Virus record (IMG/VR): IMGVR_UViG_3300029305_011823
Origin: a virus
Lineage: Duplodnaviria > Caudoviricetes
Reading direction: 5' to 3' (one strand)
Length of the DNA: 64,000 bases
Positions 1-64,000 of this stretch are shown piece after piece. Under the pieces are notes generated by a model. The model saw nothing but the letters and a program-made list of their open reading frames with translations, was not told the origin of the DNA and did not search any database. The position numbers and the translations under genes were made by a program. Positions within the stretch are counted from its first letter, which is position 1. Every line of letters starts with the position of its first letter.

Positions 1-792
1 TATATTACGCATTGTCTTCTTAAATCTAGGTTTAACTGTTGGATAATACTCATAAGCTCCAAACATTCCACCCATATCTTTAGCATGGAAGAATTCTTCT
101 TTACCACCATACTTATCAAACAATGCTTGTTTATATCTTTCAATTAAATCTTTTGCATCTTCATAATCTTCATAACGTTCATATATAGAACGTCCTAAAC
201 CATTTTTACCTCTATCTTTTAATCTCTTAACAAATTCAAAATAATCTTCTTTAGTTTCTATTAAACCTGGAATTGTTACTCCAACATCTTCTCTTAAATC
301 ATCTGGAATATCATTATCTTTCATATGATATGTTGAACCATTATATGCATTAACATAAACATTATTCATTATATCTTCAAAAGATGGTTTTGTAAATTCG
401 TTTACTAATTCACATTCTTCTTTCTCTCTTTCTAATAATGCTTTATATTTATCTAATGCTTTCTTATTAAATCCTGTTTGCATAACTGCTTTTGGTTTAC
501 TACTAACTCTGTTATTATCTATACATTCTTCTATAAATTCTATTGCATGATGTTTTTCCATATATCCGTATGATTGATTTAGATCAGAATTCTTAATCGG
601 ATTCTTTTCTTCATCATTTACTAATGTTATCTTAAATTTTGGATGCATTTCTTCTATAACATCTAAATGATAACTAAGATAATCATCATCAGATTTAAAT
701 TCATTATATAATTGATTTAATTTACTTCTATCCATTGGTTTTCTAATTCTTTCTATTGTATAATTATTAGAATTTTTATCAACATTTGCCAT
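1..792 (-). CDS. Hypothetical phage protein, 3' end runs off the window (starts MANVDKNSNNYTIERIRKP...)
   Basis: ATG at 792 with GGGAGG RBS and a 32-bp promoter motif at 829-859. The first ~140 codons translated by hand are open; continuation to the edge is assumed. Not in the ORF track. Confidence 0.75.
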   Translation of the reverse strand, partial: MANVDKNSNNYTIERIRKPMDRSKLNQLYNEFKSDDDYLSYHLDVIEEMHPKFKITLVNDEEKNPIKNSDLNQSYGYMEKHHAIEFIEECIDNNRVSSKPKAVMQTGFNKKALDKYKALLEREKEECELVNEFTKPSFEDIMNNVYVNAYNGSTYHMKDNDIPDDLREDVGVTIPGLIETKEDYFEFVKRLKDRGKNGLGRSIYERYEDYEDAKDLIERYKQALFDKYGGKEEFFHAKDMGGMFGAYEYYPTVKPRFKKTMRNI

Positions 793-828
793 ATTGAATA
801 CCTCCCTATTTTATTTTTCTTCATTACT

Positions 829-859
829 ATAATATATAATTGAAATAGTACCTTTTTAC
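829..859 (-). promoter_or_regulatory. Class-1 (putative early, virion-RNAP) promoter
   Basis: Matches the 32-bp motif TGTAA(AAAGG)-N-TTTCAATTATATATTAT found 9 times upstream of minus-strand units. Confidence 0.75.
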
Positions 860-917
860 GGTGGGCAAAAAATAATATGAAAAGGATCATACAATCCTCT
901 CCATATTATTTAGTTGT

Positions 918-2126
918 CTAAATTCTCTTATCGTCTTTTAATTGTACTATGACTTTTCTAAGCCATGTATCCATTTTATCTATTACCTTTAAATCAGATA
1001 ATTTAAATAATGAAAGCATTTCAACATCATGCTTTTCTGGTTCTCCACTTTCTATTTCATATTCTATATTTCCTGTATCTATTTTAACTAGATAGATAAC
1101 TCCTAAATGTTCTGAACTTATTTTATTATCGTTAGATTGTACTAAATATAAAGGTTCTATACTTATTATATCTTCAAGATCTATTGTTAATTCTTCTGTT
1201 AATTCTTTCTTTATGTTTTTATTTAAAATTGTTTGTAATCTATGTTTTGTATTTCCTTTTTCTAATTTACTAACATGACCTTGAACTAATGTTAATTTAT
1301 CTTTTAATCTTTCTCCTTTACATTTTAACACTATGAAACTATCTGTAAATACATCATATACTAAAGCTCCAACTACTAACTGTCTTACAAAATCTCCATT
1401 ATATTCAAGTTCATTTCTATTAGCAAATTGTGTCCCTACCTTTTTCAATACTTCTTTATCTATTTTAGTTACTTCATTTTCAGGTCTATAATCTGTATAA
1501 TATATTATCTCATCATAATATTCATATAAACCTTTTTCTTCAAATATCTTATGTCTGTTTTCTACAAACTCTGCAGTTCCTGGTTTATATTTATATATAG
1601 CTGCAACTAAAGGATCTATAGCATCTAAATCATTAGTTGTTTTAACTTCTGTTCCTACAGGAGTTTGATAAATACTTCCGTCCATTTTAACTAATTGACA
1701 TCCTGCTTCTTTTGCCATATTTTTTGTAAATTCATTTTCATATTCGTCTATGAAATATATATTTCTAATACCTACTTGTAATGTAAGTTTCATACAAGTT
1801 GCACAAGGATACGTATTAACATATAAACTAGCTCCTCTTAAATCTTCTCCCGTTTTCATTGCGTTTAAAATTGCATTCTGTTCAGCGTGTACAGCATAGC
1901 ACATATCCAACATTTGTCCTGAAGGTATGTTATGTGCACTTCTATAACATCTCTTACAATCATCACAACAATTTGGAAGACCACTAGGAGCACCATTATA
2001 TCCTGTAGATAATATTCTATTATCTTTCACTATAATTGCACCAACTTTTCTTCTGATACATGTACTTCTTAAAGAAGTTTGAACTGCAATATTCATATAA
2101 TATTCATGTATATCTAATCTATTCAT
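918..2126 (-). CDS. dCMP deaminase (ComEB-like) fused to a C-terminal NUDIX-like hydrolase
   Basis: N-terminal STCIRRKVGA, TGYNG, HAEQNA and PCATC zinc-deaminase motifs. C-terminal QGHV...KELTEEL...HLGVIY resembles a NUDIX box. Confidence 0.85.
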   Translation of the reverse strand: MNRLDIHEYYMNIAVQTSLRSTCIRRKVGAIIVKDNRILSTGYNGAPSGLPNCCDDCKRCYRSAHNIPSGQMLDMCYAVHAEQNAILNAMKTGEDLRGASLYVNTYPCATCMKLTLQVGIRNIYFIDEYENEFTKNMAKEAGCQLVKMDGSIYQTPVGTEVKTTNDLDAIDPLVAAIYKYKPGTAEFVENRHKIFEEKGLYEYYDEIIYYTDYRPENEVTKIDKEVLKKVGTQFANRNELEYNGDFVRQLVVGALVYDVFTDSFIVLKCKGERLKDKLTLVQGHVSKLEKGNTKHRLQTILNKNIKKELTEELTIDLEDIISIEPLYLVQSNDNKISSEHLGVIYLVKIDTGNIEYEIESGEPEKHDVEMLSLFKLSDLKVIDKMDTWLRKVIVQLKDDKRI

Positions 2127-2185
2127 AAAATCATTACCTCCATTTTTTATTTAAATTTCAACATATTTTGTTGTTACATAAAATA

Positions 2186-2752
2186 TTATTTTTCATTTAA
2201 TGTATCATAAGCAAGTTTATCTACTATTTGATTTCCTTCGAATATTAATTTAAATTCTTCTATATCAATGTCAAAATATTTATTGACAAATTTCTTATGC
2301 ATTTCAGGAATCTTACTTTCATTATTATGGGAATTTATATGACAAACATAGACTGGAATTGTAAGACTTAATAATAAGATATTTATATATGCAGATTTGA
2401 TCAGTTCTTGATTTTTTACTTTACCTGTTGTACTCATTAATACTTCATTGTCAGTTTTCTTTAACCAACCTTTCATCCATTCATTTAAAGTTTTCTCACA
2501 TAACTGAGAATCTGTTACTATCATAACTGATTCAGCATCAAATATTTCTGTAGAATTTTCTACTAAATATTTCGTACCTTTGTAAATTGCATACATTTCA
2601 GCATAATTATTTGTATGGTTTAATAAAAGTTTAGATTCTTTATGAATTAATTTGTTATTATAATAAATAGCAAATGCTGAAGCTGCATCAAATCCTTTTT
2701 CATTATTAGCACTTATAGAACTTCCATCTGTAGTTATTATAATTTTTCCCAT
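2186..2752 (-). CDS. rnhA: Ribonuclease HI
   Basis: TDGS, TNNYAEMYA, TDSQ, VKNQELI, HINSH and GNQIVDKLA RNase H motifs. Confidence 0.9.
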   Translation of the reverse strand: MGKIIITTDGSSISANNEKGFDAASAFAIYYNNKLIHKESKLLLNHTNNYAEMYAIYKGTKYLVENSTEIFDAESVMIVTDSQLCEKTLNEWMKGWLKKTDNEVLMSTTGKVKNQELIKSAYINILLLSLTIPVYVCHINSHNNESKIPEMHKKFVNKYFDIDIEEFKLIFEGNQIVDKLAYDTLNEK

Positions 2753-2785
2753 ATAAATACCTCCTAAAATTTATTATTCATTTAC

Positions 2786-2817
2786 ATAATATATAATTGA
2801 TTTGATACCTTTTTACA
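2786..2817 (-). promoter_or_regulatory. Class-1 (putative early) promoter
   Basis: 32-bp motif copy upstream of rnhA. Confidence 0.75.
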
Positions 2818-2830
2818 CAAACATTACTAT

Positions 2831-2978
2831 AAGTAGTCATAGGACTACGCTAAGATCTCTCTGAGATCATTAGAATTTTACCTCCAATAAAATTTGATAA
2901 AATATATTTTTTATTTAGTTTTCAAGTACGGAAAAATAGATGTATATAGTGATATGACTTCACTATATACATCTATTT
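2831..2978 (+). ncRNA. Candidate small RNA with three hairpins and a loop-displayed anti-SD (CCUCC)
   Basis: AACA-TTACTA-TA at 2820-2831; hairpins gtagtc/gactac, gatctc/gagatc and aatttta-[cctccaa]-taaaatt; ends at the 2934-2978 inverted repeat. Confidence 0.5.
2934..2978. terminator. Bidirectional intrinsic terminator
   Basis: Perfect 19-bp inverted repeat aaatagatgtatatagtga/tcactatatacatctattt flanked by A- and T-runs. Confidence 0.8.
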
Positions 2979-3255
2979 ATCTTTTGTTTAGTCTCACATG
3001 CGTATATATCTTATCCACATTGATATAAAAACGTTGGCTTTTTCTACACCAACTCTACACACGATCGACAACATCGCTAATCTCTGCAAAAGCATACGAT
3101 GCATTATGTTATCAGCTGTATAACATAACTAGTTGATGGATTGAATTATCTGGCTCCCTTGTGGTGGAAATCATCTGTACCTGTGGCTACCTAAGGCTTT
3201 CGAACAGTGTTGCAGACACTGAACTGGCACGCTTCTCTGTCCCTTCCATCTCCCT
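2934..3255 (-). ncRNA. Candidate ~300-nt structured ncRNA
   Basis: Markedly GC-richer than the flanks with no ORF-track gene; AACA-ACTAAT-TA at 3266-3255; hairpins cagtgt/acactg, ttatgtta/taacataa, gttgg/ccaac and tatatc/gatata; ends at the terminator. Confidence 0.6.
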
Positions 3256-3281
3256 AATTAGTTGTTATACTATATGAAATT

Positions 3282-3779
3282 TTATTTTCTAAAATTATTT
3301 TTACTATTTTTCATTTTATGTTTTTTATTCATTCTTTTCATTTTATTGTCAGTATATTTTTGTACTTTAACAGATGTCATTAATACATCACTATCTTCAC
3401 AATAACAAGAATGTTCTATTGAGGCAGTTCTCATGTCATTTAATATTTGCAACCCCAAATACATCGAATCTGATTTTATATCTGGCATAACATCTCCTGT
3501 TATATAATTTAGAATTTCATCTCGAAATTCATTTTCATATTCTATTAATAACATATTTATACCCTCTTCTGATATGAACGTCTCATCCTCAATAGTCATT
3601 AAATAATAACCGTTTATATATTCATCTTCATTTATTCTTAATATATCAAGTACATTTCTTAATTCATACCATTTATAACCTAGCTCATCAGTAAATACAG
3701 GTGAATTTACTTCAAATAAACAATATAATTCATTTAGTAGAGTCTCTAGTGTACAGTATTTATTGTTTGAATTGTACAT
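3282..3779 (-). CDS. BRO-N-like DNA-binding protein (tentative)
   Basis: KWYELRNVLDILRI...FISEEGINMLL resembles the BRO N-terminal pattern. Confidence 0.5.
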   Translation of the reverse strand: MYNSNNKYCTLETLLNELYCLFEVNSPVFTDELGYKWYELRNVLDILRINEDEYINGYYLMTIEDETFISEEGINMLLIEYENEFRDEILNYITGDVMPDIKSDSMYLGLQILNDMRTASIEHSCYCEDSDVLMTSVKVQKYTDNKMKRMNKKHKMKNSKNNFRK

Positions 3780-4092
3780 TATATAAGCACCCCACTTTCT
3801 CTATTCTATCTTTAACAAACTCAACAAATTCATCAGTTATCTCAAATACGAAATATTGTCTCCCGTTCTTGTAATCAAAATATTCTCTGAAATACTTTGG
3901 ATATAAATCATTAAAGTGTTCACGTTTGAAATCTATATGTACACATAATTTACCCATTTTACAAGTAGTATTAGGATTTTCTTCGACTGCCAATATCTGC
4001 ATTGCTTTTAACATATAAGTAATACGACCCTTATCAGCATTCACTAATTCTCCTATCATACTATACGGATAGTATCTTACTTCTTCTTCCAT
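3760..4092 (-). CDS. Hypothetical protein
   Basis: ORF with AAGGAG RBS and AACA-N6-TA at 4116-4127. Confidence 0.75.
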   Translation of the reverse strand: MEEEVRYYPYSMIGELVNADKGRITYMLKAMQILAVEENPNTTCKMGKLCVHIDFKREHFNDLYPKYFREYFDYKNGRQYFVFEITDEFVEFVKDRIEKVGCLYNVQFKQ

Positions 4093-4137
4093 TTTTCTAC
4101 GCTCCTTTCGTGTTTTAACTATTTGTTTAATAATGAA

Positions 4138-4830
4138 TTATTTTGGATCTGAAACGATTCTCTTCATGAATTCTTCTTGACCTAATAGAGATAAAGGTCT
4201 AAATCCATCTACATCTACATATGTAAACTTAGTTTCTAATAACGAATAGTCTTGACATTCTTTAGAGAATTTAACGATAGATTTTAATTTATCTTTCATA
4301 TCTTGAGGCATATAAGGTTCATACTCTTTATAGAATGTTAACCAATCTCCACGTACATTTTGTACAGGTATAAATAGCATACCTTCATGTACTAACTTAT
4401 GTACTGTAGTAGATAACGGTATTAATCCTACTCTACATTGATAATGTAGTTTCATAACCTCTTCACATACTTCAAATAGATTTATTTCTCCATAATAATC
4501 AAGATGTTTAAGTAATACAGTCATTGTAATATCATATAAAGTAAATGGTGAATGGTGTATCTCAACTTTAAATTTAGAATAATGGTCCATTTTAGAATTT
4601 CCAAAGAAACTACATTTAGTCATATCTATGTATTCTTTTAGATATTTAATATACTCTTTATATTCTAAGCTAGAACGTATCATTCTCTCACATGTTTTAA
4701 CTGTTTTTACTTTATCCTTTTCAGATACTATATTGTAAATCATCTCAACATCTGGAACGTTGTTAATATTGACTTCCTCTATAAGTCTATCGTTTTTATA
4801 ACTTTCTATTTGTTTTGGAACTAATCTCAT
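4138..4830 (-). CDS. Hypothetical protein with His-rich HNH-like motif
   Basis: VEIHHSPFTL...LIPLSTTVHKLVH; RBS; TACA-N6-TA at 4847-4858. Confidence 0.65.
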   Translation of the reverse strand: MRLVPKQIESYKNDRLIEEVNINNVPDVEMIYNIVSEKDKVKTVKTCERMIRSSLEYKEYIKYLKEYIDMTKCSFFGNSKMDHYSKFKVEIHHSPFTLYDITMTVLLKHLDYYGEINLFEVCEEVMKLHYQCRVGLIPLSTTVHKLVHEGMLFIPVQNVRGDWLTFYKEYEPYMPQDMKDKLKSIVKFSKECQDYSLLETKFTYVDVDGFRPLSLLGQEEFMKRIVSDPK

Positions 4831-4894
4831 CTTATCACTCTCCTTTTATAAAATTGTAGGTAAGAAAAAAAGATATAACCCGAAGGTTATATCT

Positions 4895-5407
4895 TTAAAA
4901 TAACCCAGCTTCAGGCTGGTAAGTTGATAGGAATCTATTTAAACACTCAGGAACATCTAAAACTGATGCATATATAGAATCTAAAATATCATCACTACCA
5001 TATTTATTTTCCATATGCATTCCATATGATGTTTCATATAAGGTTTCATGTAAGAATCCTAAACCTTCTGATATTATATCTTGTTCAGTTTCATTAAATT
5101 TAAAATATTCAACATCTCTTGATAATGTATCTATAAGCATTGTTAGTTGATTATATTCTGCTGTTAGATATTGCATAAAATCTGTAATCATTTTTGGAGT
5201 TAGATAATGTCCTCCAGAATATTTTATCTCGTAATCTGCTGATAAGTTATCATAGAAACTATCTATAACAACATTACCGCCTTTACAGAAATGATAATGT
5301 TCTTCTCTAAATCCATTTATCATATCCTGATCTTTTGTAACCCCTACTATAAAAGGACCTGGGTCTGTATCATTATAACCATATATTATACAATATTCTT
5401 GCTCCAT
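4895..5407 (-). CDS. Hypothetical protein
   Basis: GGAGG RBS; terminator hairpin (UUCG loop on the minus strand) at ~4872-4893. Confidence 0.75.
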   Translation of the reverse strand: MEQEYCIIYGYNDTDPGPFIVGVTKDQDMINGFREEHYHFCKGGNVVIDSFYDNLSADYEIKYSGGHYLTPKMITDFMQYLTAEYNQLTMLIDTLSRDVEYFKFNETEQDIISEGLGFLHETLYETSYGMHMENKYGSDDILDSIYASVLDVPECLNRFLSTYQPEAGLF

Positions 5408-5420
5408 ATTTTACCCCTCC

Positions 5421-5654
5421 TTAGAATCTACTTATTTTTTCTATTTGATCTACATCTATATGATTATCTAATTGACTTACATTAGATCTTTTTATCTGTT
5501 CTATTTTTTCTACTATGACATATATACTTTCTAAAACTTTATCTCTTTCATCTGGTGAAAGATTCATTGTATCTAATAATTCATATAATTTTTGATTAGA
5601 AGATTCTACTGAATTCACTATATCAGCTATTAAATATAAAGTTGATTTTTTCAT
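5421..5654 (-). CDS. Hypothetical protein (likely start MKKSTL)
   Basis: GAGGAGG RBS before ATG at 5654; the longer ORF-track start overlaps the promoter. Confidence 0.7.
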   Translation of the reverse strand: MKKSTLYLIADIVNSVESSNQKLYELLDTMNLSPDERDKVLESIYVIVEKIEQIKRSNVSQLDNHIDVDQIEKISRF

Positions 5655-5695
5655 ATTTATTACCTCCTCTAAATTAACTACTTGTATTCGACGAT

Positions 5696-5727
5696 ATAAT
5701 ATATAATTGAAATTCTCATGTTTTACA
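5696..5727 (-). promoter_or_regulatory. Class-1 (putative early) promoter
   Basis: 32-bp motif copy. Confidence 0.7.
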
Positions 5728-5775
5728 AAGATAAAATACATAGAGGAAAAAGTCCTCTATGTATTTTAAAAAATA

Positions 5776-8700
5776 TTATTCTCCATATATTGGTTGGTCT
5801 GCAGTCCATGCAGTATTTGCTGCCTGTGCAGTAGCGTAGTTTGTTAATTTAGTACAACCTCTAAGTGCTCCTGCGAATCCGTTAGAGTCTGCTCCACCCA
5901 TAGCGGTGAATTTAGCACCATTCCAGAATTCAGGTGCAGTACCTTCAAGAGATGAACAACCGTAGAACATACCATAAATATTTTTAAGCTTAGTATTTCT
6001 ACCTCCACCATTTAAGAAGTTAGGTCCTATACTACTAACTTTTGAGAATGCAAACATTTGAGCTGCACTTGTTATAGTATTTATTGAGTTAGCAAATAAT
6101 AATGGAGAAACTGCTCCAGTAACATTTGTACATCTGAATAAACAAGAAATATTTGTAACTTTATTTTGTTTACTAAACATTTGTGGATGTATATTCGCAG
6201 TACTTGGTATACCAGGCATTGCACGGAATATTGATGAACAGTTAACAAGTTCTGGACACTTATCAAATAACATTGGACTACATATATAATCTATACCAGT
6301 CTCAGTTTCATGATAAAGTTCAGAAATTTTTTCACAGTCATAGAATAATCTTGAAACATCTTGTAATTTAGTATATTTAATATTGTTATTTTCTGTAAAT
6401 AATAAATCGTGTGGTATACCACCAGTTATTTTCTTACATGCATAGAACATACTTGCTATTGAAGTTAATTGGATACAGTTTGCAAGTAATCCTGGAACGA
6501 CAACTTCAGTTTTTGGTCCTACCTTAGGTAATACGTAATAATTACCACTTGCGTTGATTATAGTTGCTAAGTTTGGTGATAATGTAACAACGTCTGAATA
6601 AGCAACTTGTGTGAATGGGTCTTCCATTACTTCAACAACTTGCATAGCTCCTTCAGTTCCTTTAGCTACAAGTTCGTATTCTACTATACCTTCAACTTCG
6701 TTATATTGTCCAACAGGTATAGGTTGATCTAATCCTTCACAACTTGCAAACATACTTGCTGTAGTAGTGATAGTTTTTCTACACGCATCAAATAATCCTA
6801 GAGGAATAGATCCTACAATATTTTTACAACCGTTAAATAGATTATCAGTTCTTTGTAAACTAGCACAGCCTTCTAACATATCATCAGGTATTTGTCCTGT
6901 GTATAAACTACAACCTTGCATAAATCCTGCCACGTTAGTTAACGCTATACCATTTTTAAACCATTCTGCACATATACCAGTTTGCACATCATTATCGCTA
7001 GTAGCATCTAAATTTACACCTGTTAATAATGAACAGTTAAGGAACATATATGAAACGTTCTTTAGTAACGATTTAGAATTTACAAGTAAATTTCTAGGAA
7101 TATGTCCTTCAATACTACTACATCCAGCGAACATGTAATATGTATCAGATAAAAGTTTATTTTCTATAAATAAGTCTTCACTTATACCATTATTACGAGT
7201 TTCAACTTGTGAACCTTTATAGTAATGACAATCTTTAAGAGAAGTACAGTTTCTAAACATTCCTGAAACATTTTGCACTTTAGGAACAACGTTTAAGAAT
7301 GTTTCATGATAACCAGTTATTTGAGTTCCTTCAAATATACCTCTAGATGTATATCTAGTAGTTCCCATATAAGTATTATCCTCATGGTCCATACCTATAT
7401 TTAGTAAGTTTTCAGCTCCTAAGAAGAAAGTTGACTCAACAATACCTTCCATTGATGTACAGTTACCAAACACACCTACAGCTTTTGTTAAATTAGGGAA
7501 TTTAGCAGTACCTCCTAATTTGTTAAATAAACTTGCTGGTAATTTTGGTAATTTACTACAGTTTTGGAACATACCATTTATCTTAACAAGTTTAGTATTT
7601 GTTGATAAGAATCCATCAGGTATTTCACAGTTAAGGTTATTAGAACAACCAAAGAACATAAAACTAGCATCAGTTAAATAAGTTAACGGTTTCATCATTT
7701 CTCCTAATCCAAGTTCTTCAGAAACTGCTAAGTTAGTACAATTGTTGAACATTTGTTTTGTTGAAGTAATATTATAACTTCCAATAAATATATCAGGACT
7801 TTCATTTATATAATCAGTAAGACTTCCGTCAGATGCAAACATTTGAGATACAGTAGTTAAATTAGGTTTATTATGTAATAAACTTGCTCCTACTGTTGTT
7901 AAATTTCTCATTCTACCGAATGTATTATTACAGTTAGTTAGTGTTGCACCGCATGGGTCAAATAAATCTCCAGGAACTGTTGTGTATCCAGTTATATCGA
8001 AGAATCCTGAAACGTTTTGTAATTTAGTATTCATAGCAAATAAATCCGATGGTATTGTTCTAGTAGTATCTTCTGCAGTACCTAATATAGTTTCATAACC
8101 GTCAAGACCTGCCATATGACACATACCTGTCGCACTAGTTAATGATTCACCACATGCATATAGTATTTTCTTAAGCATAGGTGTTTTCATACGGAAACAT
8201 CTATCACATGTACTATTAGCACTAGTTACACCAGTAAAGTTTAAAGATAAACCATCTATGTCTGATAAAACGAAACATTGTTGGAACATAGAATTTATAC
8301 TAGTATTTCCGTTAGTTAATACACCTGTTATCTTAGTAAGACCTCTACAGTTATAGAATAATGATGCTAAAGGACCAGTATAATTGATATTTCTTATTTC
8401 TGTAAAATAAGTACAGTTACTTAGTTTAAGTGTAGTAAGTTTTTTCAATTGACTCATGTCTAATACAACATCGTCGACATCAGCTGATCCATATTGTATT
8501 TTTCGTATACTTGAAGTCGATGCATCTAAGTAAGTTAAATTATCCCATAATTTAGCATTAGGATCACCATTTACAGCTTTGAATGCTTCTTCTTCATTTA
8601 AATATTTAGGTAATCTTAATGTATGAACAGTATCTGTTTGTGATATTATAAGTTTATTTAATTTATACATTGAGTATAATTTAAGGTCATTCATTACAGG

Positions 8701-11700
8701 ACTTGTATTTCCTGACATATTTAATGTTACTATATTATAACTGTTAGTAACGTCGAATCCAGCTATTGATTTACAACCAGATAAGTTTACTTCTGTAACA
8801 TTTTCACAGTTAGTTACTATGAAGTTTTGTATTGTTGAGTTAGCAACGTCAACAACTGCTATTCTGTTACATCTATTAAGTTCAAATTTATTAATATTTT
8901 CACAGTTTGTTATTTTTATGTCATCTAGGAATTCTGCACCGTCTATAGATACGTTTTTAATACTACTACTAGTTAAGTTTATAGAGTTAAGAACTGTATC
9001 TGTTGGGAACATTACCCCTGTAAATTTAGTGTAAGATAAATCAACTGTTTTTAAGTTAACACAGTTCGATAAATCTAGAGTTTGTGATTCTGTTGCTGTA
9101 CCTAATCTGTATGAGTTAGTACAGTTAAGATGTCTTAAGTATTTATTGTTACCTATTTTTAGACCTTCCATACGGTTTGAATATGAAACGTCTAGTTCAA
9201 GTAATTTAAGTGCTTTTTCTATTCTGGCTTCAGTTAAGTTAAGTGTTTGTAATCTATTAATTTGCTTAATATTGCCTGCTCCAGTTATACCCATCTCTTT
9301 ATTTATACCTTTTATAGGGAATGAGAATAATGCACCTTCATACTCTATTCCAGTATCAGGGTCTTTATATCTAGATTCAGGTCCAACATATCCAGTAACT
9401 TTACCGTCAGCTCCAGAACCGATAGTTATTGTTACATACTGTGGAGAATAAACACTTACACCAACATAACAACGTAAAGTTGTTCCTTCCCCTTGTCCGT
9501 AAGCAGCATCTGAACGTAATCCTATATAACTATTTAAAGTATCAGGTTGTGCTGCTGATTCTTCGTATCCAAATACTGTGTCTAAGAATATTAATCTCTC
9601 TTTTAAGAATTTTTTATATTTTTGTGCTCTATTACCATGAAGCATTTGTAAGTAAGTAGAGTCGGATGCTGTTGTTTGAGATAAATATTTAGATGCAGCA
9701 TCTTTATTGAAATAAATTTTTCCTATCTTGTCATCAGTGTCAGCTGAAATAGCTTTGAATATATTATCAACGTCATATACTTTAGCATTTCTTAATGTAG
9801 TATATGCTTTTTTTATTTCTTCTTTAAATTCAGTTCCGAATGCATTCCATAATTTACTAGTTCTAGTATTATAGTTCATATATCTTAAATCTGTTGTAGT
9901 ATCTGTATAACTATATCCTATAAAGTTTTTATCCCCATCCAATAAAGTTGGAGATAATGAAGGTATTATTTCTGAGTCAACACGGATTATCTCAGTACCT
10001 GTATTTGATAATCCCATTTGTGTATCCATATCGTATGGTCTAGGGTAGAATTTAACTCCATCCCATGTATCCCACATACTATTTTTCATTCTGTTACTTT
10101 CATTATTCATAAATTACTGACCATATATTAATATGGCGGGAAAGGTTCTTCTTAAATCAGTCTGGTTACTGATGACCTCTCCTCTCTAGTTTCATTGTTA
10201 GATTATATCTAGAGATCAGACTGTTGCATACTTGAAAGTTCAAGCCTTACTCGCTCAGTCGTTGTTGGTGATTATAATCATATCATTTCCCAATGCAATT
10301 GTACCAATTCTCCATTTATCAATATTTCTCCATACCAATCATGACCTTTTATCAATTCATGATTGAGATGCTTTGTAAAGGTTTTTTTATTAAATTCTAT
10401 ACCAAACTCCTCTTTCATACACTCTAAAGCTTTTCGTTTACTTGGAAATACCCTATCAAGTTCAATACAACGTACATGTGTACCTTGTGTATAACTACTT
10501 TTAGAATATTGTATTTCTATAGATTCTTTGCTTCTATTAGGTTCCTTACGATTTCTACAAGCTTCTTTCATTCGTGCTTTTTGTTCAGGAGTTCTTTTCT
10601 TTCCAATGTTCTTTAGTCTTCTCTTCTCAATAGTTTCTTGTGATTGTTTCATAGAAAATCCACTAGTTCCTTCACCACCCCATGTGCAATTAGTCAAATA
10701 ATTATCATTACTTTTATCATTGAAACCATGAATATCTATACTATAACCTTCATTAAATACCAAATCATGTATAGTTTGCATTTCTAGTTCCAACGCCTCA
10801 CGCTCAGTTAAATTATTATATATTATCTCAACTACACAATCAACAGAATTTATTATATTCATAAAATGATCATTTCTACTATCCAATCTAAGATATCTAT
10901 TATTTTTACCTTTACCTATATAAAATATACTTCCGTTATCTAAACGAATGTATTGATATACGTAATAACATTTTTCCATTCACATCACTCCATTAGTTTA
11001 ATAATAGAGAATTGTTTTATCAATTATAATCTTCCAAGGCGTTGTCCTTCTCAGGAGTTTCGCCGTATATCAGAGTAAGTTTTTATACTGAGGCATAAAC
11101 TTTACCACAGTTATCTACTTGTGTAAATACGTGCATTTGTAGATAATAAGCTATCATGTATGTTAAATCAAGATGTTTTTCTAAGTCGTCCTTAAATGTA
11201 CCATTATCTATTGAGTTACTTACCCAGTTAACTAATTCAATCATTGGTTTATAAGTAGCTTCTTCGTCATCTTCACAATAACTATATCTAGCTTCAAAGT
11301 CTGACATTATATAATCAGTTTCACTATAGTCAGCAGAGAATTCTTCGAATGTCATATATTCTTCTATAGTTCCATCATTTATTCCTGCTTTAAATTGATC
11401 CATAGTACATTTTTCAGAAGTAAGACCATATTTTTCTAAATATTCTTTATAAGAGTCTTCTAAATAATAATTATAAACGTTTACTATAGATTCAGATAAT
11501 TTATAGAAACATCCAGCTGTGTCACTTGCATTGGCAGTTGCTTCATATGAAATACAACTATTTTTACCATTACCGATTAAATCACCGATTTCATCATATA
11601 AATCACATTCGAATCCTAATTCTTTACCCTCTTTATCTATATTAAACATAAATGAACCTACTAATATATTTTCAGCTGGTTTACCATCAGCATCTACTCC

Positions 11701-14700
11701 ACCTTCATTATAGTAAACTATACAAGGGAAACCGTCTATAGCATCATGATAACCATCTCTCTTAGCAGGTGACATTCCTCCTAAAGCATCTATAACTTGA
11801 TTATAGAATCTTGCAGTAGGCGTATTGTTTTTGTGTGATTGTTCCATGTACATTCTGTTACTTTCATTATTCATAAATTACTGACCATATATTAATATGG
11901 CGGGAATGGATCTTCTTTAGGTCGTTATTTCAGACCGCCCATTCCTCTCTAGTTTCATTGTTAGATTATATCTAGAGATCAGACTGTTGCATCATTAATC
12001 ATAAATGCCTTTTCGCTCAGTCGTTGTTGGTGTAATTTAAACGTTTTTATTTTCAAAATGTAGATATAAAAGTTCACCTGTTATTATATTTCTACCCGCA
12101 TGTTTTCGTTTTCCTCTACAAACTGCAGATATTGATGCATGTGAACAATTTATATTATATTCTTCTAGTAATATTTTTTCAGCTTCTCTATATGAATTAA
12201 AAGTTCTATTCAACTCTACACAATAAACTTCATTTCTATTAGGGCTAGCTAGACGTATTTTTTCTTTATGCTCTTCAGTATATGTTTTTCCATAATGTGG
12301 TGATAACTCACCTTTTTTACCGTACATACCGTTTTTCTCACCAAATAACGAACATTTTTTACGTTCTTCTTCGGTATGTGTGTAACCACTCACACCTTCA
12401 CCACCCCATGTTTGATTTACAAGATGATTTTCATTTTTAGTGTTATAACCATTTATTTCAATACTATAACCTTCATTAAACACTAAATCATGAATAGTCT
12501 TAACTTCTAATTCAAGAGCTTCATTTTCAGTTAAATTATCATATAATATTTCAATTTTATAGTCTATACTATTTATTATGTTTTTAAAATGTTTATTCCT
12601 ACCTGTATGATGTTCATAACATCTATTACCAGTACCTTTACCTATATAAAAATAATTATTTTTGTCTAATCTTACATAAGCATAAATGTAAAATCTATTA
12701 TCCATATTTATCACCTTCATTTTAAAACGTTTAAATAACTTCCAAGGCGTTGTCCTTCTCAGGAGTTTCGCCGTATATCAGAAAAGGTTTTTATAGTGAG
12801 ACTATACTTAATCACACTTTAATGTATATGTACTATCTTTAACCCAGTCGTCTTCCATACCTGGAGGAACGAATTTTAATTTAGATGTTTTTCCTTCATC
12901 CACCCAAGCTTTAATCTTATAGTTTTTAACAGGGTATTGTAGTGATGATGTACCTTGTAAATATACATCCATGTTATCATAAACTATTATGTTACCAGCA
13001 CCATCGTTATACTCCATTACACAATCAACGAATGTTGATTTAGATTGTTTTTTATCCTTGATTGAATGTAATGTTGCAAATGTTGCATTGTTTTCATATC
13101 CATCACCTATTTTTCTTTTAAATACTATAGTAGGTAATGTAGCTAAGTCTGTATTATTCTTATCGTTTTCAAGTTGTTGTTCTTCTGAATCGTATATATG
13201 TGATACATAGTTTTGTAAAACTTCTGATGATTTTAAGAAACTATTGTAAATACGTATGAATTTTATTTCACATTCACCGAAATTAGTAAATGAAACATTT
13301 CCTGCAGCATCTATCATTCTACATGCATTAAGTACTAAAGGATAAGCTTCTTTAGCACCGTCTAAGAAGTTTTCTTTACTTTCATCTTCATTTATAGTAG
13401 TACATGAACACATAACACCATTTATATATACACGTAGTGTATATGTAGGGTTAACGTCTTCTATCATATTTTGACCAACTTTTTCAAATGTTCTTATGTC
13501 TTTATCTACTACAAGTGTTATATGAACCCATTCATCTTCCATAAATCCAAGACTATTTACTTGAGCATTTGACGCTATAGCCATAGTATCATATGTTATA
13601 TTAATTCCTGGTTCATTTAATGGGTTTTCCATATTATTATTGAATTTTGTACATGTCATTACACGTGCATTCAATTCCCCTATATTTCTAGTACGTATAG
13701 CAGTTTCTATTGTTATACCTTTTTGTCCACCCATTTTAAATATTGAGAATGGGCTATAAGGTTTAGCTTCACCATTAACCATTTCAACAAGTTCACCATA
13801 TGATTCACCAGTGAATTTAAGCATCATTTCCCCATCTTCACTATCAGGTATTGATTCATCTACATGTTTCCATCCATTTGAACTGTAATTTAGTCCATGT
13901 AATAATATTCTGTATTTATCACCTGTGTGTCTAGATGAGTTACCCCAAATATTAGGACTACCGTCATTGTTCCCTTTAGTATTAGCGTCAAAGTAAGCTA
14001 TTAAGTTTGCGTTATCGATAAAAGGAACTTTTTGGTAAAGTGATTCAACAACTTCCATCATAACTTCAACAGGATCTGATTCAACACCACCATCGACAGT
14101 ATAACCTTTAATAATATATTTATATGTACCAGCTTCTAATTTACCAACTGACCAATAGTTAGTAACATTAACTTTTGCAGATATACCAGTATTACTAGTT
14201 TCTGCAACTAACTCTAAGTGTCCATTAACGTCTTTATACATTTGACCTTTCATTACAAAATAGTCTGCAATTCTACTGACTATTTTAAATGGTATTGATA
14301 TATACATGTTAGTATCATATTGTATACCTTTAGACTCATCTAATATAGCTATCTCTCCAGCTTTAAGAACTCTTATGTCATATGATAATTCATGAGATTT
14401 AAATGTACCTTCAGTTGTATCGGATACTGAACTTCCAGTATATGCTTGTGCTGTAATAGTATATAAACCTGCTTTATTTATTACAGGTGATTTCCATATA
14501 GTAGATAAGAATGTCCCTTCTAAAGCAAAACTATCATCATATACAGTTTCACCCGTTCCATTATTAACTAATTTAATTCTCATTTTCATACTTTGACTAG
14601 CATCTGCTAAACTAGCCATGTAAGGGAATTCTATTATATCCCCTTCTTCATATATAGCAGTTAATAATGTTTGTTCAAATGTACTTGTTAATTTCAATCC

Positions 14701-15417
14701 CCCAACTATAACTTTATAACTTAATGTTTCTGGAGCAGGAACTGTTAAATAGTCTGTTGCAGTAACAGTTATCTCATATGTACCATCTGATGTTATTTTT
14801 CCTAAATTAACTATAACGTTACCTTTAGCACCACTCCATGATTTAGCTAATGACCCATTGATATATACACGATATTTACCATCACCGAATGTATTAGCTG
14901 TGAAGTTAAATTTTATAATCAATTCTTGATCATCATTTAAATACATCTTAGTACCTTCAGGCATACTAGGATCGTATGATAACTTAGGTATTGTATTTTC
15001 TTTTTTATTTATTTTATCCCAAGTTGCTGGAACTTTTACACCATTTTCATTTTCTTTAACGGAAGTTATTATATAAAATCCTGGTTTAGCTCCACCATCG
15101 TCAGCATCGGATTCGTCAGCTATTACGTAGAATAATCCACCTACAGTAGCTTTGCTTATTTTCATATTAGCAAAATTAGGAACTATTGTTGTAGATGTAT
15201 TACTTACTGGTCCCCATACACCAGGTGTACCACCTTGATTACAAATCCACATAGGTTCGTCTATAGATGTAACTGGATTCGTATTAATAATCATATCACC
15301 AGTTAAATATGTACCCTCAGTTGGAATAGCTGAACCCTTCATAATTCTATTTTCTGTAAAATATGTATTCTGTTTATCAGAAATAAGTTTATTTTTTCTG
15401 TTATTTTCTTCAGCCAT
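5776..15417 (-). CDS. Giant (~2550 aa) putative virion protein with Ig-like/LamG, CotH kinase-like and LRR/BspA-like regions; 3 exons (15417-12811, 11850-11104, 10086-5776)
   Basis: In-frame splicing restores TLKCD|YMEQSH and DNCG|KNSMW. CotH-like motifs QGTSSLQYPVKNYK, IDGFPC and YDMDT; C-terminal MFxxCxxL repeats; AACA-N6-TA at 15461-15472. Confidence 0.8.
10087..11103 (-). mobile_element. Group I intron 2 of the CotH/LRR gene
   Basis: 5' exon ends in U (GGT) pairing with the intron's GCC (U-G wobble); P7 GACTG/CAGTC; ends ...AGAATG; core nearly identical to intron 1. Confidence 0.9.
10278..10979 (-). CDS. Intron-encoded GIY-YIG homing endonuclease
   Basis: YYVYQY...FYIGKG...R...E...N motifs; basic C-terminal NUMOD-like region; internal AACA-N6-TA at 11005-11016. 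Confidence 0.88.
   Translation of the reverse strand: MEKCYYVYQYIRLDNGSIFYIGKGKNNRYLRLDSRNDHFMNIINSVDCVVEIIYNNLTEREALELEMQTIHDLVFNEGYSIDIHGFNDKSNDNYLTNCTWGGEGTSGFSMKQSQETIEKRRLKNIGKKRTPEQKARMKEACRNRKEPNRSKESIEIQYSKSSYTQGTHVRCIELDRVFPSKRKALECMKEEFGIEFNKKTFTKHLNHELIKGHDWYGEILINGELVQLHWEMI
11851..12810 (-). mobile_element. Group I intron 1 of the CotH/LRR gene
   Basis: 5' exon ends GAT; P1 gtgtgat/gtctcac; core CTGATATACGGCGAAACTCC...CAACGACTGAGCG...GCAACAGTCTG; terminal G at 11851. Confidence 0.9.
12037..12720 (-). CDS. Intron-encoded GIY-YIG homing endonuclease (NUMOD3-like C-terminus)
   Basis: FYIYAY...FYIGKG; GEKNGMYGK/HYGKTYTEEHKEKI repeats; paralog of 10278-10979. Confidence 0.88.
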   Translation of the reverse strand: MKVINMDNRFYIYAYVRLDKNNYFYIGKGTGNRCYEHHTGRNKHFKNIINSIDYKIEILYDNLTENEALELEVKTIHDLVFNEGYSIEINGYNTKNENHLVNQTWGGEGVSGYTHTEEERKKCSLFGEKNGMYGKKGELSPHYGKTYTEEHKEKIRLASPNRNEVYCVELNRTFNSYREAEKILLEEYNINCSHASISAVCRGKRKHAGRNIITGELLYLHFENKNV

Positions 15418-15484
15418 TTTTATTTTCAACTCCTTCTAAAAATAAATTATATTTATTCATTACAAAATTGTTTCTCCTAATAAA

Positions 15485-15603
15485 TATAAAGATTGGAGTA
15501 TACCCCGTACTTAAACGAAGTATACTCCAATCAAACCATGGTATTGTCCGTCCTCGTCAATTCGAGGAGAGATGATATATATGTTAAACAACAATAACAA
15601 CTT
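15485..15603 (-). ncRNA. Candidate small RNA (or structured endolysin 3' UTR) with anti-AUG/anti-SD segment
   Basis: AACA-ATATGG-TA at 15614-15603; hairpin cctcg/cgagg; 13-bp terminator stem at 15491-15532. Confidence 0.4.
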
Positions 15604-15617
15604 ACCATATTGTTATA

Positions 15618-16442
15618 TTATTTTAATTTTATATAATCACCACAAATAAATGCTTGTTTTCCTTTATATATAACACCAAACCAATTGTTAAGACAATATT
15701 TAACTGTAACAACTTCTCCTTTTTTATATTGACCAAGGATTTTTTTATATTCTGCAGTTCCAGGTCTTCCTGCTCTAACATTTAATGCTGATGCAGTTAT
15801 AACTGCTTTTTTATTATAAGTTCCATTTTTAAACTTACCATCGGCATTTTTATGTGGATCTACAGGTTCTTTCGGTTTAGTTACTTCAACAACTGGTGCT
15901 GGAGTTGCTTCTATTTTAGCAATTATAGATTTTAAAGTTACTGCATATTTTTTATCCGTAGCCCATGTTCCAGATAAACCTTCTACTGTAGGACACTTAC
16001 CATATAAATAGGTAAAATGTCTTGGATCTAATGTTGTACCATTAGCTTTATATTTATCATTTGGATAATTTTTAGTTTCAGGTGAATACTTAGGACAATT
16101 CTTAGCTCCTGCATATAATCCAAGATGATCAGCATGAGCTTGAATTCCATCAGCCCATGATTTAAATCTCATATGTGCGTTAGCTTCATAATCCCCTCCA
16201 CCTTTTGTAGTTTTTAATCCACATGTATTATGGAATGAAGCATTTAACACTCCACCAAAATTAAAATATCCCGTCTCACAACAAACTTGTGCTAACATAA
16301 CAACAGGATTAATCCCATTACCTTCTGCAGCTTTCCATATTATCGGTAAATTCTCTAATAACAATTTATTTGCAGTTTTTACCGATTTTACCCAAGCTTC
16401 TGCTTGTGCATATGTTACTGTAGCCTTTCCTAATATGTTCAT
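15618..16442 (-). CDS. Endolysin: GH73-like glucosaminidase plus C-terminal SH3b
   Basis: LAQVCCETGY, HNTCGLK, LSGTWATDKKY; LNVRAG...NNWFGVIYKG SH3b pattern. Confidence 0.88.
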   Translation of the reverse strand: MNILGKATVTYAQAEAWVKSVKTANKLLLENLPIIWKAAEGNGINPVVMLAQVCCETGYFNFGGVLNASFHNTCGLKTTKGGGDYEANAHMRFKSWADGIQAHADHLGLYAGAKNCPKYSPETKNYPNDKYKANGTTLDPRHFTYLYGKCPTVEGLSGTWATDKKYAVTLKSIIAKIEATPAPVVEVTKPKEPVDPHKNADGKFKNGTYNKKAVITASALNVRAGRPGTAEYKKILGQYKKGEVVTVKYCLNNWFGVIYKGKQAFICGDYIKLK

Positions 16443-16454
16443 TAATATTCACTC

Positions 16455-16949
16455 CTATTTTAATAATCCTAATATATCATTTATTTTCTTTTTAAGTTTT
16501 TCATTTTCTTCTTTAGATTTTTCAAGTTCTTCTTTTAATTGACAATTTTGTTTATATCTTTCTTGAGCTTCAGATTCTAATCTTTTTATTCTATTTTTTA
16601 ATTCGTCTATCTCTTTTACATGTTCTAGAATCTCAGCAGTTTTTTCAGATATAGTTTTATGTTGTATTCTTATATTATTTTCTCTGTCTACTAATAATCC
16701 TTCAACTTTATTAGTTGCTTCAATCTGTTTATTAAGATCTTCTACAAGAGAATCTATAACATTTTGTTTTTCTACTACTACTTGTTCAAGTTTAACAATT
16801 TCTTCATCCCTTACAGAAACTTCTTTTAATACTTCATCTAATTGATTTGAGACTTCACCTACTATCCCAATTAGATCTTCAACAGATGCTTTCTCAACTT
16901 TTTCTTCTTTATCTTTTTTCCCTCTTGTTATCTCTAACCTATATCCCAT
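16455..16949 (-). CDS. Coiled-coil protein
   Basis: E/K-rich heptad pattern. Confidence 0.7.
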   Translation of the reverse strand: MGYRLEITRGKKDKEEKVEKASVEDLIGIVGEVSNQLDEVLKEVSVRDEEIVKLEQVVVEKQNVIDSLVEDLNKQIEATNKVEGLLVDRENNIRIQHKTISEKTAEILEHVKEIDELKNRIKRLESEAQERYKQNCQLKEELEKSKEENEKLKKKINDILGLLK

Positions 16950-16998
16950 TATTAATTCTCCTTTCTGATTTTAACATATGGGCTTAAAGCCCATATGT

Positions 16999-19122
16999 TT
17001 ATATTATTATGAAATTTATTTCTCTAGCATCAGCATTTACACTATCAAGTTTAACTGTAACTTCATCTCCTACCCTATAAGCAATAATGTGTGTTTCTTC
17101 AGTTCCTACTCCTTGACCTATCAACTCATGTGTATTTTCATTATACTCATAACGGTCTTCTGTTAAAGATTCAATAGAAACTAATCCCTCTACTGTATCA
17201 GGTAATTCAACAAAGAATCCAAAATGTGTTACGCTTGATATTATACCTTTAAAATCTTGACCTATTTTGTCTTCCATGTATATACACTTATAATATTTAT
17301 CTATATCTCTTTCTGCAACTTCTGCTTTTCTTTCCATTACAGAAGATTGTTCTGAAGCTTTTAATACTATGTCTTTAAGTTTATTTTGTCTATTACTATT
17401 TAATCCTCCTTTATTTATAAATTCTTTTATTATTCTATGAATTTGTAAATCAGGATATCTTCTTATAGGTGATGTAAAATGACAATAATACTCAGCAGCT
17501 AATCCAAAATGCCCACTACAATCTGGAGAATATTTAGCTTGTTTTAAAGAACGTAATATTAACGTACTTATAGCTTTCTCTTCTTTCTTACCTTCTACAG
17601 ATTTTATTATTTTTTGTATTTGTTTTGGATGAACTTCTTCTGTATCACCTTTTATTAATAAATCATAATTGTGTATAAATTTATTTAAAGCTTCTATTTT
17701 AGATGAACTAGGAGTTTCATGTATTCTATATACAAAAGGAATTCCTATCCAATAGAAATATTCAGCAACTGTTTCATTAGCTACTAACATAAATTCTTCA
17801 ATTATTTTATTAGCAATTCTTCTTTCATACGGTTCTATATTATAAGGTCTTCCATTTTCATCTAAATGTATATATGGTTCAGGGAAATTAAAATCTAATG
17901 CTCCTCTTCTTTCCCTTTTCTTCATTAATATTTTAGCCAATTCTTCAGCTTTAAATAACATATCAGCTAATTCTGGATTCTCTTCTTCATGTATGTGTTC
18001 TAATACATCTGATACGTTTGTATAAACCAATCTACCTTTAGATCTTATTACAGTTTCTTCTATGCTAGAGTTAACAACATTACCCTTACGGTCTATTTCC
18101 ATAAATACTGATAATGTCAATTTATCTTCATTAGGATTTAAGCTACAAACCCCATTGGATAATTGTTTCGGAAGCATAGGAATAACTTTATCTACAAGAT
18201 ATACAGATGTAGCTCTTTTTAATGCTTCTTTATCTAAATTAGATTTTTCTTTAACATAATGTGTAACATCTGCTATATGAACACCTAACATAAAATTACC
18301 ATTATCAAGCAATTTTACTTGTATAGCGTCATCTAAATCTTTTGCATCAGCACCGTCCATTGTAACTATGAATTCATCTCTTAAATCTTTTCTTCTTTCA
18401 TATTCTTCTTCAGGTATAGGTACTGCTACATGATTTGCATTATCTAAAACTTTTTGAGGAAATTCTAAAGGTAAATCATGTTCTCTTATAATAGATTCAA
18501 TCTCAATTCCTCTATTACCTTTATATCCTAAAACTTCTACTATTTTCCCTTCAGGTTTTTTATCGTCTTTAGCCCATTGTGTTATTTCCACAACAACAAC
18601 ATCATCTTCCATTGCTCCATTAAAATGTTTTTCTTGTATATAAACATCTGTACGTAATTCATTTCCCCTAGGAATTACAAATGCAAAATGTTCATGAGGT
18701 TTGAATGTACCAACAATTTGTGTTTTCACTCTCTTAATTACATTAATTATCTTACCTTCTGCTCTTCTACCACCTGATGCCTCTCTTGTTATTTCTGCTA
18801 AGACTCTATCTCCATGCATAGCTCCATTAACATCTTTAGATGGTATATACAAATCTCTTTCGTCTTCTTTATCAGATTCAACAAATCCAAATCCCTTTCT
18901 ATGAGATATAAATTTTCCTACGAAAATTCCTGCTTGATTTGGTGATATTATTCTGTCTTTTTTAGTTACTATGATATACATTTCATCTAATAATTCTCTC
19001 ATTACATTCATAACTTCTTGAGATTTTTCTAGACCTAATGCTATACCTATTTCTGTTAATGTCATTGGTTTGTAATTATCGTCGTTTATAAAACTAACAA
19101 TTCTTTTTTTAATATCATCCAT
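16999..19122 (-). CDS. rnr: Ribonuclease R
   Basis: HRKGFGFV cold-shock domain; DGADAKDLDDA and HFTSPIRRYPDL RNB motifs; C-terminal S1 domain. Confidence 0.95.
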   Translation of the reverse strand: MDDIKKRIVSFINDDNYKPMTLTEIGIALGLEKSQEVMNVMRELLDEMYIIVTKKDRIISPNQAGIFVGKFISHRKGFGFVESDKEDERDLYIPSKDVNGAMHGDRVLAEITREASGGRRAEGKIINVIKRVKTQIVGTFKPHEHFAFVIPRGNELRTDVYIQEKHFNGAMEDDVVVVEITQWAKDDKKPEGKIVEVLGYKGNRGIEIESIIREHDLPLEFPQKVLDNANHVAVPIPEEEYERRKDLRDEFIVTMDGADAKDLDDAIQVKLLDNGNFMLGVHIADVTHYVKEKSNLDKEALKRATSVYLVDKVIPMLPKQLSNGVCSLNPNEDKLTLSVFMEIDRKGNVVNSSIEETVIRSKGRLVYTNVSDVLEHIHEEENPELADMLFKAEELAKILMKKRERRGALDFNFPEPYIHLDENGRPYNIEPYERRIANKIIEEFMLVANETVAEYFYWIGIPFVYRIHETPSSSKIEALNKFIHNYDLLIKGDTEEVHPKQIQKIIKSVEGKKEEKAISTLILRSLKQAKYSPDCSGHFGLAAEYYCHFTSPIRRYPDLQIHRIIKEFINKGGLNSNRQNKLKDIVLKASEQSSVMERKAEVAERDIDKYYKCIYMEDKIGQDFKGIISSVTHFGFFVELPDTVEGLVSIESLTEDRYEYNENTHELIGQGVGTEETHIIAYRVGDEVTVKLDSVNADAREINFIII

Positions 19123-19154
19123 TCATCATTACCTCCTAAATTTTAATTATATAG

Positions 19155-19204
19155 TTGTAGAATAATAAATAAAAAATTACTAGAAGAATATTCTTCTAGT
19201 AATT
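19155..19204. repeat. ~50-bp promoter/terminator module, copy 1
   Basis: ttgtagaat.ataaataaaaaattactagaaga.ta.tcttctagtaatt, repeated at 19852-19901. Confidence 0.85.
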
Positions 19205-19818
19205 TATATTCCTGGTATTGCATCAGCAGGGAATCTTTGTTCAAATATTGCAGAACTTGCTAAATCTGCTTGTTGTATTAATAATATCAATTTATTTTTA
19301 TACATTGCATTCCCCATTGCTTTATTTTCTTGTTGAGATTGACCGAATGCACCCATATGCCAACATATGGCTTGTTCTTCTATTTCTTTTAATCTTATAT
19401 ATCTAGCAGCAATTAATGCTGATTGTGGTCCATGTTGACATTGTGGAATATTTTTATTCCCATATGTTTTATATTGAACCCATTTTCCATGATCATCTTT
19501 CTTCCATTTATATTCTATCGTATAATTTCCTATCTTACATAAATCATGACATAAACCTGAAATTATAATTGATTCTTCAGGTATATTAGTTTTATATAGC
19601 TTATTCAATTCCATTGCTAACTTCGTTAAATTTACACTATGCCATGCTAATCCTCCTGGATAGTTGGCGTGATAATATTGACTAGCGGGATGATCAAAAA
19701 ATCCCGATTCACTTAAATATTTTTTCAAATCTTCTATTCCATCTCTTTTAACTTTATCTAATAAAGAAAAAAATTCATCTCTTGTGTCTACAATAAATTC
19801 AGGTGTTCCTATATCCAT
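19204..19818 (-). CDS. HD-domain phosphohydrolase (YhaM-like HD domain)
   Basis: PASQYYHANYPGGLAWHS, LCHDLCK, HG, WHMG and QADL motifs. Confidence 0.88.
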   Translation of the reverse strand: MDIGTPEFIVDTRDEFFSLLDKVKRDGIEDLKKYLSESGFFDHPASQYYHANYPGGLAWHSVNLTKLAMELNKLYKTNIPEESIIISGLCHDLCKIGNYTIEYKWKKDDHGKWVQYKTYGNKNIPQCQHGPQSALIAARYIRLKEIEEQAICWHMGAFGQSQQENKAMGNAMYKNKLILLIQQADLASSAIFEQRFPADAIPGI

Positions 19819-19851
19819 TATAAACTCACCCCTTATTATTTTTCTAATTAA

Positions 19852-19901
19852 TTGTAGAATGATAAATAAAAAATTACTAGAAGATTAATCTTCTAGTAAT
19901 T
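19852..19901. repeat. ~50-bp promoter/terminator module, copy 2
   Basis: Near-identical to 19155-19204. Confidence 0.85.
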
Positions 19902-20136
19902 CAATAATTCCTTTTTCTATCATTCCTTTTAATAAATTAGATGATTTTTCTCTCATTAGTTGAGCATATTCTGATTCATCCCAATTTGCTGGAGATGGTT
20001 GACCAAATAAACCATCTAATATCTCATATTCAAGCATTCCATTTTTTTCACGTGCGTAAAATATTTCATATTTACCTATGGGCTGATATACAACAACCAT
20101 GGGTAATTGTAATACTTTAAATTCTTTGCCGAACAT
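19885..20136 (-). CDS. Hypothetical protein
   Basis: GGAGG RBS. Confidence 0.7.
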   Translation of the reverse strand: MFGKEFKVLQLPMVVVYQPIGKYEIFYAREKNGMLEYEILDGLFGQPSPANWDESEYAQLMREKSSNLLKGMIEKGIIELLED

Positions 20137-20138
20137 AT

Positions 20139-20243
20139 TTATTTACCTCCAAATTTTCTTTCGACAATATCTAATAACACTAAAATTGCTACAGGTACAA
20201 CTGTAACTATTAGGAATAATCCAAAGCTTAAAATGTCTCTCAT
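20139..20243 (-). CDS. Small membrane protein (34 aa, MRDILSFG...)
   Basis: AAGGAG RBS before ATG at 20243; one hydrophobic helix. Confidence 0.6.
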   Translation of the reverse strand: MRDILSFGLFLIVTVVPVAILVLLDIVERKFGGK

Positions 20244-20245
20244 TT

Positions 20246-20440
20246 TTATCGTCTCCTTTTTATTTTGATTTTTTGTATAATTTGTATTATAAAATCCATT
20301 AAAGCCCCAAAGCATCCATATATAATTATAATCCATGTAATAGCAAATATTATTTCTACAATATTTAATCCAATCAATACAGATGAATCAATCATTAGAA
20401 ATAATAATCCTACTACAGCTCCTATGATAAATCCAAACAT
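20246..20440 (-). CDS. Small two-helix membrane protein
   Basis: Hydrophobic; start overlaps the helicase stop. Confidence 0.65.
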   Translation of the reverse strand: MFGFIIGAVVGLLFLMIDSSVLIGLNIVEIIFAITWIIIIYGCFGALMDFIIQIIQKIKIKRRR

Positions 20441-21873
20441 TAATAATCAACCTCACTAACACTATAACATTTTTCTTTAAATACTTTTAATCTTTTTCTA
20501 TACATATCTTTTACTTTAGGAAATCCTACATCGATTAGTTCTATATGATACGTATATTCATCTGGTATTTCTCTTAATCTACCACATACTTGATTTGCTG
20601 TTATAGTTGCATTATAAGGTTCTAACATTATGTTATATCTTAAACCTGGAACATCAAATCCAGTACCACAACTTTGTGGAGTTGAACTTATTATATCCCA
20701 CGTTTTTACTCCTTCTTTGTCAGCTTTAGAAACTTTAGAATGGTAAATTCCTGTTACTTTATCAGGATACCATTCAACTATTTTTTCTTTAAGAATATCT
20801 GCACTTTCTATTTTAGAACTTAACACTAATGCTTTACCTTCTATTTTTCCAAAGGTGTCCATTACATATTTAACAACGTCAAATATAATTCCTTTATTTA
20901 ATTGATAATCCATATAGGCATGCCTATTAAATCCCATTTTAGTTTTAATTGACATTTGGTCTTCTAACGTAGGTTTGCTATTAAATTTAACTGCAATATA
21001 TTTAATATGCTTTCTTTTTTCTCCTCGTGTTTCATAACCATACTTAGCTATATTCTTAAAACATAAATGGAATACTCTGTCTTCGCCTATATCCGTTCTT
21101 TCAAATGTTGCTGTTAAATAAAATGTCTTATATACGTTTGTATTTAGATCTATATTTATAATAGATTTAAAATGTAAATGTGCTTCATCATATACTTTTA
21201 TTCCAACTTGTATAGCTTCAAAAAATCTATTTAAATTATCCCAACCATGTTTTTTAGCATATGCTTGAATTGTACCATGGTTAACTAAATACATATCATA
21301 CAACTTAGAAGATTCTTGAAGCATATCTTCCATCTTCTTTGTACCTGACAGGTCACAAATTCTTCTTGGGTCTATATTCGTAAATTTAACCAATGACTTC
21401 TTCCATTGGTCTTTAATATTTTCCGTATGTGTAATTATAATTGCTTTCATCCTATGAAGGCACAGAGAAGCTATAACACAATAAGTTTTACCGTCACCTG
21501 TATCAAGGTTTAATGATAATTGTGAATATTCTTTCGTATATTTAAATTTACCCTCACCTGTTAAGAAAGCCAATGATTTGATTTGTATATCATCTCTAGG
21601 TTCAAAATGTAATTTCAAATTTGTCTTTTCATAAGGATTAAAATTTCTATCTGTATGAACTGGTGCTTTTAGTTTACTAACTAAAAAGTTTACATCTATT
21701 CCTCTAGGAACGGACAAAATCTTTTCTTCTTCATTATATTGTAATCCTCTCGGTTCCATTCTGAAATAAATCGGATTCCAAACACATAAACTATTTTCCA
21801 ATTCTTCACAATCTCCAATGTTGTATCCATGTATATCGATTCGTGTATTATACAAAATTATTTTTTTATCCAT
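20440..21873 (-). CDS. Superfamily 2 (DEAH, UvsW-like) helicase
   Basis: TGDGKT, DEAH, TAT, GTGFDVP and QVCGRLR motifs. Confidence 0.92.
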   Translation of the reverse strand: MDKKIILYNTRIDIHGYNIGDCEELENSLCVWNPIYFRMEPRGLQYNEEEKILSVPRGIDVNFLVSKLKAPVHTDRNFNPYEKTNLKLHFEPRDDIQIKSLAFLTGEGKFKYTKEYSQLSLNLDTGDGKTYCVIASLCLHRMKAIIITHTENIKDQWKKSLVKFTNIDPRRICDLSGTKKMEDMLQESSKLYDMYLVNHGTIQAYAKKHGWDNLNRFFEAIQVGIKVYDEAHLHFKSIINIDLNTNVYKTFYLTATFERTDIGEDRVFHLCFKNIAKYGYETRGEKRKHIKYIAVKFNSKPTLEDQMSIKTKMGFNRHAYMDYQLNKGIIFDVVKYVMDTFGKIEGKALVLSSKIESADILKEKIVEWYPDKVTGIYHSKVSKADKEGVKTWDIISSTPQSCGTGFDVPGLRYNIMLEPYNATITANQVCGRLREIPDEYTYHIELIDVGFPKVKDMYRKRLKVFKEKCYSVSEVDY

Positions 21874-22005
21874 ATCTTACCTCCTCCTTATAATTAAATG
21901 TTGGGTAAAAAATGAATAACCATAAAGGTTATTCATCTAAATATTTCTTTTATTATTAATCTTAATATTCTTGCTAATATATTTATCAATGGTCGATTCA
22001 TTTAA

Positions 22006-22308
22006 TCACCATCCTAGATATTTAAATATCATATCTTCAAGTTCTCCTATATATTCAAACTTATTTCCGGGTACGGCATTTACTATATAATTTTTTCCTC
22101 TAAACTCTACAAGAGCCATTGTAAATTTTTCTTTAACTTGAAATGGATATAATAATTTTATTTGGGCATAAACATATTTTTCTCCGTCAGTTAATTCTTC
22201 TTGAGTTTTAGTTATAATATTTTGAAATAATTCTAGATTATATTCTTCCTCACTCTTTTTATTTTTTTCTTCTTTAAATTTGTTAAAATCGATTAGATTA
22301 TCTTTCAT
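22006..22308 (-). CDS. Hypothetical protein
   Basis: GGAGG RBS; ATG at 22308. Confidence 0.7.
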   Translation of the reverse strand: MKDNLIDFNKFKEEKNKKSEEEYNLELFQNIITKTQEELTDGEKYVYAQIKLLYPFQVKEKFTMALVEFRGKNYIVNAVPGNKFEYIGELEDMIFKYLGW

Positions 22309-22325
22309 ACTCAACCCTCCAATTA

Positions 22326-22598
22326 TTATATCATTTTCTTAAGTTCATTCGCTATCATTATACAAGGGACTATATCAACTTCTTCATTAAACCATACTGC
22401 AAATATATATTGTATTCTATATGCTAACACATCTGTTTTAACTTCAAAATCTACAGTTTTTAAAAAATTTATAATGGTTCTAGCTTCAGGACTATACTCA
22501 TCATGCGGTGCTCCTCTTGATATCAATCCCATTAAATCGTAATCAGCTAATATTGCTATTGTCATAAATTCTAACATTTTTTCGTCTCTTTCATCCAT
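22326..22598 (-). CDS. DUF1871/YugE-like protein (tentative)
   Basis: DLMGL...APHDEYSPEA...I pattern. Confidence 0.55.
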   Translation of the reverse strand: MDERDEKMLEFMTIAILADYDLMGLISRGAPHDEYSPEARTIINFLKTVDFEVKTDVLAYRIQYIFAVWFNEEVDIVPCIMIANELKKMI

Positions 22599-22652
22599 TA
22601 GTTTTACCTCCTTTTAAAAATTAAAGGGATAACATATGTTATCCCTTTTTTA

Positions 22653-24734
22653 TTACTCAACATCCGCCAAAGATTTCATAAATAATAAATCTAATGGTGA
22701 ATGTTTATGTTTCTTAAATGTTGTATGTGTATATAATTGTGATTTAAGATAATCGTAAGCTAAACTGTTTGTTATAGAAGGATTATCTGCTAAAGATGCG
22801 TGTAATCCTAATACAACATAATCTGTAAATAACTTACTGAAATCAGGTCTTTCAAGATAGTTATTAACATCTCTTACGAAAGATCTTAATATTGTTGCAG
22901 CATGAATTGACATTACATTGATTTTAGATTCAATTAATAATTCAATGAATCTTTGTTCCATCATATCTAATGTTGGATTCATACCTTTGAAATAAGAACC
23001 ATTTAAAAGTTTATCCATTTCTTTTAATGGTTTTGTTAATTCGTTGTTCTCTATATTAATTGTAAATAATGTTTCTTCTGATAATCTACTAAATGGAACT
23101 AGAATTTCATCATCTTCATTAGATTGGGTTTTCTTAATTATTGCATCTAAATCAGGATGGATGAATAATTCTTTTCCTTCGTTTTCAACTATCTCGTATA
23201 TCTCTTCATGATTTTTAATGTTTCTAACTTTTACAAATTGAACGAACTTATTGAAATCTGCATCATCTAATAATTCATCAATTTGAATTATATTATCAAA
23301 CACCATTTCGTATTGACTTAAATCAACATCTGTTTCATTGTCACTTAACATTTTAACTTGGTTAGCTTCAAGTTTAAATGATTTATCAAATGCTTCATTG
23401 AATTCTATAAGACAACTGTTAGTTGTATTAAGATGTTTTGTTGATAATATGTTTTGAGATAATGGTCTAGATATGATTGTAGATGCAAATATACCAACGT
23501 CCATACCTCTATTAACTGTTGCTAATGCTCCATAACATGTTTCACATACACCATCTTTACAAGCACATTTACCAGGATCTCTGAATAATAATGTTTTTCC
23601 TATTAAATGCGTATCTGTAACTTTTAATAATTTAAATTCTCTATGTCCTGGTAATCTATAATATCTACCAGCACACATTTCTAAGAATTTCTTATCATTA
23701 ATTGTTAACTTAACTGTATGAGGTGTATGACAATCTTTTGTTTTACTAATATAAGTTCCAACACAAGATAGTTTCATTAATAATGCCATATGTCCTGAAC
23801 TACCCATTTTCTCTTTATTAGCTATTAAAGATTTTCTTGAAGCTCCTGCATCTATATAATAGTTTGTGATATTACCAAATCCACCAACTATAAAGTTACT
23901 GTTTATTGGAATTGGAATTGTATTACCTAATAGGTCTGATTTAAGACCTCCACTAATACTAAACTCTCTTAACTGTTGATCCTTGATTCCTTCACCAGAT
24001 AATAACATTGGTTGGAAACAGTTATCTGTTGATTTTAATATCTCAATTTCTTCTTTCATTAAATCATTTAAATAATTTTCTATATCTTTTGGTTGCATAT
24101 CTTCTGGAATCTTTGTTCTTATTAATTCGTTAAATCTAGGATTCTCATTTGCAACTTTTATGAAACTATTCTCAAGATTTAATGTTATACCCATTAAGTT
24201 ATTAAAATCTTTTGGAATTTTATTCAATCTATATAATATATCGTGTAATACTGCATTTAATTCCATAAATCTTTCTTCTGTATCTGTAAACTCATCTCTA
24301 AATGGAATTATTATCTTTTCATCTATATACTTTTTAATTGTCTTATTCGAAATTTGTCTAGCATCAAATAGATAACTATCATCTAATTCAACATCAACTT
24401 CTAATTCTACAAATGCTCTTAAGAATATCATATTGACTAAAAGATGTCTAATTTCCATTTCTATATAATGTTTACTATCTTTGTTAAATGTTACTTTTAC
24501 TGGAAATTTTCTTATGTTTTCTATCTCAAATCCTTCTTCTAATATATAATATATATGACCATACATAGATTTAAACTCATCATAATCAGATATGATTTTG
24601 TTTAAATCAAACACTTTATTACCTCCATAAACTTCTTCTACTTCATTTAAAATTTTATCTTCAAATTCAATATATTCGTTGATATCAAAATTAAAATTTT
24701 CATTATAATTAAATCCTTCTTTATATATAGCCAT
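22653..24734 (-). CDS. Phage multisubunit RNA polymerase beta' C-terminal subunit (probably non-virion RNAP)
   Basis: CACKDGVCETCYG zinc site; bridge-helix-like ASRKSLI; trigger-loop-like RPLSQNILSTKH; lies downstream of a class-1 promoter. Confidence 0.85.
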   Translation of the reverse strand: MAIYKEGFNYNENFNFDINEYIEFEDKILNEVEEVYGGNKVFDLNKIISDYDEFKSMYGHIYYILEEGFEIENIRKFPVKVTFNKDSKHYIEMEIRHLLVNMIFLRAFVELEVDVELDDSYLFDARQISNKTIKKYIDEKIIIPFRDEFTDTEERFMELNAVLHDILYRLNKIPKDFNNLMGITLNLENSFIKVANENPRFNELIRTKIPEDMQPKDIENYLNDLMKEEIEILKSTDNCFQPMLLSGEGIKDQQLREFSISGGLKSDLLGNTIPIPINSNFIVGGFGNITNYYIDAGASRKSLIANKEKMGSSGHMALLMKLSCVGTYISKTKDCHTPHTVKLTINDKKFLEMCAGRYYRLPGHREFKLLKVTDTHLIGKTLLFRDPGKCACKDGVCETCYGALATVNRGMDVGIFASTIISRPLSQNILSTKHLNTTNSCLIEFNEAFDKSFKLEANQVKMLSDNETDVDLSQYEMVFDNIIQIDELLDDADFNKFVQFVKVRNIKNHEEIYEIVENEGKELFIHPDLDAIIKKTQSNEDDEILVPFSRLSEETLFTINIENNELTKPLKEMDKLLNGSYFKGMNPTLDMMEQRFIELLIESKINVMSIHAATILRSFVRDVNNYLERPDFSKLFTDYVVLGLHASLADNPSITNSLAYDYLKSQLYTHTTFKKHKHSPLDLLFMKSLADVE

Positions 24735-24770
24735 ATAATCTACCTCCTAGTTATTATTTTTTTAAATAAC

Positions 24771-24974
24771 TTATATTAATTCTAATTCTATTGCTAGAAA
24801 ATACATTAAATCTAAAAATCCTTCTATTCTTACTCCGTATACTGTTTCATTGTAATCATCTACAGCAACATCTTCTACTATTCCTTCTAAACCTATAACA
24901 AAACTGTCGTCTCCTTCAAGTTTATCATATACAACCTTTACATTATCATTTAAATCAAACATTAATTTTTTCAT
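24771..24974 (-). CDS. Small SH3-barrel-like hypothetical protein
   Basis: AAGGAGG RBS; first gene after the promoter at 25037-25068. Confidence 0.7.
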   Translation of the reverse strand: MKKLMFDLNDNVKVVYDKLEGDDSFVIGLEGIVEDVAVDDYNETVYGVRIEGFLDLMYFLAIELELI

Positions 24975-25036
24975 ATCGTTTCCTCCTTTAAAATAATATA
25001 TATTTATTGTTATGATATAAATAATATTTCACAAAT

Positions 25037-25068
25037 ATAATATATAATTGAAATATTACCTTTTTACA
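25037..25068 (-). promoter_or_regulatory. Class-1 (putative early) promoter
   Basis: 32-bp motif copy. Confidence 0.78.
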
Positions 25069-25077
25069 CAGAAAAAA

Positions 25078-25202
25078 TACGTCCATGCAAATGGACGTAT
25101 CTTCCTAACCGTATTCTAATGATTAACAACTTCTTTTTTCCACTCACCTTTTAGGAAGGTTCGTTTCCTTCTTAGATGCTATCGCATTAAGAAGTTGTTG
25201 GT
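25078..25202. ncRNA. Candidate structured RNA element (hairpin plus multibranch domain)
   Basis: atacgtccat/atggacgtat hairpin; aacaacttctt/aagaagttgtt stem enclosing the hairpins gaagg/ccttc and atgc/gcat. Confidence 0.45.
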
Positions 25203-25287
25203 ATGTTGATAATTAATTATATGGTTTCGCTGAAATTTAATTTATATAACAAGTAATGGATTCGGGAACGTAGAAAAAAATACTAGC

Positions 25288-26358
25288 CTAAGCTAGTAAA
25301 TCAATGTAACCTAAATGATGAGCCATTGATAACATACTACACCATAAATCTTTCTCCATTTCATTTTTATCATTTGGATAATTAAATCCAAAATCTTTAT
25401 GTCTTTTCTTTAATTTATCAAACATTTTATTTGTATCTTTTTGATTTATTTTTTCACCAAATTTAGAAAGTTGATCATTGAGATCATTATATTCACATCT
25501 ATTCTTTTTATTTCTTAATGTGGTATTTTTATTTATGTTTTGGATATAATTACATATATAACATATATGACCAAATATATCTTTGTACTTATACATTATA
25601 TTTGAATTTGTATTAATTTTTATAACAATATCTGAAACTATTTTAGCAAGATCAAATAATATATCTATATCTAATTGACGTATAATATAATTTTGATTAC
25701 ATTGTTCATTTAAACTTGTATTAAGGAAATATTGTGTTAATATAAAGTTAGTTATAAATCCTGAATAAATAGCGGGATCTATAGCTGATAAAGAACTATC
25801 CAACATAGTTAATAAACGTATAACTAATTCAGCAATTGTTTCATTATGATAAGTTTGAATTGTTTCCAATGCTAAATTGTACGTTTCTTCATCTAAATCA
25901 ATATTTTTAAATTTTAATGAATTTGAATAAGCAATATTCGTTTTCTTTGATGTTGAATCTGTATAAATTTCTGTAATAATTAAACTATAATCTTTCGTCC
26001 CATCTTTTCTATTATAAGGTTTTATTTTTGCTTTGAATTTCATAATACTATCGTTAAAGAATAATTCACTATACCAATTTTCAGGAACGTTTATATGAAT
26101 ATGATCATACATAAATCTATTATTAGAATGCACGTTTATAAATGTTATAGGAATACATCCTTTAAAAGCTTTATTTCCAAATTTACCTGTACAATATGCT
26201 GAATATTCATATTCTTCATTACCTTTTTCATATCTTTCTTTTAGATTATAACGTTGGTCGAAATGATTTATTGTTATTTCTCTATTATCAATAACTCCAT
26301 GATTATCACCTATGATATATCCTTTACCAGCAGTTGTAAAATTGTTAAATTCTGACAT
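25288..26358 (-). CDS. Hypothetical protein; N-terminal possible OB-fold, helical C-terminus
   Basis: AAGGAG RBS; beta-rich DHIHI...MKFKAKIKPY...DYSL segment (OB-fold is inference). Confidence 0.75.
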   Translation of the reverse strand: MSEFNNFTTAGKGYIIGDNHGVIDNREITINHFDQRYNLKERYEKGNEEYEYSAYCTGKFGNKAFKGCIPITFINVHSNNRFMYDHIHINVPENWYSELFFNDSIMKFKAKIKPYNRKDGTKDYSLIITEIYTDSTSKKTNIAYSNSLKFKNIDLDEETYNLALETIQTYHNETIAELVIRLLTMLDSSLSAIDPAIYSGFITNFILTQYFLNTSLNEQCNQNYIIRQLDIDILFDLAKIVSDIVIKINTNSNIMYKYKDIFGHICYICNYIQNINKNTTLRNKKNRCEYNDLNDQLSKFGEKINQKDTNKMFDKLKKRHKDFGFNYPNDKNEMEKDLWCSMLSMAHHLGYIDLLA

Positions 26359-26389
26359 ATTATCACTCTCCTTTATAAAATAAAATAAA

Positions 26390-26414
26390 GGATATGCTCA
26401 TTATGAGCATATCC
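26390..26414 (-). terminator. Intrinsic terminator between the repeat RNA and the 356-aa ORF
   Basis: ggatatgctca/tgagcatatcc 11-bp stem with a minus-strand U-rich tail. Confidence 0.8.
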
Positions 26415-26435
26415 AAATAAATAATTTATAGTTAA

Positions 26436-26607
26436 GTTGTGAAGTTAGCTATAGAGACCGTCCTCTATGAGCATACAGTATAGAGACCGTCCTCTATGAC
26501 TGTACATCAGTTCACAACAATTTGATTGAAGTTAGCTATAGAGACCGTCCTCTATGAGCATACAGTATAGAGACCGTCCTCTATGACTGTACATCAGTTC
26601 AACCAAA
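26436..26607 (-). ncRNA. Repeat RNA: two identical 75-nt units, four identical bulged hairpins (C-AUAGAG-GACGGU-CUCUAU)
   Basis: Exact direct repeat 26440-26514 = 26527-26601; 21-mer tatagagaccgtcctctatga at 26450, 26479, 26537 and 26566; different but paired closing stems. Confidence 0.8.
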
Positions 26608-26634
26608 CCTATTTAATCTTTTGTTATCACCTTT

Positions 26635-26666
26635 ATAATATATAATTGAAATTTTACCTTTTTACA
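26635..26666 (-). promoter_or_regulatory. Class-1 promoter driving the repeat RNA (with class-2 AACA-AAAGAT-TA at 26625-26614)
   Basis: 32-bp motif copy pointing into the repeats. Confidence 0.78.
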
Positions 26667-26703
26667 TTTATTTATAAAATTTAATATAGCTTAACAAATT
26701 AAT

Positions 26704-26808
26704 AAGTAAAATGATGAGAGCGGATATGCATCATCTTACTTAAACATCTTACCTCTGAAGTTATTGTTTTTACTTGTCCTATACCCTTTGATTGGGTATA
26801 GGACTTTA
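26704..26808 (+). ncRNA. Candidate small RNA with anti-AUG/anti-SD segment
   Basis: AACA-AATTAA-TA at 26693-26704; 5' stem; AAACAUCUUACCUC; terminator stem 26776-26804; the beta gene has its own AACA-N6-TA at 26831-26842. Confidence 0.45.
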
Positions 26809-26882
26809 AATATCGATTTTTACCTGATAAAACAATCCTGTAAGTATATTTGAAACTAAATAATGGAAAGGGTGAGTTGTTT

Positions 26883-29800
26883 ATGATTACTACTAATAGA
26901 TTACCGTTATTACAAAGATCAAGACTTAGACCAGTAATCAATTATGATATTAGAAATAAAAGATATGGTTCATTATTGATAATGAACACTATGGATTATT
27001 CTAATTTAAAAGGGAAATTAGGGACAGTTAATATAGAATATAATACTGTCATGACAATGTGCTATTCTAAAAGAAGAGAACAAATTAAGATAAAAAATAA
27101 AAGATATGTTGAAAATAGAGTTCAGACTAGACAAGAACATTACGACAAAATAAAAGCTGAACTTCCTATGTTAAATGGAATTAATGAAGGTAAACTTCAT
27201 ATGGGATTCAACTTATATTTTGATTTAATAAATGCTAATAAAATATTTGCTGAAAATTCTGGGATGTTAACTAAAATAGTAAAACCTAAAGAGTATTGGG
27301 ATTTTATAATGCGATATATGGAAGAATTACCTTTAGATAAATATCCTATGAAAACCATGCTTATAAACGTAGATGAGTTTGGAGCTAATATAGTTGCAGA
27401 TTTAAATAATAGAACTGATTCAGTAAACCCAATATCTTATTTATATTTATTAATGAAAAGAGAACCCGAAGAATTCTATAAACTAGGGGATATAGATATA
27501 ATAATAACATCAAAAATAGGATATGTAGTTAGAATAAATCCTGCTGAATGTAAAAGAACTATAGCTAAAGATGCTAACAAAGCTAATATAGCAGCTTTAT
27601 TTAGAAAGGAATTATTTAAATTATTAAATAGAACTGACCCTGAAGAAGGGAACATAAAATCTGAAGCAGATGAAATATTAGCAAAAAATAGAGAGGAAAT
27701 AACTCAATCGCTAATAGATAAATTTGTATTTGGTGCAGGTGGAGACCAAAGTATACCTGAAGATGTTAAGAATAAAATAGAGGTAGAAGTTGAAAAAGTG
27801 TTGGATAAGAACAATGAGGCAAGTCCAGCAGAAGTTAAAAAAGAAATAGAACAAAATGAAGACTTGATGAAAGATATACTAATGGCAGATAATAAAAAGA
27901 TAGCTAAATCTGCAGCATCTAGTAAAAGAGATGAATTGCTTAGAGAAAGACAAATGGCTCTTACTGTACAAGGTAAAACTATTGAAGAAGTCCTTCAAAT
28001 GAAATCAGAAGATATAAAAGTACCAGTAAATAATATAGAAGATAAAGTTGAAACATTTAATAAAAACATGACCGATGTAAGATTTAATAATATAGATAAA
28101 GCTTACGTGTCTGAATTAATGGAAAAAGATATAATATCGATGTTTACAATGATGAATGATAAATCTATAAAAGTATTCGTAAGATCTATAAATAAGGAAG
28201 ATTCATCTGATATATCTAACTATAAAGAAACATGGACTATTGAATTAGAAGATGAATTAAGAGTTAGACATAAATTAGTATTTGACGTGCCTAAAATAAT
28301 AGATGGTAGATTTATGTATCTTGGAGGTAATAGAAAATATATAAATAACCAACAGTTATTATTACCTATAGTTAAAGTTGAACCTGATACAGTTCAATTA
28401 GTTAGTAACTATAATAAAATATTCATAAGAAGATATGGAGAAAAAGTTTCTTCTGTAAATGAAAAACTTAAAAAAGCATTATCCGAAGATATAAAAGGGG
28501 TTAAAGTTCAAAGAGGTAAATTTGATACCGAAAATAAAAGTTATGTTACTTCTATTGATTATGATGACTTAGCTAAAATATTTAAAGAGATAAATGCTAA
28601 CGGAACAAGAGTTATATTCGACCAAAAAGAAATACGTAGTATCTTAGTAGGAGCAAATATAAAAGGATTAGAAGCAAAATTAGATAAAGAATTATTACCT
28701 TTAGCTGTTAAAGGTAATACGTATTATTGTGTCGATTTAAACAAAGATGAAGTAGTTACAATAAATCAACAAGGTAAAACTGGATCTACTGGTAAAGGAA
28801 TAATAGACTTTATATTATCTTTATCAAAAGAATTAGAATCTAAAGTGGGAGAACAATCTGCAGGTAAGAAATACATGTATAATAGAGCAACTATAATGAG
28901 TAAACAAGTTCCTATAGTTTTATTATTATGTTATTTTGAAGGTATAGACGGATTTTTAAAAAGAGCAAATATAGATCATTATTTCTCTGATACTAGACCT
29001 AGATTAGCACCTAATGAAGGCTGCATACAATTCCAAGACGGATTCTTAATATTCACTAATAAACCTATGGCGACATCATTATTGATGAATGGATTTATAG
29101 ACATACCAACTAAGAATTATAATTATGCCGATTTAAATGATAAATTTGTTTATCAATCAATATTTGAAACTATGTTTGGTAGAAGAAATATAGCAAATGC
29201 ATTTGATAACTTCTTAGATAACTTTATAGATCCAATGACGTTAGATGTATTAAGAAGATTATCATTACCAACTGATTTAACTGGTATGATTTTATATGGA
29301 AATGAGTTATTAGTAGATAACCAATATACACATGAAATAACAGTATCTAGAATTAGATGTTCTGAAGTAATAAATGCTATAATTTATAAAAACGTAGCTA
29401 AAGCTTACGAAAAATATAAAGAGACTGCTAACTTTAATAACCCTGTTAAAATAAGTATGAAGAAAGATGCTATAATAAAAGAAATAGTTATGCAACAGAC
29501 AGTGGAAGATTATTCTGAGCTTAATCCTATATATGAACAACAAAACTTAAGAAAATGCTTAAGAAAAGGACCTAGTGGTTGTAACTTAGCACAAGCTTAT
29601 AATGAAACACAAAGATCTTTCCACCCTGGTATGACTGGACTATTTACTTTATCATCTTCTCCAGATGCTAACGTTGGGGTAAATAGATTCTTAACATTAG
29701 AACCACCTATAACAGATCCTCGTGGATTTATAGATAATAAAGCATTACAAGGTAAAGTTAATGAATATACCGATGCTAACTTATTTGGTGTTGCAGAATT

Positions 29801-31025
29801 ATTAACTACAGGTTGTGCTTCAGGTGATGACAGTGTAAGGGTAACAATGTCATGTAGACAATCAACACACTGTGTTGCTGTTGCTAAAGGATCACCTGTT
29901 TTAGTATCTAATGGTGCTGAAAGGGTTATGCCTTATCATTGTACTAAAGACTGGGTATTTGTTGCACAAGATGATGGTATAGTAAAAGAATATGATGAGA
30001 AATTAGGCTTACTTATAGTTGAATATGAAAATGGAGAACATGACGCTGTTGATATAAATAGAATAGCTAAAAATGGTGCTGGTGGATTCCATGTTGCTAA
30101 ACATATGAACTGTAATTATAAGAAAGGTGATAAATTTAAAAAGAACGATATACTAGCATATGAAGATAAATTCTTTAGCCAAAACTCAGCATTTGGTAAT
30201 AGATTTAACGTTGGTTCATTACAAAAAGTTGCATTACTTTCTTCATCATTAACATATGAAGATAGTTCTTATATAAGTAAGAAATTATCTAGAGAAATGG
30301 CTACTGAAGTTGTTATGCAAAAACAAGCCGTATTAGGACCAAATACAAACGTAGACTATATGATAAAAATAGGAGAAAAAGTACAAAATGGTGATGAACT
30401 TATAAGATTTGAAAAATCTTTCAATGAAGAAACTATCAACCAATTATTATTTAATGTTGGGGATGAATATAAAGAAGATATCATAATGAGTGGTAAAGAT
30501 AAAGTTAAATCTAAGTACTCAGGAGTTATAGAAGATATCAAAGTATATTGTACAGTGGAATTAGATGAACTATCTCCATCATTAAGACAAATAGTTTCTC
30601 AATATTATAATAAAATAAACTCTAAGAAAAAATTATTAGAAAAATACGATAAGAATGGTTCAGTTGTTAAATGTAATATGTTATTCAATGAACCTACTGG
30701 AAAAGTAGAACCTAATGGTAATGGTGTATTTAGAGGTGCTAAAGTTAATGAAGGTGTTATAATAGAATTCTATATTAAAGTTCATGATGAAGTTGGTATA
30801 GGAGATAAAATAGTTTTCTTCAGTGCCTTAAAGAGTATAGTAGGTAGTGTTATACCAGAAGGTCAAGAAGCATATACATTATTTAGACCAGAAGAAGGAA
30901 TAGATGCTGTATTAAGTTGTAACTCATTAATAGCTAGGGGTGTTACTTCTGCTCCAAAAGCAATAATGGGTAATAAACTAATGGTTGAATTAAGTAGAAA
31001 GCTTAAAGAAATTTATGATAAATAA
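26883..31025 (+). CDS. Phage multisubunit RNA polymerase beta subunit (probably virion RNAP)
   Basis: Beta-like motifs SSPDANVGVNRFL, RVTMSCRQSTH, TYEDS, GDKIVFFSALKSIV and DAVLSCNSLIARG; long N-terminal extension; RBS favours ATG at 26883. Confidence 0.88.
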   Translation: MITTNRLPLLQRSRLRPVINYDIRNKRYGSLLIMNTMDYSNLKGKLGTVNIEYNTVMTMCYSKRREQIKIKNKRYVENRVQTRQEHYDKIKAELPMLNGINEGKLHMGFNLYFDLINANKIFAENSGMLTKIVKPKEYWDFIMRYMEELPLDKYPMKTMLINVDEFGANIVADLNNRTDSVNPISYLYLLMKREPEEFYKLGDIDIIITSKIGYVVRINPAECKRTIAKDANKANIAALFRKELFKLLNRTDPEEGNIKSEADEILAKNREEITQSLIDKFVFGAGGDQSIPEDVKNKIEVEVEKVLDKNNEASPAEVKKEIEQNEDLMKDILMADNKKIAKSAASSKRDELLRERQMALTVQGKTIEEVLQMKSEDIKVPVNNIEDKVETFNKNMTDVRFNNIDKAYVSELMEKDIISMFTMMNDKSIKVFVRSINKEDSSDISNYKETWTIELEDELRVRHKLVFDVPKIIDGRFMYLGGNRKYINNQQLLLPIVKVEPDTVQLVSNYNKIFIRRYGEKVSSVNEKLKKALSEDIKGVKVQRGKFDTENKSYVTSIDYDDLAKIFKEINANGTRVIFDQKEIRSILVGANIKGLEAKLDKELLPLAVKGNTYYCVDLNKDEVVTINQQGKTGSTGKGIIDFILSLSKELESKVGEQSAGKKYMYNRATIMSKQVPIVLLLCYFEGIDGFLKRANIDHYFSDTRPRLAPNEGCIQFQDGFLIFTNKPMATSLLMNGFIDIPTKNYNYADLNDKFVYQSIFETMFGRRNIANAFDNFLDNFIDPMTLDVLRRLSLPTDLTGMILYGNELLVDNQYTHEITVSRIRCSEVINAIIYKNVAKAYEKYKETANFNNPVKISMKKDAIIKEIVMQQTVEDYSELNPIYEQQNLRKCLRKGPSGCNLAQAYNETQRSFHPGMTGLFTLSSSPDANVGVNRFLTLEPPITDPRGFIDNKALQGKVNEYTDANLFGVAELLTTGCASGDDSVRVTMSCRQSTHCVAVAKGSPVLVSNGAERVMPYHCTKDWVFVAQDDGIVKEYDEKLGLLIVEYENGEHDAVDINRIAKNGAGGFHVAKHMNCNYKKGDKFKKNDILAYEDKFFSQNSAFGNRFNVGSLQKVALLSSSLTYEDSSYISKKLSREMATEVVMQKQAVLGPNTNVDYMIKIGEKVQNGDELIRFEKSFNEETINQLLFNVGDEYKEDIIMSGKDKVKSKYSGVIEDIKVYCTVELDELSPSLRQIVSQYYNKINSKKKLLEKYDKNGSVVKCNMLFNEPTGKVEPNGNGVFRGAKVNEGVIIEFYIKVHDEVGIGDKIVFFSALKSIVGSVIPEGQEAYTLFRPEEGIDAVLSCNSLIARGVTSAPKAIMGNKLMVELSRKLKEIYDK

Positions 31026-31030
31026 AAAAT

Positions 31031-31058
31031 ATAGAGATAGCCAATCGGCTATCTCTAT
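31031..31058. terminator. Bidirectional terminator between convergent genes
   Basis: atagagatagcc/ggctatctctat stem with A/T tails. Confidence 0.85.
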
Positions 31059-31061
31059 TTA

Positions 31062-31976
31062 TTACATATATCTTCTAAAATCTTCTACATCTTTATCTGA
31101 TACTTTTTCTTTCTTATACATTACTTCATGTTCATTATATTCTAATTCATTATTTCCATATAAAGCTTTGTCAAATATACTATCTACTAAATTAGTTGTT
31201 GCTCTTTTCTTTTCATCATATTTGTTTCTATCGAAATCTCTCATTGCTACATCTAATGCCATCTTTGTAAGAACTTCAACTCCATATAATCCAACATCAG
31301 AATATTTTAATAGATAAGATATTATTTTACAGCAATATGCTATCATATCATATTCAAAATCTGATATATAATCACTTAAATAATCTTCGTATAGCATATT
31401 TAAATTATATCTTACAGATTCTATATCATTATGGAATACTATTAATGAAACAACATTTGCCAATTCAACATATAAATTATCTTCATACATTCCTAATCTA
31501 GATGCAGCAGGACCTAGAACATTTAAATCAAATGTCTCTGCTAAGTTTCTTTCATTATTTCGTCTTCTATCATAATGTTTCATTTTTGGATTTGGAACAT
31601 ATAAACCATATTTGTTTATTATGTCTTTTGCTTCTGTTAAGAATTGTTTAAATTTATTAGCTTTACATTTATCTGCTAATTTGATAATTGAATCTATGTT
31701 GATATGATTCTCATATAAATAATCTGCAATTTCAACATGATCAAATGCTGTTAATGATTTACTTAAACAATGATTCTTTTCTAGAAGATAAACTAAATCT
31801 TCTAGAGTTTGTACATAGCCAAATTCACTATGAGCATTTTGCATTACAAATAATATGTCATTTGCATTTACATATACAGCATCTATTCCTGTTGTATATT
31901 CTATAACTATATCACCATAATTCATTATTCTTTTACATTCTAAAACATCTTTTAAATTTACATTCATCATATACAC
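31062..31976 (-). CDS. Hypothetical protein
   Basis: 304-aa ORF with GGAGG RBS. Confidence 0.75.
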   Translation of the reverse strand: MYMMNVNLKDVLECKRIMNYGDIVIEYTTGIDAVYVNANDILFVMQNAHSEFGYVQTLEDLVYLLEKNHCLSKSLTAFDHVEIADYLYENHINIDSIIKLADKCKANKFKQFLTEAKDIINKYGLYVPNPKMKHYDRRRNNERNLAETFDLNVLGPAASRLGMYEDNLYVELANVVSLIVFHNDIESVRYNLNMLYEDYLSDYISDFEYDMIAYCCKIISYLLKYSDVGLYGVEVLTKMALDVAMRDFDRNKYDEKKRATTNLVDSIFDKALYGNNELEYNEHEVMYKKEKVSDKDVEDFRRYM

Positions 31977-32010
31977 TTACCTCCTAAAATTTTATTATTT
32001 TTAATTTATA

Positions 32011-32790
32011 TTATATTGCTTCTATAGCTTTAGGTTTTAATATTACACCTTCAGATGTAGCTAAAACTTTTACATATGTGTTATCTTCATTAACATCTGA
32101 GAAATCTAACATTCTTAATGATTCATGATATATATCAGCAACATAATTAACTGAATGTATTAAATGATGATCGTTTAACCATTGGTATAGTTTTGTTATG
32201 TTTATAGATTTTAAAGCAAAGCATTTTACTTCTCCTGGTTTTGTCATATCAGCATATCTTACAAATCTCACCATTTTCTTATAATCACATTCAAATTGTC
32301 TTAATAATTCTTTGCTTATGTGTTTTACTATTTCATTGTATTGCTTGTTTTCTTCATAATCTTTGTAATGTACCCATATATCACCTCTTCTATCTAAACA
32401 GAAATTCATGCTATTAAAGCCATATTCTATGAAGTTTTCTACTCCACATGTATATGCTTTTTCTTTTAATGTAAAATCATCGTCTGTATAACCTTTACTA
32501 TAAAGGAATTCTTTTAACATATCTTTTGTAAAATTACTATAAACTTTATGTTTATCTATCTTTTCAAATATTACTGATATATGCATTAGCTCTGTGTAAT
32601 GCTTTGTTAATTTAGATGTAAACTCTATTCTGTTTTTATCTTTACATACATAATGTCTATTAAATAATGCTGATACACTACCAAGATATAAATTACCATT
32701 TTTATAATATAATTTTAATCTTCTTTTGATACCGTTTTTATCCTCTATTGTAAATCTTTCTGTTGGTTCTACATAACTAACTCTCATCAT
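32011..32790 (-). CDS. Hypothetical protein
   Basis: 259-aa ORF downstream of a class-1 promoter. Confidence 0.75.
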   Translation of the reverse strand: MMRVSYVEPTERFTIEDKNGIKRRLKLYYKNGNLYLGSVSALFNRHYVCKDKNRIEFTSKLTKHYTELMHISVIFEKIDKHKVYSNFTKDMLKEFLYSKGYTDDDFTLKEKAYTCGVENFIEYGFNSMNFCLDRRGDIWVHYKDYEENKQYNEIVKHISKELLRQFECDYKKMVRFVRYADMTKPGEVKCFALKSINITKLYQWLNDHHLIHSVNYVADIYHESLRMLDFSDVNEDNTYVKVLATSEGVILKPKAIEAI

Positions 32791-32832
32791 AAATTTGTAC
32801 CCCCTGATTTATTATATTTTTATTTCACATAT

Positions 32833-32864
32833 ATAATATAGCATTAAAATATTACCTTTTTACA
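32833..32864 (-). promoter_or_regulatory. Class-1 (putative early) promoter
   Basis: 32-bp motif copy. Confidence 0.72.
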
Positions 32865-32900
32865 TTATATTGTAGAGTGATAAATTAAAAAGAATAAGGC

Positions 32901-33512
32901 TTAAGCCTTATTCTTTTTTAATTGTACTATATAATCATGTTCAACATTTACAGGATCATACTTAAATAGTTTATAGAATATTTCTGTTATTTTACCTGTA
33001 ACGAAAACTAATATTATTGATACTAATGTTATATGTTGTCTTGCTGTTAATAAGGCTACTATAAAATAAGTTGCGTCAATTATAGTTCTTATAAATGCAA
33101 CTGATTTACCTGTGGATTTAACTAATGTTGTTGTTAATATATTGGTTGGTCCTTCACCTAAATCAGCTGTTGCTGTTATAGCCCATCCTAACATCGTACA
33201 TATTCCAAATATCACCATTAATGGATGATGTGGTAATATAAGCTTAAATATATCTATTAATAAACTGACATATGAACATGCTAGAATAGAAGATAATCCA
33301 ACACCTTCGCCTTTATAACAAACATAAACTAACATTAAACCCTCTACTACTAAACTAATTACAGTTAATGGTACACCAAATAAATTAGATAATCCTATAT
33401 AAGCTGCTGTTATTCCAAAGCAACCTAATCCTGAATTTACTAAAGATGCTATACCAAATGCAGTTATAGCTCCACCTAATAAGATCGTTATTATTCTTTT
33501 AATCATTTCCAA
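32901..33512 (-). CDS. YczE/YyaS-like membrane protein
   Basis: Multi-TM; AFGIASLVNSGLG and ADLGEGP motifs; paralog of the next gene. Confidence 0.75.
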   Translation of the reverse strand: MEMIKRIITILLGGAITAFGIASLVNSGLGCFGITAAYIGLSNLFGVPLTVISLVVEGLMLVYVCYKGEGVGLSSILACSYVSLLIDIFKLILPHHPLMVIFGICTMLGWAITATADLGEGPTNILTTTLVKSTGKSVAFIRTIIDATYFIVALLTARQHITLVSIILVFVTGKITEIFYKLFKYDPVNVEHDYIVQLKKNKA

Positions 33513-33525
33513 TTATTTCAATCCC

Positions 33526-34119
33526 CTATCGTTTTAATTTTATAATATATTTATGCTCTGTTTTTGTTGGTTTAAATTTAAATGCATGGTAAATAACATG
33601 TATTACAGGTCCTGCTAATATTGATAATAATAATGAATATATTGTAACATATTCTCTTGCAGCTATAAATCCTATTCCTAATAATGACATTTCTAATAAG
33701 AATCTAGTTATAATGACATTCCAACCTGTCATCTTCATAATAGTTGTTGTAAATATATTACTTCCTGTTTCACCTAAACCTGCTTTACCCATTATACTAT
33801 ATCCTATAGGTATAAGGAATGCACACCATACCATAATTGGATGATGTGGTAATATTTCATGAAGTTGACCTATTAATAAGGATCCATAAGTTCCATTTAA
33901 TATAGCCGTCCATCCAACACCTTCTCCTTTATACGTAGCAAATAATAAGAATGCTATTTCTATTAACATATATACTACTCCAAAGGGTATTCCAGTTAGA
34001 TTTTCTAATGATTTACTTGCAGCTGTTAATGCAAAGCAACCTATATCACTATTAGCTACACAAGCTATACCAAAAGCAGATATTGATATACCAATCATAG
34101 ATTTAATTATATTCTTCAT
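33526..34119 (-). CDS. YczE/YyaS-like membrane protein
   Basis: Shares GCF, YKGEGVG, LPHHP and LGE motifs with 32901-33512. Confidence 0.75.
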   Translation of the reverse strand: MKNIIKSMIGISISAFGIACVANSDIGCFALTAASKSLENLTGIPFGVVYMLIEIAFLLFATYKGEGVGWTAILNGTYGSLLIGQLHEILPHHPIMVWCAFLIPIGYSIMGKAGLGETGSNIFTTTIMKMTGWNVIITRFLLEMSLLGIGFIAAREYVTIYSLLLSILAGPVIHVIYHAFKFKPTKTEHKYIIKLKR

Positions 34120-34129
34120 AACAACCTCC

Positions 34130-34795
34130 TTATATTATAAATATTGCTATTATACCAACTACTACTTGAATTAAAAAGTTATCCCAATCTCCTGATATAA
34201 CTTCAACTATTGAGCCTATTATACTTAACACTATTATTTGAGGTAATATTGCTAATATGTTTTGTCCTAATATTAAGCATACTATTATCATTCCTATTAT
34301 TGATGCTATTACAAATCCTATTGATCCTATTAATGATTTATGGTTTGGTAGAGATATGCTGTATTTACCATATTTTCTACCTACTAAAGCAGCTAATGCA
34401 TCTCCAAAGCATATACTAAATACTCCTAAACCATAACATAACCACCATTCAGGATTAATATATGCGAAGACAGACAATAATAAAAAGCCCATTCCAATTA
34501 ATGTTGCTGCTTTTTTATTGTCCCCAATTTCGCCGTCTTCTCTTCCGTCAGATACACAGCCTAATTTAGCTAATGCTGTAACTCCTATTGTATATATAAA
34601 TGGTGCTATCATGATATGAACGGTATCTTTTAAGAATAAATAACTAAATGTCCATAATATTGTGCCACATAAAATATGTCCCCATTTTCTAGCTATTTCT
34701 TTATTTTCTAAATTATTATGAAGCCATGTTTCTACTGGAAGAATTAATAATTCTAATGTTGCTATAATTATATAACCTAAAAATATTTTTATCAT
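34130..34795 (-). CDS. Phytol/dolichol kinase-like (CTP-dependent polyprenol kinase family) membrane protein
   Basis: ARKWGHI, GDALAALVGRKYGK, KSLIGS and DN motifs. Confidence 0.82.
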   Translation of the reverse strand: MIKIFLGYIIIATLELLILPVETWLHNNLENKEIARKWGHILCGTILWTFSYLFLKDTVHIMIAPFIYTIGVTALAKLGCVSDGREDGEIGDNKKAATLIGMGFLLLSVFAYINPEWWLCYGLGVFSICFGDALAALVGRKYGKYSISLPNHKSLIGSIGFVIASIIGMIIVCLILGQNILAILPQIIVLSIIGSIVEVISGDWDNFLIQVVVGIIAIFII

Positions 34796-34811
34796 AAAAT
34801 AACCCTCCTAA

Positions 34812-35240
34812 TTATATTAAAATAGATTTATTATTTTTAATAAATTCTACAGCCCATTTATCAGCTTTATATTCTTCAGGTATCTTTCTATATTTTGCAT
34901 AATCATCATCTGTTATTTCTCTTAACATTTTACAATATTCATCATAATTATTCATATCAAATGTAAAATAATGTCCTATTTCATGTAATATTGAAAATAT
35001 GAACATTTTATCTTGTTGTATATATAAATCAAATTCTTCATAAAGATATTTTTCTAAGAATTTATTACCTTCCAACTCAATTTCATCTATAACATTTGAT
35101 ATTTGTATTATTCTCTCCTCAGGATAATATATAAACATAGAACCCTCTTCGAATGAATCCCTACTTAATTCAGGATATATATCTATAACATAATCGACTA
35201 CTTTATATAGTCGATTATAATCTAGATATTTATTTTCCAT
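34812..35240 (-). CDS. HExxH metallopeptidase-like protein
   Basis: ILHEIGH...YRKIPEEYKADKWA. Confidence 0.72.
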   Translation of the reverse strand: MENKYLDYNRLYKVVDYVIDIYPELSRDSFEEGSMFIYYPEERIIQISNVIDEIELEGNKFLEKYLYEEFDLYIQQDKMFIFSILHEIGHYFTFDMNNYDEYCKMLREITDDDYAKYRKIPEEYKADKWAVEFIKNNKSILI

Positions 35241-35377
35241 TAATCTATCATAAAGAATAATATTTTATCATATATCATAAAGAATTGAGTTGGATAAAGG
35301 TATAATAAAAATCCTAACACAATAAGAAATACTATAAAGCATATTACTAAAATTTCTTCTGGACTTAATTTTTTCAT
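35240..35377 (-). CDS. Small membrane protein (45 aa)
   Basis: Translated by hand (MKKLSPEEILVICF...); GGGGAGG RBS; TAATG coupling to the next gene. Confidence 0.65.
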   Translation of the reverse strand: MKKLSPEEILVICFIVFLIVLGFLLYLYPTQFFMIYDKILFFMID

Positions 35378-35400
35378 TATAAATACCTCCCCTTATATAT

Positions 35401-35487
35401 TTAATCTAAATCTTCACTTATCTCTAATATCCAAACTATACTTATTATAATTCCTGTAGCTACAAGTTTACTTAATATGCCTATCAT
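35401..35487 (-). CDS. Small membrane peptide (28 aa)
   Basis: AAGGAG RBS; MIGILSKLVATGIIISIVWILEISEDLD; first ORF after the promoter. Confidence 0.5.
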   Translation of the reverse strand: MIGILSKLVATGIIISIVWILEISEDLD

Positions 35488-35529
35488 GAACAACATCTCC
35501 TTATAATTATTATAGTTTTTACCATATAT

Positions 35530-35561
35530 ATAATATAGTATTGAAAAATATATAAATTACA
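35530..35561 (-). promoter_or_regulatory. Class-1 (putative early) promoter
   Basis: Variant copy TGTAATTTAT...TTTCAATACTATATTAT. Confidence 0.68.
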
Positions 35562-35578
35562 GATAGTGGAAATATCCA

Positions 35579-36820
35579 CTATCTGCTTTCATAAAAGGCT
35601 TTATATATTCTGTATGTTTCATATAGGTCATGTTTAGATATCATTTCTTGTGGTGAATGCATTGCTAATACTGGTATACCTACATCTATTATTTCACATC
35701 CTTTTACTGCAAAGAATGAAGATACTGTACCTCCACCACCTTCTGATACTTTTGTAGTTTCTATAGAATAATCTATTTCATTTTTGACTAATAAATCTTT
35801 TATGAATTTTCTTATTTCAAAACTACTATCATTTCCTGATTTTCTTCCTAGATAAGGAACAACTGCAGTTCCTCCTCCTACTATTGCTTTCGCAGCATCT
35901 TCAAAATGACCACCATATTGATGTTCATATCCTGCACAAACATCTGCTGATATCATGAATGAATTTCTCATAAATGCTTTAGCTGTTCTAACACTTTGCA
36001 TTACATCTACAAAGAAATCTTCTATAACATCACTTTGACAACCAGTTGATTGCTTACTTCCAGTTTCTTCGTAAGAAGCGAATATAGCAACTTGTGACAT
36101 ATCTTTTAATTCTGCTTCAAAGAATGCTTGTAATTCTGCATAAGCACAGCATTTATCATCATGACCATATCCTGTTAATAATTCTCTATCAAAACCTACT
36201 TCTCTTACAGCATCACTTGGTACAAAACTTAAATCTGCAAATTCTAAAAAGTTATCTGCAAGATTATATTTTTCTTGTAAAACTTTTAACACGTTTTCTT
36301 TTTTGTTTCCTATTCTTACTAAAAGTTTTTCATATTTCAATTCTTTCATTTCTTTTCTACCATCAAGATGTGGTAATAAACTAGATATAACAAAATTATA
36401 TTCTTCTTTTGTGTTTATATCTATAACATTACCATCTTTATCTTCAACTCTACCAACTAATGCTAGAGGTCTATCTAACCAGCTTTGTTGTATTATACCA
36501 CCATATGGTATAACTTTTAAAAATACGCCATCTTCTTTTTCTACTAATGGGTCTCCTATTATTACATCTAATCTAGGACTATCTAAATGGCTAACTATCA
36601 TATTAGCACCTTTGAAATCTAATCCTAGTTTCATTAATATTATAAGTTTATCTCTGAAAACATAGAATATTTTATCTCCTTGTTTATAATTGCAAAAATC
36701 TTTATATTCTACAAATCCATGTTCTAATGCTTGTTCTTTTATATATTTTACCATCATTCTTTCATGTAAACCATATTGGTTCATCATATGTTTATATTTT
36801 CTAAAAAACGCTTTTTTCAT
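35579..36820 (-). CDS. M18-family aminopeptidase
   Basis: SHLDSPRL, GHDD, YEETGS, SADV and AMHSP motifs. Confidence 0.9.
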   Translation of the reverse strand: MKKAFFRKYKHMMNQYGLHERMMVKYIKEQALEHGFVEYKDFCNYKQGDKIFYVFRDKLIILMKLGLDFKGANMIVSHLDSPRLDVIIGDPLVEKEDGVFLKVIPYGGIIQQSWLDRPLALVGRVEDKDGNVIDINTKEEYNFVISSLLPHLDGRKEMKELKYEKLLVRIGNKKENVLKVLQEKYNLADNFLEFADLSFVPSDAVREVGFDRELLTGYGHDDKCCAYAELQAFFEAELKDMSQVAIFASYEETGSKQSTGCQSDVIEDFFVDVMQSVRTAKAFMRNSFMISADVCAGYEHQYGGHFEDAAKAIVGGGTAVVPYLGRKSGNDSSFEIRKFIKDLLVKNEIDYSIETTKVSEGGGGTVSSFFAVKGCEIIDVGIPVLAMHSPQEMISKHDLYETYRIYKAFYESR

Positions 36821-36847
36821 AATTATTTCCTCCTATATTTTTTAAAT

Positions 36848-37384
36848 TTATTTTATAGCAAAGAATGCATTATGATAATCTACTAAATCAAATAAAGCTT
36901 CAGTTGATACAAAAACGCCATAAACATAATAATCGCCACCTACATATGCATTTTCGTATGTTCCATCTTCCAATATTTTATAACAAGGGTAATACAGTTC
37001 ACCCTCAGGTCCCATATGTTCTTCTACTACTAATTGATAACCGATGTAATCAAAATTTTCATCTCTTGATAATCTTTCCCAAGCATTAACTACTTCTTCA
37101 CCATATTTTTCTACTATTTCAACTCTAGCTTCTTCTTGAGGTGATAATATGATTTCTGGTTCTTCAGGTTCTTGCTCAGGTAATTCAGGCATTGGTTCTT
37201 TAATAGGTTCTTCTTCAGGTATTTTTTCTTCTTTATTTTCCTCAATTAGTTTTTCTTCTTGTGTCGATTCTCTTGAAGGTATATCTTCAGGATCTCGATT
37301 TGTAACTGATTTAATAGCTAATAATGTAGCCATTAATAGCACTACTAAAGCTAATGTTATAGTTATTCTATTATTATCATTCAT
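36848..37384 (-). CDS. Membrane-anchored protein with Pro/Glu-rich linker
   Basis: N-terminal TM segment and EP-rich spacer. Confidence 0.72.
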   Translation of the reverse strand: MNDNNRITITLALVVLLMATLLAIKSVTNRDPEDIPSRESTQEEKLIEENKEEKIPEEEPIKEPMPELPEQEPEEPEIILSPQEEARVEIVEKYGEEVVNAWERLSRDENFDYIGYQLVVEEHMGPEGELYYPCYKILEDGTYENAYVGGDYYVYGVFVSTEALFDLVDYHNAFFAIK

Positions 37385-37444
37385 AATTGTATTCGTCTCC
37401 TTTTTTATTAAAAAAAGAGAAGGGTGAAACCTTCTCTTTATATA

Positions 37445-40400
37445 TTAATCACATTTACTATATCCACAATTTGTACATTGCATACATCCACCTGACATTT
37501 GTAATGTCTTTTCTTTACATTCTGGACATTCTTTTAAACCAATGATATTAGATTCTTCTTCATGATCTTCGTCTATTTCCTTCATAGCTTTGAATATTAC
37601 TTGGAATTCTTTATTTAACTCTATTAAAGCTTTACCTACTGCACCAGCACATGAAGAACCTGGTGATAATATTATTCCTTTAGCTCTTGAACTTGCAAAT
37701 GAAGGACAGTTTATAGTTGATGCTAATTGATCTGCTACATCTTTAACATCTACACCTGCTCTTAATGTTATAGATATCATTCTAGATAAAGCATTTAGAT
37801 TACTATTACACGTTTACACCGTCTCTTTCGAGATATTTATTACGGACTAGACTATATCTTCATCTTATATTCTGTTACCAAATATAAGATGCTCGGCACT
37901 TCCAGTCGGGATTTACACCCAAATACCTGTACTCTACTCCCTTCTTCATATAGATATTTCTCCTATATTATGGTTTCGATAGTCGTTTGACGTTTATAAT
38001 AATTATTAATCAATATAATTAAATCGTATAAAATTTAATTTGGATTTTTTACTTGTTGTCGTAGGATTTTGTATTTGACCAACTATTCTTCTGTGTATAG
38101 CTGTATCAGACACACCATAAAAACGTCCACAATCGGTAATAGAATTAAAAATCATACATTCTCCTGTTAAAATATTCTCAGCTTTTATTTTACGAACATG
38201 CGTATCTTTTGGTGGATTATTATTTACATGACATCTATGCCATTGATTATATGAATTATCACACCATTCTAAATTTTCAACTCTATTATCAGATCTATCA
38301 CCATTTTTATGGTTTACCATAGGTAAATTTTCTGGATTAGGTATAAAAGTTTCAGCAACTATTCTATGCGTCCTAAGGTCTTTTTTATTTCCTAAATCGT
38401 CCGAATATCCATGATGATCATACCCATCTTTATCAAGATGTAATTTTAATATATAACCTTTAGAATATATTGCAAAACTTTTTACTCTACCCATATTTGA
38501 AATTTGATATTTACCATTAAATCCTTCTATATCAACCCATATCTCATTTTCCATCCCAATCACCCTTTCTTTATTTAGGATGATTAATAATTATTATACT
38601 TCGCACAGGATTACCATATCTTCCGACTTAGGTTTCCCCTGTTAGCATATTCATTCACCATCATTTCCTATGGTTACAATTAAGTTGAATATACACCCTA
38701 GAATTCTAGGTTCACCGAGTTTTAACTATTATATTACTATAATAGTGAGGCTAGATTAACCAACCTCCTGTTCCTCCTTTATTTATAAATACTTCTGTCA
38801 TTTTACCTGTGTTTCTATCGAAATATACTTGAAGATGTAATGAACCACATCCACCTGATAATTTTTTCTTTAAGCCTATAACATCATCACTTGTAGGTAC
38901 TACTACACCTCTAGGTATTTCATTTTTATTTTCTTCAACTTCTACAGATTTTTCTTCTTCTTTAGGTTTACTTGTTGTTAATATTGCAGCTCTATCACAA
39001 CCATCTCTAAAGATTGTCATTCCTTTTAATCCTTTATTCCATGCATGTATATATAATTTCTCAACTTCTTCTACAGTTGTTTCATTTGGAAGATTTAATG
39101 TTGATGATATACTAGCATCTATATGTTTTTGCCATATACCTTGCATTTCAACACGTTTATATGGATCTATATTTTGTGTAGTTACAAAGAATTCTGGTAA
39201 TTCCTCTTCTTCAGTTAAATTATGACTCTTCATATACTTTTCAGCTATTGGTGTAAATACTTTATAATATCTATCTTCACCATGTAATGATTCTGTTTTT
39301 CTTGTATACGATAAACTGAATATCGGTTCTATACCACCACTTATTCCTAACATTGTAGATAATGTTCCACATGGTGCTATTGTTAATAATTGACTATTTC
39401 TTAAACCATATTCTTCAACTAATCTATACGTATCCATAGTTGTATTCATTGTTAAGAATGATGACTTTAATACAGCTTCATCATTATATTTAGGATAAGG
39501 TCCGTATTCTTTAGCTAATAATGCACTTGCATATATCACTTCATTAGCCATTATAAATCCTAAATGATCACAGAATTTTTGTGCTTCATCTGTATCGTAT
39601 TTTAATCCTAATTTAATTAACATATCTGCTATACCCATTACACCTATTCCTATTTGTCTCCAATCTCTTACAGAATCTCTTTGAACTTGTAAAGGATGTA
39701 ATGGTAATCCTTGATCTAAAACGTCATTCATACCTTTAACTATTACATGTAAATCATTTAAAAATTCTTCTGAATCAAACTCAGCATTTTTAACATATGC
39801 AGCTAAGTTTATTGAACCTAATAAGCAACTTCCACCTGCAGGAAGAGGTTCCTCAGCACAAGGATTAACTCCAGCATATTCAAATTCTGGATCTTCACTT
39901 AATAAATTATAATTTGTTATTCTATCCCAGAATAATATACCTGGTTCAGCCATAGACCAGTTATTTTTACTTAATAATCTAAATAACTTTTTAGCGTTAA
40001 CCATTTTACTCATTTTATCCCCATGTTCTGTTTCAAAAGATAATTCCCATTCTTCATCATTTATAACAGCAAACATAAAAGCATCGTTTACTCTTACAGA
40101 TATATTTGCTTTTGTTACTCTAGTTAAATCATTTTTGATTTCTATAAATTCTTCTAAATCAGGATGATCACAACTTATTGAAAGCATCAAAGCTCCACGG
40201 CGACCATTTTGTCCTATAGTTCCTGTTACTTGACTAAATGTATCCATAAATGATACTGCACCTGTAGTTGTATTAGATGCATTATTTACTTTCATTCCTC
40301 TAGGTCTTAATTTACTTATATCTACTCCACAACCTCCAGAATAGCTATATGTTCTAGCTAAATCCGAACATGTTTTATATATAGATTCTATTGAATCTTC

Positions 40401-40646
40401 TACTGGTGGTAATACATAACAATTTGAATATGTTATTTTTCTACCTAATTTATCCATTCCTCTATTTGCTAATATACGTCCAGCGAATAAGAATTTTTTA
40501 TCTTTAATTAATTGAGCAATTTCTACATCCCCGTTACTTACCCTATTTAACCATTCATCAAATGTTTCATTATTTTGACAATATTTCTTTTCCCATATAT
40601 CAATCCCTAATTGATTTTCATTTCCTAACCATTCATTTATTAACAT
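37445..40646 (-). CDS. nrdJ: Class II (B12-dependent) ribonucleotide reductase, 2 exons (40646-38763, 37810-37445; ~749 aa)
   Basis: SNCYV, GRRGALM, NPCAEEPL and TIAPCGT motifs; splice restores KGGTGG|CNSNLNALSRMIS; C-terminal CPEC...CTNCGYSKC. Confidence 0.92.
37811..38762 (-). mobile_element. Group I intron in nrdJ
   Basis: P1 GAGGU/GCCUC; R element AACGACTA; S element AAGATATAGTCT; terminal G at 37811. Confidence 0.9.
38006..38563 (-). CDS. Intron-encoded HNH homing endonuclease (NUMOD4 + HNH)
   Basis: EIWVDIEGFNGKYQISNMGRVKS; HRIVAETFIPNP...VNHKNG...N...NLEW. Confidence 0.9.
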   Translation of the reverse strand: MIGMENEIWVDIEGFNGKYQISNMGRVKSFAIYSKGYILKLHLDKDGYDHHGYSDDLGNKKDLRTHRIVAETFIPNPENLPMVNHKNGDRSDNRVENLEWCDNSYNQWHRCHVNNNPPKDTHVRKIKAENILTGECMIFNSITDCGRFYGVSDTAIHRRIVGQIQNPTTTSKKSKLNFIRFNYID

Positions 40647-40746
40647 ATATACTTACCTCCCATAATAATATATTTTATTTTTTATTCGTACTTAATTGTT
40701 ATAATCAAAATAAAAAGATATAGGAAAGATTCCTATATCTTAAAGT

Positions 40747-40959
40747 TTACTTTTTATATATACCTGGAAACACTTTTACTAATGTCTCAGCAGAATCAAA
40801 TTCGTATTCATTAGTTTCACAACCGTTTTCAGAAACTATTATTGTGTCATTTTTAAGTTTTAATATAAATTTTCCGTCTTCCTTATAAGATGAGAATGAC
40901 TCGTTCATAATCATTAACATAGCATACACTTTCATATATTCATTATCTAACATAATCAT
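40747..40959 (-). CDS. Hypothetical protein
   Basis: GGAGG RBS. Confidence 0.65.
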   Translation of the reverse strand: MIMLDNEYMKVYAMLMIMNESFSSYKEDGKFILKLKNDTIIVSENGCETNEYEFDSAETLVKVFPGIYKK

Positions 40960-40965
40960 TACCTC

Positions 40966-41142
40966 CTATAAATTATTATAAAATTCACTATTGAACATAT
41001 TATTTTTTAATTCTTCTTCATCAAATTGTTTTGTTACTTCTACAATTTCATCACAATTTTCACATTGATATTTATATATTAATTCGTCACTATTCCATTT
41101 ATAAGATATTAATTTTAAGTTTCCTTTACAATTTTTACACAT
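40966..41142 (-). CDS. Small zinc-ribbon protein (58 aa, CxxC...CxxC)
   Basis: Translated by hand (MCKNCKG...YQCENCDE); AAGGAG RBS; AACA-N6-TA at 41175-41186. Confidence 0.65.
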   Translation of the reverse strand: MCKNCKGNLKLISYKWNSDELIYKYQCENCDEIVEVTKQFDEEELKNNMFNSEFYNNL

Positions 41143-41196
41143 TATAAATCACTCCTTAATTAATATTTTTATTCTAAACATTTGTTACTTAATTCA

Positions 41197-41346
41197 TTAA
41201 AAGTTATTATTTTCTTCTTCGTTTTTCTTTTTAATGAAATTTACTTGTTTAAATGTAGGCATCCACGTCTTATAATCTGAAATAAATACAAATATAAATA
41301 ATGCTAAGAAGAACACGTACATGAACTTAGCAAACGAAATATACAT
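41197..41346 (-). CDS. Small membrane protein (49 aa)
   Basis: Translated by hand (MYISFAKFMYVFFLALFIFVF...); AGGAG RBS. Confidence 0.55.
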   Translation of the reverse strand: MYISFAKFMYVFFLALFIFVFISDYKTWMPTFKQVNFIKKKNEEENNNF

Positions 41347-41361
41347 AAACACCATCTCCTA

Positions 41362-42087
41362 TCATTTTAAAAATCCTTTCACGCATTTAGTTTTATGATT
41401 ATATTGAATTTGTTTTGTTAATTCTGAAATTATATTAACTAATACTATAGAGCTTCCTATATTAAGCCCTATATAGTTTATCACAAGAAGGATCATAATA
41501 TTTAAGATGATTTTATCAAATTCCATTTGTTTTAATACTTTCTTTGTATCACTCATTTTGTATCCTTTAAATGCTATTGAATTTGAACTCATCATTTTGA
41601 ACTCATCATCAACTTTTGAATCAGTTAGATCTAATACTAAACTTATTATAGGAATTGATAATCCTTTAGGTATGTTTAAGTGTGATAATAATTCTGATAA
41701 TATTAATGTGGATGGTGCATTAGTTAAAACCTTTTTACGTAAAACATCTTTACCGTTAATACATATAGTTTCTTTATTTATTGTAATCTTATTTAATAAT
41801 ATTGCTAATGGTATAGTTATTGTACCATATTTATCTATATGCGTTATTATATCAAATCCTAATAGAATTGATATGAAATCAATGTTTTCATTTTTAGTTT
41901 TTATTATCTTATTGATTTGGTTTATAGTTGCTGATAATATCATTATTTTTCCATCTCTATATATTAATCCTGGTATTAAGATAGAAAGAATGTCTTTATA
42001 TTTATCATCTATTTTAATATCAAACTTATTAAAAACGTTTTCTATAACTCTTATAAATGCATTACTACTTATTGCAGGTCGTATCAT
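41362..42087 (-). CDS. Hypothetical Ile/Leu-rich protein with an internally repeated pattern
   Basis: Downstream of the class-1 promoter at 42126-42157. Confidence 0.65.
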   Translation of the reverse strand: MIRPAISSNAFIRVIENVFNKFDIKIDDKYKDILSILIPGLIYRDGKIMILSATINQINKIIKTKNENIDFISILLGFDIITHIDKYGTITIPLAILLNKITINKETICINGKDVLRKKVLTNAPSTLILSELLSHLNIPKGLSIPIISLVLDLTDSKVDDEFKMMSSNSIAFKGYKMSDTKKVLKQMEFDKIILNIMILLVINYIGLNIGSSIVLVNIISELTKQIQYNHKTKCVKGFLK

Positions 42088-42125
42088 AACTCAATCCCCC
42101 AATTTATTTTATTTATTTCAAATAT

Positions 42126-42157
42126 ATAATATATAATTGAAATAAACATAAATTACA
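42126..42157 (-). promoter_or_regulatory. Class-1 (putative early) promoter
   Basis: Variant 32-bp copy. Confidence 0.7.
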
Positions 42158-42187
42158 GGTGTAACCATAATTGGTTACACCTTGTTA

Positions 42188-43774
42188 TTAATGAACTATT
42201 TTACTACCACCTATAAATTCACGGACTATAGATGTATTTGGTATATCACTTACATCTTCTAATGGTATAAAATATTGTAATAATCTTAGAAGCCTTATTG
42301 CTTCTAGATATGCTGGACTCTCAGGTTTTATTTCTTCTAATAAAGGTTGAGCATATACTTTTAATAAAGCCAATTCATGTAATCCCGCTGAATTAAACAT
42401 AACATCTGCTTGTTCTTGATAAGGGAATATATTAAGTTCTTCTCCTCTTCTTACAGATCCCCATGACATTATTGTAGCTTCAGCATTACATCCTCTATGT
42501 GTATTATCTCTAACCATACGTCTTAATAATCTTAAATCTGTAGTTGGTATTCTACTATGATTATCTAAGTTAATTTGAGTTAATACTGATAGGTATATCT
42601 TGAACTTATCTTCTTCAGCGATATCTCTAGTTAATATAGGATTTAAGCCATGTATACCTTCTATTATAACAACTTCATCTTTATTTAGCTTCATAGTTTT
42701 ATCTGTTATATATTGCTTTCCTTCTACGAAATCAAATTCTGGAACGTATATTTCTTCTCCGTTTAATAAAGCTTTTAAATCATCATTGAATTGGTCAACT
42801 CTAATAGCTTTAATTGTTTCATAATCATATTTACCGTCTTCATCAAGAGGTGTATCTTCTCTATTAACAAAATAGTTATCCATAGATATTGCCACTGTAT
42901 TTATTCCATTCACTCTTAAATGTATACTTAATCTATGAGCAAAACTAGTTTTACCTGATGATGAAGGTGCAGCTATTAATACTATTTTCTTTTTCTGTTC
43001 TTTTATCATATCTGCAATATGAGCTAATTTCTTTTCTTGCATAACTTCAATAGTTCTTATCATATTTCCATATTTACCATTTTCAATAACTCTATTTAAA
43101 TCTACAACATTCTCAATACCTAATACATTAGACCAATCTTCAAATTCCCTATATATACTTGCTAATTTAGCTTGGTCTTTAAATTCGGCTATTTTACGAA
43201 TATTCTTTTTATTAGGACCTAATAATATCATACCATCTTTATAAGCTCTAATACCAAATGTTTGTACATAACCTGTAGATGGTAACATGTGCCCATAAAA
43301 ATGTTCTATGAATCCTTCACATTCATAAAGTTTAACTCTAGGCTTTTCTTTATATTCTAAAAGTTCTGCTTTCTCTGACATATTACGGTCATTTAATAAT
43401 ATCATAGCTTCTTCTTTATTTACAATAATTTTATTTATCGGTAAATCTTGATTGACTATTTCTTTCATTTTTAAAACTATTTTACTCATATCATAAGGTT
43501 TTTCAACCTCACAATATAATCCACCACATAAGGCATGTTCTATTACAACTTTCTGATTTGGATATAATTCATCACAAGCCATAATAAAAATAAATTTTAA
43601 TGTTCTAGAATATACTCTATACCCATCTGGATTTGAAATATCTAGAAATTCAATATTATCCACTTCAGGGTCTACTTCAAAATTTAATTCTCTAAGTTTA
43701 TTATTTACTTTAGCTAACATAGGATATTCAAATCCTATTTTCATCGCATAATCGTTTAATTTAATCATATTCAT
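42188..43774 (-). CDS. Uridine/nucleoside kinase family protein with ThrRS-like N-terminal domain
   Basis: APSSSGKT P-loop; SMDNYF, EGIHGLN, RLLRRMVRD and REFIGGS motifs. Confidence 0.88.
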   Translation of the reverse strand: MNMIKLNDYAMKIGFEYPMLAKVNNKLRELNFEVDPEVDNIEFLDISNPDGYRVYSRTLKFIFIMACDELYPNQKVVIEHALCGGLYCEVEKPYDMSKIVLKMKEIVNQDLPINKIIVNKEEAMILLNDRNMSEKAELLEYKEKPRVKLYECEGFIEHFYGHMLPSTGYVQTFGIRAYKDGMILLGPNKKNIRKIAEFKDQAKLASIYREFEDWSNVLGIENVVDLNRVIENGKYGNMIRTIEVMQEKKLAHIADMIKEQKKKIVLIAAPSSSGKTSFAHRLSIHLRVNGINTVAISMDNYFVNREDTPLDEDGKYDYETIKAIRVDQFNDDLKALLNGEEIYVPEFDFVEGKQYITDKTMKLNKDEVVIIEGIHGLNPILTRDIAEEDKFKIYLSVLTQINLDNHSRIPTTDLRLLRRMVRDNTHRGCNAEATIMSWGSVRRGEELNIFPYQEQADVMFNSAGLHELALLKVYAQPLLEEIKPESPAYLEAIRLLRLLQYFIPLEDVSDIPNTSIVREFIGGSKIVH

Positions 43775-43847
43775 ACCTCTCCTCTTCTTTATAGTTTATT
43801 ATGTTGTTACATATTAAATAAAAAAAATTAAAGAGGATCACTCCTCT

Positions 43848-44213
43848 TTAATAGAAATCATGATATGAATTTATATAATAATGTTCCATGAAATATTCAG
43901 GTATTTCTGTAGGTTCGTCAACTTCTTTAATCACTGAGAATGAATCAAATGTTCCATATCTTGCTAACATTCCTACGAAATCTTTAACTGTGTCCATTAC
44001 ATCATAATTTTCCCAATCGATTTCATTTAATATAATTTTAACATAGAAATCATTATTTTCACATCCAATGTCTATTCCATTTCCATAGCCATGATAATCT
44101 GCAGAATATAAATCTCCACAGAATGCTACAGCATTACTTAATGCTTTAAATGTTGTTAATGTGTCAAATTCTTCATTTTGTTTTACAACTATTTTAATTA
44201 TATAATTTTTCAT
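43848..44213 (-). CDS. Hypothetical acidic protein (likely start MKNYIIK)
   Basis: AGGAGG RBS before ATG at 44213. Confidence 0.7.
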   Translation of the reverse strand: MKNYIIKIVVKQNEEFDTLTTFKALSNAVAFCGDLYSADYHGYGNGIDIGCENNDFYVKIILNEIDWENYDVMDTVKDFVGMLARYGTFDSFSVIKEVDEPTEIPEYFMEHYYINSYHDFY

Positions 44214-44226
44214 ATTTACATTCCTC

Positions 44227-44802
44227 CTATAAATTATTAATACAATTTTCCATAAATTCATATGTTCTAGGTGTATTTTCTTTTAATCTTTCAGGATTTA
44301 ATATATATTCTGCAAATGCTGATGCAAAATATTCTAACTCATTTGATGTAAAATATTCATGGTTATTATCTACTGCAAAATTTTCTTTTTCACTTAGATA
44401 AATATCCATAAATTCTTCACTTTCACTTATAAATCTAATTGCTAATTCATCATCTAATACATGACCATATTCATGTAATGTAGTTCTTTCAACATATAAA
44501 TCTATGTTTGATATTTTAATAGTTCTAAAACCAAAATATGTTCTTCCTAATGTAATATATCCGTCAATATCTGAATCCATTTCATCTACTACGTAAATTT
44601 TATAATTTTCTTCTTCAACTAATTCTTTTACCTTTTCAGGTAATTTATCATAAGCGTTCCAAACTCTTTCATAAACTTCTCCATTTGTATAAATATTCTC
44701 ATTACACATTAATAACTTTCCAGGTATTTCTGATTCAAATAAAAGATACCAACAACCTAAGAATCCAATTATATATATCCAAATAGCAAATTTATTCTTC
44801 AT
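44227..44802 (-). CDS. Membrane-anchored ATLF/PPEP-1-like zinc metalloprotease
   Basis: N-terminal TM; LHEYGHVLD...EYFASAFAEY...LKENTPRTYEFM. Confidence 0.75.
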   Translation of the reverse strand: MKNKFAIWIYIIGFLGCWYLLFESEIPGKLLMCNENIYTNGEVYERVWNAYDKLPEKVKELVEEENYKIYVVDEMDSDIDGYITLGRTYFGFRTIKISNIDLYVERTTLHEYGHVLDDELAIRFISESEEFMDIYLSEKENFAVDNNHEYFTSNELEYFASAFAEYILNPERLKENTPRTYEFMENCINNL

Positions 44803-44877
44803 CCAATTCCCTCCATTTATTTTATAGTTTGGAACATATAAAAATAATAAGGGAGAATAATTTCTCCCTTACCACAA

Positions 44878-45408
44878 TTATTTTATAACATCTTTAAGCC
44901 AATCAGGACAAGTTGATTGAGCTTTAAGTTTTCTATGTTTTTTGTATAACACTTCTCTAGCTTCTGAATCATCTGCTCCTGGTCTTTTTGTCATTTTAAC
45001 TTCTTCTTCATAATCTTCTATTAGAAGACTACATTGTAGGTCAGGCTTAGCTATGAAATTAAACTTCTTGCCTGTATCTACATAATTTAATATTGTCTCA
45101 CTTGCTACTTCATATATTGCACTTACATCTCTGAATTGATAATCGTTTGTTAATATTCTTTCTGCTTCTTGTTTATCTACGCCAAAATCTAATAATATTT
45201 TCATTACCATTTTTCTGAAATCTAATGGTACATTTATTTCTTCTTCTACTAATTCACCATTCTTAGTTTTTGCTATTGTTGTTGTATTACCTATGTCATT
45301 TAAATATGCAGCTGTCAAATCATTAAATAATTCACGGCTAAATGATCTTTTTCCTCCGTTATTTAATTCTTCTTTCACTTCATTTACTAATTCCATATAA
45401 GTTTTCAT
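44878..45408 (-). CDS. Hypothetical protein, possible HU-like arm at the C-terminus
   Basis: Preceded by class-1 (45456-45487) and class-2 (45492-45503) motifs; HU-like similarity is weak inference. Confidence 0.7.
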   Translation of the reverse strand: MKTYMELVNEVKEELNNGGKRSFSRELFNDLTAAYLNDIGNTTTIAKTKNGELVEEEINVPLDFRKMVMKILLDFGVDKQEAERILTNDYQFRDVSAIYEVASETILNYVDTGKKFNFIAKPDLQCSLLIEDYEEEVKMTKRPGADDSEAREVLYKKHRKLKAQSTCPDWLKDVIK

Positions 45409-45455
45409 ATACAATTACCTCCAATAATTTTATATTTTTATTTTACTTCACCTAT

Positions 45456-45487
45456 ATAATATAGCATTGAAATTTCACCTTTTTACA
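45456..45487 (-). promoter_or_regulatory. Class-1 (putative early) promoter
   Basis: 32-bp motif copy. Confidence 0.75.
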
Positions 45488-45518
45488 CTTATAATAATTT
45501 GTTAGAATTCGTATAGAA

Positions 45519-45530
45519 AACAATACTCTA
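45519..45530 (+). promoter_or_regulatory. Class-2 (AR9-like late) promoter AACA-N6-TA
   Basis: AACA-ATACTC-TA just upstream of the RBS of the 4002-aa tail gene. Confidence 0.6.
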
Positions 45531-45567
45531 AGGACAATTAAAACTCTGAAAGAAAGGAGAAAACCAA

Positions 45568-48500
45568 ATGGCGAAAAAAGATTCGAATAAAGGTAAAGAC
45601 ATTAAAGACAGAATTAAGAAACAAGTTCCTTCAAATGATTGGTTTCTTAACGTCGGTAAAAGTATGGGATTTGCAACTCAAGAATTAATTCAAGAGTTAA
45701 TGCCTAATACATCTAGTACAGTTGACTGGAATAAAAACGTTATTAACATAGCTGATATGGTTCAAGACATTAGAGATAACAATGGTATCAGAAAAATGTT
45801 TGGTAAGCAACTAGGAAATATTCCTGCATTTAAAGTTGCTCAAGAAGGTTGGTCTAATGTTAAAGCCGATTTTAAATCAGGTAACTTTTATAATAAAAAT
45901 AGAGCTATGGGTCTAAATGATGACGGTGAATTTAGTTTCGATGACTTTTCATTTGACAATGGTGGTGTTGAATTTATAGATGACGATGATAGTGGTGGCG
46001 GTGATGAACCTGTTGAGGATTCTTCTGGTGGTGGAAGACCTCCTGTCACTGTTATAAACACAATGCCATTGGCTAAAGCAATATCTTCAAGTGCTGAAGC
46101 TAATGTTAATGCTATAGCATCATTGGGTCAACAACAATTTGCTATGGAATCTGAAAAATTGATGATGAATAAGCAATCATTTGAAGGCTCAATGAGTGCT
46201 TTAAATTCTATCAATGAAAACTTAGCTTTATTAGTTCAATTCAACTCAGATTCAACTGCTAAATATCAAGCAGCAGCTCTTAAATATTTTGAGCAATCTT
46301 TAGAGTTGATGGAAAAACCAGAGGAAGATAAGAAAAAGAAAAATCTTTGGAATCCATTTACTGCAGAGGGTGGATTAAAACTTGATGAATATGCTGAAGT
46401 AGTTAAAGAAAATATTAAAGATATAAAAGACAGTAATATTGCTTTATCTACGATGTATGATATTTTTGATAATCCTGAATTGATTAAAGGATTTGCAGAT
46501 AACCCTATAGGTACACTAATGACCGCAATGGGTAGAGGTGTTATTAACAAAAAATTTAAAGAAGCTAAAGGTAAGTTAGGTGAACTTGATAAAAACCTTA
46601 ATATGATCATGCCTGCTTTATTGGCTAGAATAAACACATTTGAAGGTAATCAAGATGATAACCTATTACAAAATTTAAATAAAGTATTTGGATATAAATA
46701 CAAGCTTTCTTATGATGTTGATTTAGGCGACTATGAAAAAGGAGCTATTTCTTGGGACGGAGAAAGTAAAAAAGCACTAGTTGAAGTTATACCTTCTTAT
46801 TTAAGAAGAATAGAAAGTGTTCTAACTGGTGGGGATGAAAGAATATATAACTACAGTACAGGTAAGTTTGATGATATTGCAAGTATTGAGAAGTTTTATA
46901 ATGATAAATTAGCTGAAAATGAAGTATCTGGATTTACAAATGTACGTTCATATATAAACGATGTTGTAAATGAATTAGGATTATCAATTGATGCTAAAGA
47001 CCAAGTCATGAAAGATTTTAATAACTACTTTAGAGCTATGACTAAACAAGGTTATTTAATACGACATAATGACCCAAGAGATTCTATGAAAATGGGTGAG
47101 ATTGTTGGATATGATAAAGACAGAGAAAAGCTTTTAGGTAGAATACTTGATGAACTTCCTAATCATATAAAAGCTGAAATGACTACTATGGCTATATCTG
47201 ACAGTAGAGAAAGAACTAACAACTTTATGGAAGAAGTTAGAGCAAATCCTAATTTATCAGGTTATTCGTATTTAAAAAATGACTTAGACAAAGATGGAAA
47301 AATGCGTTATACTGCAAGTAAAACACCACTTGCTCTATCACCTGATAAATATGGTTTAAATCAATTAGATTACTTACGTGATATACGTTCAGCACTTATA
47401 AATGGTATTAGAGTATTTCCTGACCATACTAGAAAAAGTAGAGGAAACCAACCTAATGCTGGCATATTAGCAAGAGAACGTTTAGAAGAAGATGCCTACG
47501 AACAAAGAATCCGTGAAGAAGAAGATGCAAAACAACAAGAAGAACAATACACACAATATAGACGACAAGGTAGAAGTGTTGCAGAAGCTGCAAATATTCC
47601 TGATAGTAACTGGAAGGAAATGTTTAAAGAAGATACACCTATTGATCAAGCAGATTATTTAACAATGATGGATAAACTTAATAATAAAGTAAGTGATGTT
47701 GTTTATAATATGCTTTATGGTGAAGACAACTATCAAGATAAAGCATTAGAAAAACTTAATAAAATGTATCAAAAAGGTAAACCTATACTTCAAAATATGA
47801 AAGACTTCTTTGGCGATACAATGAAAGCATTTAGATGTTTCTTTACAGGTCAAGGTTATGTAACATCTGATGGAGTTAGAGTTGAAGGTGAAGATAGTTT
47901 ACTAGGAAGTATAAAAACATCTATACTTGGAATAAAAGATAAATTCAGTGAAGCTACTAAAGAAGGAGGAATGTTTCAAAATTTCTTCGATGACTTCATG
48001 GATGGATTTGATACTTTTAAAACAAGTTTATTTGGTGAAAAGAGATTAACTGAAAATAAAGGTAAAGAAACTTTTCAAAATCTAATGAGTAAAGTAAAAC
48101 AAAGATTACCAAAAGCATTAGGATATGGATTAGCTGGTGGAATGGTAAAAACTGTATTTGCTTCTAATTTAGGTTTATTAGGAAACTTCTTAATGCCTGG
48201 TGGTCCAATAGCATCAGTTTTAATGGGAACTACATTTGGTTTCTTAAAACAATCTGAAACATTTAATCGTTATATGTTCGGTGAAAAAGACGAAAACGGT
48301 GAAAGAGTTGGAGGATTAATTTCTAAAGCTTGGCAAGATAAATACCAAGAGTATAAAGGAGTTATTGGTAAAGGTGCTGGTATTGGTATACTAGGTTCTT
48401 TATTCTTACCTGGTGGTCCAGTTGCTGGAGCTATAATGGGTATAGCTGGTGGTATAGCTTCTAAAAATGAAGCATTCCAAGAATTCTTATATGGTAAAGA

Positions 48501-51500
48501 TTATAAAACTGATGAAAAGAAATCGATGATGAATGGAGTATTTGGTAAAGCATTTAAACAGTTATCAGGAAGCGATGATCCTAAATTAGCTAAATTCTTA
48601 GGTAGTGTTGGTGCAGGTATAGGTGTGGCTCAAGGTGTAGGTTTATTACCTTCATTCTTATTACCTGGTGGTCCTATAATGGGTGCTATGTTAGGTTTAG
48701 CTGGTGGTATAGCTGCTTCATCAAACAAATTCCAAGAATTCCTTTTAGGTGAAAAAGATATAGACGGACAACGTCATGGTGGTTTATTAACAAAAGCTGC
48801 TAACTGGTTCAGTTTAACTTTTGCTCAACCATTAAAACTAAAATTCACAGAATTTAACGATTTCTTATATGGAATGTTTAGAAAACATATATTCGATCCT
48901 CTAGCTAGATCGTTTGAACCTATAGTACACGGAGTTAAAAACGTTTTCATAAATGCTAAAGATTCACTTGTTGAAGCATTTACTAGAATAACAAATCCAA
49001 TAGTTGAGGCTTTTAAAGAAAACATAATTGATCCTATATCAACAGTTGTTAAAAAAGTTATTCTAAATCCTATTAAATGGATAATGAAGAAAACATTTGG
49101 GTTCTTAACTAAATCTTTAGTTGGACTTATTACAGCTCCTATAAGTATAGTTGGTAGAGCTGCTGATATGTATAACTCATACTCTGCTGTAAGACAAGAG
49201 AAATTTAGACGTCGTAGAGAATATGATAAAAATACACCTAAAGAAGAAAGAAATTATCACGATCGTAAAAAAGCTGGAAAACTAACAAGAGAAGAGAAAA
49301 AAGAGTTAAGAAAAAATGTTTCATATAGACAAGGTAAAACTTGGGGTGAAAAGAAAAAAGAACAAAAAGACGCTTATAAAGAAGACATGGCTAAACGTAA
49401 AGATCGTCGTGAAGAAATGAAGCGTCAATTTGAAGAAGATAAAAAATTCGCTAAAGAAAATGGCTATAAATATAGAAGTCAAAAACAAAAAGAAAAAAGA
49501 GAAGCTGAGCTTAGAGAAAAAGAAATATGGTTCCAAGAACAACAATTAATGCAAGCTCAAGATACTGATGAAAAAGTTGAAAAAATTTCAGATAATATTA
49601 TTAAGTTATCAGATTATCAAAATAATACAACTACTAAATTAGACGTTATAACAAATACAGTTAGAGAAGGTTTTAATAAATTAACTGAAAAACTTGGACT
49701 TTCTGCTCCTTCTGAAGAAACTGTTGAAGAAGATCATATGACTGCAATATATGATTTCTTAGATAGAGAAACTGCAAAGGATGAAAATGTAACACTTAAA
49801 GAAGCACTTGATGATTTAAAAGGAGAATTTAAAACAGTACTAGGTCATCTTAAAGAAACTGACAAAGTTGATACTAGTAGTTCTAAAGGAATAAATCCTA
49901 ATGATCTTGTTAATATAACAGATGAAGACTTAAATAAAATTTATTCATTCTTAGATAATAAAGTTCAACAAGATGAAAGTACTAAACTTAAAGGTGCACT
50001 TGATGATCTACCAGCAGATTTTAAAGCTATCTTTAAAAATAAAAAATCTGTAACACTTGATACAGGTGATAATAAAGTAATAGATTTTAATGCTGTACGT
50101 AAGCAATTACGTGATGATGATCAATCACATGCTGATGGATTAGATAAAGTACCTTCAGATGGTTATCTTGCTGAATTACATGAAGGTGAAATGGTTGTTC
50201 CTGAAAAACCAGCTGGAAAACTTAGAAATCTTATGAATAAAGCAGGTAAAGGATTTAGTGGATTAACTGATGTATTATCTGAAACTTCTGAAGAAGATAT
50301 CGACCATAGAGAAGATGACAATGGAATGATCGAAAAATCACTACGTAAAGGTGCAGTTGGATTTGGTCATATGTTAGCTAATACTATGCGTGGTATAGGT
50401 GGAGCTTTTGGAAAAATTGGTACATTCTTCGGTAAAATGAGTGGAGATGAAAAACGAGACAGAGAAGATAATGCAATGCAATTATCTGATATGGAAGCTG
50501 ATAGATTAAAAGAAATTGAAGATAAAGCACGATATGATCATGCTTCTAGAAAAAATGCAGACTTTATACAAGAACAAATAGCTGCTGAAAATAAAGAAAA
50601 AGCAGATAGAAAATGGAAAGATAGTTTATTAAATGCTATCAAACATCTTGGTGGAATAGCTGCAGCTGGTGTTGGTGCTGGAATGAATCTATTCGATCTT
50701 ATGAAAGATGGTATGAAAGGCTTACTAGATAAATTCAGTGGATTAGGTAGTTTACTAGGTTCATTAGCTTTACCATTCGGTATTGAATCTCTTATTAAAA
50801 TGGGAGATGACTATATCAATAGTCCTGAATATAAAGAAGGATATACAGATGTAGATGCTGACGGAGATGGTGAAGGTGATGAGATATACAACAACTGGAA
50901 CATACAAAAATGGAGAACTAGACTTTCTGCTAGAAAAGCTTATATAAAACCTTTCCAAATAGCTAAAAAGAGAATTTACGACCCTCTAAAAGAAGCAGGT
51001 GGTAAAGCAGTTAAATCAGTAAAGAATATGGGTAAAAAAGCAAAAACTGTAGGTAGTAAAGCAGTTAATAAAGTAAAATCAACAAAAGCTTATCAAGCAG
51101 TATCTAATAAGTTAACATCATCAAAATTATATAATAAATTCTTTAATAAAGGTGTTACAGAAACTGGTGATAATGTTATAGACTTAGCTGCTAAGAGAGC
51201 TGCTAAAGAAGGAACTGAATCAGCTACTACAAAAGTATTTAAAGAAACTGCTGAAGGTGGAGCTGGTAAAGTAATCAATTTCGCAGAACAAAAATTAATG
51301 AAGGAAGCTGCTGAATCAGGTACAGGAAAAGCTGTAGGTAAAGTAATTGGTGAAGGTGTTGAAGCTGCTACAGAAAATAAAGGATTAATTACTAAAATTG
51401 TTAAGTATGCTAAACAAGGAGTTCAATACTTAGCTGACTTAGTTGTTAAAAAATTCCCAGCAGTTGGAAACATAGCTAGTAAATTACTTAAAGTGGTAGA

Positions 51501-54500
51501 TCCTATATTAACATCACTTATTAAAAATTCAGATTCAATAGTAGCTAAATTTGCTAAGAAAATAGCTGCTACATTAGGAAAAGCTACTGCTGGTGCAGCA
51601 ACTGGATTTGTGTTAGATGCTGTATTTGCAGTTGGAGATTTAGCAACAGGTCTTACTGCAGGAAATGCTGGTAACTTATTTGGTGTTTCACCTGAAAACG
51701 TTGATGGTAGAATGAGAATAATAAGTTCAATATTCCAAGCATTCTTTAATTTTAGTTATATAGCAATAGTTTCATTAGTTAACGAAATTACTAATGCAAT
51801 GTTTAATTACAACTTTATCCGTCAATTAGCTATAGCTGTTTATAATCTTACAGGTGGAAAAGCTGAATTTGGAATGAGGATAACACCTGCAGAAATTGAT
51901 AAATGTACATCAATAGAAGAAGCTTTACAAAAAATGGATATAACTGATTACGGTCCATTAAAAGATGATAATGGAAATTGGAAAGATTTCAGTGCTGTTA
52001 AAAATGAAGAACTTGGTGGAGTAATAACTGAAGCTGAACAAATGGAATTAGCAAGATTACAATATAACTTAGCTAATGATACAAAATTAAGTTCTCAAGG
52101 CTGGTTAGATAAAGAATCACAAACTTTTGGAAGTAAAGTGATGACTGGTATTAAGAAAACATTTACTAGAGATACAGCACAACAAAAATACAATAAACTT
52201 ACTAATAAAGCTACTAAGAAAAAAGAAAAGGCTAATGAATATAGAGAAAAAGCTAAAGAATCTAAAACTATATTTGGTAAAGCTTGGAATAATAGTATGG
52301 CTTGGTTAAATGATAAATCTGCAGCAAGAGCTGAAAAGAAAGCAGAAAAAACTAAAGTTAAAGCTGCTAAGAAATTAACTAAAGCACAAGGTAAAGTAGA
52401 TTATCATACTCAAAAAGCTGAAGAATCAAAAGGTATATTTAAAGCTTATCATAATTGGAGAGCTAATGCTAATCAGAAAAAAGTTAAAAGATATACTATG
52501 GACGATGGTAAAGTAACTTCTGCTGATGGAGGAACTACTACAGGATCAGCTCCTGTACAAGAAGAAGTTCCTATATTAAAACCAGAAGAAGTTATACATG
52601 GTTTAACAATGGCACCTGGAGAAACTGTACAGGATGAATATGGTAATGTATACGATCATACTGGAAAATGTATTTCTTCACCTAACTGGGATCATGCTGG
52701 TATGGGTGACGGAGACGATACATTATATGATCAAAATGGAAACCCAGTCGATTCAACAGTCGTAAGAGCTGATAAAGATGGTAATTTATACGATGTCAAT
52801 GGTAATCCTGTAACTAAAGGTAAACCATCTAAAAAGAAATCTGGTAAACTTGCAAAATTATGGGATGGTACTAAAAACTTATTTAAAACAGGATCTGCTA
52901 AAGTAGGTAAAGGAATTAAAGATGGAGTTACACAAATTGGTAAGGATACTAAAGCATTCTACTCTAACCCAATTGCATTTACATTAAATAAATCAAGTGA
53001 GTTATTAGATAAAGGATGGAGTAACTTTAAAGCTAACCAAGAACGTAAAAAAGCATTAAAAGAAAAAGCTAAAGAAGGTATAAAAAAAGGTGCTGGAAAA
53101 GTTAAAGACGTTGTTGGTAAAGGCATAGACAAAATTAAAAATAATGAAAAAGTTAAAGAATTTACAGGTAATCTTAAAGCAGGATTATCTAAAGGAATTG
53201 ACGAAGACGATAGTGCAGGAACAAAAGCAGCTAAAGTTGTTAAGAATCTTAATAAAATGATAGCTGACAAAAAGAAAGAAATGATGGAAGATATCAAGAA
53301 AACAGTTACTGAATCTATAAAAAGTATAGGTAAATTATTTAAAGACTTAATAACTAATGTTGGTAAAAAAATCGGTGAATTCGGAACTAAGATAAAAGAA
53401 GGATTTACAAATGGAATAAAAGCTATTGGAGAAGGATTTAAGAAAGCTGTTAAAGCTGTTGGAGATGGAATAACTAATAAAGTAAATGACTTAAGAAATA
53501 CATTCTCTAAAGAAAATCTTAAAAAGACATTAGAAGAAAAAGTTTCAGAAATTAAAGAAGGTTGGGGTAACTTAACAGGTTCATTTACAAAAATATTTGA
53601 CGATATAGGTAAAAAATTTGATGAATTCAAAAAAGGATTTAGTAATATCAAATTACCTAAATTATCACTTGATGCTATAAAAGTATCTTGGCAAACAGTT
53701 AAAGATTTCTTCTGGGATTTTGGTAAAGAGATACTTAAAGGTGATGACGGATTTGAATCAGGAGCAAATGTACCTTTAAATCAACAATTAAAACCTAAAA
53801 ACTATGTCTTTGCTGATACTGATAATGATGCATCTGAAGCTGAAGTTCGTAAAGTTACATTAACAGGACTTAGAGATAAAGGAAATACACACAACTTCCC
53901 ATACTATGCTCAAGCAGATAGTAGATGGGGTAATGAAAAATTAATGGGTGGTAAATCTATAGGAGATGTTGGTTGTGGACCTACATCTACAGCAATGGTT
54001 ATGACACATTTAACAGGTCAACGTATAACACCAGATACAATGGCTAAAGCTGGAGAAGGAATATTACCAGGATATACATCTTATAATTACTTCCCAACTG
54101 TAGCTCAAAAATTCAAAATGAACTATTCTGAAGCAAATGATGTTAAATCTATAAGAGCTAAATTAATGGCTGGAGAACCAGTTATATTAGCAGGTACAGA
54201 TAAATCATTAGATAATTCTACTCCTTATACTACAAAAGGACATATAGTAGTTGCTACAGGTATAAAAGGAGATAATGTAGAAATAAACGACCCAAGAGGT
54301 CCTGCTTATAGTGGAAGTTATAGATTAAATAATATTATGAAGGGATTAAAACGTGGTATAGTTTTATCTTCTTCTAAATCAACTAATACAGTAGGATTAC
54401 CTTCTTCAGGAGTATATAATCCTATAACTGAAATGACTGGTAAATTAGAAACTTCAGGAGATCTACCAACAGATGATGGTGTAGTAGAAAATCTTGGTGG

Positions 54501-57500
54501 AGATGCTGGACAAATTAAACTATGGGAAAAAGTAATAGGATATGCTAAAGCTTTTGAAGGAAAATTAAAATATGTTTACGGAAGTAAAGCAATAGACAAT
54601 AATGGTATGACAACAGACTGTTCTGGATTTACTAAACACGTAATGGACCGTTGTGGTATTAAAATACCTGCAGGATCAGCAAACCAAAAAAATGCTGGTA
54701 CTGGAGTAGATAAATCACAAGCACAAGCAGGTGACTTAATCATATGGAAAGGTCATGCAGGCTTAGTATATGACAGTAATAAAAATATGATAGATGCAGG
54801 TAGTGGTAGTGTTCCAAAAATCAGATCTTATGATACTAGTTACTGGAAAAGCCGTGGAGATTATAGTATAAGAAGAGTAATAGATCCTAATAAAATGGTT
54901 AGTGCAAAAGTTGATAATTACCATACAGGAATCGGATTTAGTGGTATAGTTGGTTCTCAAGGTGGAGGAGATTTATCTGGTGGAGGTCCAACTACAGACG
55001 GATCTACAGACGGATCAACTACAGGAGTAACAACAACTTCAGCACCAGCTATAGATGAACTAGGAGTATTTGCAAAACTTGGAAACATAGGTAAAAACTA
55101 TTTAGCTTCTATTTATAACGGTAAAGAAGTAGATTTATTCGCTCAACCTGTATCAACAGATACGTCAACATCTACAGATGGATCTACTCCTAGTAATGGA
55201 AGTACACCTGATATAAGTGGTATATCTGATACTGCTACTGCAGTATGGAAATTCTTTACTGGTAAAGGATATTCAAATCATGCTACTGCAGGTATAATGG
55301 GTAACTTACAACAAGAATCATCAATGGATCCTACTAAAAAGCAATATGGTGGAGGACCAGGTCGTGGTATAGCACAATGGACTGTAAGTGAAGGAAGATT
55401 TAAAGGACTAGAAGCACATGCTAAAAGCAAAGGAAAAGATTGGACAGATTTACAATCACAACTAGAATGGATAGACATGGAATTAGCTGGTAAAGATTCT
55501 ACAACTGCTAGTAAACTTAAAAAATATGGTGGATTAGACGGATTCAAGAAAGCTACTGACTATAAATGGGCTGTTGAAGCTTTTGAAAAATCATTTGAAA
55601 GAGCAGGAAAACCTAATTACACTAATAGATATAAATACGCACAAAACTATTACGATAAAATGGCAAATGCTGGTATGGGACCTGCAATGGCTACAAGTGC
55701 AGAAGCAGCACCTAGTGATGGAAGTATACCAAATAGCATGAATGGATGGAAATTCTATCAACAAAGTGACAGTAGATGGGGTGGTAAAGTTGGTAGTAGT
55801 ACAGTTAGTAGAGGTGGATGTGGACCTACATCTGCAGCTATGATGCTTTCTACTATATTCGGAAAAGAAATCAACCCATTAACAATGACAAAATGGGCTC
55901 ATTCTAATGGAACATGGACTGGAGCAATGCAATGGACTATGCCTAATAAAGTGGCATCTGAATTCGGATTAGGAATACAAGATTTAGGTTCTAATGCAAG
56001 CGGTGCACCATCTAGTACATTAGCTAATGTTAAAGCCGCATTAAAAGCTGGTAAACCAGTTATGTTAACAGGTAGAGGTACTGGAGCATCTGGAAGTGCT
56101 GCACGTACAGATACACCATTTACACCAGGAGGACACGTTGTTCTTGCGGTAGGATTAGATGGTAACGGTAATGTTATAATAAACGACCCTAGAGGTGCTG
56201 GTAGAACTAAAGCTTATACTGATGAAGGAATAATGAATGTTGGAGTTGGATTAAGAGGAGCTTGGGCATTTAATCCTGATGGAGGAAAAATACCAAGTTC
56301 AATATCAACAGATGGAGATTTCACAGGTGGAGGTACAACTCCTGGAGGAACTACAGATGGATCAACTGGAGGAACAACAGCTTCAGCACCAGCTATAGAT
56401 GAATTAGGAGTATTCGCAAAACTTGGAAATATAGGTAAAAACTATTTAGCTTCTATATACAATGGAAAAGAAGTCGATTTATTCGCTCAACCTGTATCAA
56501 CAGATACTTCATCATCTTCAAGTGATAGTGGTACTACACCAGGAGGAGATGGATCACCATGGAATGGAACTAAATATGATTTAAGTAAATATGATATGAG
56601 CGGATTATCTAGTACTAAACAAGCACACATAAATAAAATGATACATCCAACATTACACACATATAAATCACATGGTTTATTCCCATCATTAACATTTGCT
56701 CAAGCTGCACAAGAATCAGGATGGGGATTAACTTCTGGGTTAGCTACTAAAGGTAATGCTGCATTCGGTATAAAAGCAGATAAGAGTTGGACTGGAAAAG
56801 TTTATACAGCAAAAACTAGGGAAGTTTATAATGGTAAATCAGTAACAATAACTGATGGATTTAGAGCATATGATAACTTAGGAGATAGTATAATTGACAG
56901 AGCTAATTTCTTAAAAGCTAATTCAAGATATACTAAAGCTGGTGTATTCAGTGCAACAAGTCCTGAAGAACAAGCAAGAGCATTCCAAAAAGCAGGTTAT
57001 GCTACAGATCCAGGTTATGCTAATTCACTAATAAACTTAATGAATGGATCTAACTTACAACGTTTTGATAAACCGAAACCACCAGTAGTAGACAATGCTG
57101 GATCTGGTGATGGAAATACTTATTTAGTTGCACCTAAAGAAAACAAACATCTTACAGGAGATGCTGGTAAAGGTGATGGAAGAGTATCATATTCTAGATC
57201 AATCGATGGACCTCCACGTAATAGAGTTGATGCTAAAGCACAAAGAGAACTTGAAGCTATAAACAGAAAAGTAAACGTTGCATTTAATAATATCAATGCT
57301 TCAGATCCTAATGCATATGCAGAAGTATTAAAAATAATATTACAAGAATTACAAGCTATCAATGCTAATACAGCTGCAACTGCTGAAGGAGTTGGAGGGA
57401 TAGAAATAGCTTCAGCTAATGCTCCTGTAAGTGGAGATAATAATCAACACCCAACAACTAAAGAAAGATATCAAGCTAGTAAGAAAAATAAGCAAATAAG

Positions 57501-57576
57501 TAAACTACAAACTATAAACTCATCAACTGGATATAGTACTGCAAGACAAATTGCAGGATATAAAAAGACATATTAA
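45568..57576 (+). CDS. Tape-measure-like tail protein with C-terminal hydrolases (2x C39-like peptidase, NlpC/P60, tail lysozyme, GH73)
   Basis: GLDKVPSDGYLAELHEGEMVVP; QxDSRWG...GCGPTS twice; DCSGF...GH; GIMGNLQQES...AQW; AQAAQESGWG...GYATDP. Confidence 0.88.
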   Translation: MAKKDSNKGKDIKDRIKKQVPSNDWFLNVGKSMGFATQELIQELMPNTSSTVDWNKNVINIADMVQDIRDNNGIRKMFGKQLGNIPAFKVAQEGWSNVKADFKSGNFYNKNRAMGLNDDGEFSFDDFSFDNGGVEFIDDDDSGGGDEPVEDSSGGGRPPVTVINTMPLAKAISSSAEANVNAIASLGQQQFAMESEKLMMNKQSFEGSMSALNSINENLALLVQFNSDSTAKYQAAALKYFEQSLELMEKPEEDKKKKNLWNPFTAEGGLKLDEYAEVVKENIKDIKDSNIALSTMYDIFDNPELIKGFADNPIGTLMTAMGRGVINKKFKEAKGKLGELDKNLNMIMPALLARINTFEGNQDDNLLQNLNKVFGYKYKLSYDVDLGDYEKGAISWDGESKKALVEVIPSYLRRIESVLTGGDERIYNYSTGKFDDIASIEKFYNDKLAENEVSGFTNVRSYINDVVNELGLSIDAKDQVMKDFNNYFRAMTKQGYLIRHNDPRDSMKMGEIVGYDKDREKLLGRILDELPNHIKAEMTTMAISDSRERTNNFMEEVRANPNLSGYSYLKNDLDKDGKMRYTASKTPLALSPDKYGLNQLDYLRDIRSALINGIRVFPDHTRKSRGNQPNAGILARERLEEDAYEQRIREEEDAKQQEEQYTQYRRQGRSVAEAANIPDSNWKEMFKEDTPIDQADYLTMMDKLNNKVSDVVYNMLYGEDNYQDKALEKLNKMYQKGKPILQNMKDFFGDTMKAFRCFFTGQGYVTSDGVRVEGEDSLLGSIKTSILGIKDKFSEATKEGGMFQNFFDDFMDGFDTFKTSLFGEKRLTENKGKETFQNLMSKVKQRLPKALGYGLAGGMVKTVFASNLGLLGNFLMPGGPIASVLMGTTFGFLKQSETFNRYMFGEKDENGERVGGLISKAWQDKYQEYKGVIGKGAGIGILGSLFLPGGPVAGAIMGIAGGIASKNEAFQEFLYGKDYKTDEKKSMMNGVFGKAFKQLSGSDDPKLAKFLGSVGAGIGVAQGVGLLPSFLLPGGPIMGAMLGLAGGIAASSNKFQEFLLGEKDIDGQRHGGLLTKAANWFSLTFAQPLKLKFTEFNDFLYGMFRKHIFDPLARSFEPIVHGVKNVFINAKDSLVEAFTRITNPIVEAFKENIIDPISTVVKKVILNPIKWIMKKTFGFLTKSLVGLITAPISIVGRAADMYNSYSAVRQEKFRRRREYDKNTPKEERNYHDRKKAGKLTREEKKELRKNVSYRQGKTWGEKKKEQKDAYKEDMAKRKDRREEMKRQFEEDKKFAKENGYKYRSQKQKEKREAELREKEIWFQEQQLMQAQDTDEKVEKISDNIIKLSDYQNNTTTKLDVITNTVREGFNKLTEKLGLSAPSEETVEEDHMTAIYDFLDRETAKDENVTLKEALDDLKGEFKTVLGHLKETDKVDTSSSKGINPNDLVNITDEDLNKIYSFLDNKVQQDESTKLKGALDDLPADFKAIFKNKKSVTLDTGDNKVIDFNAVRKQLRDDDQSHADGLDKVPSDGYLAELHEGEMVVPEKPAGKLRNLMNKAGKGFSGLTDVLSETSEEDIDHREDDNGMIEKSLRKGAVGFGHMLANTMRGIGGAFGKIGTFFGKMSGDEKRDREDNAMQLSDMEADRLKEIEDKARYDHASRKNADFIQEQIAAENKEKADRKWKDSLLNAIKHLGGIAAAGVGAGMNLFDLMKDGMKGLLDKFSGLGSLLGSLALPFGIESLIKMGDDYINSPEYKEGYTDVDADGDGEGDEIYNNWNIQKWRTRLSARKAYIKPFQIAKKRIYDPLKEAGGKAVKSVKNMGKKAKTVGSKAVNKVKSTKAYQAVSNKLTSSKLYNKFFNKGVTETGDNVIDLAAKRAAKEGTESATTKVFKETAEGGAGKVINFAEQKLMKEAAESGTGKAVGKVIGEGVEAATENKGLITKIVKYAKQGVQYLADLVVKKFPAVGNIASKLLKVVDPILTSLIKNSDSIVAKFAKKIAATLGKATAGAATGFVLDAVFAVGDLATGLTAGNAGNLFGVSPENVDGRMRIISSIFQAFFNFSYIAIVSLVNEITNAMFNYNFIRQLAIAVYNLTGGKAEFGMRITPAEIDKCTSIEEALQKMDITDYGPLKDDNGNWKDFSAVKNEELGGVITEAEQMELARLQYNLANDTKLSSQGWLDKESQTFGSKVMTGIKKTFTRDTAQQKYNKLTNKATKKKEKANEYREKAKESKTIFGKAWNNSMAWLNDKSAARAEKKAEKTKVKAAKKLTKAQGKVDYHTQKAEESKGIFKAYHNWRANANQKKVKRYTMDDGKVTSADGGTTTGSAPVQEEVPILKPEEVIHGLTMAPGETVQDEYGNVYDHTGKCISSPNWDHAGMGDGDDTLYDQNGNPVDSTVVRADKDGNLYDVNGNPVTKGKPSKKKSGKLAKLWDGTKNLFKTGSAKVGKGIKDGVTQIGKDTKAFYSNPIAFTLNKSSELLDKGWSNFKANQERKKALKEKAKEGIKKGAGKVKDVVGKGIDKIKNNEKVKEFTGNLKAGLSKGIDEDDSAGTKAAKVVKNLNKMIADKKKEMMEDIKKTVTESIKSIGKLFKDLITNVGKKIGEFGTKIKEGFTNGIKAIGEGFKKAVKAVGDGITNKVNDLRNTFSKENLKKTLEEKVSEIKEGWGNLTGSFTKIFDDIGKKFDEFKKGFSNIKLPKLSLDAIKVSWQTVKDFFWDFGKEILKGDDGFESGANVPLNQQLKPKNYVFADTDNDASEAEVRKVTLTGLRDKGNTHNFPYYAQADSRWGNEKLMGGKSIGDVGCGPTSTAMVMTHLTGQRITPDTMAKAGEGILPGYTSYNYFPTVAQKFKMNYSEANDVKSIRAKLMAGEPVILAGTDKSLDNSTPYTTKGHIVVATGIKGDNVEINDPRGPAYSGSYRLNNIMKGLKRGIVLSSSKSTNTVGLPSSGVYNPITEMTGKLETSGDLPTDDGVVENLGGDAGQIKLWEKVIGYAKAFEGKLKYVYGSKAIDNNGMTTDCSGFTKHVMDRCGIKIPAGSANQKNAGTGVDKSQAQAGDLIIWKGHAGLVYDSNKNMIDAGSGSVPKIRSYDTSYWKSRGDYSIRRVIDPNKMVSAKVDNYHTGIGFSGIVGSQGGGDLSGGGPTTDGSTDGSTTGVTTTSAPAIDELGVFAKLGNIGKNYLASIYNGKEVDLFAQPVSTDTSTSTDGSTPSNGSTPDISGISDTATAVWKFFTGKGYSNHATAGIMGNLQQESSMDPTKKQYGGGPGRGIAQWTVSEGRFKGLEAHAKSKGKDWTDLQSQLEWIDMELAGKDSTTASKLKKYGGLDGFKKATDYKWAVEAFEKSFERAGKPNYTNRYKYAQNYYDKMANAGMGPAMATSAEAAPSDGSIPNSMNGWKFYQQSDSRWGGKVGSSTVSRGGCGPTSAAMMLSTIFGKEINPLTMTKWAHSNGTWTGAMQWTMPNKVASEFGLGIQDLGSNASGAPSSTLANVKAALKAGKPVMLTGRGTGASGSAARTDTPFTPGGHVVLAVGLDGNGNVIINDPRGAGRTKAYTDEGIMNVGVGLRGAWAFNPDGGKIPSSISTDGDFTGGGTTPGGTTDGSTGGTTASAPAIDELGVFAKLGNIGKNYLASIYNGKEVDLFAQPVSTDTSSSSSDSGTTPGGDGSPWNGTKYDLSKYDMSGLSSTKQAHINKMIHPTLHTYKSHGLFPSLTFAQAAQESGWGLTSGLATKGNAAFGIKADKSWTGKVYTAKTREVYNGKSVTITDGFRAYDNLGDSIIDRANFLKANSRYTKAGVFSATSPEEQARAFQKAGYATDPGYANSLINLMNGSNLQRFDKPKPPVVDNAGSGDGNTYLVAPKENKHLTGDAGKGDGRVSYSRSIDGPPRNRVDAKAQRELEAINRKVNVAFNNINASDPNAYAEVLKIILQELQAINANTAATAEGVGGIEIASANAPVSGDNNQHPTTKERYQASKKNKQISKLQTINSSTGYSTARQIAGYKKTY
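55038..55162 (+). repeat. Intragenic duplicated linker module, copy 1 (SAPAIDELGVFAKLGNIGKNYLASIYNGKEVDLFAQPVSTDTS)
   Basis: Identical peptide again at ~56382-56508, with synonymous DNA differences. Confidence 0.85.
56382..56508 (+). repeat. Intragenic duplicated linker module, copy 2
   Basis: See copy 1. Confidence 0.85.
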
Positions 57577-57617
57577 ATTAGAGGAGATATTTATCTCCTC
57601 TAAAAAAGGAGGTAACT

Positions 57618-59168
57618 ATGAACAATAATTTACAAAAAAGAGTTTATTCAATTTTAAATCAAGCAAGAGATCCTGCCACTGAAGATACTACTAATAGTGG
57701 TGGTGGAGATATTGAAGAAAAAGACAATATATATGGTATATCAGACCCTCAAACTTATATGGATAGATTACAAAGTAATTTAGCAGAGAACGCAACATTA
57801 AATAAAGTTAATACACAGATATTTGGTATGCCTTATCAATTTCTACCAACTGCAGATTACAGATTCGATTCAAATGGTAAATTTGGATTGGGTTTCTTTA
57901 ATAACATATATTTAGAAAAACCACTAGTTACTTTAATGCCTGGTAAAATGTTATTCTTACCTAGCTATAGTAAAGCTAACAAAAAGCTATTTGGTAGTTT
58001 AGTTACAGACGGTAGTGAAAATGCACAAGCTGCTTTAGCTGAATTAAAATCTGAAAAGGCTGGTTCTAGATATTATGACTTTACTAGTGATTATACTGCA
58101 TATATGAATTATGTAAATCTTATGTGTAGAGTTGCTGCAGTTTATTTAGGGCTAGATCAAACAGACCATGAAGGTAATAAGTATACAGCACCTGATGGTG
58201 GAAGTTATAAAACATATGATTGGAAAAAGTATACAAGCGTAAATGAAACTACAAACCCTAATGCAGATACAAGTATATTATCAGATGTTGCAAACTTTTT
58301 CGAAACTGTTGCCGACGACCTTACTGCAGGACAACGATGTTATGTTAATTTCTATATAGACCCTAATTCATCAGTTAGTGAATCTATATCAAATACAACA
58401 CAACAATCACAATTAGAGGGTGCATTTGATTCATTGGAAGGAATCGTAAAAGAAGCAGACATGCTTGTTAAATCAGTTGGTGGTAATGGAGTACAACAAT
58501 TTTTAGATAAAGCGGAAAGTGCGGTAATGGATTTAGCAAACGGTGCTACACTTGGATTATTTAAAGACATGTTAGGATTGGGAGAAGAAGTTTTACATGG
58601 ATCAAACTTAATATATCCTGAAATATGGACAGATAGTGATTATAGTAAATCTTTCTCAGTTCAAATAAATTTAGCTAGTCCTTATGGAGATAAAGAATCT
58701 ATTTATTTAAATATAATAGTTCCTATGTTACATGCTCTGGCATTAGCTTTGCCAAGGCAATCATCAGAGAACAGTTTTAACGCTCCTTTCTTAATAAGAG
58801 GATATGCACAAGGCTGGTTCTCGATAGACATGGGTATGGTAGAAACTATAACTATAGAAAAAGGTCCAGAACAATCTTGGACAGTAGATGGTCTACCAAC
58901 AGAAGCTAAAATAACTTTAAATATAAAAGAATTGTACGGAAACCTTATGATGTCACCATCTACAAGACCATCATACTTCTTTGCTAATCAAGGTTTAATA
59001 GATTTCTTAGGAGTTACTTGTGGTGTTGATATGACAATACCTAATATATACTTTAACCTTAGACTTGCGAAAGCATTATTAACGTCTAAATTTAAAGATA
59101 TGCCTAATAATACATATTATCATCTAACTGAAGCTATAAGAAACTGGAACCAGGGTTGGATGAATTAA
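57618..59168 (+). CDS. Virion structural protein (tail tube/baseplate hub-like)
   Basis: Follows the tail gene; YPEIW.DS.YSKSF...MGMVETITIEKG...DGLPTE pattern typical of tube-fold proteins. Confidence 0.65.
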   Translation: MNNNLQKRVYSILNQARDPATEDTTNSGGGDIEEKDNIYGISDPQTYMDRLQSNLAENATLNKVNTQIFGMPYQFLPTADYRFDSNGKFGLGFFNNIYLEKPLVTLMPGKMLFLPSYSKANKKLFGSLVTDGSENAQAALAELKSEKAGSRYYDFTSDYTAYMNYVNLMCRVAAVYLGLDQTDHEGNKYTAPDGGSYKTYDWKKYTSVNETTNPNADTSILSDVANFFETVADDLTAGQRCYVNFYIDPNSSVSESISNTTQQSQLEGAFDSLEGIVKEADMLVKSVGGNGVQQFLDKAESAVMDLANGATLGLFKDMLGLGEEVLHGSNLIYPEIWTDSDYSKSFSVQINLASPYGDKESIYLNIIVPMLHALALALPRQSSENSFNAPFLIRGYAQGWFSIDMGMVETITIEKGPEQSWTVDGLPTEAKITLNIKELYGNLMMSPSTRPSYFFANQGLIDFLGVTCGVDMTIPNIYFNLRLAKALLTSKFKDMPNNTYYHLTEAIRNWNQGWMN

Positions 59169-59189
59169 AAAATAAGGGAGGTAATTTAT

Positions 59190-59846
59190 ATGCCTAGTAA
59201 AAAAGAATTACAAGAATATAAAGATACATATGGAAATGTATCTAAAGAATGTATGGATAGAATATATAATTTCTTGGATGGAATATCCGATAGGCAATTA
59301 GAAGGAGTAAGACAAGATATAGAAAACAATCTTAGTACAGTATGGCATACAATCAGTTTTGTTTTCTATTTTATACCTAAAGCAACTCCAAGAGCGAGAT
59401 TAGCAGGATTTGGAAAACATTTTTATGTTTCTGACGCTATGAATAATAGAAAGCTTATGGAGAAATTTGTTAAAGAACAATTGAGTGATTTTGAGTTAAT
59501 AACTACAGCATGTAAACTACATTGTGATTGTTATTTTCCTATACCTAAGTCTATGAATAAATCTGAAAAACTAAGAGCTGAAATGGGATTAGTGCACAAT
59601 CTTACAAAGCCAGATTGGGATAACTTGGGAAAAACATATTCAGATATGATACAAAATACAATTATAATGGATGATAGTTTAATAATAGAAGGAACTGTAA
59701 GAAAGTTCTATTCTAGCAAACCTAGAATAGAATTAACTATAGAATATGCTGATAGATATGATTCAAAATACAATATGAAAAATATAACCAAGAGAAAACA
59801 GTATCTTGATAACATAGATAAAATAAATAAAGATATAACCTTTTAA
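59190..59846 (+). CDS. RusA-like Holliday junction resolvase
   Basis: PKATPRAR; KPDWDNLGK...D...DD motifs. Confidence 0.85.
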   Translation: MPSKKELQEYKDTYGNVSKECMDRIYNFLDGISDRQLEGVRQDIENNLSTVWHTISFVFYFIPKATPRARLAGFGKHFYVSDAMNNRKLMEKFVKEQLSDFELITTACKLHCDCYFPIPKSMNKSEKLRAEMGLVHNLTKPDWDNLGKTYSDMIQNTIIMDDSLIIEGTVRKFYSSKPRIELTIEYADRYDSKYNMKNITKRKQYLDNIDKINKDITF

Positions 59847-59860
59847 GGTTATATCTTTAT
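59827..59860. terminator. Bidirectional terminator overlapping the RusA stop
   Basis: ataaagatataacctt/aaggttatatctttat perfect inverted repeat. Confidence 0.75.
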
Positions 59861-59864
59861 TTTA

Positions 59865-60188
59865 TTATACAACACCATTTGCGATTTTAATAGCATCAAA
59901 AGCAGCTTTTTCAAATTCAGCTCCTGCTGCACCTATTGAACCTGTTCCTGACGCAACTCCTGCTGCTCCTACTAAACCTAAGCCAATAACAAGACCCCAA
60001 AAAAGTTTAGGATGTTCTTTCTTCCAACTTAAAAAAGCCATCCAAGGATTCTTATTAGATTTTTTCGCATAGTTTTGATAACTCTTTTTAGCTTTTTCAA
60101 CATCTCTTTTATTCTTTTCTTTTTTAAATTCTTCTAATATAACGCTATCGTATGATTCTAAAATAAAGTGTATTTTATCAATTGTCAT
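59865..60188 (-). CDS. Small protein with Gly/Ala-rich TM segment, possibly virion
   Basis: GGGAGG RBS. Confidence 0.65.
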   Translation of the reverse strand: MTIDKIHFILESYDSVILEEFKKEKNKRDVEKAKKSYQNYAKKSNKNPWMAFLSWKKEHPKLFWGLVIGLGLVGAAGVASGTGSIGAAGAEFEKAAFDAIKIANGVV

Positions 60189-60205
60189 AATAAGTCACCT
60201 CCCTT

Positions 60206-60436
60206 TTAGTCGATAGCTTCTATTATATCATCTAGATACTTCTCCTCTAGTCTTTTAAATTCTTCTGGTGATTCATCTTCAGTTATAACTTTTAATTCCT
60301 CACCATCAAATTCCATAAACTCTACATAAAGTTGATCTTCATCTAAGAGCATTAATGCACCATATGCCTCTTCATTATCAGTAAATGTCATTACAACATG
60401 TGTACCATAATCATTTAATTCTTGTACTTTAAACAT
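60206..60436 (-). CDS. Small acidic hypothetical protein
   Basis: GGAGG RBS. Confidence 0.7.
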   Translation of the reverse strand: MFKVQELNDYGTHVVMTFTDNEEAYGALMLLDEDQLYVEFMEFDGEELKVITEDESPEEFKRLEEKYLDDIIEAID

Positions 60437-60462
60437 ATTAAAACCTCCAATAATTAATATAA

Positions 60463-62673
60463 TTATTTACTTAAATTTTTTCTAGCCATTTGTCTTACAG
60501 AATCTTTTGTATAATTGATTAAATGTAATGTATTAAATGCTTCTAATATAGTATATTCAACTATAGCTTCAGCCATAACTAATTCCATTAAATCTTTATC
60601 AGTAGATTCTATAACATAATATTCTCTAACTTGTTCGAATATTCTTTCAACATCTTCAGGAGTACTGAATACATTTCCAGATTCTATTATATTATCAGAA
60701 TAAGTATTGTTTTCTAATACAGCTTTAACTTTACCTAAATATATTTTACCCATATTCAATATTTTAGTTTTATAAGCCATATCTTCACGATCTTTTATAA
60801 CTTCTAATGTTTCATTTATAGATTGTATATTTAAATCAACAGCTCTAATCATTGTAGCTGCTTCTTGTACATTATCTACATATTTTAAGTTATTTTTTAA
60901 TGATTCGCAAACTATTTTAGTTTTATATATAAATTCAAGGTTATTTGAATTTACATCTTTAGTTTGTAAATAAGGTATTAAAGTTATTTCATTATTTATT
61001 TCTCTAGTTAATGATTCTATTACATTAGTTCTAGCATTTTCATGAGCTTCAACTACTTTAGTTAAAGATTCACATATACTATCTAATTTAGCATCTATTT
61101 CCTCCATTAAACTAGATTCTTTAGCAACTTTACAAGTACATTCTTCTTTTCCGCATTTAGGACATAATATAACTTCTTCATGTACTGCTCCGTCAACTTC
61201 TTTATTTAAGGCTTTAACTTCTTTATTAAGTTCTTTATCAGCTTTATCATCTTTAGATTCTACTAAACTATTTATTCTTTCCTTAACATCTTCAGCAGTT
61301 TCCATAGTAGATTTCATATAAGGATTAGCTTGTTTAGCTATTTTTAATTGATTTCCTCTATGAGATTTTTCTGCTTTAAGAGCTTTTAATTCTGCTTCTA
61401 ATGTTCTTAAATCTTCTCTATAATCTTCTATTTTTACTTTGTCTTTTTCACCTTTTATTTTATTTCTTGTAGCTTCTACCTCTTGTTCCCATTTAACTAT
61501 CGATTTATCTAATTTTTTATCAGATATTTTTCTAGCATGTTTTTGTATATTATGAACATATTTTTCTTCTATTAATTCTAAGTTTTCTTGTATAGCTCTA
61601 ACTACATATTTAAAATGTTCTGCTTGAGCACGAGAACGAATATTTTGAGAACCTTCTTCTACTAATTTATAATAGTTTTCTAAAGCATTTTCATAGTCTT
61701 CGTCATCTATATCTTCAAGAACTTTAGCTTCATTTATAAACATATTTCTTATTTCATCTTCATCATCTATATCCATTTCCATCATATCAACTTCATCCAT
61801 TTCAAATTCTTCATCTTCGAATAAAGTTTCTAAATCATCTTTATAATCAAATGATTCAAATATAGCAGATGAATTAGATTCCAGAAGTTGTTTATATTGT
61901 CTTCTCATTAATGAATTAAATAATGTATCTTCTTCTATTCCTGGTTTATTGAATATGAAAGCCATAGCTTCTTCAACAGGAGCTTCTAATTCACTAACTT
62001 TATTTTGTATATCAGTCATTACCATTTGTCTATCATTGCTTAATTTTTGTTCATCTTGAACAACTTGGAAAACTTTATCTTTTATATTATTAACTATAGT
62101 TTCAGTTCCTATTTCTCTTTTTCTATAGTCAAATTCTTCTAGTTCTAATTTATTTAAACCGAAGTTAACTTTTTCTTTATCAGTTTTCCCTTCTTTAGCA
62201 TTTCTTTCTCCAACTTTTTTAGCTGTTTCTTCACATAAAGTTACCATATTTTTTAATATAGGATTTCTAGTAGATTCAGCTATTCTTTTAACCCCTTCAA
62301 ATCCTCCTATATCATCTACTTTAGCTTCAACCATTTCAACAATATTTTTAAGATTTTCAGTAACTACTTCTTCGTCAACTAAGATAGATTCAACACATAT
62401 TTCAGATACTATATCTTTCATTAAGTCTTCTTTTAATGCTCTATAACCTTCTTGCATTTTAGCATCATAGGCTTTTCTATCTTTTAAGTCTTGTAATCTA
62501 CGTTCATTGACTTTTTTATTTAGTTCTTCATATTTAGCTGCTGATTCAGCTAATTTATCAACTTTACTTCTATCTCTAACAGGAATAACCCCTTCTCTTT
62601 TAAATTCCTTATCTACTTTAGATCCGAAACTTTTACGAGTTACTCTGTTATTTGCGTTATCAAAATAAGACAT
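60463..62673 (-). CDS. Putative virion (head) protein, acidic coiled-coil
   Basis: AAGGAG RBS before ATG at 62673; AACA-N6-TA at 62713-62724; many hydrophobic-x-ES motifs. Confidence 0.6.
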   Translation of the reverse strand: MSYFDNANNRVTRKSFGSKVDKEFKREGVIPVRDRSKVDKLAESAAKYEELNKKVNERRLQDLKDRKAYDAKMQEGYRALKEDLMKDIVSEICVESILVDEEVVTENLKNIVEMVEAKVDDIGGFEGVKRIAESTRNPILKNMVTLCEETAKKVGERNAKEGKTDKEKVNFGLNKLELEEFDYRKREIGTETIVNNIKDKVFQVVQDEQKLSNDRQMVMTDIQNKVSELEAPVEEAMAFIFNKPGIEEDTLFNSLMRRQYKQLLESNSSAIFESFDYKDDLETLFEDEEFEMDEVDMMEMDIDDEDEIRNMFINEAKVLEDIDDEDYENALENYYKLVEEGSQNIRSRAQAEHFKYVVRAIQENLELIEEKYVHNIQKHARKISDKKLDKSIVKWEQEVEATRNKIKGEKDKVKIEDYREDLRTLEAELKALKAEKSHRGNQLKIAKQANPYMKSTMETAEDVKERINSLVESKDDKADKELNKEVKALNKEVDGAVHEEVILCPKCGKEECTCKVAKESSLMEEIDAKLDSICESLTKVVEAHENARTNVIESLTREINNEITLIPYLQTKDVNSNNLEFIYKTKIVCESLKNNLKYVDNVQEAATMIRAVDLNIQSINETLEVIKDREDMAYKTKILNMGKIYLGKVKAVLENNTYSDNIIESGNVFSTPEDVERIFEQVREYYVIESTDKDLMELVMAEAIVEYTILEAFNTLHLINYTKDSVRQMARKNLSK

Positions 62674-62738
62674 AGTCAAGTCTCCTTTCATATTATAAAT
62701 TTATTTCACCATTAAAATATTGTTTTCCATCAATATTT

Positions 62739-64000
62739 TTAGTTAAGTAAATCTATTATAATATCTTCTAATTCGATATTTAAATACTCTGGAACGAATA
62801 GTATTCTATCTTCTTTCTTTAATGTAGTAACGTCAACTGTAGTATTTTCTATACTTTGACAATCATTTTCATAACCGTTAATAGAAACGAATTTTAAATA
62901 TCTAATTCCAGGGAATGTATTTTCTAACTGTTGAATTAAGTTGGATATAAATATACCCTCATTAAGATCTTTATTAATAGATTCAAAGTATTCTTTAATA
63001 AATATTTTCATATCTTGAACTAGTTTAGGACCTTCCGTTTTAACCACTGGATACACTTTTAACTCTAATGTGCAATTTACATGGTTAAGTAATTCTTGTT
63101 CTTCTCCAACAACAAAGTTCTTAGAACGACCATATGTATTATAGAACTTCATATCTATGGAATAGTTATTAGTTTTCTTACTCATTATTTCGTCCATATA
63201 ATCATATTGTGAACCAAGTAATTTCATAAATCTATCAAATTCCATAACATCTTCATCGTTTATCTGTTCTTTCCATTTCATTACAGGAACGTCTTTTATA
63301 AGCATATAGTTAGCATCATACTCATCTTTTTCCCAACTCATGTGTGATTTTAACATTCCTAATGGAGTTATTAATTCAACACGTGTTTCTTCTGTTGTAT
63401 ATTTATTAGTTAATGTAGTATTTTCAAATTCTTTTAAATGTGTATAATTATGTCTTGTATTATTATTTTCATATTCAAAGAAAGTATAAATGTTCATTTT
63501 AAGATTTGTCATAGGAACCATTACAACTCTATCAGATCCATCGATAACATCTTTAACATCATATAATCTTACAGTCTCTGTATCTGATATGAAATCATCT
63601 GTGGTAACTTCACCTTCAAATGTATAACGTAAACCTTCTTTTTCAAATGCAGTTTGTTTACATTCTATATAACAAGCTTCTTTACCATTTTTAAATAGGA
63701 ATGATAATACAACATGAATTCTACCAGTATCATTACCTTCTTCATCTATCATTGGACTTTCTATATCAATATCAGTTGCAGTTAAATGAACTCTGAATTT
63801 ATATGTATTATCTCCTTTTAAAGAAGATCTATAAACATATAAATTATTACAAATAAACTGAACCATAGAGTTATTATTAACGTATTCATAATCTAACTGT
63901 ATTTTATCATTAATATTATTTAAGTAGTATCCTATCATACCATTATTTGTAGCTGTCATTAAGAAAGGATTTTGATAAACAAATTTTTCATTAAAATGCA
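62739..64000 (-). CDS. Baseplate wedge-like virion protein, C-terminal part (start lies beyond the window)
   Basis: Appears to continue past the ORF-track start toward the edge; IKEYFESIN...ISNLIQQLE...GIRYL resembles gp6/J-like C-termini. Confidence 0.6.
   Translation of the reverse strand, partial: HFNEKFVYQNPFLMTATNNGMIGYYLNNINDKIQLDYEYVNNNSMVQFICNNLYVYRSSLKGDNTYKFRVHLTATDIDIESPMIDEEGNDTGRIHVVLSFLFKNGKEACYIECKQTAFEKEGLRYTFEGEVTTDDFISDTETVRLYDVKDVIDGSDRVVMVPMTNLKMNIYTFFEYENNNTRHNYTHLKEFENTTLTNKYTTEETRVELITPLGMLKSHMSWEKDEYDANYMLIKDVPVMKWKEQINDEDVMEFDRFMKLLGSQYDYMDEIMSKKTNNYSIDMKFYNTYGRSKNFVVGEEQELLNHVNCTLELKVYPVVKTEGPKLVQDMKIFIKEYFESINKDLNEGIFISNLIQQLENTFPGIRYLKFVSINGYENDCQSIENTTVDVTTLKKEDRILFVPEYLNIELEDIIIDLLN

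Follow-up and report, generated by a model that had tools for sequence, protein, structure and literature searches.

The order of elements at this locus, a promoter motif, tandem repeats and an intrinsic terminator followed by the gene for an orphan protein, raises the question of whether the repeats specify an RNA that acts together with the protein and, if so, in what way. The locus lies in a window (the whole 64-kb stretch of DNA that was analyzed) belonging to an AT-rich, AR9/PBS1-like jumbo phage. The cassette occupies the minus strand and consists, in order, of an early promoter motif, two RNA units, a strong intrinsic terminator, a Shine-Dalgarno (SD) sequence, a 356-amino-acid (aa) open reading frame (ORF) whose ATG is 31 nt past the stem of the RNA terminator, and a terminator of the ORF's own. 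All of the elements named in a preliminary description of the sequence were recovered in place on the minus strand (Table 1), including the terminator of the ORF (put at about 25281-25298 and found at 25298-25281, minus strand), and their order from promoter to RNA repeats, terminator and ORF is both real here and conserved among relatives. The genes on either side encode phage RNA polymerase (RNAP) beta/beta'-like subunits, as that description had it. A search of the 64-kb window against Rfam at gathering thresholds returned nothing, a tRNA and tmRNA search of the window found none, and neither megablast with the region nor tblastn with the protein gave a match among 50,697 phage records.

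Table 1. Coordinates of the features of the cassette in the window
Feature	Position	Strand	Details
Early-type promoter	26629-26662	-	29-mer 26634-26662; core TATATATTAT 26644-26635; 6-nt spacer; predicted start G26628
Late-type promoter-like motif AACA-N6-TA	26614-26625	-	within conserved 5' leader GATAACAAAAGATTAAATA; predicted start A26614
RNA unit 1, three-way junction	26519-26609	-	P1 of ~12 bp with G-U pairs; H1 core 26567-26584; H2 core 26538-26555
RNA unit 2	26436-26518	-	hairpin cores 26480-26497 and 26451-26468
RNA intrinsic terminator	26380-26414 (hairpin 26414-26390)	-	11-bp stem GGAUAUGCUCA-UAA-UGAGCAUAUCC and U-rich tract
Shine-Dalgarno sequence AAGGAGAG of the ORF	26366-26373	-	right after the terminator U-tract; read from the sequence
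ORF, 356 aa	25288-26358	-	disordered N-rich tail 1-35; OB-fold 36-139; helical domain ~155-356
Intrinsic terminator of the ORF	25274-25298	-	hairpin over the stop codon, then T7

A structured RNA and its transcription signals

The top-scoring tandem repeat of the 64-kb window lies at 26440-26601, with a period of 87 nt and 1.9 copies at 100% identity. Within it lie four copies of an 18-nt hairpin core (ATAGAGGACGGTCTCTAT) that is absent from the rest of the window (0.01 occurrences expected by chance), and the RNA region folds far better than its shuffles (z = -6.5). Each unit is made up of a closing stem, P1, and two identical hairpins with G-rich loops, which together form a three-way junction; the two hairpins of unit 1, H1 and H2, share the loop GACGGU. 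The interior of unit 2 is the same as that of unit 1, and its outer P1 differs yet is internally complementary (GUUGUGAA/UUCACAAC). All three helices are backed by covariation, with both sides changed in 14 of 27 pairs and paired cells at 95.7%; the covariation score of 0.315 compares with 0.152 in shuffles, none of 500 of which reached it, and with values of at most 0.071 in all of the slid controls. Among loci, the junction strands GAUGUA, UAU and GCUAA show little or no variation. The possibility that the repeats are sites in the DNA, such as operators or iterons, runs against the use of G-U pairs in the helices and against the strand-specific scores of the covariance model (109 bits for the minus, or sense, strand against 19.6 for the plus, or antisense, strand), both of which indicate RNA. 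The repeated element is a genuine structured RNA on the minus strand and, whatever the function of the module, it is a new, strongly covarying RNA family.

The block of promoter motifs upstream of the RNA combines an early type, as used by the virion RNAP, with a weaker late type in the leader. The early-type 29-mer contains TATATATTAT-N6-G, which is the core of the published consensus for early promoters of the AR9 virion RNAP, AAATATATATTAT-(6N)-G. The window has five copies of this 29-mer (0 expected), all of them on the minus strand, and the exact core motif is found nine times on the minus strand and not once on the plus strand; the same promoter also stands at the head of the module in relatives L001, L009, L011, L014 and L026. 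The late-type motif fits the AR9 late consensus, AACA-(6N)-TA/G, and is retained in the leader of every locus, although it counts as weak evidence because such a motif alone occurs in the window at about chance frequency (64 on the minus strand and 42 on the plus strand). The preliminary description had found no separate promoter for the ORF, and a motif scan of the 31 nt between the RNA terminator and the ATG likewise found no motif of the early or late type. A looser early-like motif, TATAAATTAT-N6-G at 26430, was considered as a promoter of the ORF and rejected, having one mismatch and a start that would fall inside the 5' arm of the terminator.

Two intrinsic terminators were found at the cassette, against 0.2 expected. 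A terminator equivalent to that of the RNA is present at the same position in all relatives, and the SD sequence is kept at the corresponding place in all loci. A more permissive, E-value-mode search of Rfam gave nothing above threshold, and its match to ncr1241 covered the terminator hairpin only and was set aside. From these signals, an ncRNA of ~245 nt ending at the intrinsic terminator is predicted. The layout suggests that the protein would be obtainable from read-through transcripts only, so that the RNA would be in large excess over it.

RNA and protein among relatives

The RNA and its terminator are present at every homologue locus with readable upstream DNA, at a spacing of 93 to 109 nt between the last hairpin and the ATG, and none of these loci has the protein gene alone. 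The preliminary description had looked to homologues lacking upstream repeats as grounds for giving up the pairing, and the opposite is seen: the linkage persists to 28 to 33% protein identity (L026, L017 and L036) and is recognizable at 22% (L035). Two RNA units are also found in L001, L005, L014, L015 and L026; one-unit loci exist and may be collapsed assemblies. Seven independent Logan contigs end 101 to 121 nt upstream of the ATG, as would be expected of an assembly that meets an exact repeat there.

The module was found in at least six different gene neighborhoods. Its position between RNAP genes is incidental, since relatives carry it elsewhere and, in one relative whose RNAP beta is 73% identical, both the module and the beta'-like gene are missing next to the beta gene. 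On the contigs of the relatives (98 to 228 kb), the RNA occurs only ahead of a gene of this protein family or its remnant and not in other operons. In this it differs from lambda N/nut and HK022 put, in which transcription from an early promoter likewise yields a hairpin RNA ahead of a terminator and of the gene for a small regulator. A pattern scan of IMG/VR with the RNA core returned only three known contigs and one chance match, the same scan of JGI metagenomes returned only one of the same contigs (98 kb), and that of 185,579 bacterial and archaeal species genomes returned two chance matches without hairpins (Clostridium sardiniense and a Sulfurimonas metagenome-assembled genome). Queries of IMG/VR with three distant homologues, P0028, P0019 and P0030, gave nothing. 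The cassette is a self-contained RNA-protein unit of gut AR9-like jumbo phages whose place varies between phage genomes.

The 98-kb phage contig carries two modules, with proteins 60% and 33% identical to that of the window and hairpins reading AUAGAG-GGCAGG-CUCUAU in one and GCAGAG-GGUGGA-CUCUGU in the other; two diverged co-resident modules with differing hairpins form a pattern typical of cognate pairs. At every locus, a single loop sequence is used in all of its two to four hairpins, and five loop variants exist among the multihairpin loci. At an orphan locus on another contig, one RNA unit keeps its promoter, terminator and SD sequence but is followed only by a 6-codon ORF and no gene remnant; its loops are AU-rich and 9 nt long. 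The asymmetry between this lone RNA and the protein genes, which were always seen together with the RNA, is likewise typical of cognate pairs.

The orphan locus, an RNA without a gene, and the RNA's possession of a promoter and terminator of its own are what would be expected if RNA and protein were unrelated neighbors, with the RNA acting as an independent phage small RNA that decoys or sponges up a host factor, while the ORF does no more than profit from its read-through. This explanation, of which the DNA-site interpretation is a minor variant, is very unlikely given the co-inheritance in at least six neighborhoods at fixed spacing to 22 to 33% protein identity, and given that the co-resident modules match diverged RNAs with diverged proteins.

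An aptamer-like fold followed by a terminator and a gene is the classic arrangement of riboswitches in Bacillota, and the two units could be tandem three-way-junction aptamers for a small molecule, with loops that may touch as in purine and guanidine-II riboswitches, controlling the terminator. Conservation in the RNA is highest at the junction nucleotides, as this explanation would have it, and each unit matches the Guanidine-II (mini-ykkC, RF01068) family below threshold, scoring 19.8 bits where the gathering score is 32. The likeness consists of two small, near-identical hairpins with ACGG-type loops a short distance apart; here, however, P1 closes the hairpins into a three-way junction, and the gene that follows encodes neither a guanidine transporter nor a carboxylase. 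In relatives, the ACGR loops by which guanidine-II is defined give way to GGCAGG, GGCGGU, GGUGGA, GGAGGU and GGUAGG (cores GCAG, GCGG, GUGG, GAGG and GUAG), and in the orphan unit to its long AU-rich loops, and the assignment to Guanidine-II was rejected. A riboswitch of any kind is highly improbable: neither P1 nor the terminator has a conserved overlapping antiterminator, the downstream gene always belongs to the same orphan family, the RNA is absent from the 185,579 species genomes, and one unit persists without a downstream gene.

The constancy of RNA, terminator and SD sequence at fixed spacing before the gene in every locus, where the gene has no promoter motif belonging to it, also suits an autoregulatory attenuator, in which the RNA would be no more than the 5' leader of the mRNA and a protein with its main job elsewhere (in binding nucleic acid of the phage or host, for example) would bind the twin hairpins of its own nascent leader and tune termination or translation by feedback. 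A 10-mer of the hairpin linker (UAUGCUCAUA) recurs in the 5' arm of the window's terminator, so that the 3' arm could pair with the leader instead. Only the window and L001 show this likeness well; in L011, L005 and L009 it is partial (7 bp, a mismatch and 2 bp), and L014, L026, L002 and L017 lack it. An antiterminator formed through the 10-mer was rejected as not conserved across loci, and the shared 10-mer counts only weakly in favor of the attenuator. The 3' strand of P1 is not complementary to the terminator, from which a 20- to 35-nt AU-rich spacer separates it, and a gene-less unit survives with promoter and terminator. Feedback would, moreover, not require that an entire aptamer-like unit be duplicated exactly in tandem, and we consider an attenuator unlikely, if well within reason.

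The protein and its predicted folds

The protein family is tiny, with 25 representatives among 1.84 billion. No family was found for the protein in Pfam-A at an E value of ≤0.01 or, with four family members as queries, in PADLOC at an E value of ≤1, and searches of PHROGs, NCBIfam, the PDB by sequence profile and the ESM Atlas by features gave nothing. No ToxN-type chain is among the VIA and Foldseek matches listed for the protein models. The earlier impression of a protein unlike ToxN or HEPN proteins thus holds in the absence of any Pfam, PHROG, PADLOC or NCBIfam match. The only RxxxxH stretch, R81-x4-H86, resembles the Rx4-6H motif of HEPN domains and was rejected as such, R81 being unconserved and sitting in the beta-barrel. 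The residues invariant in the family are R36, N75, D85, H86 and Y115.

In the AlphaFold2 model, residues 36 to 139, as a five-stranded beta-barrel, align to the solved OB domains of MCM-N, RPA and SSB and to the anticodon-binding domains of AspRS and AsnRS (VIA-align Z of 5.6 to 7.3 and root mean square deviation of ~3 to 4 Å over 80 to 90 residues), and nearly all of the top 50 matches are OB-folds. This part of the model has a pLDDT of ~55 to 80, and Foldseek gave no match at an E value of ≤0.001. The OB-fold-like N terminus of the preliminary description agrees with the model at moderate strength (Z of 6 to 7.3), and we regard residues 36 to 139, with moderate confidence, as a probable OB-fold of the nucleic-acid-binding type. 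The C-terminal helical domain is modeled with a pLDDT of 89.8. Comparison with the PDB by Foldseek, with VIA-wide, with the ESM Atlas and with BFVD gave DdrC as the best match (Z of 6.7, the next being 4.5), all TM scores being below 0.31, and the domain is treated here as a confidently modeled one without a recognizable structural relative. A homodimer prediction (two copies, alignment A2) yielded a median score of 0.38, the mark being 0.42, and tells neither for nor against a dimer.

The module could also encode a stable ribonucleoprotein (RNP), with the RNA as a structural or specificity cofactor, a four-hairpin scaffold, and with the complex rather than the free protein being active, for example, on nucleic acids of the host or of competitors or in sequestering a host factor. 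RNA and protein are co-inherited across neighborhoods, the hairpins of a locus vary in concert, the near-invariant junction strands resemble a folded core, and the early and late promoter motifs suggest that the RNA is made throughout infection. A stoichiometric RNP would nevertheless seldom have a terminator that holds the protein far below the RNA, the orphan locus argues that the RNA can matter alone (or is merely decaying), and a catalytic or guide-like feature was recognized in neither partner; an RNP is in our estimation unlikely but, like the attenuator, well within reason. At the level that these readings have in common, the conserved layout, the unmatched protein and the RNA-protein linkage lend support to the original suggestion of a new RNA-protein pair, whether toxin-antitoxin (TA) module, attenuator or RNP.

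Proposed restraint of the protein by the RNA

The reading that we favor, at a probability of roughly 40%, is that the module encodes an effector restrained by its RNA in the manner of type III TA systems or of AbiF-RCd22. The OB-fold would bind the twin hairpins of the cognate RNA, and the RNA would keep the protein inactive, as ToxI does for ToxN and RCd22 for AbiF, and perhaps also feed back on read-through; a drop in RNA synthesis, or degradation of the RNA, would release the protein. In a lytic jumbo phage the role of such a module would most plausibly lie in inter-phage competition, exclusion or the selfish persistence of the cassette.

In ToxIN-type systems such a layout has been shown experimentally to be that of a toxin and its RNA antitoxin. 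The cassette shares with ToxIN, CptIN and TenpIN a promoter, tandem direct RNA repeats, a terminator and a protein gene, an RNA excess (inferred here), co-resident paralogous modules with distinct cognate repeats, and an orphan copy of the RNA. As in type III layouts, tandem RNA repeats, here low in copy number, lie ahead of the gene, together with a terminator and, as judged by motifs, a single upstream promoter. The differences lie in the components. Known type III antitoxins have 2 to 5.5 units of ~34 to 45 nt that form pseudoknots, whereas the units here are 87 nt long, number one or two and are each closed by their own stem. The protein is about twice the size of ToxN, with a predicted OB-fold and an orphan helical domain, and has no match to the ToxN family.

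A closer precedent is AbiF-RCd22 of the phi027 prophage of Clostridioides difficile, which comprises an Abi_2 protein and an ncRNA with two abiF motifs (Rfam RF03085); there, two copies of the RNA motif are followed by a terminator and a promoterless gene, and the pair has been established experimentally as a toxin and its RNA antitoxin (PMC12373285). Common to that system and the cassette are one promoter, a two-copy hairpin-motif ncRNA, an intrinsic terminator, a gene for a protein of ~300 to 350 aa without its own promoter, and a phage-borne location in a gut Bacillota setting. In AbiF-RCd22 the short RNA predominates and read-through gives the mRNA, which the module of the window matches by layout. 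RCd22 likewise reduces the expression of abiF at the transcriptional level, a point in favor of the attenuator. The protein of the window differs in having no Abi_2 (PF07751) or HEPN match, the units differ in being 87-nt three-way junctions with twin hairpins, and the carrier differs in being an AR9-like jumbo phage with promoters for its own RNAP. The abiF motif RF03085 gave no match at the gathering score over the window and none at an E value of ≤10 over 26340-26700.

RNA restraint of an effector is supported by the layout, the covarying RNA, the RNA-protein linkage, the co-resident pairs, the orphan RNA, the candidate OB-fold and the precedents of AbiF and ToxIN. A cis-regulatory leader would account equally well for the linkage, the spacing and the orphan RNA. 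Against it stand the lytic type of the jumbo phage carrier, TA logic being clearer in a host, plasmid or prophage, the apparent dissimilarity of the protein to ToxN/CptN/TenpN, Abi_2 and HEPN proteins, the approximately two repeat units of 87 nt, which are few and long beside those of type III antitoxins, and the one-unit loci, although these may be collapsed assemblies. A broader proposal, which we hold only tentatively and think somewhat doubtful, is that the cassette represents an unrecognized class of RNA-protein conflict modules in lytic jumbo phages: an OB-fold effector from a new fold family, silenced by a three-way-junction, twin-hairpin RNA that early and late promoters of the phage would supply, mobile between phage genomes, with hairpins diversifying for orthogonality, serving phage competition or selfish addiction and constituting a fourth type III-like lineage without structural kinship to the others.

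To our knowledge, type III-like RNA-antitoxin systems are built on few protein lineages (ToxN, CptN, TenpN and, recently, AbiF), all of them from hosts, plasmids or prophages. The uncultured gut jumbo phages considered here, which transcribe with polymerases of their own, carry the same genetic layout, but neither its RNA fold nor its protein is related to those of the known systems. Even as an autoregulatory leader or an RNP, the cassette would add a new covarying RNA family and a helical domain without a structural relative. If the RNA does restrain the protein, the type III principle would reach a new protein fold and virulent giant phages; the module would supply an RNA and a protein that recognize each other as a compact, orthogonal pair, of which one genome already contains two diverged versions, and it would open a way into the study of conflict between phages in the gut.

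Gene order and transcription signals of the cassette

The window has a G+C content of 29%, and both genes flanking the module are pieces of a phage multisubunit RNA polymerase (RNAP). The best tblastn relatives of the RNAP beta-like gene, at only 31 to 36% identity, are found in Listeria phage LPJP1, Staphylococcus S6-like phages, and Bacillus phage PBS1, which are uracil-DNA-type jumbo phages of Bacillota; no phage record matched the module region at the DNA level. In the window this gene is a single unbroken frame; the relatives match in two to four pieces both in PBS1 and in several jumbo phages of Staphylococcus, being split there by HNH/homing-endonuclease genes.

The order proposed in the preliminary description (promoter, RNA repeats, terminator, ORF) was confirmed in full, with every element present on the minus strand. 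The core TATATATTAT-N6-G within the 29-nt box ahead of the module fits the core of the experimentally defined AR9 early (virion RNAP) promoter consensus, AAATATATATTAT-(6N)-G+1 (PMC5312081). Exact copies of this core in the window number nine on the minus strand and zero on the plus strand; the extended box, far longer than the published consensus, is likewise confined to one strand. The conserved leader downstream of the early promoter also holds AACA-N6-TA, the AR9 late consensus (PMC5312081), but this motif has a low information content and occurs at about chance frequency in the window, making it weak evidence. A motif scan found neither an early nor a late promoter motif in the stretch from the first terminator to the ATG, in agreement with the earlier statement that the ORF has no separate promoter motif, and the ORF ends in its own predicted terminator, as had also been described.

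Two other structured stretches lie nearby. The first, a non-coding one of about 125 nt, separates the ORF's terminator from the next early promoter, starts at a late-type AACA-N6-TA (25199), closes with a strong hairpin and a T-run (fold z-score, -3.97), and is a candidate stand-alone sRNA. The second, of 109 nt, is on the strand opposite the module, in the interval from the module to the RNAP beta gene, and includes an 11-bp hairpin at about 26776-26804 (fold z-score, -5.49). An AACA-N6-TA motif comes before it at 26693, and another is located at 26831, ahead of the RNAP gene.

Features of the cassette and its surroundings, with the orphan RNA unit of related contigs
Feature	Position	Strand	Remark
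RNAP piece	22653-24734	-	phrog_3015 match
Non-coding stretch	25068-25200	-	candidate sRNA
Predicted terminator of the 356-aa ORF	25298-25281	-	
Predicted intrinsic terminator	26414-26390	-	11-bp stem
SD, then ATG	ATG at 26358	-	31 nt past terminator stem
Two 87-nt RNA units	26440-26601	-	tandem repeat, 100% identical
Predicted transcription start of module	G26628	-	
Extended early-promoter box AAAAGGTAAWATTTCAATTATATATTATA	828-856, 25036-25064, 26634-26662, 32832-32860, 45455-45483	all -	29 nt, five occurrences in window
Structured stretch	26704-26812	+	
RNAP beta-like gene	26886-31025	+	1379 aa; phrog_3148 match
Orphan, highly diverged single RNA unit	L025:1420-1740 (same as L027)		IMG/VR contigs of 228 and 203 kb

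Fold, covariation, and copy number of the RNA

Each RNA unit folds as a closing stem (P1) and two hairpins (H1 and H2) that have a common 18-nt core. Eighteen units, drawn from 12 other loci in addition to the window, were aligned; 95.7% of cells were paired, and 14 of the 27 pairs, spread over all three helices, had changed on both sides. The covariation score of 0.315 was reached by none of 500 shuffles (0.152 in shuffles), a control with slid partners gave at most 0.071, and the outcome was similar with a closer set of 15 units. The clearest helix is P1, whose sequence varies both between the units of one locus and between loci while complementarity is kept (UUGAA/UUCAA, GUGAA/UUCAC, ACGGA/UCCGU, GUAAU/AUUAC, ACAAU/AUUGU, and GUAGA/UCUAC). 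The best conserved letters are those of the junction strands GAUGUA, UAU, and GCUAA. Because G-U pairs occur and the covariance model scores 109 bits on the sense strand versus 19.6 bits on the antisense strand, the constraint acts on the RNA of the minus strand and not on a DNA palindrome. That the repeats are DNA sites, or that RNA and gene are independent neighbors, is improbable even when the two explanations are taken together.

Every locus having two to four hairpins has one loop sequence common to all of them. Five variants were seen between loci (GACGGU, GACGGA, GGCAGG, GGCGGU, and GGUGGA), with three more in truncated contigs, and loops differ even where the homologous protein P0006 is identical (GACGGU in L005/L006 versus GACGGA in L007/L008). 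Up to four hairpins per locus thus change in concert; a symmetric (dimeric) binder, loop-loop contact, or gene conversion would explain this behavior.

Two units are present in the window and in the related loci L001, L005, L014, L015, and L026; L006, L016, and L009 have a single unit, which looks like the 5' half of unit 1 fused to the 3' half of unit 2. The nearly identical loci L005 and L006, as well as L015 and L016, differ by exactly one 87-nt unit. Either real copy-number variation through unequal recombination or assembly collapse could produce the single-unit loci, and copy numbers taken from short-read assemblies are uncertain.

Linkage of the RNA to a protein family

The 356-aa protein belongs to no Pfam, PHROG, PADLOC, or NCBIfam family and has no sequence relative in the PDB. 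A full-length AlphaFold2 model (pLDDT 67, pTM 0.72) consists of a disordered N-rich tail, a beta-barrel (residues 36-139), and a helical half. Nearly all structures with which the barrel aligns are nucleic-acid-binding OB-folds (MCM-N, RPA, SSB, and AspRS/AsnRS anticodon-binding domains), at Z scores of 5.6 to 7.3, which lends moderate support to the OB-fold-like N terminus suggested previously. The five residues invariant in 28 family members (R36, N75, D85, H86, and Y115) are all located within this domain or at its border. Modeled alone from the 28 sequences, the helical domain is confident (pLDDT 89.8, pTM 0.89) and had no convincing match in the PDB, ESM Atlas, or BFVD.

A word-index search returned 10 close homologs, and an exhaustive profile search found only 25 representatives among 1.84 billion proteins. 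Relatives of the module were found in gut metagenome assemblies of ENA and Logan, one of them with a contig name indicating pig gut, and on three IMG/VR contigs of 98 to 228 kb. Homologs generally lacking upstream repeats had been named as evidence against a pair; the opposite was found, as the RNA, terminator, and SD are present in every locus with enough upstream DNA, with 93 to 109 nt between last hairpin and ATG, and no protein gene without the RNA was found. The linkage is kept at protein identities of 33% (L026), 30% (L017), and 28% (L036, with hairpin CAGGG-GGUAGG-CUCUG plus CGCUAAC) and is recognizable at 22% (L035). Seven Logan contigs from different samples all stop 101 to 121 nt upstream of the ATG, as would be expected if an exact repeat there exceeded the assembler's k-mer. 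The RNA core is rare in JGI metagenomes, and none of 185,579 bacterial and archaeal species genomes contained it.

Within the whole contigs of the relatives, a covariance-model search placed the RNA ahead of genes of this family and nowhere else, bar two extras. The 98-kb IMG/VR contig holds two complete modules, L014 and L026, behind the same early-promoter box; their proteins (60% and 33% identical to that of the window) and hairpins have diverged, the latter in both stem and loop (GGCAGG versus GGUGGA). Two other contigs carry, in addition to an intact module, the orphan unit, whose loops are 9 nt long and AU-rich and whose stems are compensated; it comes with a promoter-like box, a terminator, and an SD. 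No gene remnant follows it, only a 6-codon ORF (MENNIN*). A small-molecule riboswitch is improbable, since loop sequences are variable, there is no conserved antiterminator, and one unit persists without the gene.

In the window and in L011, RNAP genes lie on both sides of the module. At other loci the neighbor is a GH77-containing block beside it, an 83-aa ORF or a peptidase_S51-like gene before it, or a TSCPD gene or a head-tail joining gene after it. One relative whose RNAP beta is 73% identical lacks a module adjoining that gene. The cassette therefore travels as a unit, in most contexts with its promoter included.

Reading of the RNA-protein pair

Judging from the layout, most transcripts would end at the predicted terminator, so that RNA would exceed protein. 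That the protein binds its own RNA is suggested by the OB-fold, by the linkage, and by paralogues that diverge together, and by analogy the RNA may keep the protein inactive. We assign this restraint of the protein by the RNA a probability of roughly 40%; it is favored by the asymmetry that the RNA can stand alone and the protein never does and by the presence of two diverged pairs in a single genome. A stable RNP with the RNA as cofactor is a less likely arrangement, which we regard as doubtful. A purely cis-acting autoregulatory leader is similarly unlikely. The sole specific support for it, a 10-mer present both in the hairpin linker and in the arm of the terminator, lacks conservation across loci.

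In layout the cassette resembles type III toxin-antitoxin systems and AbiF-RCd22, the Abi_2 protein and ncRNA of a C. difficile prophage. It falls outside the toxin families ToxN, CptN, and TenpN, Abi_2, the abiF RNA family, and Guanidine-II because the defining sequence tests fail for each. No published account of such a module in jumbo phages was found in the literature. The cassette represents a known genetic architecture in which both the RNA family and the protein family are new, as is the kind of carrier.

Follow-up and report, generated by a model that had tools for sequence, protein, structure and literature searches.

Four hairpins encoded on the minus strand of a 64,000-nucleotide stretch of phage DNA (hereafter the window) are a conserved, folded RNA that lies directly upstream of one family of genes for putative nucleic-acid-binding proteins in gut jumbo phages, and the RNA and the gene together constitute a self-contained, movable accessory cassette of these phages. 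Homologues of the 356-aa product of the gene were collected at 24–93% identity from phage contigs of pig and other gut metagenomes, and the same order was observed in 19/19 distinct homologue loci examined: an AACA-N6-TA promoter, the hairpin RNA module or modules, a terminator, a ribosome-binding site (RBS) and the gene. At every locus inspected for this order (L005, L006, L008, L009/10, L011–L017, L018–L020, L051, L053, L054, and L058), the hairpin or hairpins, a terminator hairpin with its U-tract, and an RBS precede the gene; linkage and order of the parts are thus constant. The flanking genes vary from locus to locus, and the cassette is missing at the corresponding site in the closest IMG/VR relatives (RNAP ~72% identical). 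Both the RNA family and the protein family appear new and are absent from Rfam, Pfam, and PHROGs. Even the most modest reading leaves a structured RNA motif, new and supported by covariation, and a protein family that is likewise new, both missing from these databases.

The repeats fold into covarying three-way junctions

The 18-mer ATAGAGGACGGTCTCTAT occurs four times on the minus strand, at 26451, 26480, 26538, and 26567 (spacing 29, 58, 29), a count reached in 0/100 shuffles of the window (mean 0.01). These copies lie within two 75-nt units, 26440–26514 and 26527–26601, which are 100% identical and repeat with a period of 87. The first-pass annotation had reported both this exact duplication and the hairpin spacing, and both held. 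Folding of the minus strand gave two three-way junctions (MFE −87.9 kcal/mol, z = −6.65), compared with −77.8 kcal/mol for the plus strand. From the fold, the alignment, and the pair counts, module A occupies 26521–26607 on the minus strand, with a closing stem P1 (26598–26607 paired with 26521–26530), a P2 hairpin (26561–26591), and a P3 hairpin (26535–26559). Module B, on the same strand, occupies 26436–26518, with P1 formed by 26511–26518 and 26436–26443, P2 at 26474–26504, and P3 at 26448–26472. The inner 75 nt of the two modules are identical; their P1 sequences differ, and pairing is kept in both.

Within each three-way-junction module (83–87 nt) lie two identical bulged hairpins, AUAGAG-GRCRGN-CUCUAU, 1 nt apart, and in each hairpin a 1-nt bulge sits between the lower stem and an upper stem of 6 bp. 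These elements had been predicted for the minus strand from the window alone and were recovered. The loop is best taken as a hexaloop whose final base is U, A, or G among homologues, so that a G-U closing pair is not conserved. The RNA does present identical hairpins, which look like candidate protein-binding sites, as had been suggested, but the number of four is not essential, since at six loci there is only one module, with two hairpins. Complete close relatives carry one or two modules per cassette, and the module copy number differs between L012 and L013, whose phages are otherwise identical. Overall, a locus holds either 2–4 identical hairpins (1–2 modules) or 4.5–5 repeats of 53 nt.

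The earlier proposal of a selected RNA structure on the minus strand was supported by covariation across 17 modules from 12 loci (alignment A2). In this set, 94.7% of all cells were paired, and both-sided changes occurred in 10/29 pairs, including 8/8 P1 pairs. The covariation score was 0.224 compared with 0.102 in shuffles, was reached by 0/500 of these, and collapsed when the partners were slid. The covarying elements are the closing stem P1 and the lower stem of P2, where pairing is conserved among the collected homologues while the sequence changes, and 12 G-U cells favor the gene-sense strand.

The hairpins were all identical within a locus in 12/13 loci with at least two hairpins, and nine versions were found between loci. 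The AUAGAG/CUCUAU hairpin is retained down to 34% protein identity (L054); at ~30%, it is replaced by CAGAG-GGAGGU-CUCUG (L051) or UAUAGG-AUACUAAG-CCUAUA (L053). The most distant homologue (L058, 24%) has 4.5–5 tandem 53-nt copies of a different, G-U-rich hairpin (z = −12), in whose stems 4/10 pairs are G-U, and a terminator, an RBS, and the gene still follow downstream. The repeats thus change along with the protein family. The upper stem of the hairpin is nearly invariant, which leaves room for sequence-specific recognition by another factor. L013 and L014 encode an identical protein, yet the bulge and the last loop base differ in both hairpins, so these positions do not covary with the protein there. 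Between otherwise identical phages, 6/12 differences fall in the 45-nt hairpin core and 0 in the 1080-nt ORF.

Promoters, terminator, and read-through to the gene

Two promoter-like elements point into the RNA on the minus strand. The first, a "class-1" phage promoter box, AAAGGTAAAATTTCAATTATATATTATA (26634–26661), represents a 28-nt motif that has five copies in the window, each on the minus strand, where 0 are expected by chance. It also precedes the cassette in L005, L006, L008, and L018 and is not found in the L009/L012/L019 group. The second, read directly from the sequence, is an AACA-N6-TA motif at 26614–26625, and an AACA-N6-TW motif lies 8–16 nt upstream of P1 in 11/11 complete leaders. 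We take this motif to be of the late-promoter type used by the AR9 non-virion RNAP, and we infer a transcription start ~7 nt upstream of the first stem. The phage encodes its own multisubunit RNA polymerases, and its RNAP subunit is only ~28% identical to those of AR9, PBS1, and phiR1-37.

A terminator scan placed an intrinsic terminator at 26377–26414 on the minus strand, with an 11-bp stem and a 3-nt loop (26390–26414) followed by UUUAUUUUAUUUU. Two terminator-like sites were found in the region compared with 0.3 in shuffles, with the T-run on the minus strand. A hairpin and U-tract occupy the terminator position in every homologous locus, with the stem altered on both sides. A U-rich, unstructured stretch then leads to a putative RBS, AAGGAGAG (26366–26373, minus strand), which lies within 17 nt after the terminator and 7 nt upstream of the ATG of the partner gene (P0001, ORF 25288–26358, minus strand). 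A second terminator, at 25281–25298 on the minus strand, was found by the same scan downstream of the gene and closes the cassette. The first-pass annotation was therefore right in giving the RNA its own promoters and terminator; its view that this terminator closes a stand-alone RNA did not hold, as an RBS and an ATG follow. No AACA-N6-TA motif is present between the terminator and the RBS at the window locus, so expression of the gene would depend on read-through.

The 10-mer UAUGCUCAUA of the P2–P3 linker recurs in the 5′ arm of the terminator (repeat family D5), and a likeness of 7–10 nt between linker and terminator arm persists in most loci. This 10-mer was the sole candidate for an antiterminator that would make the terminator conditional, and it was rejected, as it cannot beat the duplicate 5′ arm on energy.

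The partner protein combines an OB fold and a helical domain

Ten close homologues of the 356-aa protein were found, and a profile search returned 28. No match was obtained in Pfam, PHROG, PADLOC, or NCBIfam (E up to 0.01–1). A structural model built from a 32-sequence alignment (pLDDT 83, pTM 0.83) predicts an OB fold at residues 36–139, a five-stranded beta-barrel superposable on SSB, RPA, MCM-N, and aaRS-N domains, and a helical domain. The best OB match was the N-terminal domain of MCM (VIA Z 8.7, rmsd 2.8 Å, 88 residues aligned), with RPA, SSB, and the anticodon-binding domains of AspRS and AsnRS at VIA Z ~7–8; in all, 50 OB-fold entries match residues 36–139 at VIA Z 8.7–6.7. Foldseek likewise returned SSBs at a probability of 0.99–1.0 (E ~0.02–0.05, TM by target 0.4–0.57). 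Such membership of the predicted domain in the OB-fold class denotes a shared fold rather than a demonstration of function. For the C-terminal helical domain, the best match was DdrC, whose Z of 6.8 does not rise above the noise level of helical proteins. The matches listed by the fold searches are OB folds only, with ToxN-like and HEPN folds absent among them. The invariant residues R36, N75, D85, H86, and Y115 lie inside or just before the OB domain, and a conserved Rx4-6H motif is not present in the protein family. One guess for the free protein would be a nucleic-acid-binding or nuclease activity.

The protein is predicted to form a symmetric homodimer. The dimer model reached an ipSAE of 0.47, compared with 0.00 for the best of three controls; this mark was reached by 20/30 proteins solved as one-chain pairs and by 1/23 solved as single chains. 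Across runs, at least 53% of the contacts agreed, with a partner pLDDT of at least 78, and the predicted interface is symmetric and lies on helix 173–199. Such model scores are distinct from a measurement of binding.

Relatives of the RNA and of the phage

Rfam returned no match at gathering level for the whole window, in agreement with the first reading that the RNA belongs to no known family. A relaxed search gave a sub-threshold guanidine-II match and noise (miRNA, snoRNA, and terminator-like sRNAs). The region had no blastn match in 50,697 phage records. An exact search with the 18-mer gave one chance match in IMG/VR, inside a high-GC coding region, and seven single matches in bacterial and archaeal genomes, which is at or below chance; the two that were inspected are coding DNA. 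The pattern of two hairpins had three true matches in IMG/VR. In metagenome contigs it matched 18 loci, with L027, on the contig of L018, as the only true relative; the remaining loci are unrelated repeats, mostly in GC-rich DNA. More loci were sought with the 356-aa protein alone, with a wide alignment, and with P0040 and P0017, and nothing new was found. Outside the cassette, the hairpin was found neither in three phage records of 98–228 kb nor in the 64-kb window.

Resemblance to RNA-restrained toxins

The layout of the cassette recalls two known designs. In type III toxin-antitoxin systems (ToxIN, CptIN, and TenpIN), as in the cassette, a promoter is followed by tandem RNA repeats, a Rho-independent terminator, and a protein gene, and the repeats are near-identical within a locus, differ between loci, and vary in number (PMC3401426). 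The cassette has its tandem repeats directly upstream of the gene under one promoter, with a predicted Rho-independent terminator between repeats and gene in all loci. The units differ: type III antitoxins are 36–45-nt pseudoknots cut out by the toxin, an endoribonuclease of ~170–200 aa with a ToxN-type fold (PMC3401426), whereas those of the cassette are 83–87-nt three-way junctions, with two hairpins 29 nt apart, or 53-nt hairpins. Several observations count against a toxin-antitoxin reading: searches of Pfam, PADLOC, NCBIfam, and PHROG revealed no likeness of the protein to ToxN/AbiQ, CptN, TenpN, or Abi_2, the known type III antitoxins are simple direct repeats rather than three-way junctions, and L013 and L014 differ at the bulge and last loop base in spite of their identical proteins.

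The second design is AbiF/RCd22 of the Clostridioides difficile phi027 prophage, which pairs the abiF RNA motif (RF03085) with an Abi_2 HEPN protein; RCd22 carries two abiF motifs and a terminator upstream of the toxic AbiF and acts in cis and in trans by binding the AbiF homodimer (PMC12373285). Like the cassette, it is phage-carried, one promoter drives a non-coding RNA with two copies of a conserved hairpin motif, and a strong intrinsic terminator is followed by an RBS and a protein gene reached only by read-through. AbiF is an RNA-binding homodimer; the cassette protein is a predicted homodimer with putative RNA binding. The protein of the cassette differs in having an OB fold and a new helical domain instead of Abi_2/HEPN, and its RNA in having hairpins enclosed in a three-way junction, in a module that can be duplicated. 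RF03085 was absent from the Rfam lists at E ≤ 10 for the cassette RNA, and the protein had no Abi_2 match. The hosts differ as well, a prophage for AbiF and a lytic-type jumbo phage for the cassette. To our knowledge, a lytic jumbo phage would be an unusual home for a toxin-antitoxin pair.

By analogy with these systems, we give roughly even odds (a probability of about 0.5) to a cassette of the type III or AbiF/RCd22 kind, in which the repeat RNA would bind and restrain the protein encoded downstream. The "RNA antitoxin" mentioned in the first-pass annotation comes close to this reading, with the downstream protein as the partner. The phage promoters would produce a minus-strand RNA ending at the intrinsic terminator right before the RBS of the OB-fold gene, and most transcripts would stop there, so that an RNA of ~230 nt would be in excess over the read-through mRNA. 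The four hairpins would act as two copies of a three-way-junction module, each presenting two identical bulged hairpins, and each of the two OB domains of a homodimer might hold one of them. Binding of the RNA would keep the protein inactive, feed back on its synthesis, or both.

Should the protein indeed be bound and restrained by the RNA, the design of repeat RNA, terminator, and protein would extend to an unrelated OB-fold family, and the type III/AbiF-like arrangement would extend to gut jumbo phages, in which almost no regulatory RNA is known to us. It would also provide a compact, modular RNA-protein recognition pair, with two identical hairpins per symmetric dimer and natural specificity variants. 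A bolder version, which we advance tentatively and consider rather doubtful, is that these lytic-type phages hold a new class of RNA-protein pair, in which a three-way-junction RNA with two identical hairpins would cage a harmful or tightly dosed OB-fold homodimer, as a fourth, structurally unrelated type III-like toxin-antitoxin or an RNA-caged effector. That bulge and loop bases change rapidly and in concert between otherwise identical phages might then reflect selection, for example for evading a host or rival-phage factor directed against the RNA.

Other explanations of the cassette

A purely cis-acting autoregulatory leader is an unlikely but serious alternative; the OB-fold protein would bind the hairpins on its nascent mRNA and alter termination or translation, and the short RNA would do nothing in trans. 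The T4 gene 32 protein, a single-strand-binding protein with an OB fold, which binds the leader of its own mRNA, and the leaders of ribosomal-protein genes are precedents for such cis-autoregulation. As in the cassette, gene 32 encodes an OB-fold phage protein behind a structured 5′ leader, after which a U/A-rich unstructured stretch extends to the RBS; its leader differs in being a single pseudoknot with no repeats and no terminator, and the two are related neither in sequence nor by family. Linkage, order, and the OB-fold evidence speak for a cis leader exactly as they do for a restraining RNA, and the U-rich unstructured stretch spans the distance from terminator to RBS. Since the linker repeats the 5′ arm of the terminator, UAUGCUCAUA could pair with the 3′ arm whenever nothing keeps the junction folded. 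However, this putative antiterminator competes with an identical, adjacent 5′ arm and should lose, and identical modules in numbers of 1–5, varying between L012 and L013, fit titration better than a single switch. The cis leader overlaps with the RNA-restrained protein preferred here and differs from it only in the trans action of the RNA.

We regard as quite improbable the stand-alone decoy, or sponge, first proposed for this RNA, which would bind a host RNA-binding or defense protein, with the downstream gene merely co-located. In favor of this idea, the RNA comes with promoters and a terminator of its own, the hairpins that it offers are identical, the cassette is an accessory element found at varying positions, and the concentration of differences in the hairpin core could reflect an arms race. 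Against this, throughout the range of 24–93% identity the RNA forms the 5′ leader of the same protein family, and its repeats are replaced together with the protein. Mimicry of a host hairpin, which the same proposal implied, found no counterpart either: one genome each of 185,579 bacterial and archaeal species contained no two-hairpin look-alike, and the seven single 18-mer matches are at chance level.

Slightly less probable still is a cis RNA that modifies the transcribing polymerase, as in the put-like processive antitermination of HK022, or that serves as a site for another phage factor, so that only transcripts carrying it would continue past the terminator. Two bulged hairpins, 1 nt apart, lie just after the start site and before the terminator, an arrangement that presumably resembles the layout of put RNA, and the phage encodes multisubunit RNA polymerases of its own. 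Such a role would leave unexplained why the element is tied to one gene family alone, why its copy number varies, and why hairpins are exchanged as the protein diverges, and the three phage records of 98–228 kb contain no second copy, despite the many terminators in such phages.

A small-molecule riboswitch related to guanidine-II (mini-ykkC, RF01068), or working like it, with hairpins that kiss via CG loops on ligand binding and control the terminator, seems highly improbable. RF01068 was the only Rfam model of note to score at all, matching twice at 19.8 bits (E = 0.034–0.12), and both elements have two small hairpins and a short linker, here two hairpins per unit and 13 nt, followed by a terminator. 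The loops of the window read G-ACGG-U, and a self-complementary CG or GC is present in every loop version. Yet 19.8 bits per module falls short of the 32 bits set as gathering threshold, G-U, G/A, or G/G takes the place of the G-C closing pair, and in homologues (GGCGGU, GGCGGA, GGCAGG, GACGGA, GACGGG, GGAGGU, and AUACUAAG) ACGR is replaced by GCGG, GCAG, or GAGG, with unrelated loops in L053 and L058. Unlike guanidine-II, the cassette encloses its hairpins within a three-way junction with a terminator, and it sits in another gene context, always in front of a gene of one phage OB-fold family that has no relation to guanidine metabolism or export. Moreover, a ligand pocket would not be exchanged as the protein diverges.

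Finally, a DNA-level element is scarcely credible. In this reading, the OB-fold protein would bind as a dimer to the 18-bp palindromes, which would be operators or origin iterons like those of the lambda O protein. In its favor, ATAGAG-N6-CTCTAT forms a perfect palindrome, its half-sites conserved and its spacer variable, with 2–4 copies beside the gene of a predicted dimer, and by fold the protein comes closest to the N-terminal domain of MCM, which binds DNA. However, sequence changes in P1 and in the lower stem of P2 leave the pairing intact, and G-U pairs occur, which is unexpected for protein-bound duplex DNA; the stems of L058 have 4/10 G-U pairs; and the promoter lies 8–16 nt before P1, while in all loci the terminator and RBS come directly after.

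The hairpin repeats lead a protein gene

The interval 26359-26849 separates two diverging genes, a minus-strand ORF of 356 aa (25288-26358) and a large plus-strand gene of RNA polymerase beta type (starting near 26850), in low-GC jumbo phage DNA that encodes split multisubunit RNA polymerases. AR9, PBS1, and phiR1-37 show only about 28% identity to this phage. The 75-nt duplication was recovered exactly (26440-26514 identical to 26527-26601, period 87), as were the four minus-strand copies of the hairpin 18-mer ATAGAGGACGGTCTCTAT at spacings of 29, 58, and 29, a match count that 0 of 100 shuffles reached. Two three-way junctions form in the minus-strand fold (MFE -87.9 kcal/mol, z = -6.65), here called modules A (26521-26607) and B (26436-26518), and an ORF search of the interval found no frame of at least 30 aa crossing the repeats. 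The four-hairpin observation made by the first-pass annotation is real and significant.

The proposal of an isolated RNA gene, however, had to be abandoned, as the hairpin RNA is the leader of the 356-aa ORF. In minus-strand order, a 28-nt promoter-like box (26634-26661) is followed by an AACA-N6-TA motif (26625-26614), modules A and B, a terminator (11-bp stem at 26390-26414, then UUUAUUUUAUUUU), and, 17 nt past the terminator stem, AAGGAGAG and then the ORF's ATG. The AACA-N6-TA motif presumably marks the start site of the hairpin RNA, on a promoter consensus that we take over from work on AR9. The 28-nt box, AAAGGT.A.ATTTCAATTATATATTATA, has five copies in the window (828-855, 25036-25063, 26634-26661, 32832-32859, and 45455-45482), all on the minus strand and ahead of minus-strand genes; it also occurs in the related phage contigs L002, L005, L006, L008, and L018. 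The stretch from the terminator to the ribosome-binding site (RBS) contains no promoter-like motif of the phage's own kinds, so that the 356-aa gene is reachable only via read-through. A second terminator (25281-25298) closes the cassette after the gene.

Upstream of the RNA polymerase gene (26693-26842), two further hairpins, CAUCAUUUUACUUA.. and CCUAUACCCAAUCAAAGGGUAUAGG, keep their sequence between the window and the L002-L005 relatives, whose polymerase is about 72% identical.

Comparative structure of the RNA module

Seventeen modules from 12 loci could be aligned without gaps. Each consists of a closing stem P1 of 5-10 bp, a conserved NGAUG junction strand, hairpin P2 (a lower stem of 6 bp, one bulged base on the 5' side, then AUAGAG/CUCUAU closing a hexaloop), a spacer of one U, P3 (GCU/AGC with a bulge, topped by the same hairpin as in P2), and a UAAC strand leading back to P1. 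RNAalifold returned the same fold. On this structure, 94.7% of cells pair compared to 88.3% in shuffles (observed value reached by 0 of 500), the covariation score was 0.224 compared to 0.102 (0 of 500), and sliding the partners lowered pairing to 22-54%. Changes on both sides affect 10 of 29 pairs, namely all eight in P1 and two in the lower stem of P2; these comparative data bear out the internal covariation first noticed between the two copies in the window. The upper stems are invariant across the 17 modules, which says little either way because the family is small and fairly young; a 42%-identical homolog (L011) carries the compensated version CAGAG/CUCUG.

The first-pass annotation had recognized no known RNA family, which holds insofar as no Rfam model reached its gathering score, and a single model scored: guanidine-II, at 19.8 bits per module, below its gathering score of 32. 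It does so because the window loop reads G-ACGG-U. Across the family, loops read GACGGU, GACGGA, GACGGG, GGCGGU, GGCGGA, or GGCAGG and, in more distant members, GGAGGU and AUACUAAG, so that the ACGR and its closing pair are not kept. As the downstream gene moreover has nothing to do with guanidine, the assignment was rejected.

Distribution of the cassette

The 356-aa protein has ten close homologs (42-93% identity), and a profile search of 1.8 billion representatives gave 28 homologs, all metagenome-derived and mostly from pig and other gut samples. We fetched the DNA around 14 of them and scanned IMG/VR, JGI metagenomes, and a bacterial genome collection for the two-hairpin pattern. Every locus with enough upstream DNA has the same order (AACA-N6-TW, module or modules, terminator hairpin with U-tract, RBS, and homologous gene), and complete close relatives have one or two modules. 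Logan short-read contigs regularly start 100-145 nt before the gene, within a hairpin, as repeats break assemblies at such points. The hairpin is confined to the cassette in three phage records of 98-228 kb, and the two-hairpin pattern, in one genome each from 185,579 bacterial and archaeal species, yielded only unrelated GC-rich repeats. The genes next to the cassette vary from locus to locus, and the nearest IMG/VR relatives (polymerase about 72% identical) have another gene at its site, which indicates that the cassette is accessory and movable.

Two of the relatives lacking the cassette, L002 and L004, carry another closed multi-hairpin element (4690-4780 of each locus, minus strand), in which CAACAACUUCUU...AAGAAGUUGUU enclose two hairpins, and a 39-nt perfect hairpin after a promoter box ahead of another gene. 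Both are candidates for additional structured leader RNAs in this group of phages. In the distant loci L011 (1284-1586) and L054 (2560-2841), the cassette gene is directly followed by a small TSCPD-domain gene and then, on the opposite strand, a gene for 1385-1413 aa, a linkage that the window lacks.

The downstream gene encodes a predicted OB-fold protein

The 356-aa protein matched no family in Pfam, PHROG, PADLOC, or NCBIfam. Its AlphaFold2 model, built from a 32-sequence alignment (pLDDT 83, pTM 0.83), predicts an OB fold at residues 36-139, best matched by the MCM N-terminal domain (structure-comparison VIA Z 8.7, rmsd 2.8 Å, 88 residues aligned) and then, at Z of about 7-8, by RPA, SSB, PriB, and the anticodon-binding domains of AspRS and AsnRS. 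Foldseek gave SSBs a probability of 0.99-1.0 with E of about 0.02-0.05. No convincing structural match was found for the C-terminal helical domain. The residues invariant throughout the family (R36, N75, D85, H86, and Y115) map to the OB domain or immediately precede it.

At the level of model confidence, a homodimer is also supported: its ipSAE is 0.47, whereas the best of three controls scored 0.00, and this value was reached by 20 of 30 proteins solved as same-chain pairs and by 1 of 23 solved as single chains. The runs showed at least 53% contact agreement and a partner pLDDT of at least 78. The predicted interface is symmetric, along helix 173-199, and such a dimer would match the two identical hairpins of each module.

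Possible roles of the RNA and its protein

The hairpins define a new structured RNA motif that goes together, in gut jumbo phages, with an OB-fold protein family that is likewise new. The cassette is best understood, as far as its function can be inferred, as a new variety of the design that combines RNA repeats, a terminator, and a protein gene. In type III toxin-antitoxin loci, a terminator placed between repeats and toxin gene keeps the ratio of RNA to mRNA high (PMC3401426). The cassette has their layout, held across relatives, but by sequence its protein matches none of the type III toxin families. The layout comes closer to what is described for the AbiF system of a Clostridioides difficile prophage, in which the ~100-nt non-coding RNA RCd22, containing a hairpin motif twice and also a strong terminator, lies upstream of a toxic protein; RCd22 lowers expression of the gene in cis and, by binding the homodimeric protein directly, neutralizes it in trans (PMC12373285).

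We put at roughly even odds (about 0.5) that the downstream protein has the hairpin RNA as its cognate partner. The RNA would be made in excess thanks to the terminator, each module would hold one protein dimer, and binding would restrict how much of the protein is made, how active it is, or both. Autoregulation by a leader acting purely in cis, which differs from this reading only over RNA action in trans, is a weaker candidate. The 10-mer UAUGCUCAUA occurs both in the P2-P3 linkers (26466-26475 and 26553-26562) and in the 5' arm of the terminator (26390-26414). Most homologous loci retain a likeness of 7-10 nt, including loci in which both sides of the terminator stem have changed. The 10-mer may be an attenuator or switch element, as such a leader could use, or the relic of a degenerate repeat. 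No convincing antiterminator could be built from it.

Distant homologs bear on the cognate-partner reading and on other alternatives. L054 (34% identity) has the same hairpin in two modules, and the altered hairpins of L051 and L053 (about 30%) lead into the same GCUAA(A)C-type junction, then a terminator. In L058 (24%, the most distant homolog examined), a different stem-loop, repeated 4.5-5 times in tandem with a 53-nt unit (1183-1427 of that locus, z = -12; G-U-rich, loop AGAAC, 4 G-U pairs among 10 in the inner stem), precedes terminator, RBS, and gene. Replacement of the RNA under a constant order of repeat RNA, terminator, and gene is as expected of an RNA working with its protein, but not of a mimic of a fixed host RNA or a small-molecule sensor. 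A decoy for a host protein is improbable, a put-like modifier of the polymerase slightly more so, and a small-molecule riboswitch more doubtful still. The repeats, in whose alignment twelve G-U cells favor the gene-sense strand (467 cells pair there compared to 458 on the other strand), are very improbable as DNA operators or iterons.

Hairpins are uniform within loci and change rapidly between them

The copies of bulge plus 18-mer are all identical in 12 of the 13 loci with two or more hairpins, the exception being one stem base in one of the four copies of L054, while nine versions exist between loci. The repeats are therefore homogenized within a genome and quick to change between genomes, which could reflect gene conversion, selection, or both. 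L013 and L014, which encode the same 359-aa protein, show 12 base differences over 1794 nt; the 45-nt hairpin core holds six of them (identical bulge and loop changes in both hairpins, plus two lower-stem changes) and the 1080-nt ORF none. Since they differ where an identical protein is encoded, the bulge and last loop base are not specificity determinants for it. In this pair and in L012 and L015 (identical 359-aa protein), differences are six-fold denser in the core than elsewhere. L012 has two modules and L013 one, with the same protein; the one-module forms (L013 and L020) look like deletions between two modules, as their P1 arms are chimeric. The module of L014 and L015 matches that of the more distant L006 bar one base, a near-identity in sequence that suggests module exchange between lineages.
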